Shown: one piece after another, positions 1-64,000 of the stretch
How the letters are laid out: each line of letters starts with the position of its first letter
How positions within the stretch are numbered: position 1 is the stretch's first letter
Assembly: GCF_009914755.1 (NCBI RefSeq)
Contig: NC_060940.1
DNA from: the human T2T-CHM13v2.0 reference genome, Homo sapiens
Strand: one strand, 5' to 3'
Length of the DNA: 64,000 bases
The notes under the pieces: generated by a model
Told to the model about the DNA's origin: nothing
Databases searched by the model: none
What the model saw: the letters and a program-made list of their open reading frames with translations, nothing else
Made by a program: the position numbers and the translations under genes

Positions 1-3000
1 GGCTGATTCCCACAGGGAGTTCTCAAGCCACATCGGGGGTACAGGAGGGTGGGAAAGGGTCAGCCACAGTCAGGGGGTGGTTGGTTATTGTTGCTACAAG
101 CCTGGCAAAATGGGAAGGGAGCAGGAAGCAAACAGCTTCCAGCCCCCAGTCTTCCCAGATGGTCTCACATCCAAGGCCCAGCCAGGCCAGACCCTGCACA
201 GATTCCAGTCTGGGGTGACCTCAGGCTGCTATGAATTTTGGGGGCTGCTGGGACAGACTAGCATGGGGCAGTCCTGGGCTGTGGCGGAAGCGCAGGTGGG
301 CTGGAAAGTGGAGGTCAGAGAGTCAGGGGGCGGTTGGGAAATGATTCAACAAGCGGGGGAAAGCAGGAAACGAATGGGAAGCCAAAAGCATCCAGCCCTG
401 GTATCCCCAGGCAGTCCCTCATCCAAGCTGCAGCCAGGCCCAACCCTGCTTAGCTTCCGGGCTGGGGTGCCCTCAGGTTGCTATGGCGCTCGGGGGTTGC
501 CAGGGCAGGCCCCCACAGGGAGGTCCTGGTCCGTGGCGGGGGCACAGGCGGGTGGGAAAGGGTGAAGGGGCAGAGAATCAAGGGGCGGTTGGGAAGCGTT
601 GCGACAAGCCGGTGAAAGCGGAAAGGGAGCGGGGAGCCAAAAGCCTCCAGCCCCCGGTCTCCCCAGACGGACCCCATTCAAGCCCCAGCTAGACCCGACC
701 CTGCTTAGCTTCTGGGCTGGGGCGCTCTCAGGCTGCTATGGCACACAAAGGCTCCCTGAGCAGACCCACACGGGGAGGTCCCGGGTCACAGCGAGGGCAG
801 AGTCGGTCGGGAAATTGGGGGCCAAATACTCAGGATGCGGTTGGCATGCATTGTGATCAGCGGGGAAAAGCGGGAAGGGAGCAGGAAGCCAAAAGCCTTC
901 AGCCTGGGTCTCCTCAGGCGGTCCTCCATCCAGGCCCCAGCCAGGCTCGACCCTGCCTAGCTTCCGGGCTGTGGCGTTCTCAGGCTGCTATGGCGCCAAA
1001 GGGCTGCGGGGACGGATGCCCACACAGGGAGGTACCAGATGGTGGCAGGGGCACAGGCGGGTGGGAAAGGAGGGCCAGAGAGTCAGTGGGTGGTTGGGAA
1101 GCATTGTGACATGTGAGTGAAAACAGGAACGGAGCAGCAAGCCAGAAGCCTCCAGGACCCAGTCTCCCCATGCGTCCCCCCACCCAAGCTTCAGCCAGGC
1201 CCCTCCCTGCTTAGCTTCCGGGCTCAGGCGTGCTCGGGCAGCTATGGCGCCCCCGGGCTGCCAGGACAGACCCTGACGGGAAGGTCCCGGGCCGCGGTGG
1301 GGGCACAGGCGGGCAGGAAATGGGGGACCAGAGACTCAAGGGGCGGTTGGGAAGCACTGAGACAAGCAGGGGAAAGCAGGAAGGGGAGGAAAGCCAAAAG
1401 CCTCCAGCCCCTGGTCACCCCCGGCGGTCCCCACATCCAAGCCCCAGACAGGCCCTACCCTGCTTAGCTTCCTGCCTGGGGCGCCCTCAGGCTGTTATGG
1501 TGCCCGTGTGCTGCTGGGATGGATCGCCACGGGGAGGTTTCGGGCCGCGGCGGCGAAGCAGGCAGGCGGGGAATGGGCAGTCAGAGAGTCAGCAGCGATT
1601 AGGAAGTGTTGTGACAAGTGGGGGAAAGCAGAAAGAGTGGGAAGACAAAAGCCTCCAGCCCCTGGTCTCCCAAGGCAGGCTCCCATCCAAGCCCCAGCCA
1701 GGCCCGACCCTGCTTACCTTCTGGGATGGGGCGCTGTCAGACTGCTGTGGCGCCCGGGCTGCTGGGACGGAAACCCACTGGGAGGTCCTGGGCCCTGGAA
1801 AGGGCAAAGGTGGGCGGGAATTTGGGGGCCAGGTGTCAGAAGGCTATTGGGAATCATTGAGACAAGTGCGGGGAATCGGGAAGGCAGCGGGAAGCCAAAA
1901 GCCTCCAGCCCTTGGTCTCCCCAGGTGGTCCCCCATCCAAGCACCACCAAGGTCCGATCCTGCTTACCTTCCGGGCTGGGGCACCCTCATGTTGCTATGA
2001 TGCCCGGGAATGCCGAGACTGACTTCCACGGGGGGAGGGGTGTAGCGGGCCACCGGGGGGGGGGGCACAGGTGGGTGGGAAACAGGGTACTAGAGAGTCA
2101 AGAGGCAGTTGGGAAGCATTGTGACTAGTAGGGGAAAGTGGGAATGGAGAGGCAATCCAAAAGCCTCCAGCCCAGTCTCTCCAGGCGGTCCCCCATCTAA
2201 ACCCCAGGAGGCCTGACCCTGCTTAGCTTCCAAGCTGGAGCACCCTCAGGCTGCTATGGTGCCCACGGGCTGCCAGGACGGACCCCCGCGCGGAGGTGGG
2301 AGGTCCTGGGACTCACAGGGGAGCAGGCTGGTGGAAAAGAGAAGGCCAGAGAGTAAAAGGAGGGTTGGGAAGCATTGTGACAAGTGACAGAATGCAGGAA
2401 GGGAGTGGGAAGCCAAAAGCCTTCAGCCCCCATTCCCCCAAGGTTGTAGTCCCCCATCCAAGCCCCGCCAGGCCCAACCCTTCTTAGCTTCCGGGCTGGG
2501 GCCCCCTTGGGCTGCTAGGGCGCCAGGGGGCTGCCGGGAGAGACTCCCAAGGGGAGGTCCCGGGCCATGGTGGGGGCACAGGCGGGCAGGAAAAGGGGGT
2601 ACCAGAGAGTCAGGGGGTGGTTGGGAAGTGTTGGGACAAGCGGAAGAAAGCGGGAAGGGACTGGGAAGCCAAAAGCCTCTAGCCCCTGGTCTCCCCATGC
2701 AGTCCCCCATCCAATCTTCAGCCAGGCCTGACCTTGCTTACCTTTCAGGCTGGGATGCCCTCAGGCTGCTATGGCGCCTGGGGGCTGCCGAGACAGACTT
2801 CCATGGGGAGGCCCTGGGTCATAGTAGGGGTGCAGGTGGGTGTGAAATGGGGAGCCAGAGAGTCAGGGGGCAGTTAGGAAGCATTAGAACAAGCGGGGGT
2901 AAGCGGGTAGTCAAAAGCCTCCAGCCCCGGTTGTCCCCAGGCAGTCAACCATTCAAGCCCCAGCCAGGTTTGACCCTGCTTAGCTTCCGGGCTGGGGCGT

Positions 3001-4788
3001 CCTCAGTCAGCTATGCTACCCAAGAGCTGCCAGGTCAGACCCCTGTGGGTAGGTCCCAGGCCGCAGTGAAGGAGCAGGCGGGTGGAAAATGGGGGCAAGA
3101 TTGAAAATTTTGCAATAAGAGAGGGAAAGCGGGAAAAGAGCAGGAAGCCAAAAGCCTCCAGCCCCTGGTCTCCCCAGGCGGTCCGCCATCCAAGCCCCAG
3201 CCAGACCTGACCCTGATATCTACCAGGCTGGGGGCCCTCAGGTTTCTGTGGCCCCCTGGTGCTACCAGGAGGAACAACCAAGGGGAGGTCCTGGGCAGTG
3301 GTGGGAATGAAGGCGGGCAGCAAAGAAAGGGTGAGAGAGTCAAGGGGCGGTTGGGAAGCATTATGACAAGCAGGGGAAAGCGGGAAGAAAGCTAGAAGGG
3401 AGCGTGAAGCCAAAAGCCTCCAGCCCCCGGTCTGCTCAGGCAGTCCCCCACCCATGCCCCAGCCAGTCCCGACCCTGCTTAGCTTCCTGGCTGAGGTGCC
3501 CTCAGGTTGCTATGGCAGGAGCTGCTGTGACGGACTCCATGGGGAAGTCCTGGGCCTTGGCAAGGGCACAGGCGGGCGGAAAAGGTGGGGCCAGAGAAAC
3601 AGGGGCGGTTGGGAAGCATTGCAAAAAGCGGGAAAAAGTGGGAAGGGACTGGGAGTCAAAAGCCTCCAGCACTTGGTCTCCCCAGGTGGTCCCCCATCCA
3701 AGTCCCAGCCAAGACCGACCCTGCTTACCTTCCCGGCTGGGGCACCCTGAGTTTGCTATGGTGCCCAGGGGCTGGCCAAATGGAGCCCCAAAAGGAGGTC
3801 CTGGGCTGGAGCAAGAATGCAGTCATGTGGGAAGCGGGTGGCGGGGGGGTCACAGAATCGGGAAATGTTGTAACAAGCAGGGAAAAGTGGGAAGGGAGCG
3901 GGAAGCCAAAAGCCTCCAGCCCCGATCTCCCCAAGTGGTCCCTCATCCAAGTCCCAGCCAGGATCAACCCTGCTTAGCTTCCGGGCTGGAGCACCCTCAG
4001 GCTGCTATGGCGCCCGGGGGCTGCCAGGACCAACCCCCACTGGGAGGTCCCAGGCCGTGGTGTTGGTGCAGGTGGGCAGGAAAGGGAGGGGCCAGAGAGT
4101 CAGGGTGCAGTTAGGAAGAGTTGCGACAAGCGGGGGAAAGTGGGAAGGGAGCGGGGGAAAGTGGGAAGGGAGCAGGGAAGTCAAAAGCCTCCAGCCCCAG
4201 GTCTCCCTAGGCGTTCCCCTATCCAAGCCCCAGCCAGGCCCAACCCTGCTTAGCTTCTGGGCTGGGTAGCTTCTAGGCTGGGGCACCTTCAGGCTTCTAT
4301 GGTGCCCTGGGGCTGCCCAAAACAAACCCCCATGGGGAGGTCCCAGGCCATGGTGGGGGTGCAGGTGGGCAGAAACGGGGGGTGGGCAGAGAGTCAGAGG
4401 GCGGTTGGGAAGCCTTGCGATAAGCGGGAGAAAGCGGGAAGGGAGCAGTAAGCCAAAAGCCTCTGGCCCCCAGTCTCCCCAGGTGGTGCCCCATCCAAGC
4501 ACTAGGCAGACCTGATCCTGCTTAGCTTCCAGGCCAGGGTGCCCTCAGGCTGCCATGGCACCCAGGGGCTGACAGAATGGACCCCCACAGGGAGGTACTG
4601 GGCCTTGGCGGTGGCGCATATGGGTGGAAAAAGAGGTGCCAGAGAGTCGGGGGCAGTTGGGAACCTTTGTGACAAGCAGGGGAAAGCGGGAAGGGAGAGG
4701 GACACCAAAAACCTCCACCTACCAGTATCCCCAGGCGGTGCCCCATCCAAGCCCCAGGCAGGCCAAACCCTGTTTAGCTTCTGGGCTT
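1..4788. repeat. GC-rich gamma-satellite-like tandem array (GSAT family), ~253-bp diverged monomers, left block
   Basis: The motif AAAAGCCTCCAGCCC...CCCATCCAAGCCCCAG...CTGCTTAGCTTCCGGGCTGGGG recurs at ~640, 892, 1146, 1397, 1649, 1899, 2161, 2417, 2671 and onward. It is G-rich on the + strand and rich in GGGAA; the family name is from recalled similarity. Confidence 0.85.
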
Positions 4789-5255
4789 TGTCAGGTCTCT
4801 GAGCCAAAGCTCAGCCATTGTAACCCCTGTGACCTACACATAAATGTCCAGATGGCCTGCAAGAGCCAAGAAGTCTGGGTCAACCAAAAAAACACAAAAG
4901 AAGTAAAATAACCAGTTCCTGCCTTAACTGATTAACCAACATTACACCATTACACCATTGTGACTTGTCCCTGCCCTACCTTAACTGATCAATCAACCTT
5001 GTAACATTCTTATTCTGGACAATAAGTCTTATGATCTCCCCATCATGTACCTTGTGACCCTGTCCTCTGCTAACAATAGATGACCACCTTTTACTGTAAA
5101 TTTCCATTACTTACCCAACTCCTGTAAAGCACCCCTTCCTTATCTCCCTTTGCTGACTCTCTTTTTGGACTCAGTCCACTTGCCCCCAAGTGAATAAACA
5201 GCCTTGTTGCTCAACAAAGCCTGTTGGTGGTCTCTTCACATGGATGGGCTTGACG
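4789..5255 (+). mobile_element. 5' LTR, LTR7 family (LTR7C-like)
   Basis: Starts TGTCAGGTCTCTGAGCC and ends CTTGACG; AATAAA at 5193-5198; TATA box mutated to TGTAAA (5123-5128). About 11% different from the 3' LTR by manual count. Confidence 0.9.
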
Positions 5256-5257
5256 TT

Positions 5258-5275
5258 TGGAGCCATGAATCAGAC
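5258..5275 (+). promoter_or_regulatory. Primer-binding site, tRNA-His (degenerate)
   Basis: TGGAGCCATGAATCAGAC vs TGGTGCCGTGACTCGGAT (13/18), immediately after the LTR. A major splice donor G|GTAAG follows at 5396. Confidence 0.8.
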
Positions 5276-5759
5276 CAGGGGACCTCCCTCGGAAGATCAA
5301 TCCCCTGTCCTCCTGCTCTTTGCTCTGTGAGAAAATCCACCTACAACCTCGGGTCCTCTGACCAGCCAAGAAACACTTCACCAATTTTGAATCGGGTAAG
5401 CAGCCTTTTTTATTCTCTTCTCCAACCTCTCTCAGTATCCTTCAACCTCTTTCTCCTTTCAATTTCAGTGCCACCCTTCAATCTCTCCCTTTCCTTAATT
5501 TCAGTTCCTTTCCCTTTCTGGCAGAGACAGAGGAAACACATTTTATCTGTAGACTGAAAAGTCTGGCACTGATCACGTACTCAGGAAGACAGTTTTCCTT
5601 TGGTGTCTAGTCACTGCAGGACATTTGCCTGATTCACCCACATTCCAGAGGTGTTCGATCACTGCGGGTATGCGTGCCTTGATCCTCCACCTTGGTGGCA
5701 AGTACCACCTCCCCTGGGTGGCAAGTACCCCCTCTTTTCTCTCAACTTAACTTTTCACT

Positions 5760-7372
5760 ATGGGCAACCTTCTGCCCTCCATTCCTCCTTCTTCCCCCTT
5801 AGCCTTTGTTCTTAAAAACTTAAAATCTCTTCAACTCTCACATGACCTAAAACCTAAGCATCTACTTTTTTTCTGCAACACTGCTTGGCCCCAATACAAA
5901 ATTGATAATGGCTCTAAATGTGCAGAAAATTACCCTTTTGATTTCTCCATCCTACAAGATCTAGATAATTTTTGTCATAAAATAGGCAAATGGTCTGAAG
6001 TGCCCTACATCCAGGCATTTTTAACACTTCATTCCCTCCCTAATCTCTGTTCCCAATGTGACTCATCCCAAATCTTCTTTCTTTCCCTTCTGCCTGTCCC
6101 TTCAGCCCCAACCCCAAGCACTGCTGAGTCTTTTGAATATTCCCCTTTTACCGACCCATCTGACCTCTCCCCTCCTCCCCAGACTGCTCCTCTTCAGGTC
6201 ACTCACTGCCAGGCTGAATCAGGCTACAACTCTTCTTCAGTCTCTGCTCCCCGATCTAAAACCCTTCTATCACCTCCCCTCCCCACACCCGGTCCAGCTT
6301 ACAATTTTGTTTGTTGTCAAATACTCCCCCACCCCTGCCCAACAATTTCCTCTTCAAGAAGTGGCTGGAGCTGAGGGCATCGTCAGAGTGCATGTACCAT
6401 TTTCTCTATCAGAAGTTTCCCAAATAAATCAATGCTTAGGTGCCTTCTCATCAGACCCCACCAAATATATACAGGCATTCCAATATTTCACCCAGTCCTA
6501 CAATGTAACCTGGAGTGATTTAAATGTCATCCTAACTTCTACCCTCTCCCCAGATGAATGGGAAAGTTTTTTTTTTTCTCTAACCCAATCTCATTCAGAC
6601 ACCCACCAGCATCATGAGCCCAGCCTCCAGGAAGGCATTAAAGTGGTTCCCCGAGAAGATCCCCAATGTCACTATCAGGCAGGTCCCCCAGGTATAGCTA
6701 GGCAGATTACATGATTTCCTGCCTAGTTGAAGGGCTTAAAAAGGCAGCATACAAATCTGTTAATTGTGACAAACTTAAAGAAACTACCCAAGGTAAAGAC
6801 GAAGACAAAGCCCAGTTCATGGCCCATTTGGCAGTTATCATTAGATGCTTTACAGCCCTAGACCCTGAAAGCCCAGAAGGCTGTCTTATTCTCAGTATGC
6901 ATTTTATCACCCAGTCAGCTCCTGACTTTAGAAAAAAGCTTCAAAAATTGGAATCTGGCCCTCAAACCTCACAACAGGAATTAATCAACCTCACCTTCAA
7001 GGTGTACAATAAGAGAGAAGAGGCAGCCAAGCGTCAATGCATTTCTGAGTTACAATTACTTGCCTCTGCTGTGAGACTAAACCCAGCCACACCTCCAGCA
7101 CACAAGAACTTCAAAGCACCTAAGCCAAAGAGGTCAGGCATTCTTACAGGACCTTCAATCTCAGGATCTTGCTTCAAGTGCCAGAAATCTAGCCACTGGG
7201 CCAAGGAATGCCCACAGCCTGCGATCCCTCAGCTGTGTCCCATCTGTGCAGGGACCCACTGGAAATCAGACTGCACAGCTCGCCCAGTATCCACTCCCAG
7301 AGCCCCTAAAGTTCTGGCCCAAGGCTCTCTGACTCCTTCTTATATCTGCTCAGCTCAGTGGCTAAAGACTGA
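5760..7372 (+). pseudogene. gag: HERV-H gag remnant (MA, CA, two-zinc-knuckle NC), frameshifted
   Basis: MGNL start, FFCNTAWPQY matrix motif, VRVHVPFSLS and QGKDE capsid motifs, and knuckles CFKCQKSSHWAKEC and CPICAGTHWKSDC. These are spread over three ORFs; probable native TGA at 7370-7372. Confidence 0.92.
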
Positions 7373-7700
7373 CATTGCCCGATTGCCTGGGAAGCTCCCT
7401 GGACCATCATGGACGCCAAGCTTCAGGTAACTCACAGTGGAGGGTAAGTCCATCTCCTTTTTAATTGACACGGGGGCTACACACTCCACGTTACATTCTT
7501 TTCAAGGGCCTGTTTCCCTTGACCCCATTACTATTGTGGGTGTTGATGGCCAGGCTTCTAAACCTCTTAAAACTCCCCAAATTTGGTGCCAACTTAGACA
7601 ACATTCTTTTATGCACTCCTTTTTAGTTATCCCCACCTGCCATGTTCCCTTATTGGGTTGAGACATTTTAACAAAATTATTCGCTAACCTATTACTGGAC
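7373..7700 (+). pseudogene. pro: HERV-H protease remnant
   Basis: FLIDTGATHS active-site motif and PLLG*D (GRD motif with a stop). The end coordinate is approximate. Confidence 0.88.
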
Positions 7701-10700
7701 TACAGCCACATCTCATTGCCACCCTTCCTCCCAACCCAAAGCCTCCTTCACATCTTCTTCTTGCATCTCCCCACCTTAACCCAAAAATATAGGACACCTC
7801 TACTCCCTCCCTGGCACTGATCACATGCCCATTACTATCCCATTAAAACCTAATCACCCTTATCCCACTCAATGCCAGTATGGCATCCCACAATAGGCTT
7901 TAGTCCAAAACTGGACAAGTCTTACAGGTTAGTTCAGGATCTATGCCTTATCAAACAAATTGTTTTGCTCATCCACCCTGTTTTGCCCAACTCATACACT
8001 CTTTTGTCCTCAATACCTTCTTCCACCACTTAATATTCCATTCTTGATCTTAAAGATTTTTTTTCACTATTCCCCTGCACCCCTTGTCCCAGCCTCTTTG
8101 CTTTTACCTGGACTGACCCTGACACCCATCAGTCCCAGCAGCTTACCTTGGACTGCTGCAAGGCTTCATGGACAGCCCTCATTACTTCAGCCAAGCTCTT
8201 TCTCATGATTTACTTTCTTTCCACCCCTTTGCTTCTCACCTTATTCAATGTATTGATGGCCTTCCACTTTGTAGCCCCTCCTTTGAATCTTCTCAACAGG
8301 ACACCCTCCTGCTCCTTCAACATTTATTCTCCAAGGGATATTGGGTAACCCCCTCCAAAGCTCAAATTTCTTCCCTATCCATTACCTACCTCAGCATAAT
8401 AATTCTTGAAAACACAGGTGATCTCCCTGTCAATTGTGTCTGGCTGATCTCTCAAACCCCAACCCCTTCTACAAAGCAAAACCTTCTTTCCTTCCTGGGC
8501 AGAGTTTGATACTTTCACCTGTGGATACTGGTTTTGCCATCTTAACAAAACTGTTATATAAACTCATAAAGGGAAATCTAGCTGACCTCATCGATCCTAA
8601 ATCCTTTCCCAACTCCTCTTTCCATTCCCTGAAAACAGCTCTAGAAACGACTCCCACACTAGCTCTCCCTGACTCATCCCAACACTTTTCATTACACACA
8701 GCCGAAGTGCAGGGCTGTGTGGTCAGCATTTTTACACAAGGATCGGGACCATGCCCTGTAATCTTTTTGTCCAAACAACTTGACCTTACTGTTTTAGGCT
8801 GGCCCTCATGTGTGGGTGCAGTGGCTGCCACTGCTCTAGTACTTTTAGAAGCCCTCAAAATCATAAACTGTGCTCAACTCACTGTCTACAGTTTTCATAG
8901 CTTTCAAAATCTATTTTCTTCCTCAAACCTGATGCGTATACTTTCTGCACCCCCCTCCAGTTCCTTCAGCTGTACTCACTCTTTTGAGTCTCCCACAATT
9001 ACCATTGTTCCTGGCCCAAACTTCAATCCAGCCTCCCACATTATTCCTGAGACCACACCTGACCCCCATGACTGTATCTCTCTGATAGACCTGGCATTCA
9101 CTCCCATTCCCCATATTTCCTTCTTTCCTGTTCCACACCCTGATTACACTTAGTTTATCAATGGCAGTTCCACCAGGCCTAATTGCCACTCACCAGCAAA
9201 AGCAGGCTATTCTATAGTATCTTCCACATTTATCAATGAGGCTACCACTCTGCCCCCCTCCACTATCTCTCAACAAGCCAAACTCATTGCCCTAACTTGG
9301 GCCCCCACTCTTGCAAAAGGACTTCACATCAATATTTATACTGACTCTAAATATGCCTTCCATAGCATGCACCACCATGCTGTTATATGGGCTGAAAGAG
9401 GTTTCCTCACTACACAAGGGTCCTCCATCATTAATGCCTCTTTAATAAAAACTCTTTTCAAGGCTGCTTTACTTCCAAAAGAAGCTGGAGTCATTCACTG
9501 CAAAGGCCATCAAAGAGCCTCAGACCCCATTGCTCAAGTCAACAATTATGCTGTTAAGTCAGCTAAAGAAGCAGCCAGTATTCCTACTTCTGTCCCTTAT
9601 GGCCAGTTTTTCTCCTCATCAGTCACTCCTACTTACTCTCCCACTGAATTTCCACCTATCAGTCCCTCCCCACTCATAGCAAATGATTCTTACACCAAGG
9701 AAAATATCTACTTCCAGCCTCACAGGCCCATTCTATTCTGTCATCCTTTCATAACCTCTTCCATGTAGGTTACAAGCCACTAGCCTGCCTCTTAGAACAT
9801 CTCATGTCCTTTCCATCATGGAAATCTATCCTCAAGGAAATCACTTCTCATTGTTCCATCTGCTATTCTACTACTCCTTAGGGATTTCTCAGGCACCCTC
9901 CCTTCCCTACACATCAAGCTCGAGGATTTGCTCCTTCCCAGGACTGGCAAATTGAATTTACCCACATGCCCTGACTCAGAAAACTAAAATGCCTGTTGGT
10001 CTGAATAGACACTTTCATTGGATGGGTAGAGGCCTTTCCCTCAGGGTCTGAGAATGCCACCATGGTCATCTCCTCCCTTCTGTCAGATATAATTCATTGA
10101 TTTGGCCTTCCTACCTGTATACAGTCTGACAAGGTACCGACCTTCATTAGTCAAGTCACTCAGGCAGTCTCCCAGGCCCTGGACATTCAATGGAAACTTC
10201 ATGCTCTCTATTGCCTTCAATCCTCAGGAAAGGTAGAAAGAACTAATGGTCTTTTAAAAACACACCTCACCAAACTCAGCGTCCAACTTAAAAACGACTG
10301 GACCGTACTTTTACCTCTTGCTCTTCTCAGAATTCGGGCCTGTCCTCAGGACACTACAGGGTAGAGCCCATTTGAGGTCCTGTATGGAGCTCCTTTTTAT
10401 TAGGCCCCATTCTCATTCCAGACACCAGCCCTCTAGGTGATTATCTTCCAGTCCTCCAGCAAGCTAGACAGGAAATTCGCCAAGCTGCTAATCTTCCTTT
10501 GCCTACTCCATATTCCCAGCCATATGAAGACACTCTAGCTGGACAGTCAGTTCTTTTTAAGAATCTGACCACTCAGACTCTACAACCTCAGTGGACTGGA
10601 CCCCACTTAGTCATCTATAGCACCCCAATGGCTGTTCATCTGCAAACCTCCCCCGCATTGTGTTCTTCATTCCAGATTAAAGCTATGCCTCTCAGACAGC

Positions 10701-10790
10701 CAGCCTGATTTATCCTCTTCCTCCTGGAAGTCACAAGCCCTCTCCCTCACTTCCCTTAAACTCACCCACATTCCTGAAGAACAGTAATAA
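7701..10790 (+). pseudogene. pol: HERV-H pol remnant (RT, RNase H, integrase) with stops, frameshifts and a deletion at ~7902
   Basis: YRLVQDL; DSPHYFSQAL; YXDD decayed to QCIDGL; RNase H YTDSKYAF and VIHCKGHQ; integrase QSSGKVERTNG; WTGPH C-terminal motif. The SP-N-P-LP stretch normally found before V-K-D-SYRLVQDL is missing. The start coordinate is approximate. Confidence 0.92.
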
Positions 10791-10901
10791 TCCTTATGTA
10801 AGGTCTATCCTTTCTTACCCCATTCCTCCAAACTATCATAGCTAATATCTTCTGGTGCTGCCCAGAAACTGCCACTATTAATTCCCTCTTTAAGTGGAAA
10901 A

Positions 10902-12681
10902 ATGACCTTTGCTGGTAAGACACAGTCCAATTCTTCCACCCTAATGAATTTCTTTTCTTTACATTTATACTCACTCTTTGCCTTACTCTCATTCTCCTGC
11001 CACCCTCCACCTCTCCCCAGTTATCTACAACATACCATCAATCTCATTCACTCCCTCCTTGCCATCTCTAATCCCTCCTTAGCAAATAACTGCTGGCTAT
11101 GCATTTCCCTTTCTTCTTATTCTTACACAGTTGTCCCCGCCCTACTTCCCGATTGGGCAACATCTGTCTCCCTACATCTTTGAACCTCTTTCAATGGGCC
11201 TCATCTCTATTCTCCTGAAGAACTTCTTTATTTTCTGGACAGATCCAGCAAAACCTCTTCAGACACTTCATATCAGCAGGCTGACGCCCTTCTCCATGCC
11301 GACTTAAAAAATCTTTCCCCTTACATTAATTCCACTCCCTCCATATTTGGACCCCTTATGACTCAAACCACTATCCCTGCTGCCGCTCCTTTGTGCATCT
11401 CCCAGCAACCACCTACCAGAATTCCCATAGGTAACCTTTCACTTTCGCTATGCTCCTTTACTCTTCATCTCCAAAGCCCAAAGACACACATTACTGAAAC
11501 TACGAGGGCTTCTCAGCTATGCATTATGGACCAGCCCTCTATCCATACTGACAAACTTAAAAACATTAACAGTTACTATTTCTTAGGTAGACAGTTCCCC
11601 TGCCTTTCCCTTCATCCTTGGCTACCTTCTCCTTGCTTTCCAGACTCTCCTCCCAGCCCCGCAACTTGTTTACTTACACCCAACCCCATAAATAGTACTG
11701 AAAGATTACCTGTAGACACTGTACATTTTCTCTTACACCATGAAAATCTAATTTCCCTTTCTACCCAGTTACCACATAGGTCCCCATTACAACCTTTAAT
11801 GGATGCTGCTCTCACTGGATTACTAGGAGTCTAGGTACAAGACACCTCACCTGGTACTCCCTCCCATCTTTTTACTCTACATTTTCAGTTTTTCCCTACA
11901 CAAGGCCTCTTCTTCCTCTGTGGCTCCCCCACTTACATGTGTGTACGTTCTCATTGGACAGATACATGTACACTAGTTTTTCTTACTCCCAAAATTCAAC
12001 TTGCAAATGGGACTGAACAACTTCCTGTCCCCCTCATGACACCGAACAACTTCCTGTCCCCCTCATGACACCAAACAGACAAAAAGAATTATTCCTCTAA
12101 TCCCTCTACTTGTAAGGTTAGGACTTTCTGCTTCCACTATTGCCCTCGGAACTGGAATAGTAGTCATTTCAACTTCCGTCACAACCTTCTGTAGCCTTTC
12201 TAATGACTTTTCTGCTAGCATTACAGATATATCACAAACTTTATCAGTCCTTCAGGCCCAGGTCAATTCCTTAGCCACAGTTGTCCTCCAAAATCACCAA
12301 GGCCTTGACCTACTCACTGCTGAAAAAGGAGGACTCTGCATATTTTTAAATGAAGAATGTTGTTTTTATCTAAATCAGTCCAGCCTGGTGTATGACAACA
12401 TAAAAAAGCTTAAAGATTAGGCCCCAAATCTTGCCAGCCAGGCAAATAATTATGCTGGACCCACCTAGGCACTTTCTAACTAGGTGTCTTGGTTCTTCCC
12501 TATTCTTAGTCCCCTGGTACCTGTTTTTCTCCTTCTCTTATTCAGGCCTTGTGTCTTTCATTTAGTCTCTCAATTCATACAAAACCGCATCCAGGCCATC
12601 ACCAATTATTCCATATGGCAGTTGCTGCTTTTAAAAACCCCACAGTAATATCCTGTACCCCAAAATCTTCCCACAGCCTAA
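10902..12681 (+). pseudogene. env: HERV-H env remnant (SU + TM)
   Basis: Signal peptide, CWLC motif, immunosuppressive domain LQNHQGLDLLTAEKGGLC plus CIFLNEECC (12286-12363), and a TM helix. Multiple stops and a 29-bp duplication break the frame. Confidence 0.92.
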
Positions 12682-12773
12682 ACTTCAATTCCTTGTCGTA
12701 TTATACTCCTTCTCACCTTTAGGACTAAACCAGTGATGGACTCTTGGCAGCGTACTGACAAGACCAAGCTTCC

Positions 12774-13235
12774 ATGCAACACCCCCTACAAATAATGGCT
12801 GTCCAAACATATTTCCAGGCCTGCTTCACCCGTTCTTCTAAACCTAATCTCTTAGGACCTGCTGTCTATAAAAACAACTTTCTTCAGGCCTTGCTCTCCA
12901 AAATTTTCCCCACCCCCAAAATCAAGGATCTCTGGATTAAAAATCTAAAACCCCTGAGGTGGCAGCTGTCAAATCTTTGCCCATGGTGTCCTCAGGCCTA
13001 CTCACATAAAAATGACAAGCAATATGCAAATACAGGACCGGTTCCATATATCTGGCACTCAGATCAACATCCACGACAACACATGGTCTATCGTTGGTTG
13101 TCAGAAGGCATCGGACATTTCTGTCTTTGCCAGCCCCAACTTATTCTAGGAGACAAGGACTATTGTACTTATTATCTTTCCTGTATAAGGTCTGCAATCA
13201 GAAGTATTGAACTCCTCTATTCAAAACGCCACTAA
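12774..13235 (+). CDS. Unassigned 153-aa ORF between env and the 3' LTR (candidate accessory ORF)
   Basis: Open 153 codons from an ATG, preceded by a polypyrimidine-AG acceptor at 12706-12722. I recognise no homology. Confidence 0.3.
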   Translation: MQHPLQIMAVQTYFQACFTRSSKPNLLGPAVYKNNFLQALLSKIFPTPKIKDLWIKNLKPLRWQLSNLCPWCPQAYSHKNDKQYANTGPVPYIWHSDQHPRQHMVYRWLSEGIGHFCLCQPQLILGDKDYCTYYLSCIRSAIRSIELLYSKRH

Positions 13236-13646
13236 CACCTTTAGGAAAAAAGTAATATAATAGACTTTTGGCTTGATGCCAGGAGGTCCTATTTGTATGA
13301 AGGAAAATGAGGACAAAAGACCTTGGTATATAAAACATTATTCCTACCTTGGCCTAAAACTCACTGTCACCTACCTTAAAGCTATTATGCTTAATTGCTA
13401 TTTTTAGATAATTTACTGTATTAAGACAACTCCAAGCTCAAAAATATGCTAACTGGTGACTTGTTAGCCACACAGAATTGTACCCAAAAACTTTCTAGAC
13501 CAACTCACTATAAAATTAAATTTTCTTTAGGTGTTCACATCGCCCCTAAGTCATGCCTGAGGCAGTCCTGAGAAACATCGCCCCTACCCCAATAATCCCC
13601 AGAAAAAAACTTATATTTTATCTTTTCTTACAACTATATATTTTAT

Positions 13647-13663
13647 AAATAAAAAGACAGGAA
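13647..13663 (+). promoter_or_regulatory. Polypurine tract of HERV-H
   Basis: AAATAAAAAGACAGGAA directly abuts the TG of the 3' LTR. Confidence 0.8.
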
Positions 13664-14131
13664 TGTCAGGTCTCTGAGCCGAGACTCAGCCATCATAACC
13701 CCTGCGACCTACACATAAATGTCCAGACAGCCTGTAGGAGCCAAGAAGTCTGGGGCAGCCAAAAAATCACAAAAGAAGTAAAACAGCCTGTTCCTGCCTT
13801 AACTGATTAACCAACATTCCACCATTCCACCATTATGACTTGTCCCTGCCCTACCTTAACTGATCAATCAACCTTGTAACATTCTTCTTCTGGACAATAA
13901 GTCTTATGATCCCCCCACCATGTACCTTGTGGCCCCTCCTCTGCTAACAATAGATAACCACATTTTACTGTAATTTTCCACTGCCTACCCAACTCCTATA
14001 AAGCAACCCCTTCCCCATCTCCCTTCACTGATACTCTTTTCATACTCAGCCCACTTGCACCCAAGTGAATAAACAGCCTTGTTGCTTACACAAAGCCTAT
14101 TGGTGGTCTCTTCACACAGATATGCTTGACA
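13664..14131 (+). mobile_element. 3' LTR, LTR7 family (LTR7C-like)
   Basis: TGTCAGG...CTTGACA; TATAAA at 13997-14002; AATAAA at 14068-14073. Confidence 0.9.
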
Positions 14132-16567
14132 GGTGTTGGCACCCTCAGACTGCTATGGTGTCTTGGGGCTGCTGGGACGGACCCTCACAGGGAGGTCCTG
14201 GGCTGTGGCAGGGGCGCAGGTGGGCAGGGGTTAAAATAAGGGTGGCCAGAGAGTCAGGGGTCGATTGGGAAACGCTGCAACAAGCGGGAGAAAGCGGGAA
14301 AGGAGCAGGAAGCCAAGATTCCCCAGCCCCTGGTCTCTCCCAGGCGGTTTCCCATGCAAGCACCAGGCAAACCCAACCCTGTTTAGCTTCCAGGATGGCG
14401 CACCCTCAGGCTGCTTTGGCACCTGTCGGCTGCGGACCCCCACGGGGAGATCCCCGGCTGCAGCGGGGGTTCAGGCAGGCGGGGGCTGGCACAGTGGGGC
14501 CAGAGAGTCAAGGGGCCATTGGAAAGCATTGCAGCAAGCTGGGAAAATTGGAAGGGAGCAGGAAGCCGAAAGCCTCCAGCCCCCAGTCTCCCCAGGCCGT
14601 CCCCCATCCAAGCCCGGTACAGACCCGACCCTTTTGAGCTTCCGGGCTGGGGCGTCCTCGGGCTGCTATGGCACCAGGGGACTGCCAGGAGAAGCATCCA
14701 TGGAAAGGTCCTGGGCCGCGGCAGGGGCGCAGGTTGGGGGAAAGGGGAGGCCAGAGAGTCCGGGGGTGGTTGGAAAGTGTTGCAGCATCAGGAGAAAGTG
14801 GGAAGGGAGTGAGAAGCCAAAAGCCTTCAGCCCCTGGTCTTCACAGGGGGTCCCCTATCCAAGACCCAGCCAGGCCCAGCCCTGCTTTTCTTACAGACTG
14901 GGGTGCCCTCAGGCTGCTATGGCCCCTGGGTGCTGCTGGGACGAACCCCAACAGGGAGATCCCAGGCCGCTTTGGAAGCGAAGGCGGGCGGGAAAGGGGG
15001 GCCAGAGATCCCGGGGACAGTTGAGAAGTGTTGCGACAAGCGGGGGAAAGCAGGAAGGAAGCAGGAAGCTAAAAGCCTGAAGCCCCCAGTCTCACCAGGT
15101 GGTCTCCCATCCAAGCCCCAACCAGGTCCAACCCTGCTTAGCTTCTGGGCTGGGGCGTCCTCAGGCTGCTATGGCACACTGGGGCAGCCAGGACCGACCG
15201 CCACGGAGAGGTCCCTAGCCGCGGCATGGGCGCAGGCAGGTGTGAAAGAGCGGGTCAGAGAGTTAGGGGGCAGTTTGGAAGCGAGGTGACAAGCAGAGGA
15301 AAGCAGGAAGGCAGCTAAAAGCCTCCAGGCCCCAGTCTCCCCAGGTAGTCTTCAATCCACTCCCCAGCCAGGCCTGACCCTGCTTAGCTTCCAGAATGTG
15401 GTGCCCTCAGGCTGCTATGGCACCCTGCTGGGGGCTGCCTGGCAGGCTTCCACGGGGAGGACAAGGTCCCGGCACAGGCACAGGCAGGCGGGAAAGAAGC
15501 AGCTAGAGAGTGAGGGGGCGGTTGGGAAGTGGGGGACAAGTGGGTAAAGCGAGAAGGGAGTGGGAAACTGAAGCCTCCAGCCCCCAGTCTCCCCAGGCTG
15601 TCCTCCCTCCAAGCCCCAGCCAGACCCGACCCTGCTTAGCTTCCGAACTGGGGTACCCTGAGGCTGTTATCACACCAGAGGCTGCCAGGGTGGGCCCCCA
15701 CAGGAAGGCCCCAGGCGGAGGGGGGCCCAGGAGAGAGGGAAAGGGGGAGCCAGAGAGTCAGGGGGCAGCTGGAAAGCGACAAGCGGGAAGGGAGCAGGAA
15801 GCCAAAAGCCTCCAGCCCCCTGTCTTCCCATTTGGCCCCCCATCTAAGCCCTAGCCAGCCTGAGCCTGCTTAGCTTTCCAGCTAGGGTGCCCTCAGGCTG
15901 CTGTGGCACCAGGGGCTGGCGGGATGGGTCCCACAGGAAGGCCCCGGGCCGTGGTGTGTGTGCAAGCGGGCAGGAAAGGGGGAGTTAGAGTCAGGGGTGG
16001 TTGGGAAGCGGGGCCACAAGTTGGGGGAAGCGGGAAGGGAACCAGAAGCCAAAAGTCTCCAGCCTCTGGTCTCCCCAGGTGGCCCACCATCCAAGTCACA
16101 CAGTCAGGCCCAACCCTACTTAGCTTCCGGGATGGGGTGACCTCAGGCTGCAATGGAACCTGGGCTGCCAGGGCGGGCCCCCAAGCGGAGACCATGGGGC
16201 ACCGCAGGGGTGGAGGCAAGCGGGAAATGGGGAGCCTGAGAGTCACCGGGCAGTTGGGAAGTGGGACCACAAGCAGGATAAAGTGGAAAGGGAGCAGGAA
16301 GCAAAAAGCCTCCAGCCGCTGGTCTCCCCATGCTGTCCCTCATCCAAGCTCCAGCCAGTCCTGACCCTACTTTACTTTCAAGCTGGGGCACCGTCAGGCT
16401 GATATGACACTGGGGGCTGCCAGGGCGGTCCAAGGGGGGCCCCGGGTCATGGCGGGGCACAGGCAGGTAAAAAGTGGGAGCCAGGGAATCAGTTGGCTGT
16501 TGGGAAGCGGGACCACAAACAGGGGAAAGTGAGAAGGGAGTGGGAAGCCAAAAGCCTCCAACCCTCT
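14132..16567. repeat. Gamma-satellite-like array, right block
   Basis: Same ~250-bp monomer and orientation as 1-4788. It ends abruptly at AAAGCCTCCAACCCTCT. Confidence 0.85.
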
Positions 16568-19500
16568 TAGGCCTTATAATGAAAGAGAATTTTGGCCAAC
16601 AGCAGGCAGTCTAATGATAAAGATATTTGTTCAACTCCAGGAATTCTAATGGAAGACACTCCTTGCCAACCACAGGAAGTCTAATGACAGACACCTGGGT
16701 GACCCCAGGCATTCTAATTGGAAAGACTCCAGGCTGACTCCTGGCATTCTAATGATATGGATACCTGGGCGACCCCAGGTATTCTAATGATACAGACACC
16801 TGGGCCACCCCAGGCATTCTAGTGGGAGAGAGTTCTTGCCGACCCCCAGCAGTCTAATGATAGAGACACCTGGGCCACCCAGTCATTCTAATGGGAGAGA
16901 CTCCTGTCTGACTCCAGACAGTCTAATGATGAAGACACCTGGGTGACCCCAGGCATTTTAATGGGACAGACTCTTGTATAACCCCTGGCAGTCAAAGAAT
17001 AGAGACACCTGGGCCACCTTAGGCATTCTAATGGGAGAGACTCATGCTGTACCCAGACAGTCTAATGATAGAAACACCTGGATGACGTCAGGCATTCTAA
17101 TAAGGGAGACTTGCTTATGACCCCAGGCAGTCTAATGGTAGAGACACCTTGGCAATTCCAGACATTCCAATAAGAGACTCCCAGATGATCCCAGGCATTC
17201 AAATGATACAGACACCTTGGCAACAACAGGCATTCTAATAGGAGAGACTCCCAGCTGAACCCAGGCATTGCAATGGAAGAGATTTCTGGCAAACCATAGG
17301 CAGTCTAAAAATAGAGACACCTTGGCAAACTGAGGCATTCTAATAGGAGAGACTCCCAGCTGAACCTAGGCATTCCAATGGAAGAGATTTCTGGCAAACC
17401 ATAGGCAGTCTAAAAATAGAGACACCTTGGCAAACTGAGGCATTCTAATAGGAGACACTCCTGGCCAACCCAAGGCAATGTAAGGATAAGGAGGATAAAG
17501 ACATCTGGTCGACCAGAGGCATTTTAATGGGAGCGACTCCCAGCTGACCCAGGCACTCTAATGATAAGTACACCAGGGGGACCTCAGGCATTCTAATGGG
17601 AGAGACTCCCAGCAGACCCTAGGTATTCAAATAAGAGACTCCAGGCCGACGCCAGGCAGTCTAAAGATAGACACACCTGGGTGACCTCAGTAATTCTAAT
17701 GGGAGAGACTACTGTTCGACCCCAGGCAGTTTAATTATAAAAACATTTATGTGACCCCAGACATTTTAATGGGAGATACCCCCGACCGACCCCAGGCAGT
17801 CTAATGATATAGACACCTGATCATTCTAATTGAAGAGACTACTGGCCAACCCCAGATATTCCAATAGAGAGACTCCTGGATGACCCCAGGCAGTCTAATG
17901 ATAGAGACAACTGTGCGACCCCAGGAATTCTTATGCCAGACACTCCCTGTCAACCCCAGGCAGTATAATGACAGAGAAAACTCGGCAACACAGGCATTTT
18001 AATAAGAGAGACTTCTGGCCAACCCCAGGAAGTCTAAGGAGACACCTTGGCAACCCCAGGTATTCTAATGGGAGAGACTCCTGGCCGACGCCAAGCATTC
18101 TAATAGGAGAGACACCTGGCAAACACCAAGCAGTCTAATTATAGAGGCACCTTGGCGACCCTAGGCATTATAATGGGATAGACTCCTGGCCGACCACAAG
18201 CAGTGTAATTATAGAGACTCCTGGGTGACCCCTGGCATTCTATTGGGAGAGACTCCCATCCGACACCAGGCATTTTAGTAATAGACACACAGGCGATCAC
18301 AGGCATTCTAATAACAGAGACTTCCGGCCAACCACAGGCATTCCAATTGGAGAGACTCTTGCCCTGTCTCAGGTAGTCTAATGATAGAGACACGTGGGCG
18401 ATATCAGGCATTCTAACGTGGGAGACTCCAGGCAGACCACAGGCAGCCTAATGATAGAGACACATGGGCAACCCCAGGCATTCTATCAAAAGAGAAAGCC
18501 AGCCGACCCCAGGCATTCTTAAGGGATAAATCCCAGGTGTCTAGAGACACCTGGCCGATCCCAGGCATTTTAATGGGAGAAACTCCTGACCGGCCCATGG
18601 CAGTCTAAAAATAGAGTCATATGGGCAACCACATGAATTCTAATGGGAGTGGCACCTGGCCCACCCAAGGCACTCTAATAATAGAGACACCTGGGGGACC
18701 CCAGGCATTGTAATGGGAGAGACTCCCGGCCCACCCCAGGAATTCTAATGGGAGAGACACCTGGCCGACCACAGGCAGTCTAACTATAGAAACCTGGTCG
18801 ACGCAAGGCATTCTAATGGGAGAGCATCCAGGCTGACCACACACAGTCTAATAATAAAGACTCCTGGGTGACCCCAGACATTCTAATGGGAGAGACTCCT
18901 GCTGACGCCAGGCTGTCTAATTACAGAGACACCTTGGAGACTTCAGGCTTTCTAATGGGAGAGACTCCCAGCTGACCCCAGGCAGTCTAATAATGGAGAC
19001 ATGTAAGTGACCCCAGCATTCTAATGGGAGAGATTTTCTCCTCAACCCAGGCAGTCTAAGGATAGAGAAACCTGGGCCACCCCAGGCATTCTAATGGGAG
19101 AGTTTTGGCTGACCCTAGGCAGTCTAATGATAGAGACACCTGGGTGAACCCAGACATTCTAGCGGGAGGAAATCCCTGTTGACCCCAGGCATTGTAATGA
19201 GAGAAACTCCTCGCTGACCACAGGCAGTCTACTTATAGAGACACCCGAGTGACTCCAGGCATTATAATGGGAGAGACTCCCAGTTGACCACAGGCAGTGT
19301 AATGACAGAGATACCTGATTGACCTTAACCATTCTAATGTTAGACACCCCCAGCGCATCATAGGCATTTTAATGAGAGAGATACCTGGGTGACCACAGGC
19401 TTTCTAATGGAGACATTGCAAGCCGACCCCAGACATTCTAATGAGAGAGGCTTCTGGCCAACCCCAGGCAGTCGAAGGATAAAGACACCTGGGCCACTGA

Positions 19501-22500
19501 AGGAATTGCAATGGAAGAGAATTACAGCTGATATTATGTAGTCTAACGATAAAGACACCTGGGTGACGTTAGGCATTCTAATGAGAAAGACTTCTGGCAG
19601 ACCCGACAGTTTAATAATAAAGACACCTGGGTGACTATGGGCATTCTGATGGGAGAGGATCCTGGCTGACCCCAGGCATTTAAATTATAGAGACACCAGG
19701 TGACCAAAGACATTCTAATGGGAGAGATTCCTGGCTGAACCCAAGCATTCTAATGAGAGAGACTCCTGGCCAACCCCAGCCAGTCTAAGGATAAAGACAC
19801 CTGGTTGACTCCAGGCATTCTAATGGAAGAGACTCTGTCCAACCCCAGGCAGTCTAATAATAGAGACACTTAAACGACTTTAGGCATTCTACTGAAAGAA
19901 ACTTCCAGTCAACCCCTGGCATTCTGATGATAGAGACACATTTGCAACCCAAGGCATGCTAATGGGAGAGACTCCAGGCCTACCCCAGGCAGTCTAACGA
20001 TAAGGACACTGGGGCATTCTAATGGGAGAGACTACCAGCCTACCCTCGGTATTCTAATGGGGAGACTCCTGGACGACACTATGCAAGTCTAATAATACAC
20101 ACAGCTGGCGACCCCAGGCATTTTAATGGGAGAGACTTCTGGCTAACCCCAGGCAATCTAATGATAGAGACACCTGTTTGACAGCAGGCATTCTAATGCC
20201 AGACACTCCAGGCCGAGCCCAGGCATTATAATGACAGAGACATATCTGCAACAACATGTATTTTAATGGGAGAAACTTCTGGCCAACCCCAGGCAGACTA
20301 ATAATAGAGACACCTGTGTGACTTCAGGCATTCTAATGGCTCCCAACTGACCAAAACCATTCTAATGATAGACACACCTGGGCGACAACAGGCATTCTAA
20401 TGAAAGAGACTGCTGGCCAATACCAGGCAGTCTAATAATATAGATAGCTTGGTGACCCCAGGAATTATAATGGAAGAAACTCCTGGTTGACCACAAGCCG
20501 TTCAATTATAGAGACATCTGGGCCACCCCAGGAAATCTACTTGGAGAGACTCCCATTCGATCCCAGGCATTCTAATGATAGATACATCTGAGAGAACACA
20601 GGCATTCTAATGGGAGAGTCTCCTGGCTGACCACAGGCATTTCAACTGGAGAGATTCCTGGCCAATCCCAGGCAGTCTAATGATAGAGACACTTGAGTGA
20701 ATCCAGACAACCTAATGAGAGCAAATCCCTGATGAAACCAGGCATTCTAAATGGATACAGTCCTCGCCGACCATAGGCAGCCTAATGATAGAGACACCTG
20801 GGCAGCCCCAGGGATTCTAATGGGAGAGACTCCTGGTCTACTGCAGGCAGCGTAATGACAGAGACACCTAAGTGACCCTAGGCTATCTAATGTGAGACAC
20901 CCCTCACATTATAGGCATTCTATACAATGTCTCACATCATGGGCATTCTAATAAGAGAGACTCCTGGCCAACCCCGGGCAATCTAAGGATAAAAACATCT
21001 TGGCAACCACAGGCATTGCAATGGAAAAGACTCATGGCCGACCCCAGGAAGTCTAATGATAGAAACACCTGGGTGACCCCAGGCATTCTAATTGGAGAGA
21101 CTTTTGGCTGGCCTCAGGCAGTCTAATGATAGAGACACCTGGGCAACCCCAGGCAGTCTAACGAGAAAGACAGATGGCAGACCCCAGGCATTCTAATAGG
21201 AAAGACTACTGGCCAAACCAGGCAGTCTAATGATAAAGACACATGAATGATTCCAGGAATTCCAATGCTAGAGACTCCTGACTGACCCCAAGCAGTCAAA
21301 TTATAGGAACATCTGGGCAACGCCAGGCATTCTAATGGGAGAGACTCCCAGCTGACCCCAGGAAGTCTAATGATAGAGACACCTGGGCGATCCCAGGCAT
21401 TTTAATAGGACAGGTTCCCAGCTAACACCAAGCATTCTAATAAAAGGGACTCCTGGCCAACCCCAGGCAGTCTAAGGATAGAGACACCTGGTTGACCCCA
21501 GGCATTCTAATAGGAGAGACTACAACTATTATTAGACCCCAGGCAGTCTAATAATAGAGAATGCTTTTTGCCACCAGGCATTCAATAGGAAGAGACTCCT
21601 GGCTGACTTCAGTTAGTCTAATAGAGACACATGGGCGACCCCAGGCATTCTAATAAAAGAGACTTTTGCCCGACCCAAATCATTCTAATAAGAGAGACTC
21701 CTTTGCAATCCAGGGCAGTCTAATAATAGAGACACCTGGGCAAACACTGGCATTCTAATGGAAGAGACACACAGCAAAACCCAGCCAGTCTAATGATAGA
21801 GACACCTGAGCAATTTCAGGCATTCTAATTAGAGAGACTCTAGGCCGACCCCAGACATTTTAATGATAGAGACAACTAGGAGACCCCAGGCATTCTAAAT
21901 GGAGATATTCCCGGGTGACCCAAGCAAGCCTAATAATGAAGACAACTGCGTGACCCCAGACATTCTAATGGGAGAGACCCTCAGCAAACTGCAGGCATTG
22001 TAGTGACAGGAATAACTGGGCGACCCCAGGCACTTAATAATAGAGACACCTAGGTGACTCTAGGCATTCCAATGGGAGAGACTTTCAGGTGACCCCAGCC
22101 ATTCTAATGAAAGAGACTCCTGACTTACTCCAGACGGTCTAATGATAGAGACACCTGGGCCACCCCAGGCATTTTAATAAGAGAGACTCCAAGCCAACCC
22201 CTGGCAGTCTAATGATAGAGATATCTAGGCAACCACAGGCATTTTAATGGGTGAGATTTTGGCCAACCCCAGACAGCCGAATATTAGAGACATTTGGGCG
22301 ACCCAGATATTCTAAAGGAAAAGACTTTCCAGCCACCCGAGGCATTCTAATGATAGAGGCACCTGGACAAACCCCGGCATTCTAGTGGGACATACTCCTG
22401 GCCAACACCAGGCATTCTACTAAGGCAAACTCTTGGCTGACCACAGGCAGTCTAAGCATACAGACATCTGGTCAACCCAAGGCATTCTAATAAGAGAGAC

Positions 22501-25500
22501 TCCTTGCTGATACTAGGCAGTTTAATTACAGAGACACATGGGCAACTCCAGGCATTTCAATGAAAGAGATTTCTGGCCAACCCCAGGTGTTCTAATGATA
22601 GAGACACCTGGATAACTCCAGGCATTCTAATGGGGGAGACTCCCTCCATCTCTAGGCAGTCTAATGATGGAGACACCTGAATTTCCACAGGCATTCTTAT
22701 GGGGCAAACTCCCAGCTAATGATAGGGACATCTGGGCAACCCCACACATTCTAGTGAGAGAAACTCCCGAATTACCCGAGGCGGTCTAATGATAAGGACA
22801 CCTGGGTGACCTCAGGCTTTCTAAGAGGAGAGACTCCTAAACCCAGGGTGTCTAATTACAGAGGCACCTGGACGACTGGAGGCATTCTAATGGGAGAGAT
22901 TCCTACCCAATCCCATGCAGTCTAATAATAAAGACACCCGGGCAATGCCAGACATTCTAATCTGAGAGACTCCCAGCTGATCCCAGGCATTCTAATGAGA
23001 GAGACCCCTGGCTGACCCCAGGTAGTCTAAGGATAGAGACACCTGGGTGACCCCAGGCATTCTAATGGGAAAGACTCCTGGTGCACCCCAGGCAGTCTAA
23101 TTATAGAGACATCTGGGGTACCCCAGGCATTCTAATGGGAGAGACTTTCGGCCAATCTCAAGCATTCTAATAGGAGAGACTCCTTGCTGATCCCAGCCGT
23201 CTAATAATAAAGACAAAGGGGTGAACGCTGGCATTGTACTGGAGAGACTTCTGGCCAACCCCAGACAGTCTAATTATAGAGACACCTGGGCAATTCCAGG
23301 CATTCGAATGGGAGACACTCCAGGTCGACCCCAGAGTTTCTAATGGTAGAGACACCTGGGAGAACTGAGGCATTCTAATGGGAGAGACTCCCATTCGATC
23401 CCATGCAGTCTAATAATAAAGTAACCTGGGCTACGCCAGACATTCTAATCTGAGAGACTCCTGGCCAACCCAAGGCATTCTAATGGTAGAGACCCCTGGC
23501 TGACCTCAGTTGCTCTAAAGATAGAGACATCTGGGTGACCACAGACATTCTAATGGGAGAGACTCCCACAGACCCCAGGCAGTGTAATCATAAAGACACC
23601 TTGGCCACCCCAGGCATTCTAATGATAGAGACACCTGGGTGAACCCATGCATTCTAATGGGAGTGACTCCCGGCTGCCCACAGGCAGTCTAAGGATAGAG
23701 ACACATGGGCTACCCCAGGCATTTTAATGGAAGAGACTCCTGGCCGACCCCAGGCAGTCTAATGATAGAGATACCTGGGTGAACCCAAGTATGATAATAG
23801 AAGTGACTGCCAGACAGCAACAGAGAGTCTAATTATGGAGACACATGGTTGACTGCAGACATTCTAATGGGAGAGATTACTGGCCAATCCCAGGGAGTCT
23901 GATGATAGAGACACCTTAGCAATGCCAGGCATTGTAATGGGAAAGACTTCAGGCTGACCCCACAAATTTTAATGATAGAGAAACCTGGGTGGCCCCAGGC
24001 ATTCTAATGGGAGAGACTCCTGGCAGACACCAGGCATTGTAATGGGCGAGACTCCTGACCTACCCCAACCACTCTAACTATAGAGACACCTGGGTGACAC
24101 CAGGCATTCAAAGGGGAGAGACTTCTGGCTGAGCACAGGCAGTATAATGATGGAGACACCTGCTCGACCTCAGGCATTCTAATAGGAGAGACTCCAGCCA
24201 ACCCCAGGCATTCTAATAATTGAGACACCCAGGTGACCCCCAGGTATTCTAACTGGACAGATTTGTGGTCCACTCCAGGCGTTCTAATGGGAAAAACTCC
24301 TGGCCAACCACAGGCAGTCTAGTTATAGAGACAACTTGGCAACCCCAGACATTCTAATGGGAGAGCCAGCTGGCCGACACATAGCATTCTAATTTTAGAG
24401 ACACCTAGGCGACTTTAGGCATTTCAATGAGTGAGTCCCTCTGCCAAACCCAGGCAGTCTAATGATAGAGACACCTGTGCGACAGCAGGCAGTCTAACGG
24501 CAGAGACTACTGGCTGACCCCAGGCAGTCTAATGATAGAAACACCTGGGCAACCATAGGCATTCTAATGGAAAAGACTCCTGGCTGACCCCAGGCATTCT
24601 AACGATACAAACACCAGGGTGATCTCAGGTATTCTAACAGGAGAAACTCCAGGCCAACAGGAATTTTAATGGAAGTAACTCCTTGCTGAACCCAAGCAGT
24701 GTAATTATAGAGATATCTGGGTAACCGTAGGCATTCTAATGGGAGAGAGTCCCAGCCGACCCCAGGCAGTCTAATAATAGAGACACCTGGGTGACCATGG
24801 GCATTCTAGTAATAGAGACACCGGGACGACCCAAGGCATTATAATGGAAGAGACTCTCAGCCAACCCCAGGTAGTCTTATAATAAAGACACCTGGGGGAC
24901 CCCAGGCATTCTAATGGGAGTGACACTCAGCTGACCTTAAGCATTCTAATGGTAGAGACCCTGGGCGACCCCAGGCATTCTAATGATAAAGACACTTGGG
25001 AGACTCTGGCATTTAAATGGGAGAGACTTCTGGTCATACCCAGGCATTCTTATGGGAGAAACTCCTGGCAAAACTTAAGCACTCTAAGTATAGAGACACC
25101 TGAGCGACCCCAGGCATTCTAATGGGAGAGATACCTGGCTGTCTAATTATAGAGACATCCGGAAGACCCTAGGCATTCTAATGGGAGATATCCCTTGCTG
25201 ACACAAGGCTTTCTAATGATTGAGAAACCTGGGCAACCCCAGGCATTCTAATTGGAGAGATTCCAGCCAACTACAGGCATTCCAATTTAAGAGACTCTTG
25301 GCCAATTCCAGGCAGTTTAATGATAGAGACACCTGGGCCACATCAGGCTTTCTAATGTGGGAGACTCCAGGCTGACCCCAGGAAGACTAATGATAGAGAT
25401 ACCTGGACAACTCCAGGCATTCTAATTGGAGAGACTCCTGGCTGGCCTCTGGCAGTCTAATGATAAAGACACCTGGCGACTTCAGGCATTCTAACAAAGT

Positions 25501-27095
25501 GATAGCCAGCTGGCCCCAGGCATTCTAATAGGAGAGACCCCTGACTGACCCCAAGCAGTCTAATAATAGGGACACCTGCGTGACCCAGGCATTTTAATGG
25601 GAGAGACTCCCAGCTGATGCCAGATATTCTAATAAAATAGACTCCTGGCAGACCCCAGGCAGTCTAAGGACAGAGACATCTGGTCGACCCCAGACATTCT
25701 AAAGAAGAGACTCCCAACAGACCCCAGGCAGTCTAATAATAGAGAGAGCTGAGCGATGCCAGGCATTCTAATGAGACAGATTTCAGTGAGTCTAATTATA
25801 GAGACATATGAGCGACCCCAGTCATTCTAATGGGAGAAACTTTTGGCCTACCCAAGGCATTTTAATAGGAGAGACTCTGTGATGACCCTTCTATCTAATG
25901 ATAGAGGCAGCTTGGCAATCCCAGGCATTCCAATTGGAGAGAATTTTGGCTGACCACAGGCTTTCTAATGATAGAGACAGCTGTGAGACCTGAGGCATTT
26001 AACAGGGAGATATTCCTGGGTGATCCCAGTAAGTCTAATGATGGAGACACCTGGGAGACCCCAGGCATCAAAATGGGAGAGACTCTTAGCAAACCGCCGG
26101 CATTTTATTAATAGAAATAACTAGGCAAACCTAGGCATTCTAATGATAGAGACACCTAGATGACCCAAGGCATTCTAATGTGAGAGACTTTCAGGTGACC
26201 ACAGTCATTATAACGAAATAGAATCCTGACTGACCCTAGGCAGTCTAATGATAGAGACACCTGGACCACCCCAGGCATTTTAATAGGAGAGACTCTTGGC
26301 TGACCCCGGGAGTCTAATGATACAGACACCTGGGTGATCACAGACGTTTTAATGGGAGAGATTTTGGCTGACCCCAGGGAGTCTAATGATAGAGACATCT
26401 GGGTATACTAATGGAAGAGACTCCCCATCGACCCCAGGCATTCTAATAATAGAAAAACCTGGGCAACCCCAGGCATTCTAATGGGACATACTACTGGCCA
26501 ACACCAGGCATTCTACTAAGGCAAACTCCTGACCAACCATGGGCAGCCTAAGGATACAGACACCTGTGTGACCCCAGGCATTCTAATGAGAGAGACACCC
26601 AGTTGACACCAGGCATTGCAATGGGAGAGACTCCTGGCCAATCCCAAGCATTATAACTATAGAGACAACTGTGTAACACCAGGCATTCTAAGGAAAGAGA
26701 CTACTGGCCGACAACAGGCAGTCTAATAGTAGAGACACCTGGTCAACCTCAGGCATTCTAATAGAAGAAACTCCTGGCCAACCCCAGGCATTGTAATAGG
26801 GGAAACTCTTGGCCAAACACAGGCTAATAACAGAGACAACTGGGCAATGCCAGGCATTCTGTGGAGAGACACCTGGCTGACCCAAGGCATTCTATTGATA
26901 GAGACAGTAGGCATTTCAATGGGTGAGCCTCCCTGCCAACCCCAGGCAGTCTAAAGATACAGACACCTGGGTGACAGCAGGCATTCTAATGGCAGAGACG
27001 ACTGGCCAACCCCAGGCAGTCTAACAGTAGAGACACCTGGGTGATCACAGGCCTTCTAATGGGAAAGACTCCTGGCTGCCCCCAGGCATTCTAAT
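16568..27095. repeat. 35-bp satellite (HSAT4-type), block 1
   Basis: Loosely alternating 35-mers TCTAATGATAGAGACACCTGGGCGACCCCAGGCAT and TCTAATGGGAGAGACTCCTGGCCGACCCCAGGCAG, strongly diverged and CpG-decayed. Confidence 0.88.
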
Positions 27096-27360
27096 TCTTA
27101 TAGGTAAAATGTTTATTTAGAAACAGAATGCTTGTTTCTTGGGACTACAAAGAAAATTAACAGACAAAAAGTTTTCTCAGTAAGGTAATTTTACTTTCTG
27201 CAGAAAGGGTGCTCCTTGCAGATGGAAAAATGGTGAGAGCATCCTTTCTACAGAAAGTAAAACTGCCTTGCTGAGAAAACTTTTTGTCTGAATGTTAATT
27301 TTCCCTTGTGGTACCAATAAACAAGCATTCTGTTTCTAAATAGACATTGTACTTATAAAA
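27096..27360. repeat. Imperfect ~120-bp-arm inverted repeat made of LTR R-U5 (replaces the 5' LTR)
   Basis: 27096-27214 is the reverse complement of 27237-27360 (~11% mismatch). Both arms match the 3' LTR end at 35356-35476. Confidence 0.93.
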
Positions 27361-27363
27361 AAA

Positions 27364-27381
27364 TGGTGGCCTGTATAAGGA
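27364..27381 (+). promoter_or_regulatory. Primer-binding site, tRNA-Ile (degenerate)
   Basis: TGGTGGCCTGTATAAGGA vs TGGTGGCCCGTACGGGGA (14/18, mismatches mostly at CpGs). Confidence 0.8.
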
Positions 27382-28482
27382 TACATTCTCCTCTCAGAGA
27401 GGTCTCTGGTCCTCTCTCATGAGGAGGCACCCCATTGCCTCATTGCAGTGGCCTCAGGGTTAAGGAATTGAGAACCACTGGGTGTGACAAATAAACCTGA
27501 ACTCTCAGCAATGCAGAAAGAAACCGGCCAATGATCTGAAGTAAAGGATCCTCACATACCAACTGGACCAGGTAACCTCATGCATGAGACAAGGAAGGAA
27601 ACACTGGAGGAGCCAGTAAAGTATGTCCTTGGTGGTTGGGACTAAGGAAAGAAAAACCATGAGGTGATGAAGCATTCCTTGGTTAGGACATATCAAGGAA
27701 AGAGAAGCTGCAGGGGTGGTAAGGCATTCCTTATGACTAAGAAAAGAAAATCCATGGGGCGCAGGGAAGTGTTCCTTAGTCATGATGTCTTGGAAGTTCA
27801 TAAAGAGAGGTGAGAAGTCCCTATTGGGGAGGAGATTGAGACTTACACACACCTCCAGTAGTAGGAAAGATATTCAGAACTTCCCGTTCTTCTCTCCTTG
27901 AGGGAAGAAAGAGGTAGGATCCAGAGTATCTACCTTAGAAAATTGATAATAAAGGAGATTAAACAATCCATACCCCAAAACGAGGAGCTTACTCAAACAT
28001 TTAATATATAGCAAGGGAAAGACCAGAAGGAGAAGAAATGGAAACTGATATGGATGTTGCAGATGTGACTATTTAAAGGAGTTCAGGCTCATCCATCTCT
28101 GTGGAGCACAGGCTGGATGTTGAATTAAGGGCATCAGGTCCCAGTAGCACTAACATCTCTTCTGGCCCCAGCCCCAGTCCCAGTCCCGGTCCCAGCCCTG
28201 GTCCCCATCCTGGAGTCCAGTGTATTCCACAATGAGCAGCACTTCAGAAATCCATGTTGAATTTCCTCAAGCAGGCCTTCCAAGACCCTGGCATTTCATC
28301 AACCAGAAAAAGAATAAAAAAACTGTAGCCTCAATTCTTACCTCTTTAACAACTATAATAAGTTTACTCCTTCTTCTTAGGTGTTGTGTTATACCATACA
28401 CCCAGGAGTTAATCAAAACAACTAAGCCAAGAATTATTAAGACAGTTTGAAGATGAAAACTATACAATCAAAAGGGGGAAAT

Positions 28483-28583
28483 TGTAGAAAGTAAAAAGGT
28501 TCCTCTTAAAGTTTTCCTTCTTGTTAAATAATAAATCATAAGTGCTAGAAATAATAGTTTCTTTTAAAGACTAAATCCCTTCA
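28483..28583 (+). mobile_element. 3' LTR (LTR10-like), 5' part before the L1
   Basis: TGTAGAAAGTAAAAAG follows the PPT; the LTR continues after the L1 TSD. Confidence 0.8.
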
Positions 28584-29608
28584 GGGCATTTCCAAGATGG
28601 CCGAATAGGAACAGCTCCAGTCTACATCTCCCAGCATGAGCAACGCAGAAGACGGGTGATTTCTGCATTTCCAACTAAGGTACCAGGTTCATCTCACTGG
28701 GGCTTGTTGGACAGTAGGTGCAGGAAAGTGGGTGTAGTGCACTGAACATGAGCTGAAGCAGGGTGAGGCATCACCTCACCCAGGAAGAGCAAGGGGTCAG
28801 GGGATTCCATTTCCTAGCCAAGCAAAGCTGTGACAGATGGCACATGGAAAATTGGGTCACTCCCACCATAATACTGCAGTTTTCCAGTGGTCTTAGCAAA
28901 TGGCACAGCAGGAGATTATATCCCATGCCTGGCTCAGAGGGTCCCACACCCACTGAGCCTCACTCATTGCTAGCACAGCAGTCTGAGATTGAACTGCAAG
29001 GTAGCAGTGAGGCTGGGGGAGTGGTACCAGCCATTGCTGAGGCTTGAGTAGGTAAAAAAAGTGGCTGCGAAGTTCGAACTGGGTGGATCCCATGGCAGCT
29101 CAAGGAGGCCTGCCTGCCTCTGTAGACTCCACCTCTGGGGGCAGGACATAACTGAACAAAGGCAGCAGAAACCTCTGTAGACTTAAATGTCCCTGTCTGA
29201 CAGCTTTGAAGAGGGTAGTGGATCTCCTAGCAAGGAGTTTGAGATCTGAGAAAAGACAGACTCCCTCCTCAAATGGATCCCTGACCCCTGAGTAGCCTAT
29301 CTGGGAGGCATCCATCAGTAGGGGCAGACAGACACCTTACATGGCCAGGTACCCCTCTGAGATGAAACCTCCTGAGGAATAATCAGACAGCAACATTTGC
29401 TGTTCAGCAATATTTGCTGTTCTGCAGTCTCTGCTGCTGATACTCAGGCAAACAGGGTCTGGAGTGGAACTCCAGCAAACTCCAACAGACCTGCAGCTGA
29501 GGGTCCTGGCTGTTAGAAGGAAAACTAAGACACAGAAAGGACATCCACATCAAAATCCCATCTGTACGTCACCATCAGCAAAGAGAAAAGGTAGATAAAA
29601 CAACAAAG

Positions 29609-30626
29609 ATGGGAAAAAAAACAGAACAGAAAAACTGAAAATTCTAAAAATCAGAGCACCTCTCCTTCTCCAAAGGAACACAGCTCCTCACCAGCAATGG
29701 AATAAAGTTGGATGGAGAATGACTTTGACGAGATGAGCAAAGAAGGCTTCAGATGATCAAACTTCTCTGAGCTAAAGGAGGAAGTTCAAACCCATGGCAA
29801 AGAAGTTAAAAACCTTGAAAAAAATTTAGATGAATAGATAACTAGAATAACCAATGCAGAGAAATCCTTAAAGGACCTGATGGAGCTGAAAACCATGGAA
29901 TGAGAACCATGTGATGAAAGTACAAGCTTCAGTAGCTGATTTGATCAACTGGAAGAAAGGGTATCAGTGATGGAAGATCAAATGAATGAAATGAAGTGAG
30001 AAAAGAATTTTAGAGAAAAAAGAATAAAAAGAAACCAACAAAGCCTGCAGGAAATGTGGGACTATGTGAAAAGACCAAATCTACATCTAATTGGTGTACC
30101 TGAAAGTGACAGGGAGAATGGAATCAAGTTGGAAAACACTCTGCACGATATTACCCAGGAGAACTTCCACAACCTAGCAAGGCAGGCCAACATTCAAATT
30201 CAGGAAATACAGAGAATGCCACAAAGATACTCCTCGAGAAGAGCAACTCCAAGACACATAATTGTCAGATTCATCAAAGTTGAAATGAAGGAAAAAATGT
30301 TAAGGGCAGCCAGAGAGAAAGGTTGGGTTACCCACAAAGGCAAGCCTATCAGACTAACAGCTGATATCTTGGCACAAACTCTACAAGCCAGAAGACAGTG
30401 TGGGCTGACATTCAACATTCTTAAAGAAAAGAATTTTCAACACAGAATTTCATATCCAGCCAAAAGAAACTTCATAAGTAAAGGAGAAATAAAATCCTTT
30501 ACAGACAAGCAAATGCTGAGAGATTTTGTCACTGCCAGGCCTGCCCTACAAGAGCTCCTGAAAGAAGCACTAAACATGGAAAGGAACAACTGGTACCAGC
30601 CACTGCAAAAACATGCCAAATTGTAA
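29609..30626 (+). pseudogene. L1 ORF1p remnant
   Basis: ATG-GGK start, then a frameshift and stops. The C-terminal half reads WDYVKRPNL...YQPLQKHAKL. Confidence 0.9.
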
Positions 30627-30706
30627 AGGCATGTTTACATGCCTTTACATCAAGGCTAGGAAGAAACTGCATCAACTAATGATCAAAATAACCAGCTAAC
30701 ATCATA

Positions 30707-34554
<3,848 letters not shown>

Positions 34555-34747
34555 AAAATGAGAACACTTTGACACAGGAAGTGGAACATCACACACTGGT
34601 CCTGTCTTTGGGTGGGGGGAGGGGGAAGGGATAGCATTAGGAGATATACCTAATGTAAATGTTGAGTTAATGGGTGCAGCACACAAACATGGCACATGCA
34701 TACATATGTAACAAACCTGCACTTTGTGCACATGTACCCCAGAACTT

Positions 34748-34960
34748 AAAGTATTATATATACTAAAGTGTATATAGTATATATAAAGTATTATATATAC
34801 TATATATAATATATATAAAATATACTAAAGTATATATAATACTTTATATATATAAAGTATATATAAAGTATATATATAAAGTATATATATAAAGTATATA
34901 TATTAAAGTATTATATATACTAAAGTATTATATATATTTATATATATTATATATATAAAT
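34748..34960. repeat. (TA)n-rich low-complexity tail with repeated AAAGTAT units
   Basis: About 210 bp of almost pure A/T where the L1 poly(A) tail would be. Confidence 0.9.
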
Positions 34961-34977
34961 AAGACTAACTTCCTTCA

Positions 34978-35476
34978 AGCCTCGTCATTTTGTGCAAAAA
35001 ATTCTTTGTTAAGCCCTACCCTATGTAGCTGTTAGATGTCAGAGAATGAGTACATTCTATGTCCTTGTACTTTAACCAAGATATTTGTGCTGGGCATGCT
35101 CACAGGCACATCCCAGCTCGCAGCCTATGCCCCTTCTCTATTTGGCATAACTAACTTCCTCTTTTCCTTTGTTCTCCCTTGCCTTTACATAGTTAGGAAA
35201 GTATTAAATTATTAGCCAGTCAGGTTAGCTTAGAGTGTGTGGTCCGGCTTCAGCCAATGGAGACAGGACACATTAGCAGGGACAAGCTGTGTAAGGGATA
35301 AAAGTTGCTTCCCTCCTTTGTTCAGGTGTGCTCTTGCCATTGTTCCATCTGCGAGGAGCACCCTTTCTGCAAAAAGTAAAATTGGCTTGCTGAGAAAATT
35401 GTCTAAATGCTATTTTTTTCCTTGCAGTTCCTACTAACAAGCATTCTATTTCTGAATAAATATTTTACTTATAACA
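34978..35476 (+). mobile_element. 3' LTR (LTR10-like), remainder
   Basis: GATAAAA box at 35297, R hairpin at 35328-35361, AGTAAA at 35375-35380, end ACTTATAACA. Confidence 0.8.
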
Positions 35477-38400
35477 CTAATGATAGAGACAACTGGATGA
35501 CTCCAGTCATATTAATGAGAGGACTCCAGACCAACACCAGGAATTCTAGCGTAAGAATTCTAATGTAAGTCACTCCTGGCTGACCCCAAGCAGTCTAATA
35601 ATAGAGACACATGGGAGACCCCAGGCATTCTAATGGGAGAGACTCCTAGCTAAACCCAGGCAATCTAATAATAGAGACATCCGAGTGATCCCAGGCATTC
35701 TAGTGGGTGAGATTCTTGGCTGACCACAGGCATACTAATGATAGAGACAACTGTGTGACCCTAGGCATTATAATGGAAGAGACTCCCAGCCAACCCCAGG
35801 CTGTCTAATAATAAAGACACCTGGGCGACTCCAGGCATTCTAATGGGAGTGGCTCTCAGCCAACCTTAAGCATTCTTATAGTAGAGACACCTGGGCAACT
35901 CCAGGAATTCTAATGATAGAGACCCCTGTGTGATCCCTGGCATTTTAGTGGGACAGACTCCCGGCTGTCCCAGGCATTCTAATGGGAGACACTCCTGGCC
36001 AACCCCAAGCACTCTAAGGATTGAGACAACTGAGCAACCTCAGGCATTCTATTGGGAGAGATTCCTGGCTGACACAAGGCAGTCTAATTATAGAGACATT
36101 TGGGAGACCTTAGGCATTTTAATGGGAGAGACTCCCGGCCAACCCCATGCAGTCTAATAATAGAGACACCTCAGTGACCCCAGGCATTCTAATGGGAGAG
36201 ACTCCTAGCTGAACCCAGCCAATCTCATAATAGAGACACCTGAGCAATCCCAGGCATTATAATGGGTGAGACTCTCGGCCGACCCCGGGCATACTAATGA
36301 TAGAGACACCTTGGCGACCCCAGCCATTATAATGGAAGAGCATTCTGGTTGCCCCAGGTGGTCTAATAATAAAGACACACGGGGGACTCCAGGCATTCTA
36401 ATGGGAGTGGCTCTCAGCTGATCTTAAGCATTATTATGGTAGAGACACCTGGGAAACTCTGGGAATTCTAATGATAAAGACACCTGGGTGACCCCTGGCA
36501 TTTTAATGGGAGAGATTCCAGGCTGTCCCCAGGCATTCTAATGGGAGAGACTCCTGGCCAACCCCAGGCACTCTAAGAATAGAGACATCTGAGTGACCCC
36601 AGGCATTCTAATGGGAAGGACTCCCATTAGAATTTTTTCCTGACACAAGGCAGTCTAATTATAGAGACATCTGGGAGACCTTAGGCATTCTAATGGGAAA
36701 CACTCCTGGCTGACACAGGGCATTCTAATGATAAAGAAACCTGGGTGGTTCCAGGCCTTTTAATTGGAGAGATTTCCAACTGACCCCAGACATTCTAATA
36801 AGAGAAACTTTTGGCCAATGCCAGGCAGTCTAAAAATAGAGACACCTGGGCATTCTGATGGGAGAGACTCACTGCCAACCCCAGGAATTCTAATGAAGAG
36901 ACTCCTGGACCATCCCAGGAAGTCTAATGATAGAGAAACCTGGGCAACCTCAGGCATTTTAATGTCAGAGATTCCGGTCTACCCCAGGCAGTCTAATGAT
37001 AGAGACATTAGGCATTGCAATGAGAGAGACTCCCAGATGACCCAAATAATTCTAATTACAGAGACACCTGGGCATCCACAGGCATTTTAATGTGAGAGGC
37101 TCCTGGCTGAACCAAGGCAGTCTAATGATAGAGACACCTGGGCAACCCCAGGCATTCTATTAAGAGAGATTCCTGAAAGACCCCAGGCATTCTAATGATA
37201 CAGACATCTGGGAGAACCTAAGCATTCTAATGGGAGAGATTCCAGGCCGATGCCAGGCATTATAATGGAGACACTCCTGGCAAACCCCAGACAATCTAAT
37301 GTTAGAGACACCTGGGTGACCCCAGGCATTCTAATGGGAGAAACACTCGGCTGACCACAGGCATTCCAATGTTAGAGAAACATGGGGGACCCCAGGCATT
37401 TTAAAGGGAGAGATTCCTGGCTCACCCCAGGCATTCTAATGGGAGAGATTCCTGGTTGACCCCAGGCAGTCTAATTATAGAGACACCAGAATGATCTTAG
37501 GCATTCAAATTTGAGAGACTCCCGGCAGACCACACGCAGAGTAATGATAAAAATAACTGGGTGACTGAAGGCATTCTAAAGGGAGACACTTTTGTCCATC
37601 TCCAGGTATTCTAATGGGAGAGACACCTGGCTGAACAGAGGCAGTCTAATGATAGAGATATCTGGGCCACCCCAGGCATTTTAATGGAAGAAACTCCTAG
37701 ATGACCATAAGCAGTCCAATTAAAGAGAGAACTGGGCGACTCCAGGCATTCTAATAGAAGAGACTCCCTCCGACCCCAGACAGTCTAAGGATAGAGACAC
37801 CTGGGTGACTCCAGGCATTCTAATGGGAGAGACTCCTGCCCAACCCCATGCAGTTTAATTGTAGAGACACCTGAACGACCCCAGGCCTTCTAATAGGAGA
37901 GACTCCTGACTGACCCCAGGCAGTCTAATGATAGAGACACCCTGGGTGAACCCAAACTTTCTAATGGTAGAGACACCCCACAAACCCCAGTTGGTTTGAT
38001 GATAAAGACATCAGGCGAACCAAAGCATTCTAATGGGAGAGACTCCTGGCAGACCCCAGGCATTCTAATGATAGAGACACAAGGGAGTCCCCAGGCATTC
38101 TAATAAAAGGGACTCCAGGCCGACACCAGGCATTCAAATAATAGAAATACCTTGGTGACCCCAGGCATTTTAATGGGAGAGACTCCTGGCCAACCCAGGC
38201 ATTCTCATGATAGAGACCCCTGGCCAAACCCAGGCATTAGAATGATAAAGACATCTGGGTGACCTCAGTCATTCTAATGGGAGAAACTCCCAACTGACAC
38301 CAGTCAGTCTAAAAATAGAGACACCTGGGTGACCCCAGGCATTCTAATGACAGAGACGCCTGACTGACCCCTGGCATTCTAATAATACAGACATAGGGGC

Positions 38401-39827
38401 GTTCCCAGGCATTTTAATGGGAGAGATTCCCGGCCAACTCAGGCATTCCCATTATAGAGACACCTGAGCGAACCCAGTCATTCTAATAATAGAAACAACT
38501 GGTGATCCTGGGCATTCTAATGGGAGAGACTCCTGGCCGACCTTAGGCATTCTAAGAGTAGAGAAACCTGGGGAACCTTAGGCATTCTAAAAATAGAGAC
38601 TCCTGCTCAACACCAGGCAGTTTATTTATAGAGACACCTCGGCAAACCCAGGCATTCTAATAGGAAGGACTCCTGGCAGACCTCAGGCATTCTAAGAATA
38701 GAGACACCTGGATGAACCCAGGCATCCTAATGGGAGAAACTTTAGGCCAAGCCTGGGCAGTCTAATTATAGCAACATCTGGTTGTACCTAGGCATTCTAA
38801 TGGGAGAGACTCCTGGCTGACACCAGGCAGACTAAGGGTAAAGACACCCAGGCAAACCCAGGCATTTCAATGGGAGAGACTTCTGGCTGAGCCCGGGCAG
38901 TCTAACTATAGAAACACCTGAGTGACGCCGGGCATTGTAATGGGAGAAACTCCTGCAACACCCTAGGCAGTCTAATAATAGAGAAACCTCGGGAACCACA
39001 GGCATTCTAAATAAAGAGAATCCCAGCTGACCCTCGGCATTCTAATGGGAGAGAATCCTGGCTGACAACAGACAGTCAAATGATAGAGACACCTGGGCGA
39101 CCCCAGACATTCTAATAAAAGAAACTCCCAGCTTACCCCATGCAGCCTAATGATAGCGACACCTGGGCAAACACAGCCATCTTAATGGGAGAGAAACCCG
39201 ACCATCCCCAGGCCATCTAATAGTACAGTCTTCTGGGTGACCCCAGACATTCTAATAGGAGAGATTTTTGGCGGTGCTTAGGCAGTCTAATTGTAGAGAC
39301 ACATATGCAACCCCAGGCACTCAAATGGGATAGCTTCCTGCTAGACCTCAGGCAGTCTAATTACATAGACACCTGGGTGACCCCTGACATTCTAGTAAAA
39401 GAGACTCTCAGCCTACCTTAGGCAGTCTAATGATAGAGACAGCTTGGCCACCCCAGGTATTCTAATGAAAGAGACTCCCGAATGAACCCAGGGAGTCTAA
39501 TGATGAAGACACCTGGAAGACCCAGGGATTTTAATGAAAGTGTCTCTTGGCCAACCCCAGGCATCCTAATGATAGAGACACATTCACATCTTCAGGCATT
39601 CTAATGGGAGAGACACCTGGCCGACACCAGGCATTCTAATGATAATGACACCAAGGTGACTCCAGGCATTTTAATGGAAGAGACTTTCAGACAACACAGG
39701 CATTCTCATGATAGAGACACCTGGCTGATTCCAGGCATTCTGATGATGGAGACATCTGGACTACAGCAGGCATTCTAATGGTAGAGACTCCTGGCCCACC
39801 CCATGCTGTCTAATGATAGAGACACCT
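35477..39827. repeat. 35-bp HSAT4-type satellite, block 2
   Basis: Same monomers and orientation as block 1, resuming in phase after the TSD. Confidence 0.88.
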
Positions 39828-40140
39828 ATAAGGAAGAATAGAATACTCCAAGATTAAAACTAGAAACAAGTTATCTGTGAAAATGCTTTATGATGTGTAT
39901 TTCATCTCACAGAGTTAAACCTTGGTTTTGATTCAACAAATTGAAAACATTCTTTTTACAATCTACAAAGAAATACTACTGAACCCATTGTGGTCTAGAG
40001 TGAAAATCTGAATATTTCGCAATGAAAACTTAAAAAAAGTCTGTCAAAATGCTTTGTGATGTGTGGATTCCTCAGAGGGTTAAAGATTTGCTTTGATTCA
40101 ACAGGATAAAAACACTCTTTTTGTAGAAACAAGCTATCAG
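39828..40140 (+). repeat. Alpha satellite, ~2 monomers in the orientation opposite to the main block
   Basis: AAAACTAGAAACAAGTTATCTGTGAAAATGCTTT...CTCACAGAGTTAAACC, the reverse complement of the downstream monomers. Confidence 0.88.
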
Positions 40141-43100
40141 AAAGAGTATTTCCAACCTGTTGAATCAAAACAAAGGCTTAATTCTGTGGGATGCATCCAC
40201 ACATTGCAAAGCATTTTCACAGAGACCTTTTTTACAGCTTTTATTGTGGGTTAATTAGTTTTTCACTATAGGCCTCAATGGAATCAGAAATGTCCCTTCA
40301 TAGATTCTACAAAAAGAGGGTTTCCAAAGTGTTGAATGAAAACAAAGATTTAACTGTGTGAGATGAATCCACACATCTCAAAGCATTTTTGAATATAGCT
40401 TGTTTCTAGTTTTTATCGCAGTGTATTTCATTTTTCACTATAAGACTCAATGAACTCAGAAATTTCACTTTGCAGATTCTACAAAAAGAGTGTTTCCAAC
40501 CTGGTGAATTAAAATAGAGGTTCCATTCAGTAAGATAAATCCACACATCACAAAGCATTTTCACAAATTGCTTGTCTGTAAGTTTTATGGAGGGATATTC
40601 CGTTTTTCATTATAGGCCTCAATGGCTTCAGAAACGTCCCTTCAGATATACTATTAAAAAAGTGTCTCCAACCTGTTGAATCAAAGCAAACGTTTAAATC
40701 TGAGACGAATCCACACATCATAAAGCGTTTTTACAGATAGCTTGTTTCTGGTTTTAATAGCGATGTATTCAGTTTTTTACTATAGTTCTCAAAGGGATCA
40801 GTAATATCCCTTCGAAGATTCTACAGAAAGAGTGTTTCCAACGTAGTGAATCAAAACAAAGGTTTAACTCTGTGAGCTGCATTCACACATCACAAAGTAT
40901 TTTCACATATAGATTGTTCCTAGTTTTTGCTGTGGGATATTCATTTTTCCAACATAGGCTTCAATGGGGTCAGAAATGTCCTTTTGTAGATTCCACAAAA
41001 AGAGTATTTTCAACCTGCTGAATTGAAACAAAGGTTTAACTCTGTGTGATGAATCCACACATCACAAAGCATTTTCACAGATAGCTTGTTTCTAGTTTTT
41101 ATAGCAAGATATTCAGTTTTTCACTATAGTCCTCAATAGGCTAAGAAATGTCCCTTTATAGATTCTACAAAAAAAGGGTTTCCAACATGCTGAATCAAAA
41201 TAAAAGTTCCATTATGTGAGGTGAATCCATACATCAGAAAGCATTTTCACAGACAGCTTGTTTCTAGTTTATAATGTGGGATACTTCGTTTTTCACCAAA
41301 GGCCTCATTGGGCTCAGAAATGTCCTATCGTCAATTTTACAAAAAGAGTCTTTCAACCTGGTGAATTGAAACACAGGTTTAACTATCTGAGATCAATCCA
41401 CACATCCCAAATCACTTTCATCTATAGCTTGTTTCTAGTTTTTATCACAGGATATTCGGTTTTTCACTGTACGCCTCAGTAGGCTAAGTAATGTTCCTTT
41501 GTAGATTCTACAAAAACAGTGGTTTCAACCTGGTGTATCAAAACACAGGTTCTATTCTGTTAGGTGAATCCACATATCACAAAGCATTTTCACTGATAGC
41601 TTGTTTTTGGTTTTTATTCTGAAATATTCATTTTTAAACAATAGATCACGATGGGCTCAGAAATGTCCCTTGATATAATCTACAACAAAAGCGTTTCCAC
41701 TTGGTGAATGACAATATGATTTCATTCTTTGAGATGAATTCCCACATCAGAAAACATTTTCACAAATAGCTCGTTTCTAGTTTTTATTGCAGGATATTCC
41801 ATTTATTACCATAGGCCTCGGTGGGCTCAAAAATGTCCCTTTGTAGCTTCTACTAAAAGAGTGTTTCCAACAGTTGAATAAAAGCAAAGGTTTAACTGTG
41901 TGAGATGAATCCACACATTGGAAAGCATTTTCACAGATAGCTTGTTTCTAGTTTTTATCACAAAATATTGAGTTTTTCACCATAGACCTCAATAAGCTCA
42001 GAAATGTCTTTTCATGGATTCAACATTAGAGTGTTTCCTACGTGGTGTATCAAAACACAAGTTCCCTTCTGTGAGATAAATCCACTCATTTAAAAGCATT
42101 TTCACAGAAAGTTTGTTTCTAGTTTTTATTGTGGGAAGTTCGGTTTCTTTTCATACTTATAAATAGGCTCAGACATAGCTCTTTATAGATGGTAAAAAAA
42201 GAGTGTTTGCAATTAGGTTAATCAAAACAGGGGTTTCATTCTGTGAGATAAATCTACACATCACAAAGCATTTCCACAGATAGCTTGTTTGTGGTTTTTT
42301 TATGGGATATTATGGTTTTCACCATAGATCTCAATGGGCTCTGAAATGTTTCTTCATAGTTTATTTGAAAAAGGAGTTTTCAACATGGTAGATAAAATAC
42401 AGGCTCCTTTGTGGGAAATAAATCCACACATCACAAAGCGTTATCACAGATAGCTTGTTTTTAGTTTTAATCATGGCATATTTAGTTTTTTAGTGTACGC
42501 CTATGACAGCTCAAAAATATCCCTTTGTAGACTCTACAAAAATAGTTTTCCCAACATGGTGAATAAAAACACAGGTTTCATTTTGTGAGATGAATCCCTG
42601 CATCACAAAGCATTTTCACAGGTAGCTTGTTTCTAGTTTTTGTTGCAGGATATTTTTTGTTAAATGACAGGTCTCAGAAATGTTTCTTCATAGATTCTAC
42701 AACAAGAGAGTTTTTACCTGGTGAATCAAAACACAGGTTCCATTTTTTTGAGATGAATCCACACATCACAAAGCATTTTCACAGATTGTTTGTAGTTTTT
42801 GTTGCAGGATAATCCATTTTTCACCATAGGTCCCAGTGGGCTCACAAATGTCCCTTCATAGATTCTACCAAAAAACTGTTTCTAAGCTGTTGAATCAACC
42901 CAAAAGTGTAACTCTCTGAGATGAATCCACACATTGCAAAGCAGTTTCGCAGAGAGGTTGTTTCTAGTTTTTATCAAGGGATATTCAGTTTCTCACCATA
43001 GTCATAAATGGGCTTAGACATGCCCCTTCATAGATTCTACAACAAGAGTGTTTCCAATGTGGTGAATAAAAACACAGGTTTCAATCTGTGAGAGAAATCC

Positions 43101-45067
43101 ACATATCATTAAGCATTTACAAAAACAGCTTGTTTTTACATTTTATCACGGGATATTCAATATTCTACAACAGGTCTCAATGGGCTCAGAAATGTAGCTT
43201 CTAAATTCTACATAAAGGAGTTTCCAACCTGGTTAATCAAAACACATGTTCCATTCTATGAGATGAATGCACACATCACAAAGCATTTTCACAGATAGCT
43301 TGTTACTATTACTTTTGTGAGATATTTGTTTTTTCAACACAGGCCTCATTGGGCTCAGAAATGTCACTGCATAGATTCTACAAAAAAAGTGTTTCCAATC
43401 TGTTGAATCAAAACACAGGATCTGTTCTGTGAGATTAGTCCCCACATGACAAAGCATTTTCACAGATATCTTGTGTATAGTCTTTATTGTGGTATATTCG
43501 GTTTTTAATCATATGCCTCAATGCGCTAAGAAAAGTTTCTTCATAGATTCTACAAAAAGATTTTTTCATACCTGTTGAATCAAAAGGCAGCTTTCATTCT
43601 GTGAGATGAATAGATGCATCACAAACTATTTTCACAGATAGGTTCTTCCTAGTTTTTATCACGGAATATTCTGTTTATCACCACAGGCCTAAATCAGCTC
43701 AGAAAAGTCCTTTTCAAGATTCTTCAAAAAGTTTTTCCACTTGGTGAAAAAAAATACAGTTTGCATTCTGTGAGATGAATCCAACCAACAGAAAGCATTT
43801 TCACAGGTAGCTTGTTTCTGGTGTATATCACGGGACATTTGGTTTTTCAACATAAGCCTCAATGGGCTCACAAATATTCCTTCATAATTTTTAAAAACGA
43901 AACAAAAAAAGAATATTTCCAGTTTGATGAATCAAAACACAGGTTCCATTCGGTGAGATAAACCCACACATCACAAAGCATTTTTGCAGATAGGTCTTTC
44001 TAGTTTTCATCACAAGATATTCAATTTTTCACCATCACTTTAATAGACTCAAAAATGTTCCCACTTGGATTCTACAAAAATAGCGTTTCCAACCTGATGA
44101 ATGAAAACACAGGTTTCATTCTGTGAAATAAATCCTCGCATTAGAAAGCATTTTACCAGATAGCTTGTTGCTAGTTTTTCTTCACTGGATATTATGTTTT
44201 TCATTATAGGCCTCAGTGGGCTCTGGAACGTCCCTTCGTAGCTTCTTCAAAAGAGAGTTTTCAATATGTTGAATATAAGCACAGGTTTCTTCCTGGGAGA
44301 TGAATCCACACATCACAAAGCATTTTCTCAGATAGTGTGTTTCTAGATTTTATCGTGGGATATTCTGTTTTTCACCATATGCTTCAATTAGCTCAAAAAT
44401 GTTTCTTTGTAGATTCTACAAAAAGAGTAATTCCAGCATGGTGAATAAAAACACGTTTCATACTCTTAGATGAATCCACACATCACAAAGCATTTTCAGA
44501 GATAACTTGCTTCTAGTTTTTTTGCAGGGTATTCAGTTATTCACCATAGGCACAAATGGGCTCTGAAATTGTACTTTTGGGAATTCTACAAAGTATAGAG
44601 TTTTTAACATGAAAAATAAAACACAGGTTTCTTTCTTGGTGATGAATCCACACAACACAAATCATTTTCACAGATAGCTTGTTTGTAGTTTTTATCATAG
44701 GATATTCAGTTTTTCACCAGAGGCCTCAAAGGACTCAAAAATGTCCCTTCAGAGCTTCTACAAAAAGAGTATTTCCAACAAGGTGAAATAGAAACACAGG
44801 TTTCATTCTGTGAAATGAATCCACACATCACAAAGCATTTACACAGATAGCTAGTTTCTAGTTTTTCATGCAGAATATTTCGTTTTACACCCTAGGACCC
44901 AATGGGATCAGAAATGTTTCCTCATAGATTCTACGAAAAGAGTGGTTTCAACTTTTTGAATAAAATTAAAGGTTTAACTGTGTGAGACAAATTTATACAT
45001 CACAAAGCATTTTCACAGATAGCTTTTCTCTAGTTTTTATTGCAGGATATTTGGTTTTTCACCATAG

Positions 45068-45502
<435 letters not shown>

Positions 45503-47647
45503 ATCTCCAAGAATTTTCACAGATAACTTGTCTACAGTTTTTATTGCTGACAATTTAGTTTTTCACCATACTCATAAATGGACACAGACATGTTCCTTCA
45601 TAGATCCTACCTCCAGAGTGTTTCCAATTTGGTGAATCAAAACAGAGATTTTATTCTGTGACATGAATCCACAAATCATGAATCATTTGCACAGATAGCT
45701 TGTTTCTAGTCTTTATCGCTGGATATTAGATTTTTTGCTACAGTCCTCAATGGGCTCAGAAATGTCCCTTCACAGATTCTACAAAAAACAGTGTCTCCAA
45801 CCTGGTGAATCTAAACAAACATTTAACTCTGTGAGATGAATCCACAGTTTGCAAAGTACTTTTACACATAGCTTTTTCTAATTTATATTGTGGGACATTT
45901 TGTTTTTCACTATAGGCCTCAATGGACTCAAAAATGTCCCTTCATAGATTCTAAAAATATAGTATTTCCAGACTGGTGAATCAATACACAGTGTCCATTC
46001 TGTGAGATTAATCCACACATCACCAGTGTTTTCAAGATAGCTTGTTTACAGTGTTCATTGTGGGATATTGGATGTCATACCATACACCACAATGGGCTAA
46101 GAAATGTCTTTTTGTAGATTCCACAGTAAGTGTGTTTTCAACCTGGTGAATAAAAACTCAGATTCCATTCGATGAGGTGAATCCACACATCACAAAGCAT
46201 TTTCCCAGATAGCTTATTTCTCCCTTTTACAATGGGATATCCAGTTTTTCACAACAGGCCTCAATGGTTTCAGAAATGCCTTTTCATAGATTCTACAAAA
46301 AGAGTGTTTTCCACCTGGTGAATAAAAACACAGATTCCATTATGTGAAATAAATCCACACCTCACAATGTATTTTCACAGATAGCATGTTTCTAGTTTTT
46401 ATCATGAGATATTCAGCTTTTCACCATAAAACTCACTGGGATCAGAAATGTCCATTTGCAGATTCTACAAAAAAAAGTGTTTCAAACCTGGTGAATACAA
46501 ACACAGGTTCCATTCTTTGAGATAAATCCACACATCACAAAGAAATTTCACAGATAGTTTGTTTCTAGTTTTTATGTCAGAATATTCGGTTTTTCAACAT
46601 TCACCTTAATGGGCCTAGAAATGTCCCTTTGTATACCCTACAAAAAGAGTGTTTCCAAGCTGCTGAATCAAAACACAGGTTCCACTCTGTTTGATGAATC
46701 CACACACCAGAGAGTATTTTCACAGATAGCTTGTTTCTAGTTTTTATCATGGGATATTCTGTTTTTCACCATAAGCCTCAATGGGCTCAGAAATATCCCT
46801 TTGTGTATTCTACAAAATGAGGGCTTTCAACTTGTTGAATCAAAATAAAAGTTTAACTCTGTGAGAGGAGTCCACACATCAAAAAGCATTTTCACAGATA
46901 GCTTGTTTCTCCTTTTTACAATAAGATGTTTCATTTTTCACCGTATGCCACAATGGGGTCACATATGTTTCTTTGTAGACTGTATAAAATGAGTGTTTCC
47001 AACCCAGTGAATCAAAACACAAGTTCCGTTTTGTGAGATGAATTTACACATTGCAAACCATTTTCACAGATAACTTGTTTCTAGTTTTTACCACGAGGGA
47101 TCATCTTTTTCACCATAGACTTCAATGAAGTCATAAGTGTCCCTATGTTGATTCTACAAAAAGGATGTTTCCAATCTGGTAAATCAAAACAAAGACTTTA
47201 TTTCATTTTTCACTGCAGGACCCAAAGCATTCAGAAATATCCCTTTGTAGATTCTACAAAAGGTGTGTTTTCAACCCTGTGAATCAAAACAAAGGCTTCA
47301 TTCAGTGAGACAAATCCACACATTACCAAGCATATTTACAGATAGATTGTTTCTAGTTTTCATTGCAGCATGTTCAGTTTTTCAATGTAGGACTGAAAGC
47401 ATTCATAAGTTTCCATTCATTGACTGTTCAAGAAGAGTATTTCCAACCTCTTGAATGAAAACAAAGGTTTAAATCTCTGAGATGAATTCACACATCACAA
47501 TCCATTTTCATAGATAGCTTGTTTCCAGTGTTTACCATGGGATATTCTGTTTCTCACTATATGCTACTAAAGCCTCAGAAATGTCCCTTCGTAGAATTTA
47601 CCAAAATAAAAAAAGTGTTTCCAATGAGTTGAATCAAAACAAAAATT

Positions 47648-47923
47648 TAATCCCAGAACTTTTGGAGGCTGAGGTGGATGGATCACGAGGCCAGGAAATC
47701 TAGACCATCCCGGCTAGCATGGCGAAACCTCGTCTCTACTAAAAATACAAAAAAAAAAAAAAAATTAGCCAGGTGTGGTGGCAGGTGCCTGTAGTCCCAG
47801 CTAATTGGGAGGCTGAGGCAGGAGACTGGCTGAACCTGGGAGGCAGAGGTTGCAGTGAGCAGAGACAGCATCACTGCACTCGGGCCTAGGCAACAGAGTG
47901 AGACTCTGAAAAAAAATAAAAAA
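47648..47923 (+). mobile_element. Alu (Sc/Y-like), 5'-truncated by ~25 nt
   Basis: Starts at TAATCCCAG; has the A-rich linker and tail; the TSD is poorly preserved. Confidence 0.88.
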
Positions 47924-49699
47924 TCTGAAGGGTTAACTCTGTGAGATGGATCCTCACATCACAAAGCATTTTCAAAGTTAGCTTGTTTCTAGTTTTTTTC
48001 TTGCAATATTCAGTTTTTTACTATAGGCCTCCATGGCCTTAGAAATGTCTGTTCAAAAGTTCTACAAAAAGAGTGTTTCCAACATGTTGAATCAAAACAA
48101 AGTTTTAAATCTGTGAGATGAGTCCACTCATTGCAAAGCATTTTTACAGATAGTTTTTTTCTACTTTCTGTGACCTGAAATTCGGTTGTTCACTCTAGGC
48201 CTCAACGGTCTCAGAAATGACACTTTTTAGATTCTACAGAGTGTTTCCAACCTTTTGAATAAAAAAGGTTCAACTCTGTAAGATTAATCTACACATTGCA
48301 AAACATTTTCACAGATAGCCTGTTTCTAGTTTTTATTACTGTATACTCAGTTTTTCACTGCAGGCCTTAATGGCCTCAGAAATATCCCTTCCTAGATTCT
48401 ATAAAAAAAGTGTTTCCAACCTATTTAATTTAAAAAAAGTCTAATTCTGTGAGATTAATCTTCACATCACATAGGATTTTCACAGATAGCTTGTTTTTAG
48501 TGTTTCTGGTGGGATATTTGTTTTTTTACTAGAGGCCTCAATAAGCTTAGAAACGTCCCTTTGCAGATTATAAAAAAAAGTCTTCCCGACCTGTGGAATA
48601 AAAATCAAAATTTAACTCTGTGAGATAAATCCACACATCACAAAGCATTTTCACACATAGCATGTTTCTAGTTCTTATTGCAGGATATTCTGTTTTCACT
48701 ATAAACTTCAATGAACTGAGGAACATCCTTTTATCAAGTCTACAAAAAGAGTGTCTCCAACCTGTAAAATAAAACAAACGTTTAAGTTTGTGAGATGAAT
48801 CCACACATCATGAAGCATTTTCAAATATGGCTTGTTTCTAGTTTTTTTCATGGGATATTTGTTTATTCATTATAGGTCTCAATTGACTCAGAAATGTCCC
48901 TGTACAGATTAAGCAAAAAGCTTCTTGCTAACCTGGCAAATCAAAACACAGGTTCCATTCGACAAGATGAATCCACACATCACAAAGTATTTTGACAGAT
49001 AGCTTTTTTTGTTGTATTTATCATGGTATATTCAACTTTTTCACTACAGGTCTCAATGGATGCAGAAATGTCCCTTCATTGATTCCACAAAAAGAGTGTT
49101 TCTAACCTGGTGAATCAAAACAAACGTTTAAATCTGTAAGATGAATCCATACATCACAAAGCATTTTTGCAGATAGCTTGTTTTGTAGTTTTTATCAGGA
49201 GATATTTGGGCTTTCATTATATGCCTCAATAGGCTCAGAAATATCCCTCCATTCATTCTACAAAAAGAGTGTTTCCAACGTGTTTTATCAAAACAAATGT
49301 TTAACTCTGTGAGATGAATCCACACATTGCAAAGCATTTTCCCAGACAGCTTCTTTGTAGTTTTTATCAGGGGATATTTCGTCTTTCACTATATGCCTCA
49401 ATAGGCTCAGAAATGTCCTTCTGTACATTCTACAAAAACAGTGTTTCCAACATGTTTTATCAAAATAAAGGTTTAAATCTGTGAGACGAATCCACATATC
49501 ACAAAGAATTTTCACAGGTAGCTTATTTTATTTTTTTATTTTCGGATATTTTATTTTTCACTATAGGCTTTAATGGGCTCAGAAATAGCCCTTTGTTGAT
49601 TCTGCAGAACCAATGTCTCCAACCTGGTGAATCAAAACCCAGGTTTCATTCGGTGAGATCACAAAACATTTTCACAGATAACTTATTCCTAATTTTTAT

Positions 49700-52819
<3,120 letters not shown>

Positions 52820-53984
52820 TAGTGCTTCAAACCTGGAAAATCAAAGCAAACGTTTCACTCTGTGAGATGAATCCACATATCAGAAAGCATTTTCACAGTT
52901 AGTTTCTAGTTTTTATTGTAGGATGTTCAATTTTTCACTACTGCATCAATAAGTTCAGAAATGTCCCTTTGTAGATTCTAGAAAAAAGAATGTTTCCAAG
53001 CTGTTAAATCAAAACAAAAGTTTAACTCTGTGAGATGAATCCACATATGACAAAGTATTTTCAGATAGCTTGTTTCCAGTTTTTGTCATGGGATATTAGG
53101 TTTTTAACTGCAGGATTCAAGGTTTTCAGAAATGTTCCATCATAGATTATACAAAAAGTGTTTTTCTAGTTTGTTGAATCAAATAAAAGGTTTAGCTCTG
53201 TGAAATAAATCCAGACATCACAAAGCATTTTCACAGGTATCTTGTTTCTGGTTTTTATCACAGGATATCTGGTTTTTCAGTATCGGACTCAAGGTTTAGC
53301 TCTGTGAGATCAATCCACACATCACAAACATTTTCACAAAGAGTTGTTTCTAGATTTTATTGCTGGATATTGGTTTTTACTGATTAATAAACTCAGAAAT
53401 GTCCCTTTTGAGATTACACAAAAAGAGTGTTTCCAATCTGATGAATCAACAGAAAGGTTTAACTCTGTGAGATGAGTCCACACATCACAAAGCAGTTTCA
53501 CAGATGGCTTGTTTCCAGCTTTAATTGTGGTATATTTGTTTTTTTACTCTACTACTCAAGACATTCAGATATGTCTTTTTATAGATTCTATAAAAAGTGT
53601 GTTTCCAATCTGGTGAATCAAAAACAGGTTCCATTTGCTGAAATTAATCCACACCATCACAAAGCATTTTTCCAGATGGCTTGTTTGTAGTTTTTATCAG
53701 TTTTAACAGACAGCTTGTTTCTAGTTTTTACCATACAATGTTCAATTTTTCACTGTAGGACTCAAGGCTTCCAGAAATCTCCCTTCGTAGATTGTAAAAA
53801 AAAGAGTGTTTCCATCCTGTTGAATGAAAATAAAAATTTAACTTGGTGACATGAATCTACAAATCACAAAGCATTTCCACAGAAAGCTTGTTTCTAGTTG
53901 CTGTCGCAGGGTATTCAGTTTTTCACTATAGGCCTAAATGGGCTCGGAGTCTTCCCTTTGTAGATTCTACAAGAAGAGTGTTCC

Positions 53985-54277
<293 letters not shown>

Positions 54278-54872
54278 GTATTTCCAACCTGCTGAATCAA
54301 AAGAAAGATTTAACTCTGTGAGATGAATCCACACATCACAGAGCAGTTTTACAGATAGCTTCTTTCTACTTTTTATCATGGGGTATTTAGTTTTTCACTA
54401 TAGGCCTCTATGGGCTCCAAAATGTCCCCTTGTAGATTCTACAGAAAGAATGTTTCCAATCTTCTGAATCAAAGAAAGGTTTAATTCTGTGAGATGAATC
54501 CATACATCACAAAGCAGTTTCACAGCTTCTTTCCAGTTTTTATCATTGGATATTTGTTTCTTCACAACAGGCCTCAATCAGGTCAGAAATATCCCTTCGC
54601 AGATGCTTTAAAAATTGTGTTTCCCACCTGTTGAATAAAAAAAAAGGAAAAAAACCTGTTAACTCTGTGAGATGATTTCCACACATCTCAAAACATTTTC
54701 AAAGATAGCTTGCTTCTAGTTTTTATCATGGGATACTTGATTTTTGGCGATAGATCTCAAGGGGCTGAGAAATGTTCCTTCCTGGGTTCTACAAAAAGAG
54801 TGTTTGCAACCTGTTGAATGAAAACAAAGATTTAACTCTGTGAGATGAATCCACACATTGCAAACAATTTTC

Positions 54873-57800
54873 ATGGGAGAGACTTTCGGCTGACCCCAGG
54901 TATTCTAATGCAGAGAGACTCCTGGCCAAACACAGGCAGTCTAATAATAGAGACACATGGACCACCCCAGGCATTCTAATCAGATAAACTCTTGGCTGAA
55001 CCCTGGCAGTATAATAATAGAGACACCTGTACCACCCCAGGCATTCTAATCGGATAAACTCTTGGTTGAACCCTGGCAGTACAATAATAGAAACACCTGG
55101 GTGACCACAGGCATTCTAATGGGAGAGAACCCTATCTGACCCCTGGCATTCTAAAGGGAGAGACTCTCGGCCAACCCCACACAATCTAATGATAGAGACA
55201 CCTGGGCAACCACAGCCATTGTAATGGGAGAGACTCCTGGCTGACCCTAGGCAGTCTAAGGATAGGGATACCTGAGCAACACCAGGCGGTCTAATGGGAG
55301 AGACTGCTGGCCGACCCCAGGCGTTCTAGTGATAGAGACAAATGGGTGACAATAGGCATTCTAATGGCAGAGACTCCTGCCGACCCCTGACAGTCTAATT
55401 ATAGAGAAACCTGGGCAAACCCAAGCATTCAAATGGGCGTAACTCCTAGCTGAGTCTATACAGTCTAATTATAGATACACATGGGCAATCCCAGACCTTC
55501 TAATGGGAGAGACTCCTGGCTGAACCCAGGCAATCTAGTGATAGAGACACCTGGGCCACCCCAGGCATTCTAATGAGAGAGACTCAGGGCCAAATCCAGA
55601 CAGTTTAATTATAGAGACACATGGGTGACCCCAGGCATTCTAATGATAGACACACCTGGGCCACCCCAGGCATTCTAATGGGAGAGACCATTGGCCAACG
55701 TCAGGCAGTCTAATGATAGAGGCTCATGGGCGACCCCAGCATTCTAATGGGAGTGACTTTCAGCCAACCCCAGAGTGCCTAATGATAGAGACAACTGGGC
55801 AACCCAGGCATTCTAACAAGAAAGATGCCTGGCAAGCCATGCAGTCTAATTATAGAGTTACTCAGACGACCCCAGGCATTCTGATGAAATATTTCTAGCC
55901 AATCACAGGCAATCTAATAATAGAGACTTCTGGCGGACCCCAGGTGGCCTAATGATAGAGAAACCTCAGCGACCCCAGACACTTTAATGGGAGAGAGGCC
56001 CAGAAAAATCCAGGCATTTTAATTGGAGAGACTCCTGGCCACCCCAGGTGGTGTAATGATAGAGACACCTGGGTGATTCCAGTAATTCTAAGGGGAGAGA
56101 TATCCAGCTGACCCCAGGTATTCTAATAATAAAGACACCTGGGCGACCCCAAGCATTCTTATGAGATAGACTACCAGCCCACCCGAGCTAATATATTGGG
56201 AGAGACTCCTGGCGGACTCCAGGCACTCTAAAAGTAGAGACAATGGGCAACTCCAAGCATTCTAGTGGAAGAGACTCCTGGCTGACTCCAGGAAGTCTAA
56301 TTATAGAGACACCTTTGGGACCCCAGGCATCCTAATGGGAGAGACTCCTGGTGGTATCCAGGCAGTCTATTGATAGAGACACCTGGATCATCCCAGGTAT
56401 TCTAATGGAAGATATTCCAGGCTGACACCAGGCAGTCTAATGATAGATGCCTGGGCCAACCAAGGCATTCTAATGGGAAAGAACCCCCACCAACCCCAGC
56501 CATTTTAATGGGAGAGATTCCTGGCTGACCCCAAGCATCCTAATGATAGAGATACCTGGAAAACCCCAGGCATTTTAATGATAGAGACACCTTGGCAACC
56601 CCAGGCATTTTAATGGGAGAGACTCCTAGCTGATCCCAGATGGTCTAATGATAGAGATACCTGGGCAACCTCAGGCATTCTACTGAAAGAGACTCTCAGC
56701 CAAAAACAGGCATTCTAATGAGAGAGACACCTGGGTGACCCCAGGCATTCAAATGGGAGAGACTACTGGGCAACTGCACGTATTTTAATGATAGAAACAC
56801 CTGGGCAACCAAAGGCATTCTAATAAGAGAGACTCTCACCTGACCCCAGGCATTCTAATGGGAGAGACTCCTGGCCATTTGCTGAAGTCTAATTATAGAG
56901 AAACCTGAGGGAGCCCAGATATTATAATGTGTGAGACTCCTGGCCGACCCCAGGAAGTCAAATGTTAAAGACACCTGGGTGACCGAAGGCATTCTAAAGG
57001 GAGAGACTCTCGGCTGACCCCAGGCAATATAATGATAGAGACACCTCGAGACCCCAGGTACTTTAATGGGAGAAACTTCTAACCCAACCCAGGCAGTCTA
57101 ATTATAGTGACAACTAGGTGACCCCAGGTAATATAATGAGAGAGAATCCCGACCGACACCAGGGAGTCAAACCATAGAGAAACATGGGTGATTCATGGCA
57201 TTTTAATAAGTTAGACTCCTGGGTGAGCCCAGTCAGTCTAATTATAGAGACATCTCGGGGACCCCAGGCATTTGAATAAGAGAGACTCCCACAGACCTCA
57301 GGCAGTCTAATGATAAAAACACCTAGGAAACCCTGGGCATTCTAATAACAGGGAATCTCTGCCAACCTCATGCAGTCTAATTATAGACTCACCTGGGTGA
57401 CCCCAGGCATTCTAATGGCAGAGACTCCTGCTTACCCCAGACAGTCTAATGATAGAGACTCCTAAGCAACACCAGGCATTTTAATGGGAGAGACTCCCGG
57501 CCGATGCCAGGCAGTCTAATGATTGAGACACCTGGAGAACCCCAGGCATTCTAATGGGAGAAACTACTGGCTGAGCCCAGGCAGTCTAATTATAGATATA
57601 CCTCAGCAATCCCAGGTATTTTAATGTGAGAGACTTCCTGTGGACCTCAGGCAGTCTAATGATAGAGACACATGAGCAACCCCAGAAATTCTAATGGGAG
57701 AGACTCCTGGCCGAGTTCAGCAGTCTAATTATGGAGACACCTGAATGACACCAGACATTCTAACAAGAGAGGCACCCAGTCGATCCCAGGCAGTCTAATA

Positions 57801-60800
57801 ATGCAAACACCTAGGCAAGCCCAGATATTCTATTAAAAAAGACTCCCAGTGGGCCCCAGGCATTCTAATGGAAGAGACTGCTGGCTGACCCCAGGCAGTG
57901 TAATGATAAAGACACCTGGGTGAACACCGGCATTCTAACGAAAGAGACTCCTGGCCAACCAGAAGCAGTCTAATTATAGAGACACCTGGGTGACCACAGA
58001 CATTCTAATGAGAGAGACTCCCACCAACCTAAGACAGTCTAATGATAGAGAGACCAGGGCCATCACATGCATGCTAACACGGGGAACTCCCACCAAACTA
58101 AGGCAGTTTAATTACAGACACACCTGGGTGACCCCATGAATCATAATGGGAGAGACACCCATCTAACCCTGGGCAGTCTAATAATAGAGACATCTGAGCA
58201 ACTTCAGGTATTCTAATGGAAGAGACTCCTGGCAAACCCCAGGTGGTCTAATAATAGAGACACATGGATGACTTCAGGCATTCCAGTGGAAGAGACTCCT
58301 GGCCAGCCCCAGACGGTATAATAATAAAGATACTTGGGTTACCCCAGGCTTTCTAATAGGAGAGACTCCTGGCCAACCCCAGGCGGTCTAATAATAAAGA
58401 CACCTCGGTGACCCCAGGCTTTCTAATAGGAGAGACTCCTGGCCAACCCTGGGAAGTCTAATGATAGAGACACTTGGGTGACCCTAGACATTCTAATGAG
58501 ACACCCGGATGACCCAAGACATTCCAATTGGAACTACTGGCTGACCCCAGGTAGTCTAATGATAGAGGCATCAGGGCAACTTCAGATATTCTAATGGTGA
58601 CCCCAGCCATTTTAATGGGAGAGATTTCTGGCCAATCCCAGGCAGTCTAATGATAGAGACACCTGGTCTACCCCAGGCATTCGAATGGGAAAGACTCCCA
58701 GCAAGCCTTAAAAAGTCTAATGTTAGAGACACCTGTTAAAACCCAGGAATTCTAATGGGAAAGTCTCCCAGCCAATCCCAGGCATTCTAATGATAGGGAC
58801 AGAGGGGTGACCCAAGGCCTTCTAATGGAAGAGATTCCTGCCAACACCAGGCAGTATGATGACAGAGACACCTGGACGGCCCAAGGCATTCTGATGGAGA
58901 GACTCTTCGCCAACGCCAGGCAGTCTAATGATAGAGACACATGAGGGACCCAAGGCATTCTAATGGGAGAGACTCCCACTGACATCAGGCAGTATAATGA
59001 TAGAGAGAGCTGGGCGACAGCAAGCATTCAAATAGAAGAAACTCCTTGCCAATCCCAGGCAGTCTAATTATAGAGACACCTTGAAGACCCTAGGCATTCT
59101 AATAGGAGAGACTCTTGGCCAACCCCAGGCAATTTAATGATAGAGACACCTGGGTGACCCTAGGCATTCGAGTTGGTAGATTCCCACCTACTCCAGGCAG
59201 TCTAATGATAGAGACACCTGGGCGACCCCCAGCATTTCAATGAGAGAAACTCCAGGCTGACCCCGGCAATCTAATGAGAGAGACACCTGGGGAACCCCAA
59301 GCATTCTACTGAGAGAGACCCCTGGCTGACCTCAGGCGGTCTAATTATACAGACTCTTGGGTGACCCAAGGCATTCTAATGGGAGAGACTCCTAGCCAAC
59401 CCCAGGTAGTGCAATGATAGAGACAAGTGAGCGACCACAGTCATTCTAATGGGAGAGACTCCTTGCTGACCCCAGGCAGTCTAATGATAGAGACACCTGG
59501 GCGACTGCAGGCATTCTAATGAAAGAGACTTCTGGCTTACCCCAGGCATTCTAACAGGAAAGATTTCTTGCCAACGCAAGGCAGTCTAAGGATAGAGACA
59601 TCTGAGCGACCCCAGGCAATCTAATAGGAGAGACTCCTGGCCAACCGCAGGCAGTCTAATAAAGACAACTTGGCCACCACAGGTATTTTAACGGGAGAAA
59701 CTTCTGGCCAACCCCAGGCAGTCTAATGATAGGGACACCTTGATGACCCAAGGAATTATAATGCAAGAGACTCCCCCCGACTCCAGGCATTCTAGTGATA
59801 GAGATACATGGGCCATGCCAGGCATTCTAATGGGAGAGACTCCCGGGCGACCACAGGCATTCTAATGAGAGAGACACCAGAGAGAACCCAATGATTTTAA
59901 TGGAGAATCTCCTGTCTGACATCAGGCAGTCTAAGGATAGAAACCCATGGGCGACCCACAGGCATTCTACTGGGAGAGACTCCCGGCTGACCCCAGGCAG
60001 TCTGACGATAGAGACACCTGGGTGACACAAGGCATTTTAGTGGCAGGATCTCCTGGCCGACCCGAGGCAGTCTAATGATAGAGACACATGGGTGACACCA
60101 GGCTTTGTAATGACAGGAACTCCTGGCTGACCCCAAGCAGTCTTATGATAGAGACACTTGGGTAACATCAGGCTTTCTAATGGGAGATACTCTCTGCCTA
60201 CCCAAAGCAGTCTAATAGTAGAGACACCTGGGTAACCCCAGACATTCTAATGCAAGAGATTCCTGGCCAACCCCTGGTACTCTAATGATAGAGACACCTA
60301 GGCCACCCCAGACATCATAATGGGAGAGAGACCTGGTAGACCCCGGCAGACTAATCATAGAGACCCCTGGGTGACCCCAGAAATTCTAATGAGAGGCTCC
60401 CAGCTGACCCCAGACACTCTAATGATAGACACACCTGAGGGAACCCCAGGCATTTTAATGGAAAAGACTCCCAGCCAACCCAAGGTAGTCCAATGATAGG
60501 GACACATGGGTGGAACCAGGCATTCTAATGGGAGAGACTCCAGGGTGACCCACATCATTCTAATGTTAGAGACTCCCGGCCGACCACAAGCAGTGTAAAA
60601 ATAGAGACACTTGGATGAACATAGGCATTCTAAAGAGAGAGACTCCCGGCTGACCCCAAGCAGTGTAAAAATAGAGACACTTGGATGAACATAGACATTC
60701 TAAAGAGAGAGACTCCCGGCCGACCCCAAGCAGTATAATGACAGAGACACTTGGGCGATCCCAAGCATTCGAATGGGAGAGTCTCCTGGCAGACCATAAG

Positions 60801-63800
60801 CTGCCTAATTATTTAGACACCCAGGCGACCCAAGGCATTCTAGTGGGAAAGACTACCAACTGACCGCAGGCTTTCTAATGAAAGGGACTCTTCTCTGAAC
60901 CAAGGCAGTCTAAAATAGAGACACCTGGTCAATCCCAGACATTCTAATGAGAGAGACTTCCAGCTGATCCCAGGCTGTATAATGATAGAGACATTTGGGT
61001 GATACCAGGCATTTTAATGGGAAAGACCATTAGAATGCCTGGCTGAAACCACGCATTCTAATGAAAAAGACTCCTGGCCGACCCCAGGCAGCCAAATGAT
61101 AGAGACACCTGGGCAACCCCAGGCATTCTAATGGGAGAGACTCCCAGCCGACCCCAGGCATTCTAATGAGACCCATGGGTTACCCAGGAATTCTAATAAT
61201 AGAGGCATCTTTGTGACCCCAGGCATTCTAATGAGAGAGACTCCTGGGCGAACCAAGCATTCTAATGAGAGAGACTCCTGGCTGAACGCAGGCGGTCTTA
61301 TGATGGAGACACCTATGCAACCCCAGGCATTCTAATAGAAGTGACTTCTGGATGACCACAACTAGTCTAATGATGGAGACACCTGTGCGACCCCAGGCAT
61401 TATAATGAGACTCCTTGCCGACCACAGGCAGTGTAATTATAAAGATGCCTGTGTGACCCCAGGTGTTCTAACGGAAGAGGCTTTCAGCCAACCCCAGGCA
61501 GTCTAAAGATAGAAAAACCTGGGTGACCCCAGGCTTTCTAATGATAGAGACACCTGGGTGAACCCAGGCATTCTAATGAAAGAGACTTCGGCTGACTCCA
61601 GGCATTCTAATAAAAGAGACTCCTAGCTGACCCCAGGCAGTCTAATGATAGAATCACCAGAGCGACCCTAGGCATTCTAAAAGGAGAGACTCCCAGCCGA
61701 CGGTAGGCAGTTTAATGAATGAGACACCTGGGCGATTTCAGGCATTTTAATGGGAGAGACTCCTGGTTGACCACAGGCAGTGTAATTATAAAGACACCTT
61801 GGTGATCCTAGGCATTCTAATGGGGGAGACTCCTGCCCAACCATAGGCAGTCTAATGATAGAAACACCTGGGCTACCTCAAGAATTCTAATGATAGAGAT
61901 ACCTGGGCGACCCCAGGCATTCGAATGAGAGAGACTCCCAGCCAATCCCAGGCATTCTAATGATACAGACACCTGGGTGACCTTAGGCATTCTAGTGGGA
62001 GAGACCACTGTCTGACGAAAGGCCGTCTAATGAGAGAGACACCTGCTCAACCCCAGACATTCTAATGGGAGAGACTCCTGGCTGACCCCAAGCATCCTGA
62101 TAATAAAGAAATCTGAACCACCTGTTGCATTTTAACGATTGAAACACCTGGGCGACCCCAGGCATTCTAATGGGAGAGACTCCTGGCCCACACCAGGCAG
62201 TCTAGTGATGGAGAAACTTGGGTGACCCCAGACACTCAAATGGGAGAGACTCCTGGCCAACCCCAGGCAATCTAATAATAGAAACACCTGGGTAACCACA
62301 GGAATTCTAATGAAAGAGACTCCCAGCCAACATTAGGCAGTCTAATGATAGAGAAACCTTGGTATACCTAGGCATTTTAATGAGTCTCCTAACCAACAGC
62401 AGGAAGTCTAATAGTAGAGACAATTTGGTGACCCCAGGCATTCTAATAAGAAAGACTCCTGGCCAACCCCAGGCATTCTAATGACAGGGACACTTGGACG
62501 ACCTTAGGCATTCTAATAGGAGAGAGTCTTGGCTGACCCAAGGCCATCTAGTACAGAGACAGCTTGGCGACCACAAGCATTATAATGGAAGAGGCTCCTG
62601 GCCAACCACAGGCAGTCTAATTATAGAGACAACTGGGCGACCTCAGGCATTCTAATAAGAGATTTTTTTTTTTTGCCAACCCCAGGCAGTCTAATGATAG
62701 AGAAACCTGGGCGACCCCAGGCATTCTAATGAGAGAGACTTCAAACCGACCACAGGCATTCAAATAATAGAGACACCTGGCCAACCCCAGGCATTCTAAT
62801 GAAAGAGACTCCTGGGCAACCCCAGACATTTTAATAAGACAGACTGCTGGCTGACCCCAGGCAGTATAATGATAGAGACACCTTGGTGACCTCAGGCATT
62901 CTAATAGAAGAGACTCCCAACCAACACCAGGCATTCTAATGGGAGAGACTCTTTGCCCACCCCAGGCAGTCTAATGCTAGAGATATATGGGCGACCCCAG
63001 GCATTCTAATGGTGGAGACTCCTGGCCAGCCTAAGGCAGTCTAATAATAGAGAGGCTTGATTGATCCCAGGCATTCTAATGGAAGAGACTCCTGGCCTAC
63101 CCAAAGCAATCTAATTACAGAGATACCATGGTGACCCCAGGCATTCTAATGGGAAAGACTCCCAGTGGACCCCAAGTATTAGTATGAAAGAGACACCTGG
63201 GTGACCCCAGTCATTCTAATGGGACACACTCCTTGCCCACCCCAGGCAGTCTAAAAATAGAGACACCACGGCGACCCCAGGAGTTTTAATGGGAGAGTCT
63301 TCTGGCCGAGCCCAGGCAGTCTAATTATAGAGACACTGGAACGACCCCACGCATTCTAATGGAAGAGACTTTTGGCTGACCCCAGGGATTCTAATGAGAA
63401 AGACTCTCAGCCAGCCCCAGGCAGTCTAAGTATAGACACCTGGGCGACCCCAGGCTTTCTAATTTGAGAGACTCCTGGCCGACCCCAGGCATTCTAATGA
63501 TACAGACACCTGGGCAACCCCTGGCATTCTAATGGGAGAGATTCCTGGCTGACCACAGGCAGCTGAATGATAAAGATACCTGAGCAACTCCAGGTATTGT
63601 AATGAGAGAGACTCCCAGGCTGACCCCAAGCATTCTAATAATAGAGACACCTGGTGACCCCAGGCATTCAAATGATAGAGACTTCTGAGTGAACCCAGGC
63701 CTTCTAATGAGACAGACTCCTGGCCAACCCCAGGCATTCTTATGATAGAGTAATCTGGGCCACCCCAGACATTCTAATGGGAGAGATGCTGGGACAAATC

Positions 63801-64000
63801 CAGGAAGTCTAATTATAGAGACATCTGGGCAACCTCAGGCATTCTAATGATAAAGACTTCCGGCCAATGTAAAGCTGCTTAATGATAGACCTCGGCGTCC
63901 CAGGCATTTTAATGGGATTGACTCCTGGCTGACCACCAGCAGTTTAATGATAGAGTCATCTGTGCGACCCTATGCATTCTAATGAGACAGGCTTATAGCT
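54873..64000. repeat. 35-bp HSAT4-type satellite, block 3
   Basis: Same 35/70-bp monomers and the same orientation as blocks 1 and 2. Confidence 0.88.

What the first reader, a model, noticed from the sequence alone, without database searches (positions are those of the whole stretch)
27091..35481. Provirus with U5 at both ends: possible germline fossil of self-primed strong-stop DNA
Seen: there is no U3 at the left end. The top strand reads revcomp(R-U5) (27096-27241), turns at GAGCA, then runs R'-U5 (27237-27360), PBS, internal region, PPT and a complete U3-R-U5. The left terminus TCTTATAGGTAAAATG is the reverse complement of the right terminus CATTTTACTTATAACA (2 mismatches). A perfect CTAAT duplication flanks the whole element. 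The turn maps to a hairpin GTGCTC...GAGCAC (35328-35361 in the intact LTR) starting 31 nt after the GATAAAA box, i.e. at the predicted start of R. Known: minus-strand strong-stop DNA can fold back on a 5' R hairpin and self-prime (shown in vitro for HIV-1 TAR and suppressed by nucleocapsid). Inference: such a product (u5-r-R'-U5-PBS) performed the second strand transfer in place of plus strong-stop DNA, and integrase inserted a U5/U5-ended DNA. This would be an in vivo record of a supposed dead-end product, and it would also map the ancient transcription start.
Basis: partly seen in the sequence, partly recalled or inferred. Interest (0 to 1): 0.9.

Follow-up and report, generated by a model that had tools for sequence, protein, structure and literature searches.

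The report
Fold-back provirus with two U5 ends
An ancient endogenous retrovirus on chromosome 16 has its left repeat replaced by a snapped-back copy of its first reverse-transcription product, and five more such insertions in the same genome suggest that this supposed dead-end product was repeatedly completed and integrated in the germ line.

Summary
Window 27096-27236 is the reverse complement of R-U5. It turns at a hairpin (stem 27209-14 / 27237-42) into a sense R'-U5 (to 27360), followed by the PBS (27364-81). No U3 lies at the left end, and CTAAT flanks both ends.

- The "internal region" is mostly a full-length L1 (28584-34960) inserted into U3 of the 3' LTR. That LTR is therefore split (28483-28583 and 34961-35476).
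- The retroviral interior is only about 1.1 kb.

New result: the same junction occurs at five other places in this genome.
- Two have perfect 5-bp target duplications in non-satellite flanks (chr1 CCTAT, chr4 GTGAC).
- Two are "solo" forms (u5-r-R'-U5 only).
- One is truncated.

Normal LTRs of the family also make 5-bp duplications. The cDNA 3' end folds into a hairpin with a paired 3' terminus in 24 of 32 copies.

Fold-back arms are scattered among normal LTRs in a tree. In the window the three R-U5 copies carry 6, 7 and 7-9 private changes, so they look equally old.

Best reading (about 0.8): self-primed minus strong-stop DNA served as the plus-strand donor, and integrase inserted a U5/U5-ended DNA. 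Six literature searches (five on the structure itself) found no description of this.

The parts
27091..27095 (.). Left copy of the 5-bp target-site duplication (CTAAT)
   Evidence: The satellite phase is kept across the element. The chance of a 5/5 match in this satellite is 0.55%.
27096..27236 (-). Inverted arm: reverse complement of U5 and R, including the hairpin's 5' stem arm (27209-14) and its loop (27215-36). It begins with the U5 terminus, TCTTATAGG, where TGTTATAAG is expected.
   Evidence: 118 of 144 positions identical to R-U5 of the 3' LTR when read in sense.
27237..27360 (+). Sense R'-U5. It starts with the hairpin's 3' stem arm (GAGCAT, 27237-42) and lacks the first 28 nt of R.
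   Evidence: 98 of 118 identical to the 3' LTR and 105 of 117 identical to the inverted arm.
27364..27381 (+). Primer binding site TGGTGGCCTGTATAAGGA, 3 nt after U5
   Evidence: The same site is present in the chr1 fold-back element and in the normal proviruses L024 and L065. Calling it Ile-type rests on recall and was not tested.
27382..28469 (+). Remnant retroviral interior (about 1.1 kb): leader plus 3' end, with no gag, pol or env domain
   Evidence: the leader is collinear with chr1a and with the normal provirus L024; the two open frames tested in this stretch (28154-28450 and 28757-29047, the second running into the L1) gave no Pfam hit.
28470..28481 (+). Polypurine tract AAAAGGGGGAAA
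   Evidence: The same position precedes other 3' LTRs of the family (L008, L009, L017).
28483..28583 (+). 3' LTR, part 1: the first 101 nt of U3, starting TGTAGAAAG
28584..34960 (+). Secondary full-length L1 insertion with an A/T-rich tail. It is not part of the provirus. Its 17-bp target duplication lies at 28567-83 / 34961-77.
   Evidence: Pfam L1 ORF1 domains at 30000-30626, endonuclease at 30692-30937, RT at 32263-33350. Searches give the boundaries.
34961..35476 (+). 3' LTR, part 2: the rest of U3, then R and U5. TATA-like GATAAAA at 35297-303. R hairpin GTGCTC...GAGCAC at 35328-61. AATAAA about 23 nt before the end.
35477..35481 (.). Right copy of the target-site duplication (CTAAT)

Best explanation
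This is a fossil provirus of an LTR10-type class I endogenous retrovirus, and its left end was built from self-primed minus-strand strong-stop DNA.

**Proposed sequence of events (inferred)**
1. One of the two packaged RNAs gave a strong-stop cDNA (tRNA-u5-r).
2. The 3' end of that cDNA is the complement of a stem-loop at the very start of R. It snapped back on itself.
3. Reverse transcriptase extended it over its own r, u5 and the first 18 nt of the tRNA. The product was u5-r-loop-R'-U5-PBS.
4. That 3' PBS is what normal plus-strand strong-stop DNA carries. The product could therefore make the second strand transfer onto a full minus strand made from the other RNA.
5. Completing both strands gives a linear DNA with a U5 terminus at both ends.
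6. The family's U3 and U5 tips are nearly the same inverted repeat, so integrase inserted it with the usual 5-bp duplication.

**Later changes at this locus (shown)**
- An L1 landed in U3 of the 3' LTR.
- Most of the interior is missing. When it was lost is not known.

**What is shown and what is inferred**
- Shown: the structure, its recurrence at six loci, the target duplications and the foldability of the hairpin.
- Inferred: the two-cDNA pathway, and that the turn marks the RNA 5' end (the transcription start) to within the 6-bp stem.
For: **1. Structure at this locus.** The order is TSD, exact U5 end, r, loop, R', U5, PBS.

**2. Recurrence.** Six loci were found in this genome.
- The window.
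- C1:243.99M: full structure, PBS present, TSD CCTAT/CCTAT, left end TGTTATAAG.
- C4:172.45M: TSD GTGAC/GTGAC.
- CX:69.76M and C1:67.84M: solo forms consisting of u5-r-R'-U5 only. This is what recombination between R'-U5 and the 3' LTR would leave.
- C4:67.76M: truncated.
- Five of the six share the junction ..AGAGCAC|CCTTTCT.

**3. Junction scan.** The junction pattern with up to 2 mismatches gave 89 hits, against 25 for the reversed control. All 89 were screened. Only these loci are fold-backs, and all 4 exact matches are fold-backs.

**4. Target duplication length.** Normal solo LTRs of the family have 5-bp TSDs: 4 of 8 perfect, 3 of 8 at 4/5, 1 of 8 with none.

**5. Hairpin.**
- The cDNA 3' end folds with its last base paired in 24 of 32 copies. 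The best value is -8.8 kcal/mol: a 10-bp stem, a 1-nt bulge and a 13-nt loop.
- A sister subfamily reads GTACTC..GAGTAC, a change on both sides that keeps the pair.
- A third subfamily keeps the stem with an unrelated loop.
- The TATA-like box lies 31 nt upstream, with similar spacing in the third subfamily.

**6. Age in the window.** Private changes are A 6, B 7, C 7-9, with 1 shared A=B derived change.

**7. Not one clade.**
- Fold-back arms need 9 label changes on the tree. Starred branches force at least 3.
- C1:67.84M sits in a separate 100/99 clade.
- The window's leader is as close to a normal provirus (C6:159.98M, 83%) as to the chr1 fold-back (82%).
- The interiors of the window and chr1 elements are deleted differently.

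**8. [quoted passage not shown]
Against: **Divergence at the chr1 locus.**
- The left arms differ at 6 of 128 sites, against 22 of 147 and 17 of 124 versus the 3' LTR (p = 0.005 and 0.016).
- They share 4 derived changes.
- This needs arm-to-arm gene conversion, a virion with two different RNAs, or a later origin of the palindrome.
- The window shows the same trend in raw pairwise terms (12/117 against 26/144 and 20/118), but it is not significant.

**Left terminus.** In the window and at CX the left terminus reads TC, not the TG that integrase requires. This must be later mutation at the same base twice.

**Imperfect target duplications.**
- At CX the flanks share only AGAA, and a 5-bp TSD needs an indel.
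- At C1:67.84M the match is 4/5.

**Weak hairpin in decayed copies.** In the window's own decayed LTR the hairpin is weak: -5.7 kcal/mol, z = -0.5 against shuffles.

**Weak TSD evidence in the window.** The window's TSD lies in a satellite that repeats the motif.

**Untested points.**
- No orthologue or empty site could be examined.
- The transcription start is not independently mapped.
Confidence: 0.8

Rival explanations
1. Rearrangement after integration. A normal 5' LTR, or a solo LTR, was remodelled at the DNA level. Replication template switching or fold-back repair at the R hairpin replaced U3 with an inverted copy of R-U5.
For: - The R hairpin is a natural fold-back site.
- At chr1 the two left arms are younger-looking than the LTR pair and share 4 derived changes.
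- DNA-level fold-back inverted duplications are known in human genomes (PMC3907307, search listing and abstract only).
Against: - It gives no reason for the inverted arm to stop exactly at the U5 tip, flush with an intact 5-bp TSD.
- It gives no reason for all of U3 (about 450 nt) to be removed each time. Yet five loci share the junction, and the arm ends at the U5 tip in the window, chr1a, chr4a and C1:67.84M.
- In the window the three copies look equally old.
Confidence: 0.08
2. A transmissible fold-back lineage. The structure arose once, or once per subfamily, and was then copied to new sites by retrotransposition of a fold-back template.
For: - Within the main clade the R-U5 tree is an unresolved star, so a single origin for four of the loci is not excluded.
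- The window and CX share the odd TC at the left tip.
- All three loci that keep a 3' LTR are internally deleted.
- Two of 14 proviral 5' ends nearest to the window's leader are fold-backs, which is a high share.
Against: - No U3 promoter lies upstream of R'. An RNA starting at R could not be made, and a read-through RNA would not regenerate the exact U5 tip.
- The loci fall in two well-supported clades (100/99).
- The window's leader is as close to a normal provirus as to the other fold-back.
- The internal deletions differ.
- The high share among surviving 5' ends is expected anyway. Fold-back proviruses have only about 125 bp of direct repeat for solo formation, against about 600 bp in normal proviruses.
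Confidence: 0.07
3. Two separate insertions. An antisense LTR and a sense provirus landed side by side and were later joined by a deletion.
For: Nested and adjacent retroelement insertions are common. This very element carries an L1.
Against: - The junction would have to fall at the same base pair of the same hairpin at five loci.
- The outer flanks would not form matching 5-bp duplications, yet chr1 CCTAT, chr4 GTGAC and the window CTAAT all match.
- The inverted arm belongs to the same subfamily as the sense copies.
Confidence: 0.02

Closest known systems
Self-priming of HIV-1 minus-strand strong-stop DNA at the cTAR hairpin (Guo et al. 1997; Driscoll and Hughes 2000). I saw these only as cited in passages of the review PMC6088434 and of PMC4668388.
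   Same: The 3' end of (-)ssDNA is the complement of a stem-loop at the start of R. It folds back and is extended over r and u5. The product has the same strand order as the window's left end.
   Different: - It is known from reconstituted reactions and is described as a dead end for first strand transfer. It is reported as not detected in endogenous HIV-1 reactions.
- Here the product appears completed, integrated and inherited, at six loci of a class I endogenous retrovirus.
- Its use as donor for the second transfer is my inference and is not something I found in print.
HIV-1 proviruses with asymmetric LTRs (Joseph et al. 2022, PMC9278108; passages seen).
   Same: These are integrated proviruses whose two ends differ because reverse transcription used intermediates from both packaged RNAs.
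   Different: In those proviruses one LTR carries a deletion. No inverted R-U5 and no U5/U5 ends are described in the passages I saw.
L1 5' inversion by twin priming (recalled, not looked up here).
   Same: An inverted 5' segment is made during reverse transcription, inside one target-site duplication.
   Different: - That is target-primed non-LTR retrotransposition.
- The inversion junction is variable.
- It involves no hairpin at the RNA 5' end and no integrase.
Large DNA-level fold-back inverted duplications (Hermetz et al. 2014, PMC3907307; abstract only).
   Same: Inverted arms separated by a short spacer, formed by a 3' end folding back.
   Different: Those are chromosome-scale, tied to breaks and terminal deletions, and are not bounded by a transposon tip and a target duplication.

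Membership tests
   The 3' LTR runs TGTAG...AACA. A 5-bp CTAAT lies at both ends. Normal solo LTRs of the family have 5-bp TSDs.
   PBS at 27364-81. PPT at 28470-81, directly before the LTR start.
   The left end has no U3. It consists of an inverted R-U5 followed by a sense R'-U5.
   Of 14 open frames scanned, the only Pfam hits are L1 ORF1, endonuclease and RT from the inserted L1, plus one sub-threshold hit. The retroviral interior is about 1.1 kb.
   No Dfam or Repbase library is held here. The Ile reading of the PBS is recalled. Within-locus LTR divergence of 14-18% fits the 10-19% that PMC4724089 gives for HERVIP (passage seen).
Self-primed minus-strand strong-stop DNA product | The 3' end of the cDNA forms a hairpin with a paired 3' terminus and a 5' template overhang | tested here: met
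   24 of 32 copies fold this way, the best at -8.8 kcal/mol. The window's own decayed copy gives -5.7 kcal/mol with z = -0.5.
Self-primed minus-strand strong-stop DNA product | Strand order u5-r-loop-R'-U5, with the loop present once and nothing 5' of R | tested here: met
   The same junction is present at four further loci.
Self-primed minus-strand strong-stop DNA product | The outer end is the tRNA/U5 boundary, that is, the 5' end of strong-stop DNA | tested here: met
   The left tip is the reverse complement of the U5 tip and abuts the TSD in the window, chr1a, chr4a and C1:67.84M.
Self-primed minus-strand strong-stop DNA product | Made by reverse transcriptase inside the particle and held down by nucleocapsid | not testable with these tools
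   This needs biochemistry.
DNA-level fold-back inverted duplication | Arm lengths and junctions vary between events, and the event is tied to a break or a deletion of neighbouring DNA | tested here: not met
   The junction is identical at five loci. In the four loci listed above the arm stops at the U5 tip. The flanks are intact with a TSD.

The most novel reading that the evidence does not exclude
Self-primed strong-stop DNA is not a dead end in vivo. In this retroviral family it was repeatedly rescued through the second strand transfer, and it created a heritable class of U5/U5 "fold-back proviruses" and their solo derivatives. If the same class exists in other endogenous retroviruses, each member would record the 5' end of an extinct virus's genomic RNA at near base resolution. 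The frequency of such members would measure how well ancient nucleocapsids suppressed self-priming.
Probability: 0.45. Interest if true: 0.85.

Novelty: new variant of a known kind. Interest (0 to 1): 0.75.

Why it matters
**In vivo evidence for a test-tube reaction.** Self-priming of strong-stop DNA has been treated as a side reaction that nucleocapsid prevents. The review passages I read call its products dead ends. Six germ-line insertions with exact U5 tips, family-typical target duplications and one shared hairpin junction would be in vivo evidence for three things:
- the product forms inside particles;
- it can substitute for plus-strand strong-stop DNA;
- integrase accepts two U5 ends.

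**A sequence-only mark of the start of R.** The structure gives a way to place the start of R, and hence the transcription start, in an extinct virus from sequence alone.

**Practical consequences.**
- These elements are near-perfect 125-bp palindromes. They are prone to deletion and could form double-stranded RNA if transcribed.
- Repeat annotation will split them into an antisense and a sense LTR fragment, so they are easy to overlook.

Tried and rejected
- **Rfam on 26900-27600.** Only generic microRNA-hairpin matches, all far below the gathering scores (best 32 bits against 68). It is not a known RNA gene.
- **Pfam on open frames.** Of 14 open frames between 28154 and 34398, no retroviral domain was found. 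The hits belong to the L1.
- **Junction pattern, false positives.**
  - L038 and L039 (1 mismatch) are unrelated DNA.
  - L084, L085, L115 and L119 are normal LTRs of a sister subfamily.
- **Loci whose match starts exactly at R'.** C3:132.66M, C19:52.37M and C4:6.03M looked like possible one-armed remnants. They are normal LTRs of a third subfamily with a different loop.
- **Sister subfamily screen.** 0 of 40 scored loci (of 678 candidates) show paired opposite-strand hits.
- **Search depth.** The BLAST-type searches score only 40 candidates each (40 of 325, 742, 716 and 678). Six loci is therefore a lower bound.
- **Microhomology idea.** I considered that a TGTTA microhomology between the U3 start and the inverted U5 could explain a DNA-level event. 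This rested on a wrong LTR start. The LTR begins TGTAGAAAG.
- **Literature.**
  - Five searches aimed at the structure found no description of U5/U5 or fold-back proviruses.
  - One search and one review, aimed at the PBS type, gave nothing useful.
  - Subscription papers of the 1980s-90s on aberrant retroviral DNA are not in the library. Prior description cannot be excluded.
- **PBS tRNA identity.** Left untested, because it would have needed sequence from memory.

Full report
**1. The observation**

The left end of the element reads as the finding says.
- After the satellite flank and CTAAT (27091-95), the top strand is the reverse complement of the end of the 3' LTR, starting at its very tip.
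- It runs back through R to the hairpin at 27209-42.
- It then runs forward again as R'-U5 to 27360.
- Three A's follow, and then a PBS (27364-81).

The repeat finder gives two inverted pairs: 62 nt at 85% and 54 nt at 91%, with 22 nt between the inner arms. The self-versus-reverse-complement score is 280, against a maximum of 48 in 500 shuffles.

| Comparison | Identical |
|---|---|
| Inverted arm (A) vs 3' LTR (C), from GTGCTC at 35328 to the LTR end | 118 of 144 |
| Sense arm (B) vs C, from GAGCAC onwards | 98 of 118 |
| A vs B | 105 of 117 |

No U3 base is present at the left. The LTR ends at 35476 and CTAAT follows.

**2. Corrections to the anatomy**

- Comparison of twelve loci shows that the family's LTR starts TGTAGAAAGTAAAAAG. 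In proviruses a purine tract precedes it.
- In the window that PPT is at 28470-81, and the first 101 nt of U3 are at 28483-28583.
- A full-length L1 follows. Pfam finds ORF1 domains at 30000-30626, endonuclease at 30692-30937 and RT at 32263-33350.
- The L1 ends in an A/T-rich tail, and the LTR resumes at 34961.
- The 17 nt at 28567-83 and 34961-77 are the L1's target duplication. The chr1 element aligns to both pieces with a 17-nt overlap.
- The provirus proper is therefore about 2 kb, with a 1.1-kb interior and no gag, pol or env.

**3. The flank**

- The flank is a 35-bp satellite in which TCTAAT begins each unit. A CTAAT on both sides is therefore weaker evidence than in unique DNA.
- Even so, only 0.55% of cut pairs in this satellite give a 5/5 match, and the unit phase is kept across the element.

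**4. The structure recurs**

I searched the window's own assembly with the turn region, with a second fold-back, and with the junction as a pattern. These gave six loci.

| Locus | Form | Flanks and junction |
|---|---|---|
| Window (chr16) | Left end, 1.1-kb interior, 3' LTR | CTAAT / CTAAT |
| C1:243.99M (chr1a) | Left end TGTTATAAG, inverted arm, sense arm, PBS, about 1.9 kb of interior, 3' LTR | CCTAT / CCTAT; junction ..GAGAGCAC\|CCTTTCTGCAG |
| C4:172.45M (chr4a) | Inverted arm (about 20 nt lost near its tip), same junction, 7 nt of R', 17 nt of unknown origin, 8-nt partial repeat of the LTR start, full LTR | GTGAC / GTGAC |
| CX:69.76M | u5-r-R'-U5 only | AGAA on both sides; the turn is altered |
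| C1:67.84M (c1b) | u5-r-R'-U5 only, from a more diverged subfamily | 4/5 duplication; same junction |
| C4:67.76M | Inverted arm, turn and about 8 nt of R', then unrelated DNA | not readable |

- The two forms without interior are what recombination between the sense R'-U5 and the 3' LTR would leave. They are the analogue of solo LTRs.
- The pattern gave 89 hits at up to 2 mismatches, against 25 for the reversed control. I screened all 89.
- All 4 exact matches are fold-backs. Beyond these, only C4:67.76M and a second hit within the chr4 locus were real.
- Four other hits are normal LTRs of a sister subfamily.

**5. Is the target duplication the family's own?**

I read eight apparent solo LTRs.

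| 5-bp duplication | Loci |
|---|---|
| Perfect (4) | L002 ACTGT, L007 TTGAG, L010 TTGGG, L018 CCAAG |
| 4 of 5 (3) | L005, L006, L013 |
| None (1) | L014 |

The fold-back elements were therefore inserted by the same kind of integration. The U3 tip (TGTAGAAAGTAAAA) and the inverted U5 tip (TGTTATAAGTAAAA) are nearly the same. Two U5 ends should thus look like a normal pair of ends to the integrase. That last step is inference.

**6. The hairpin**

- I folded the reverse complement of the first 46 nt of R as DNA. The 3'-terminal base is paired in 24 of 32 copies.
- Copies that keep their CpGs give a 10-bp stem with one bulge and a 13-nt loop at -8.8 kcal/mol.
- The window's own decayed LTR gives only -5.7 kcal/mol, no better than shuffles.
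- A sister subfamily has GTACTC...GAGTAC, a change on both sides that keeps the pair.
- A third subfamily keeps the GTGCT/AGCAC stem with an unrelated loop, and its TATA-like box is similarly spaced.
- A stem-loop at the first bases of R therefore looks like a kept feature of the family. It is exactly where the fold-back turns.
- The stem is common to both arms, so the end of the cDNA is placed only to within those 6 bp.

**7. Ages**

Window, in columns where all three copies are present, polarised against 25 normal R-U5 segments:

| Class of change | Count |
|---|---|
| Private to A | 6 |
| Private to B | 7 |
| Private to C | 7, plus 2 unpolarised |
| All three differ | 3 |
| Derived and shared by A and B | 1 |

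The three copies look equally old, as the model requires.

At chr1 the picture differs.
- A has 4 private changes, B has 2 and C has 11. Four derived changes are shared by A and B.
- A and B differ at 6 of 128 sites, against 22 of 147 and 17 of 124 versus C (p = 0.005 and 0.016).
- Counting shared changes, the totals are 8, 6 and 11, which are not clearly unequal.
- I read this as gene conversion between the arms of a tight palindrome. A virion with two different RNAs, or a later origin of the palindrome, is not excluded.

Within-locus divergence is 14-18%, and 7% at chr4. This fits the 10-19% and 30-40 million years given for HERVIP, whose LTR that paper calls LTR10 (PMC4724089, passages seen).

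**8. One lineage or many events?**

- On a tree of 37 R-U5 segments the fold-back label needs 9 changes. Well-supported branches force at least 3.
- C1:67.84M lies in a separate clade with 100/99 support, among normal LTRs.
- The main clade is an unresolved star, so the tree alone cannot show that the other loci are independent.
- Against a copied lineage:
  - there is no promoter upstream of R';
  - the window's leader is as close to a normal provirus (83%) as to the chr1 fold-back (82%) (the normal state of that locus comes);
  - the interiors of the window and chr1 elements are deleted at different points.

I then looked at the 14 proviral 5' ends whose match to the window's U5-PBS-leader starts within 9 nt of the query start. 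The other 26 of the 40 rows started later and were left out.

| State of the 5' end | Count |
|---|---|
| Fold-back | 2 |
| Single sense R-U5, no inverted arm | 11 |
| No LTR match | 1 |

The high share of fold-backs is expected if such proviruses convert to solo forms less readily, because they have about 125 bp of direct repeat instead of about 600 bp. That is inference.

**9. Mechanism**

- The strand order u5-r-loop-R'-U5-PBS is that of (-) strong-stop DNA that has primed on itself and copied back to the tRNA. This is the reaction described for HIV-1 cTAR in vitro (PMC6088434, passages; PMC4668388, passages).
- Its 3' PBS can pair with the 3' end of a full minus strand. That minus strand must come from the second packaged RNA, because the self-primed cDNA can no longer make the first transfer.
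- Extension of both strands gives U5 tips at both ends and a normal right LTR, which is what is seen.
- The use of intermediates from both RNAs has a precedent in the model proposed for asymmetric HIV-1 LTRs (PMC9278108, passages).
- A variant I cannot exclude is that reverse transcriptase copied back at the hairpin before reaching the RNA's end. In that case the turn would not mark the transcription start.

**10. Novelty**

- Five full-text searches aimed at the structure found no report of proviruses with two U5 ends or of integrated self-primed products. A sixth search was aimed at the PBS type.
- The library lacks most subscription papers, so this is not proof of absence.
- I rate the finding a new variant of a known kind: an aberrant provirus class explained by a known side reaction.

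**11. Not done**

- Primate orthologues and empty sites. No such genomes are held here.
- Comparison with the LTR10 reference. No repeat library is held here.
- The tRNA identity of the PBS.
- Independent mapping of the transcription start.

Noticed in passing
window 28584-34960: A full-length L1 on the + strand lies inside U3 of the 3' LTR. Its 17-bp target duplication is at 28567-83 / 34961-77. Its tail has grown into about 350 nt of A/T-rich repeat (about 34600-34960), which contains small inverted repeats of its own (I5 and I6).
   Followed up: partly
window 26500-27095 and 35477-36000: The provirus sits in a 35-bp satellite whose units begin TCTAAT. The hub's table lists 5S rRNA pseudogenes elsewhere in the window. 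I did not look at how they relate to this satellite.
   Followed up: no
window 27096-27097; L032 about 9602 (CX:69.76M): Both of these fold-back elements begin TC instead of the TG that the integrated end should have. The other four begin TG. The same base is changed twice, and I have no explanation.
   Followed up: no
L032 9445-9465 (CX:69.76M): At this locus the turn is rebuilt. The last 11 nt of the expected inverted arm are replaced by 11 other bases. These extend the internal CTGCAG palindrome of R into a 28-nt perfect palindrome. This may be secondary repair of the palindrome centre.
   Followed up: no
L004 2100-2145 (C4:172.45M) and L058 about 1500 (C4:67.76M): In both loci the sense arm stops 7-8 nt after the turn, just before the CTGCAG palindrome. 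At C4:172.45M a full LTR follows after 17 unassigned bases and an 8-nt repeat of the LTR start. This could be palindrome-driven deletion. It could also mean that a barely extended fold-back cDNA primed plus-strand synthesis at the U3 border. Neither was tested.
   Followed up: no
LTR ends in window 35454-35476 and loci L002-L030: The AATAAA found in most copies (34 of the 37 segments listed carry an AATAAA or ATTAAA somewhere, most often here) starts only 22-23 nt before the LTR end. U5 must therefore be very short, and almost the whole 150-nt "R-U5" arm is R.
   Followed up: partly
L085 44-80; L115; L130-L132: Three LTR subfamilies keep a stem-loop at the start of R. One has a compensatory stem change (GTACTC/GAGTAC), and another has an unrelated loop. 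In the third subfamily the TATA-like box is similarly spaced.
   Followed up: partly
L010, L011, L012 (three places on C1: 145.99M, 145.46M, 120.19M): Three nearly identical copies of one solo LTR have identical flanks. They presumably lie in a segmental duplication.
   Followed up: no
G000:C16:38528457-38528785 (about 150 kb after the window start, outside the window): Another leader of the same retroviral group (72% identical) lies in the same pericentromeric region.
   Followed up: no
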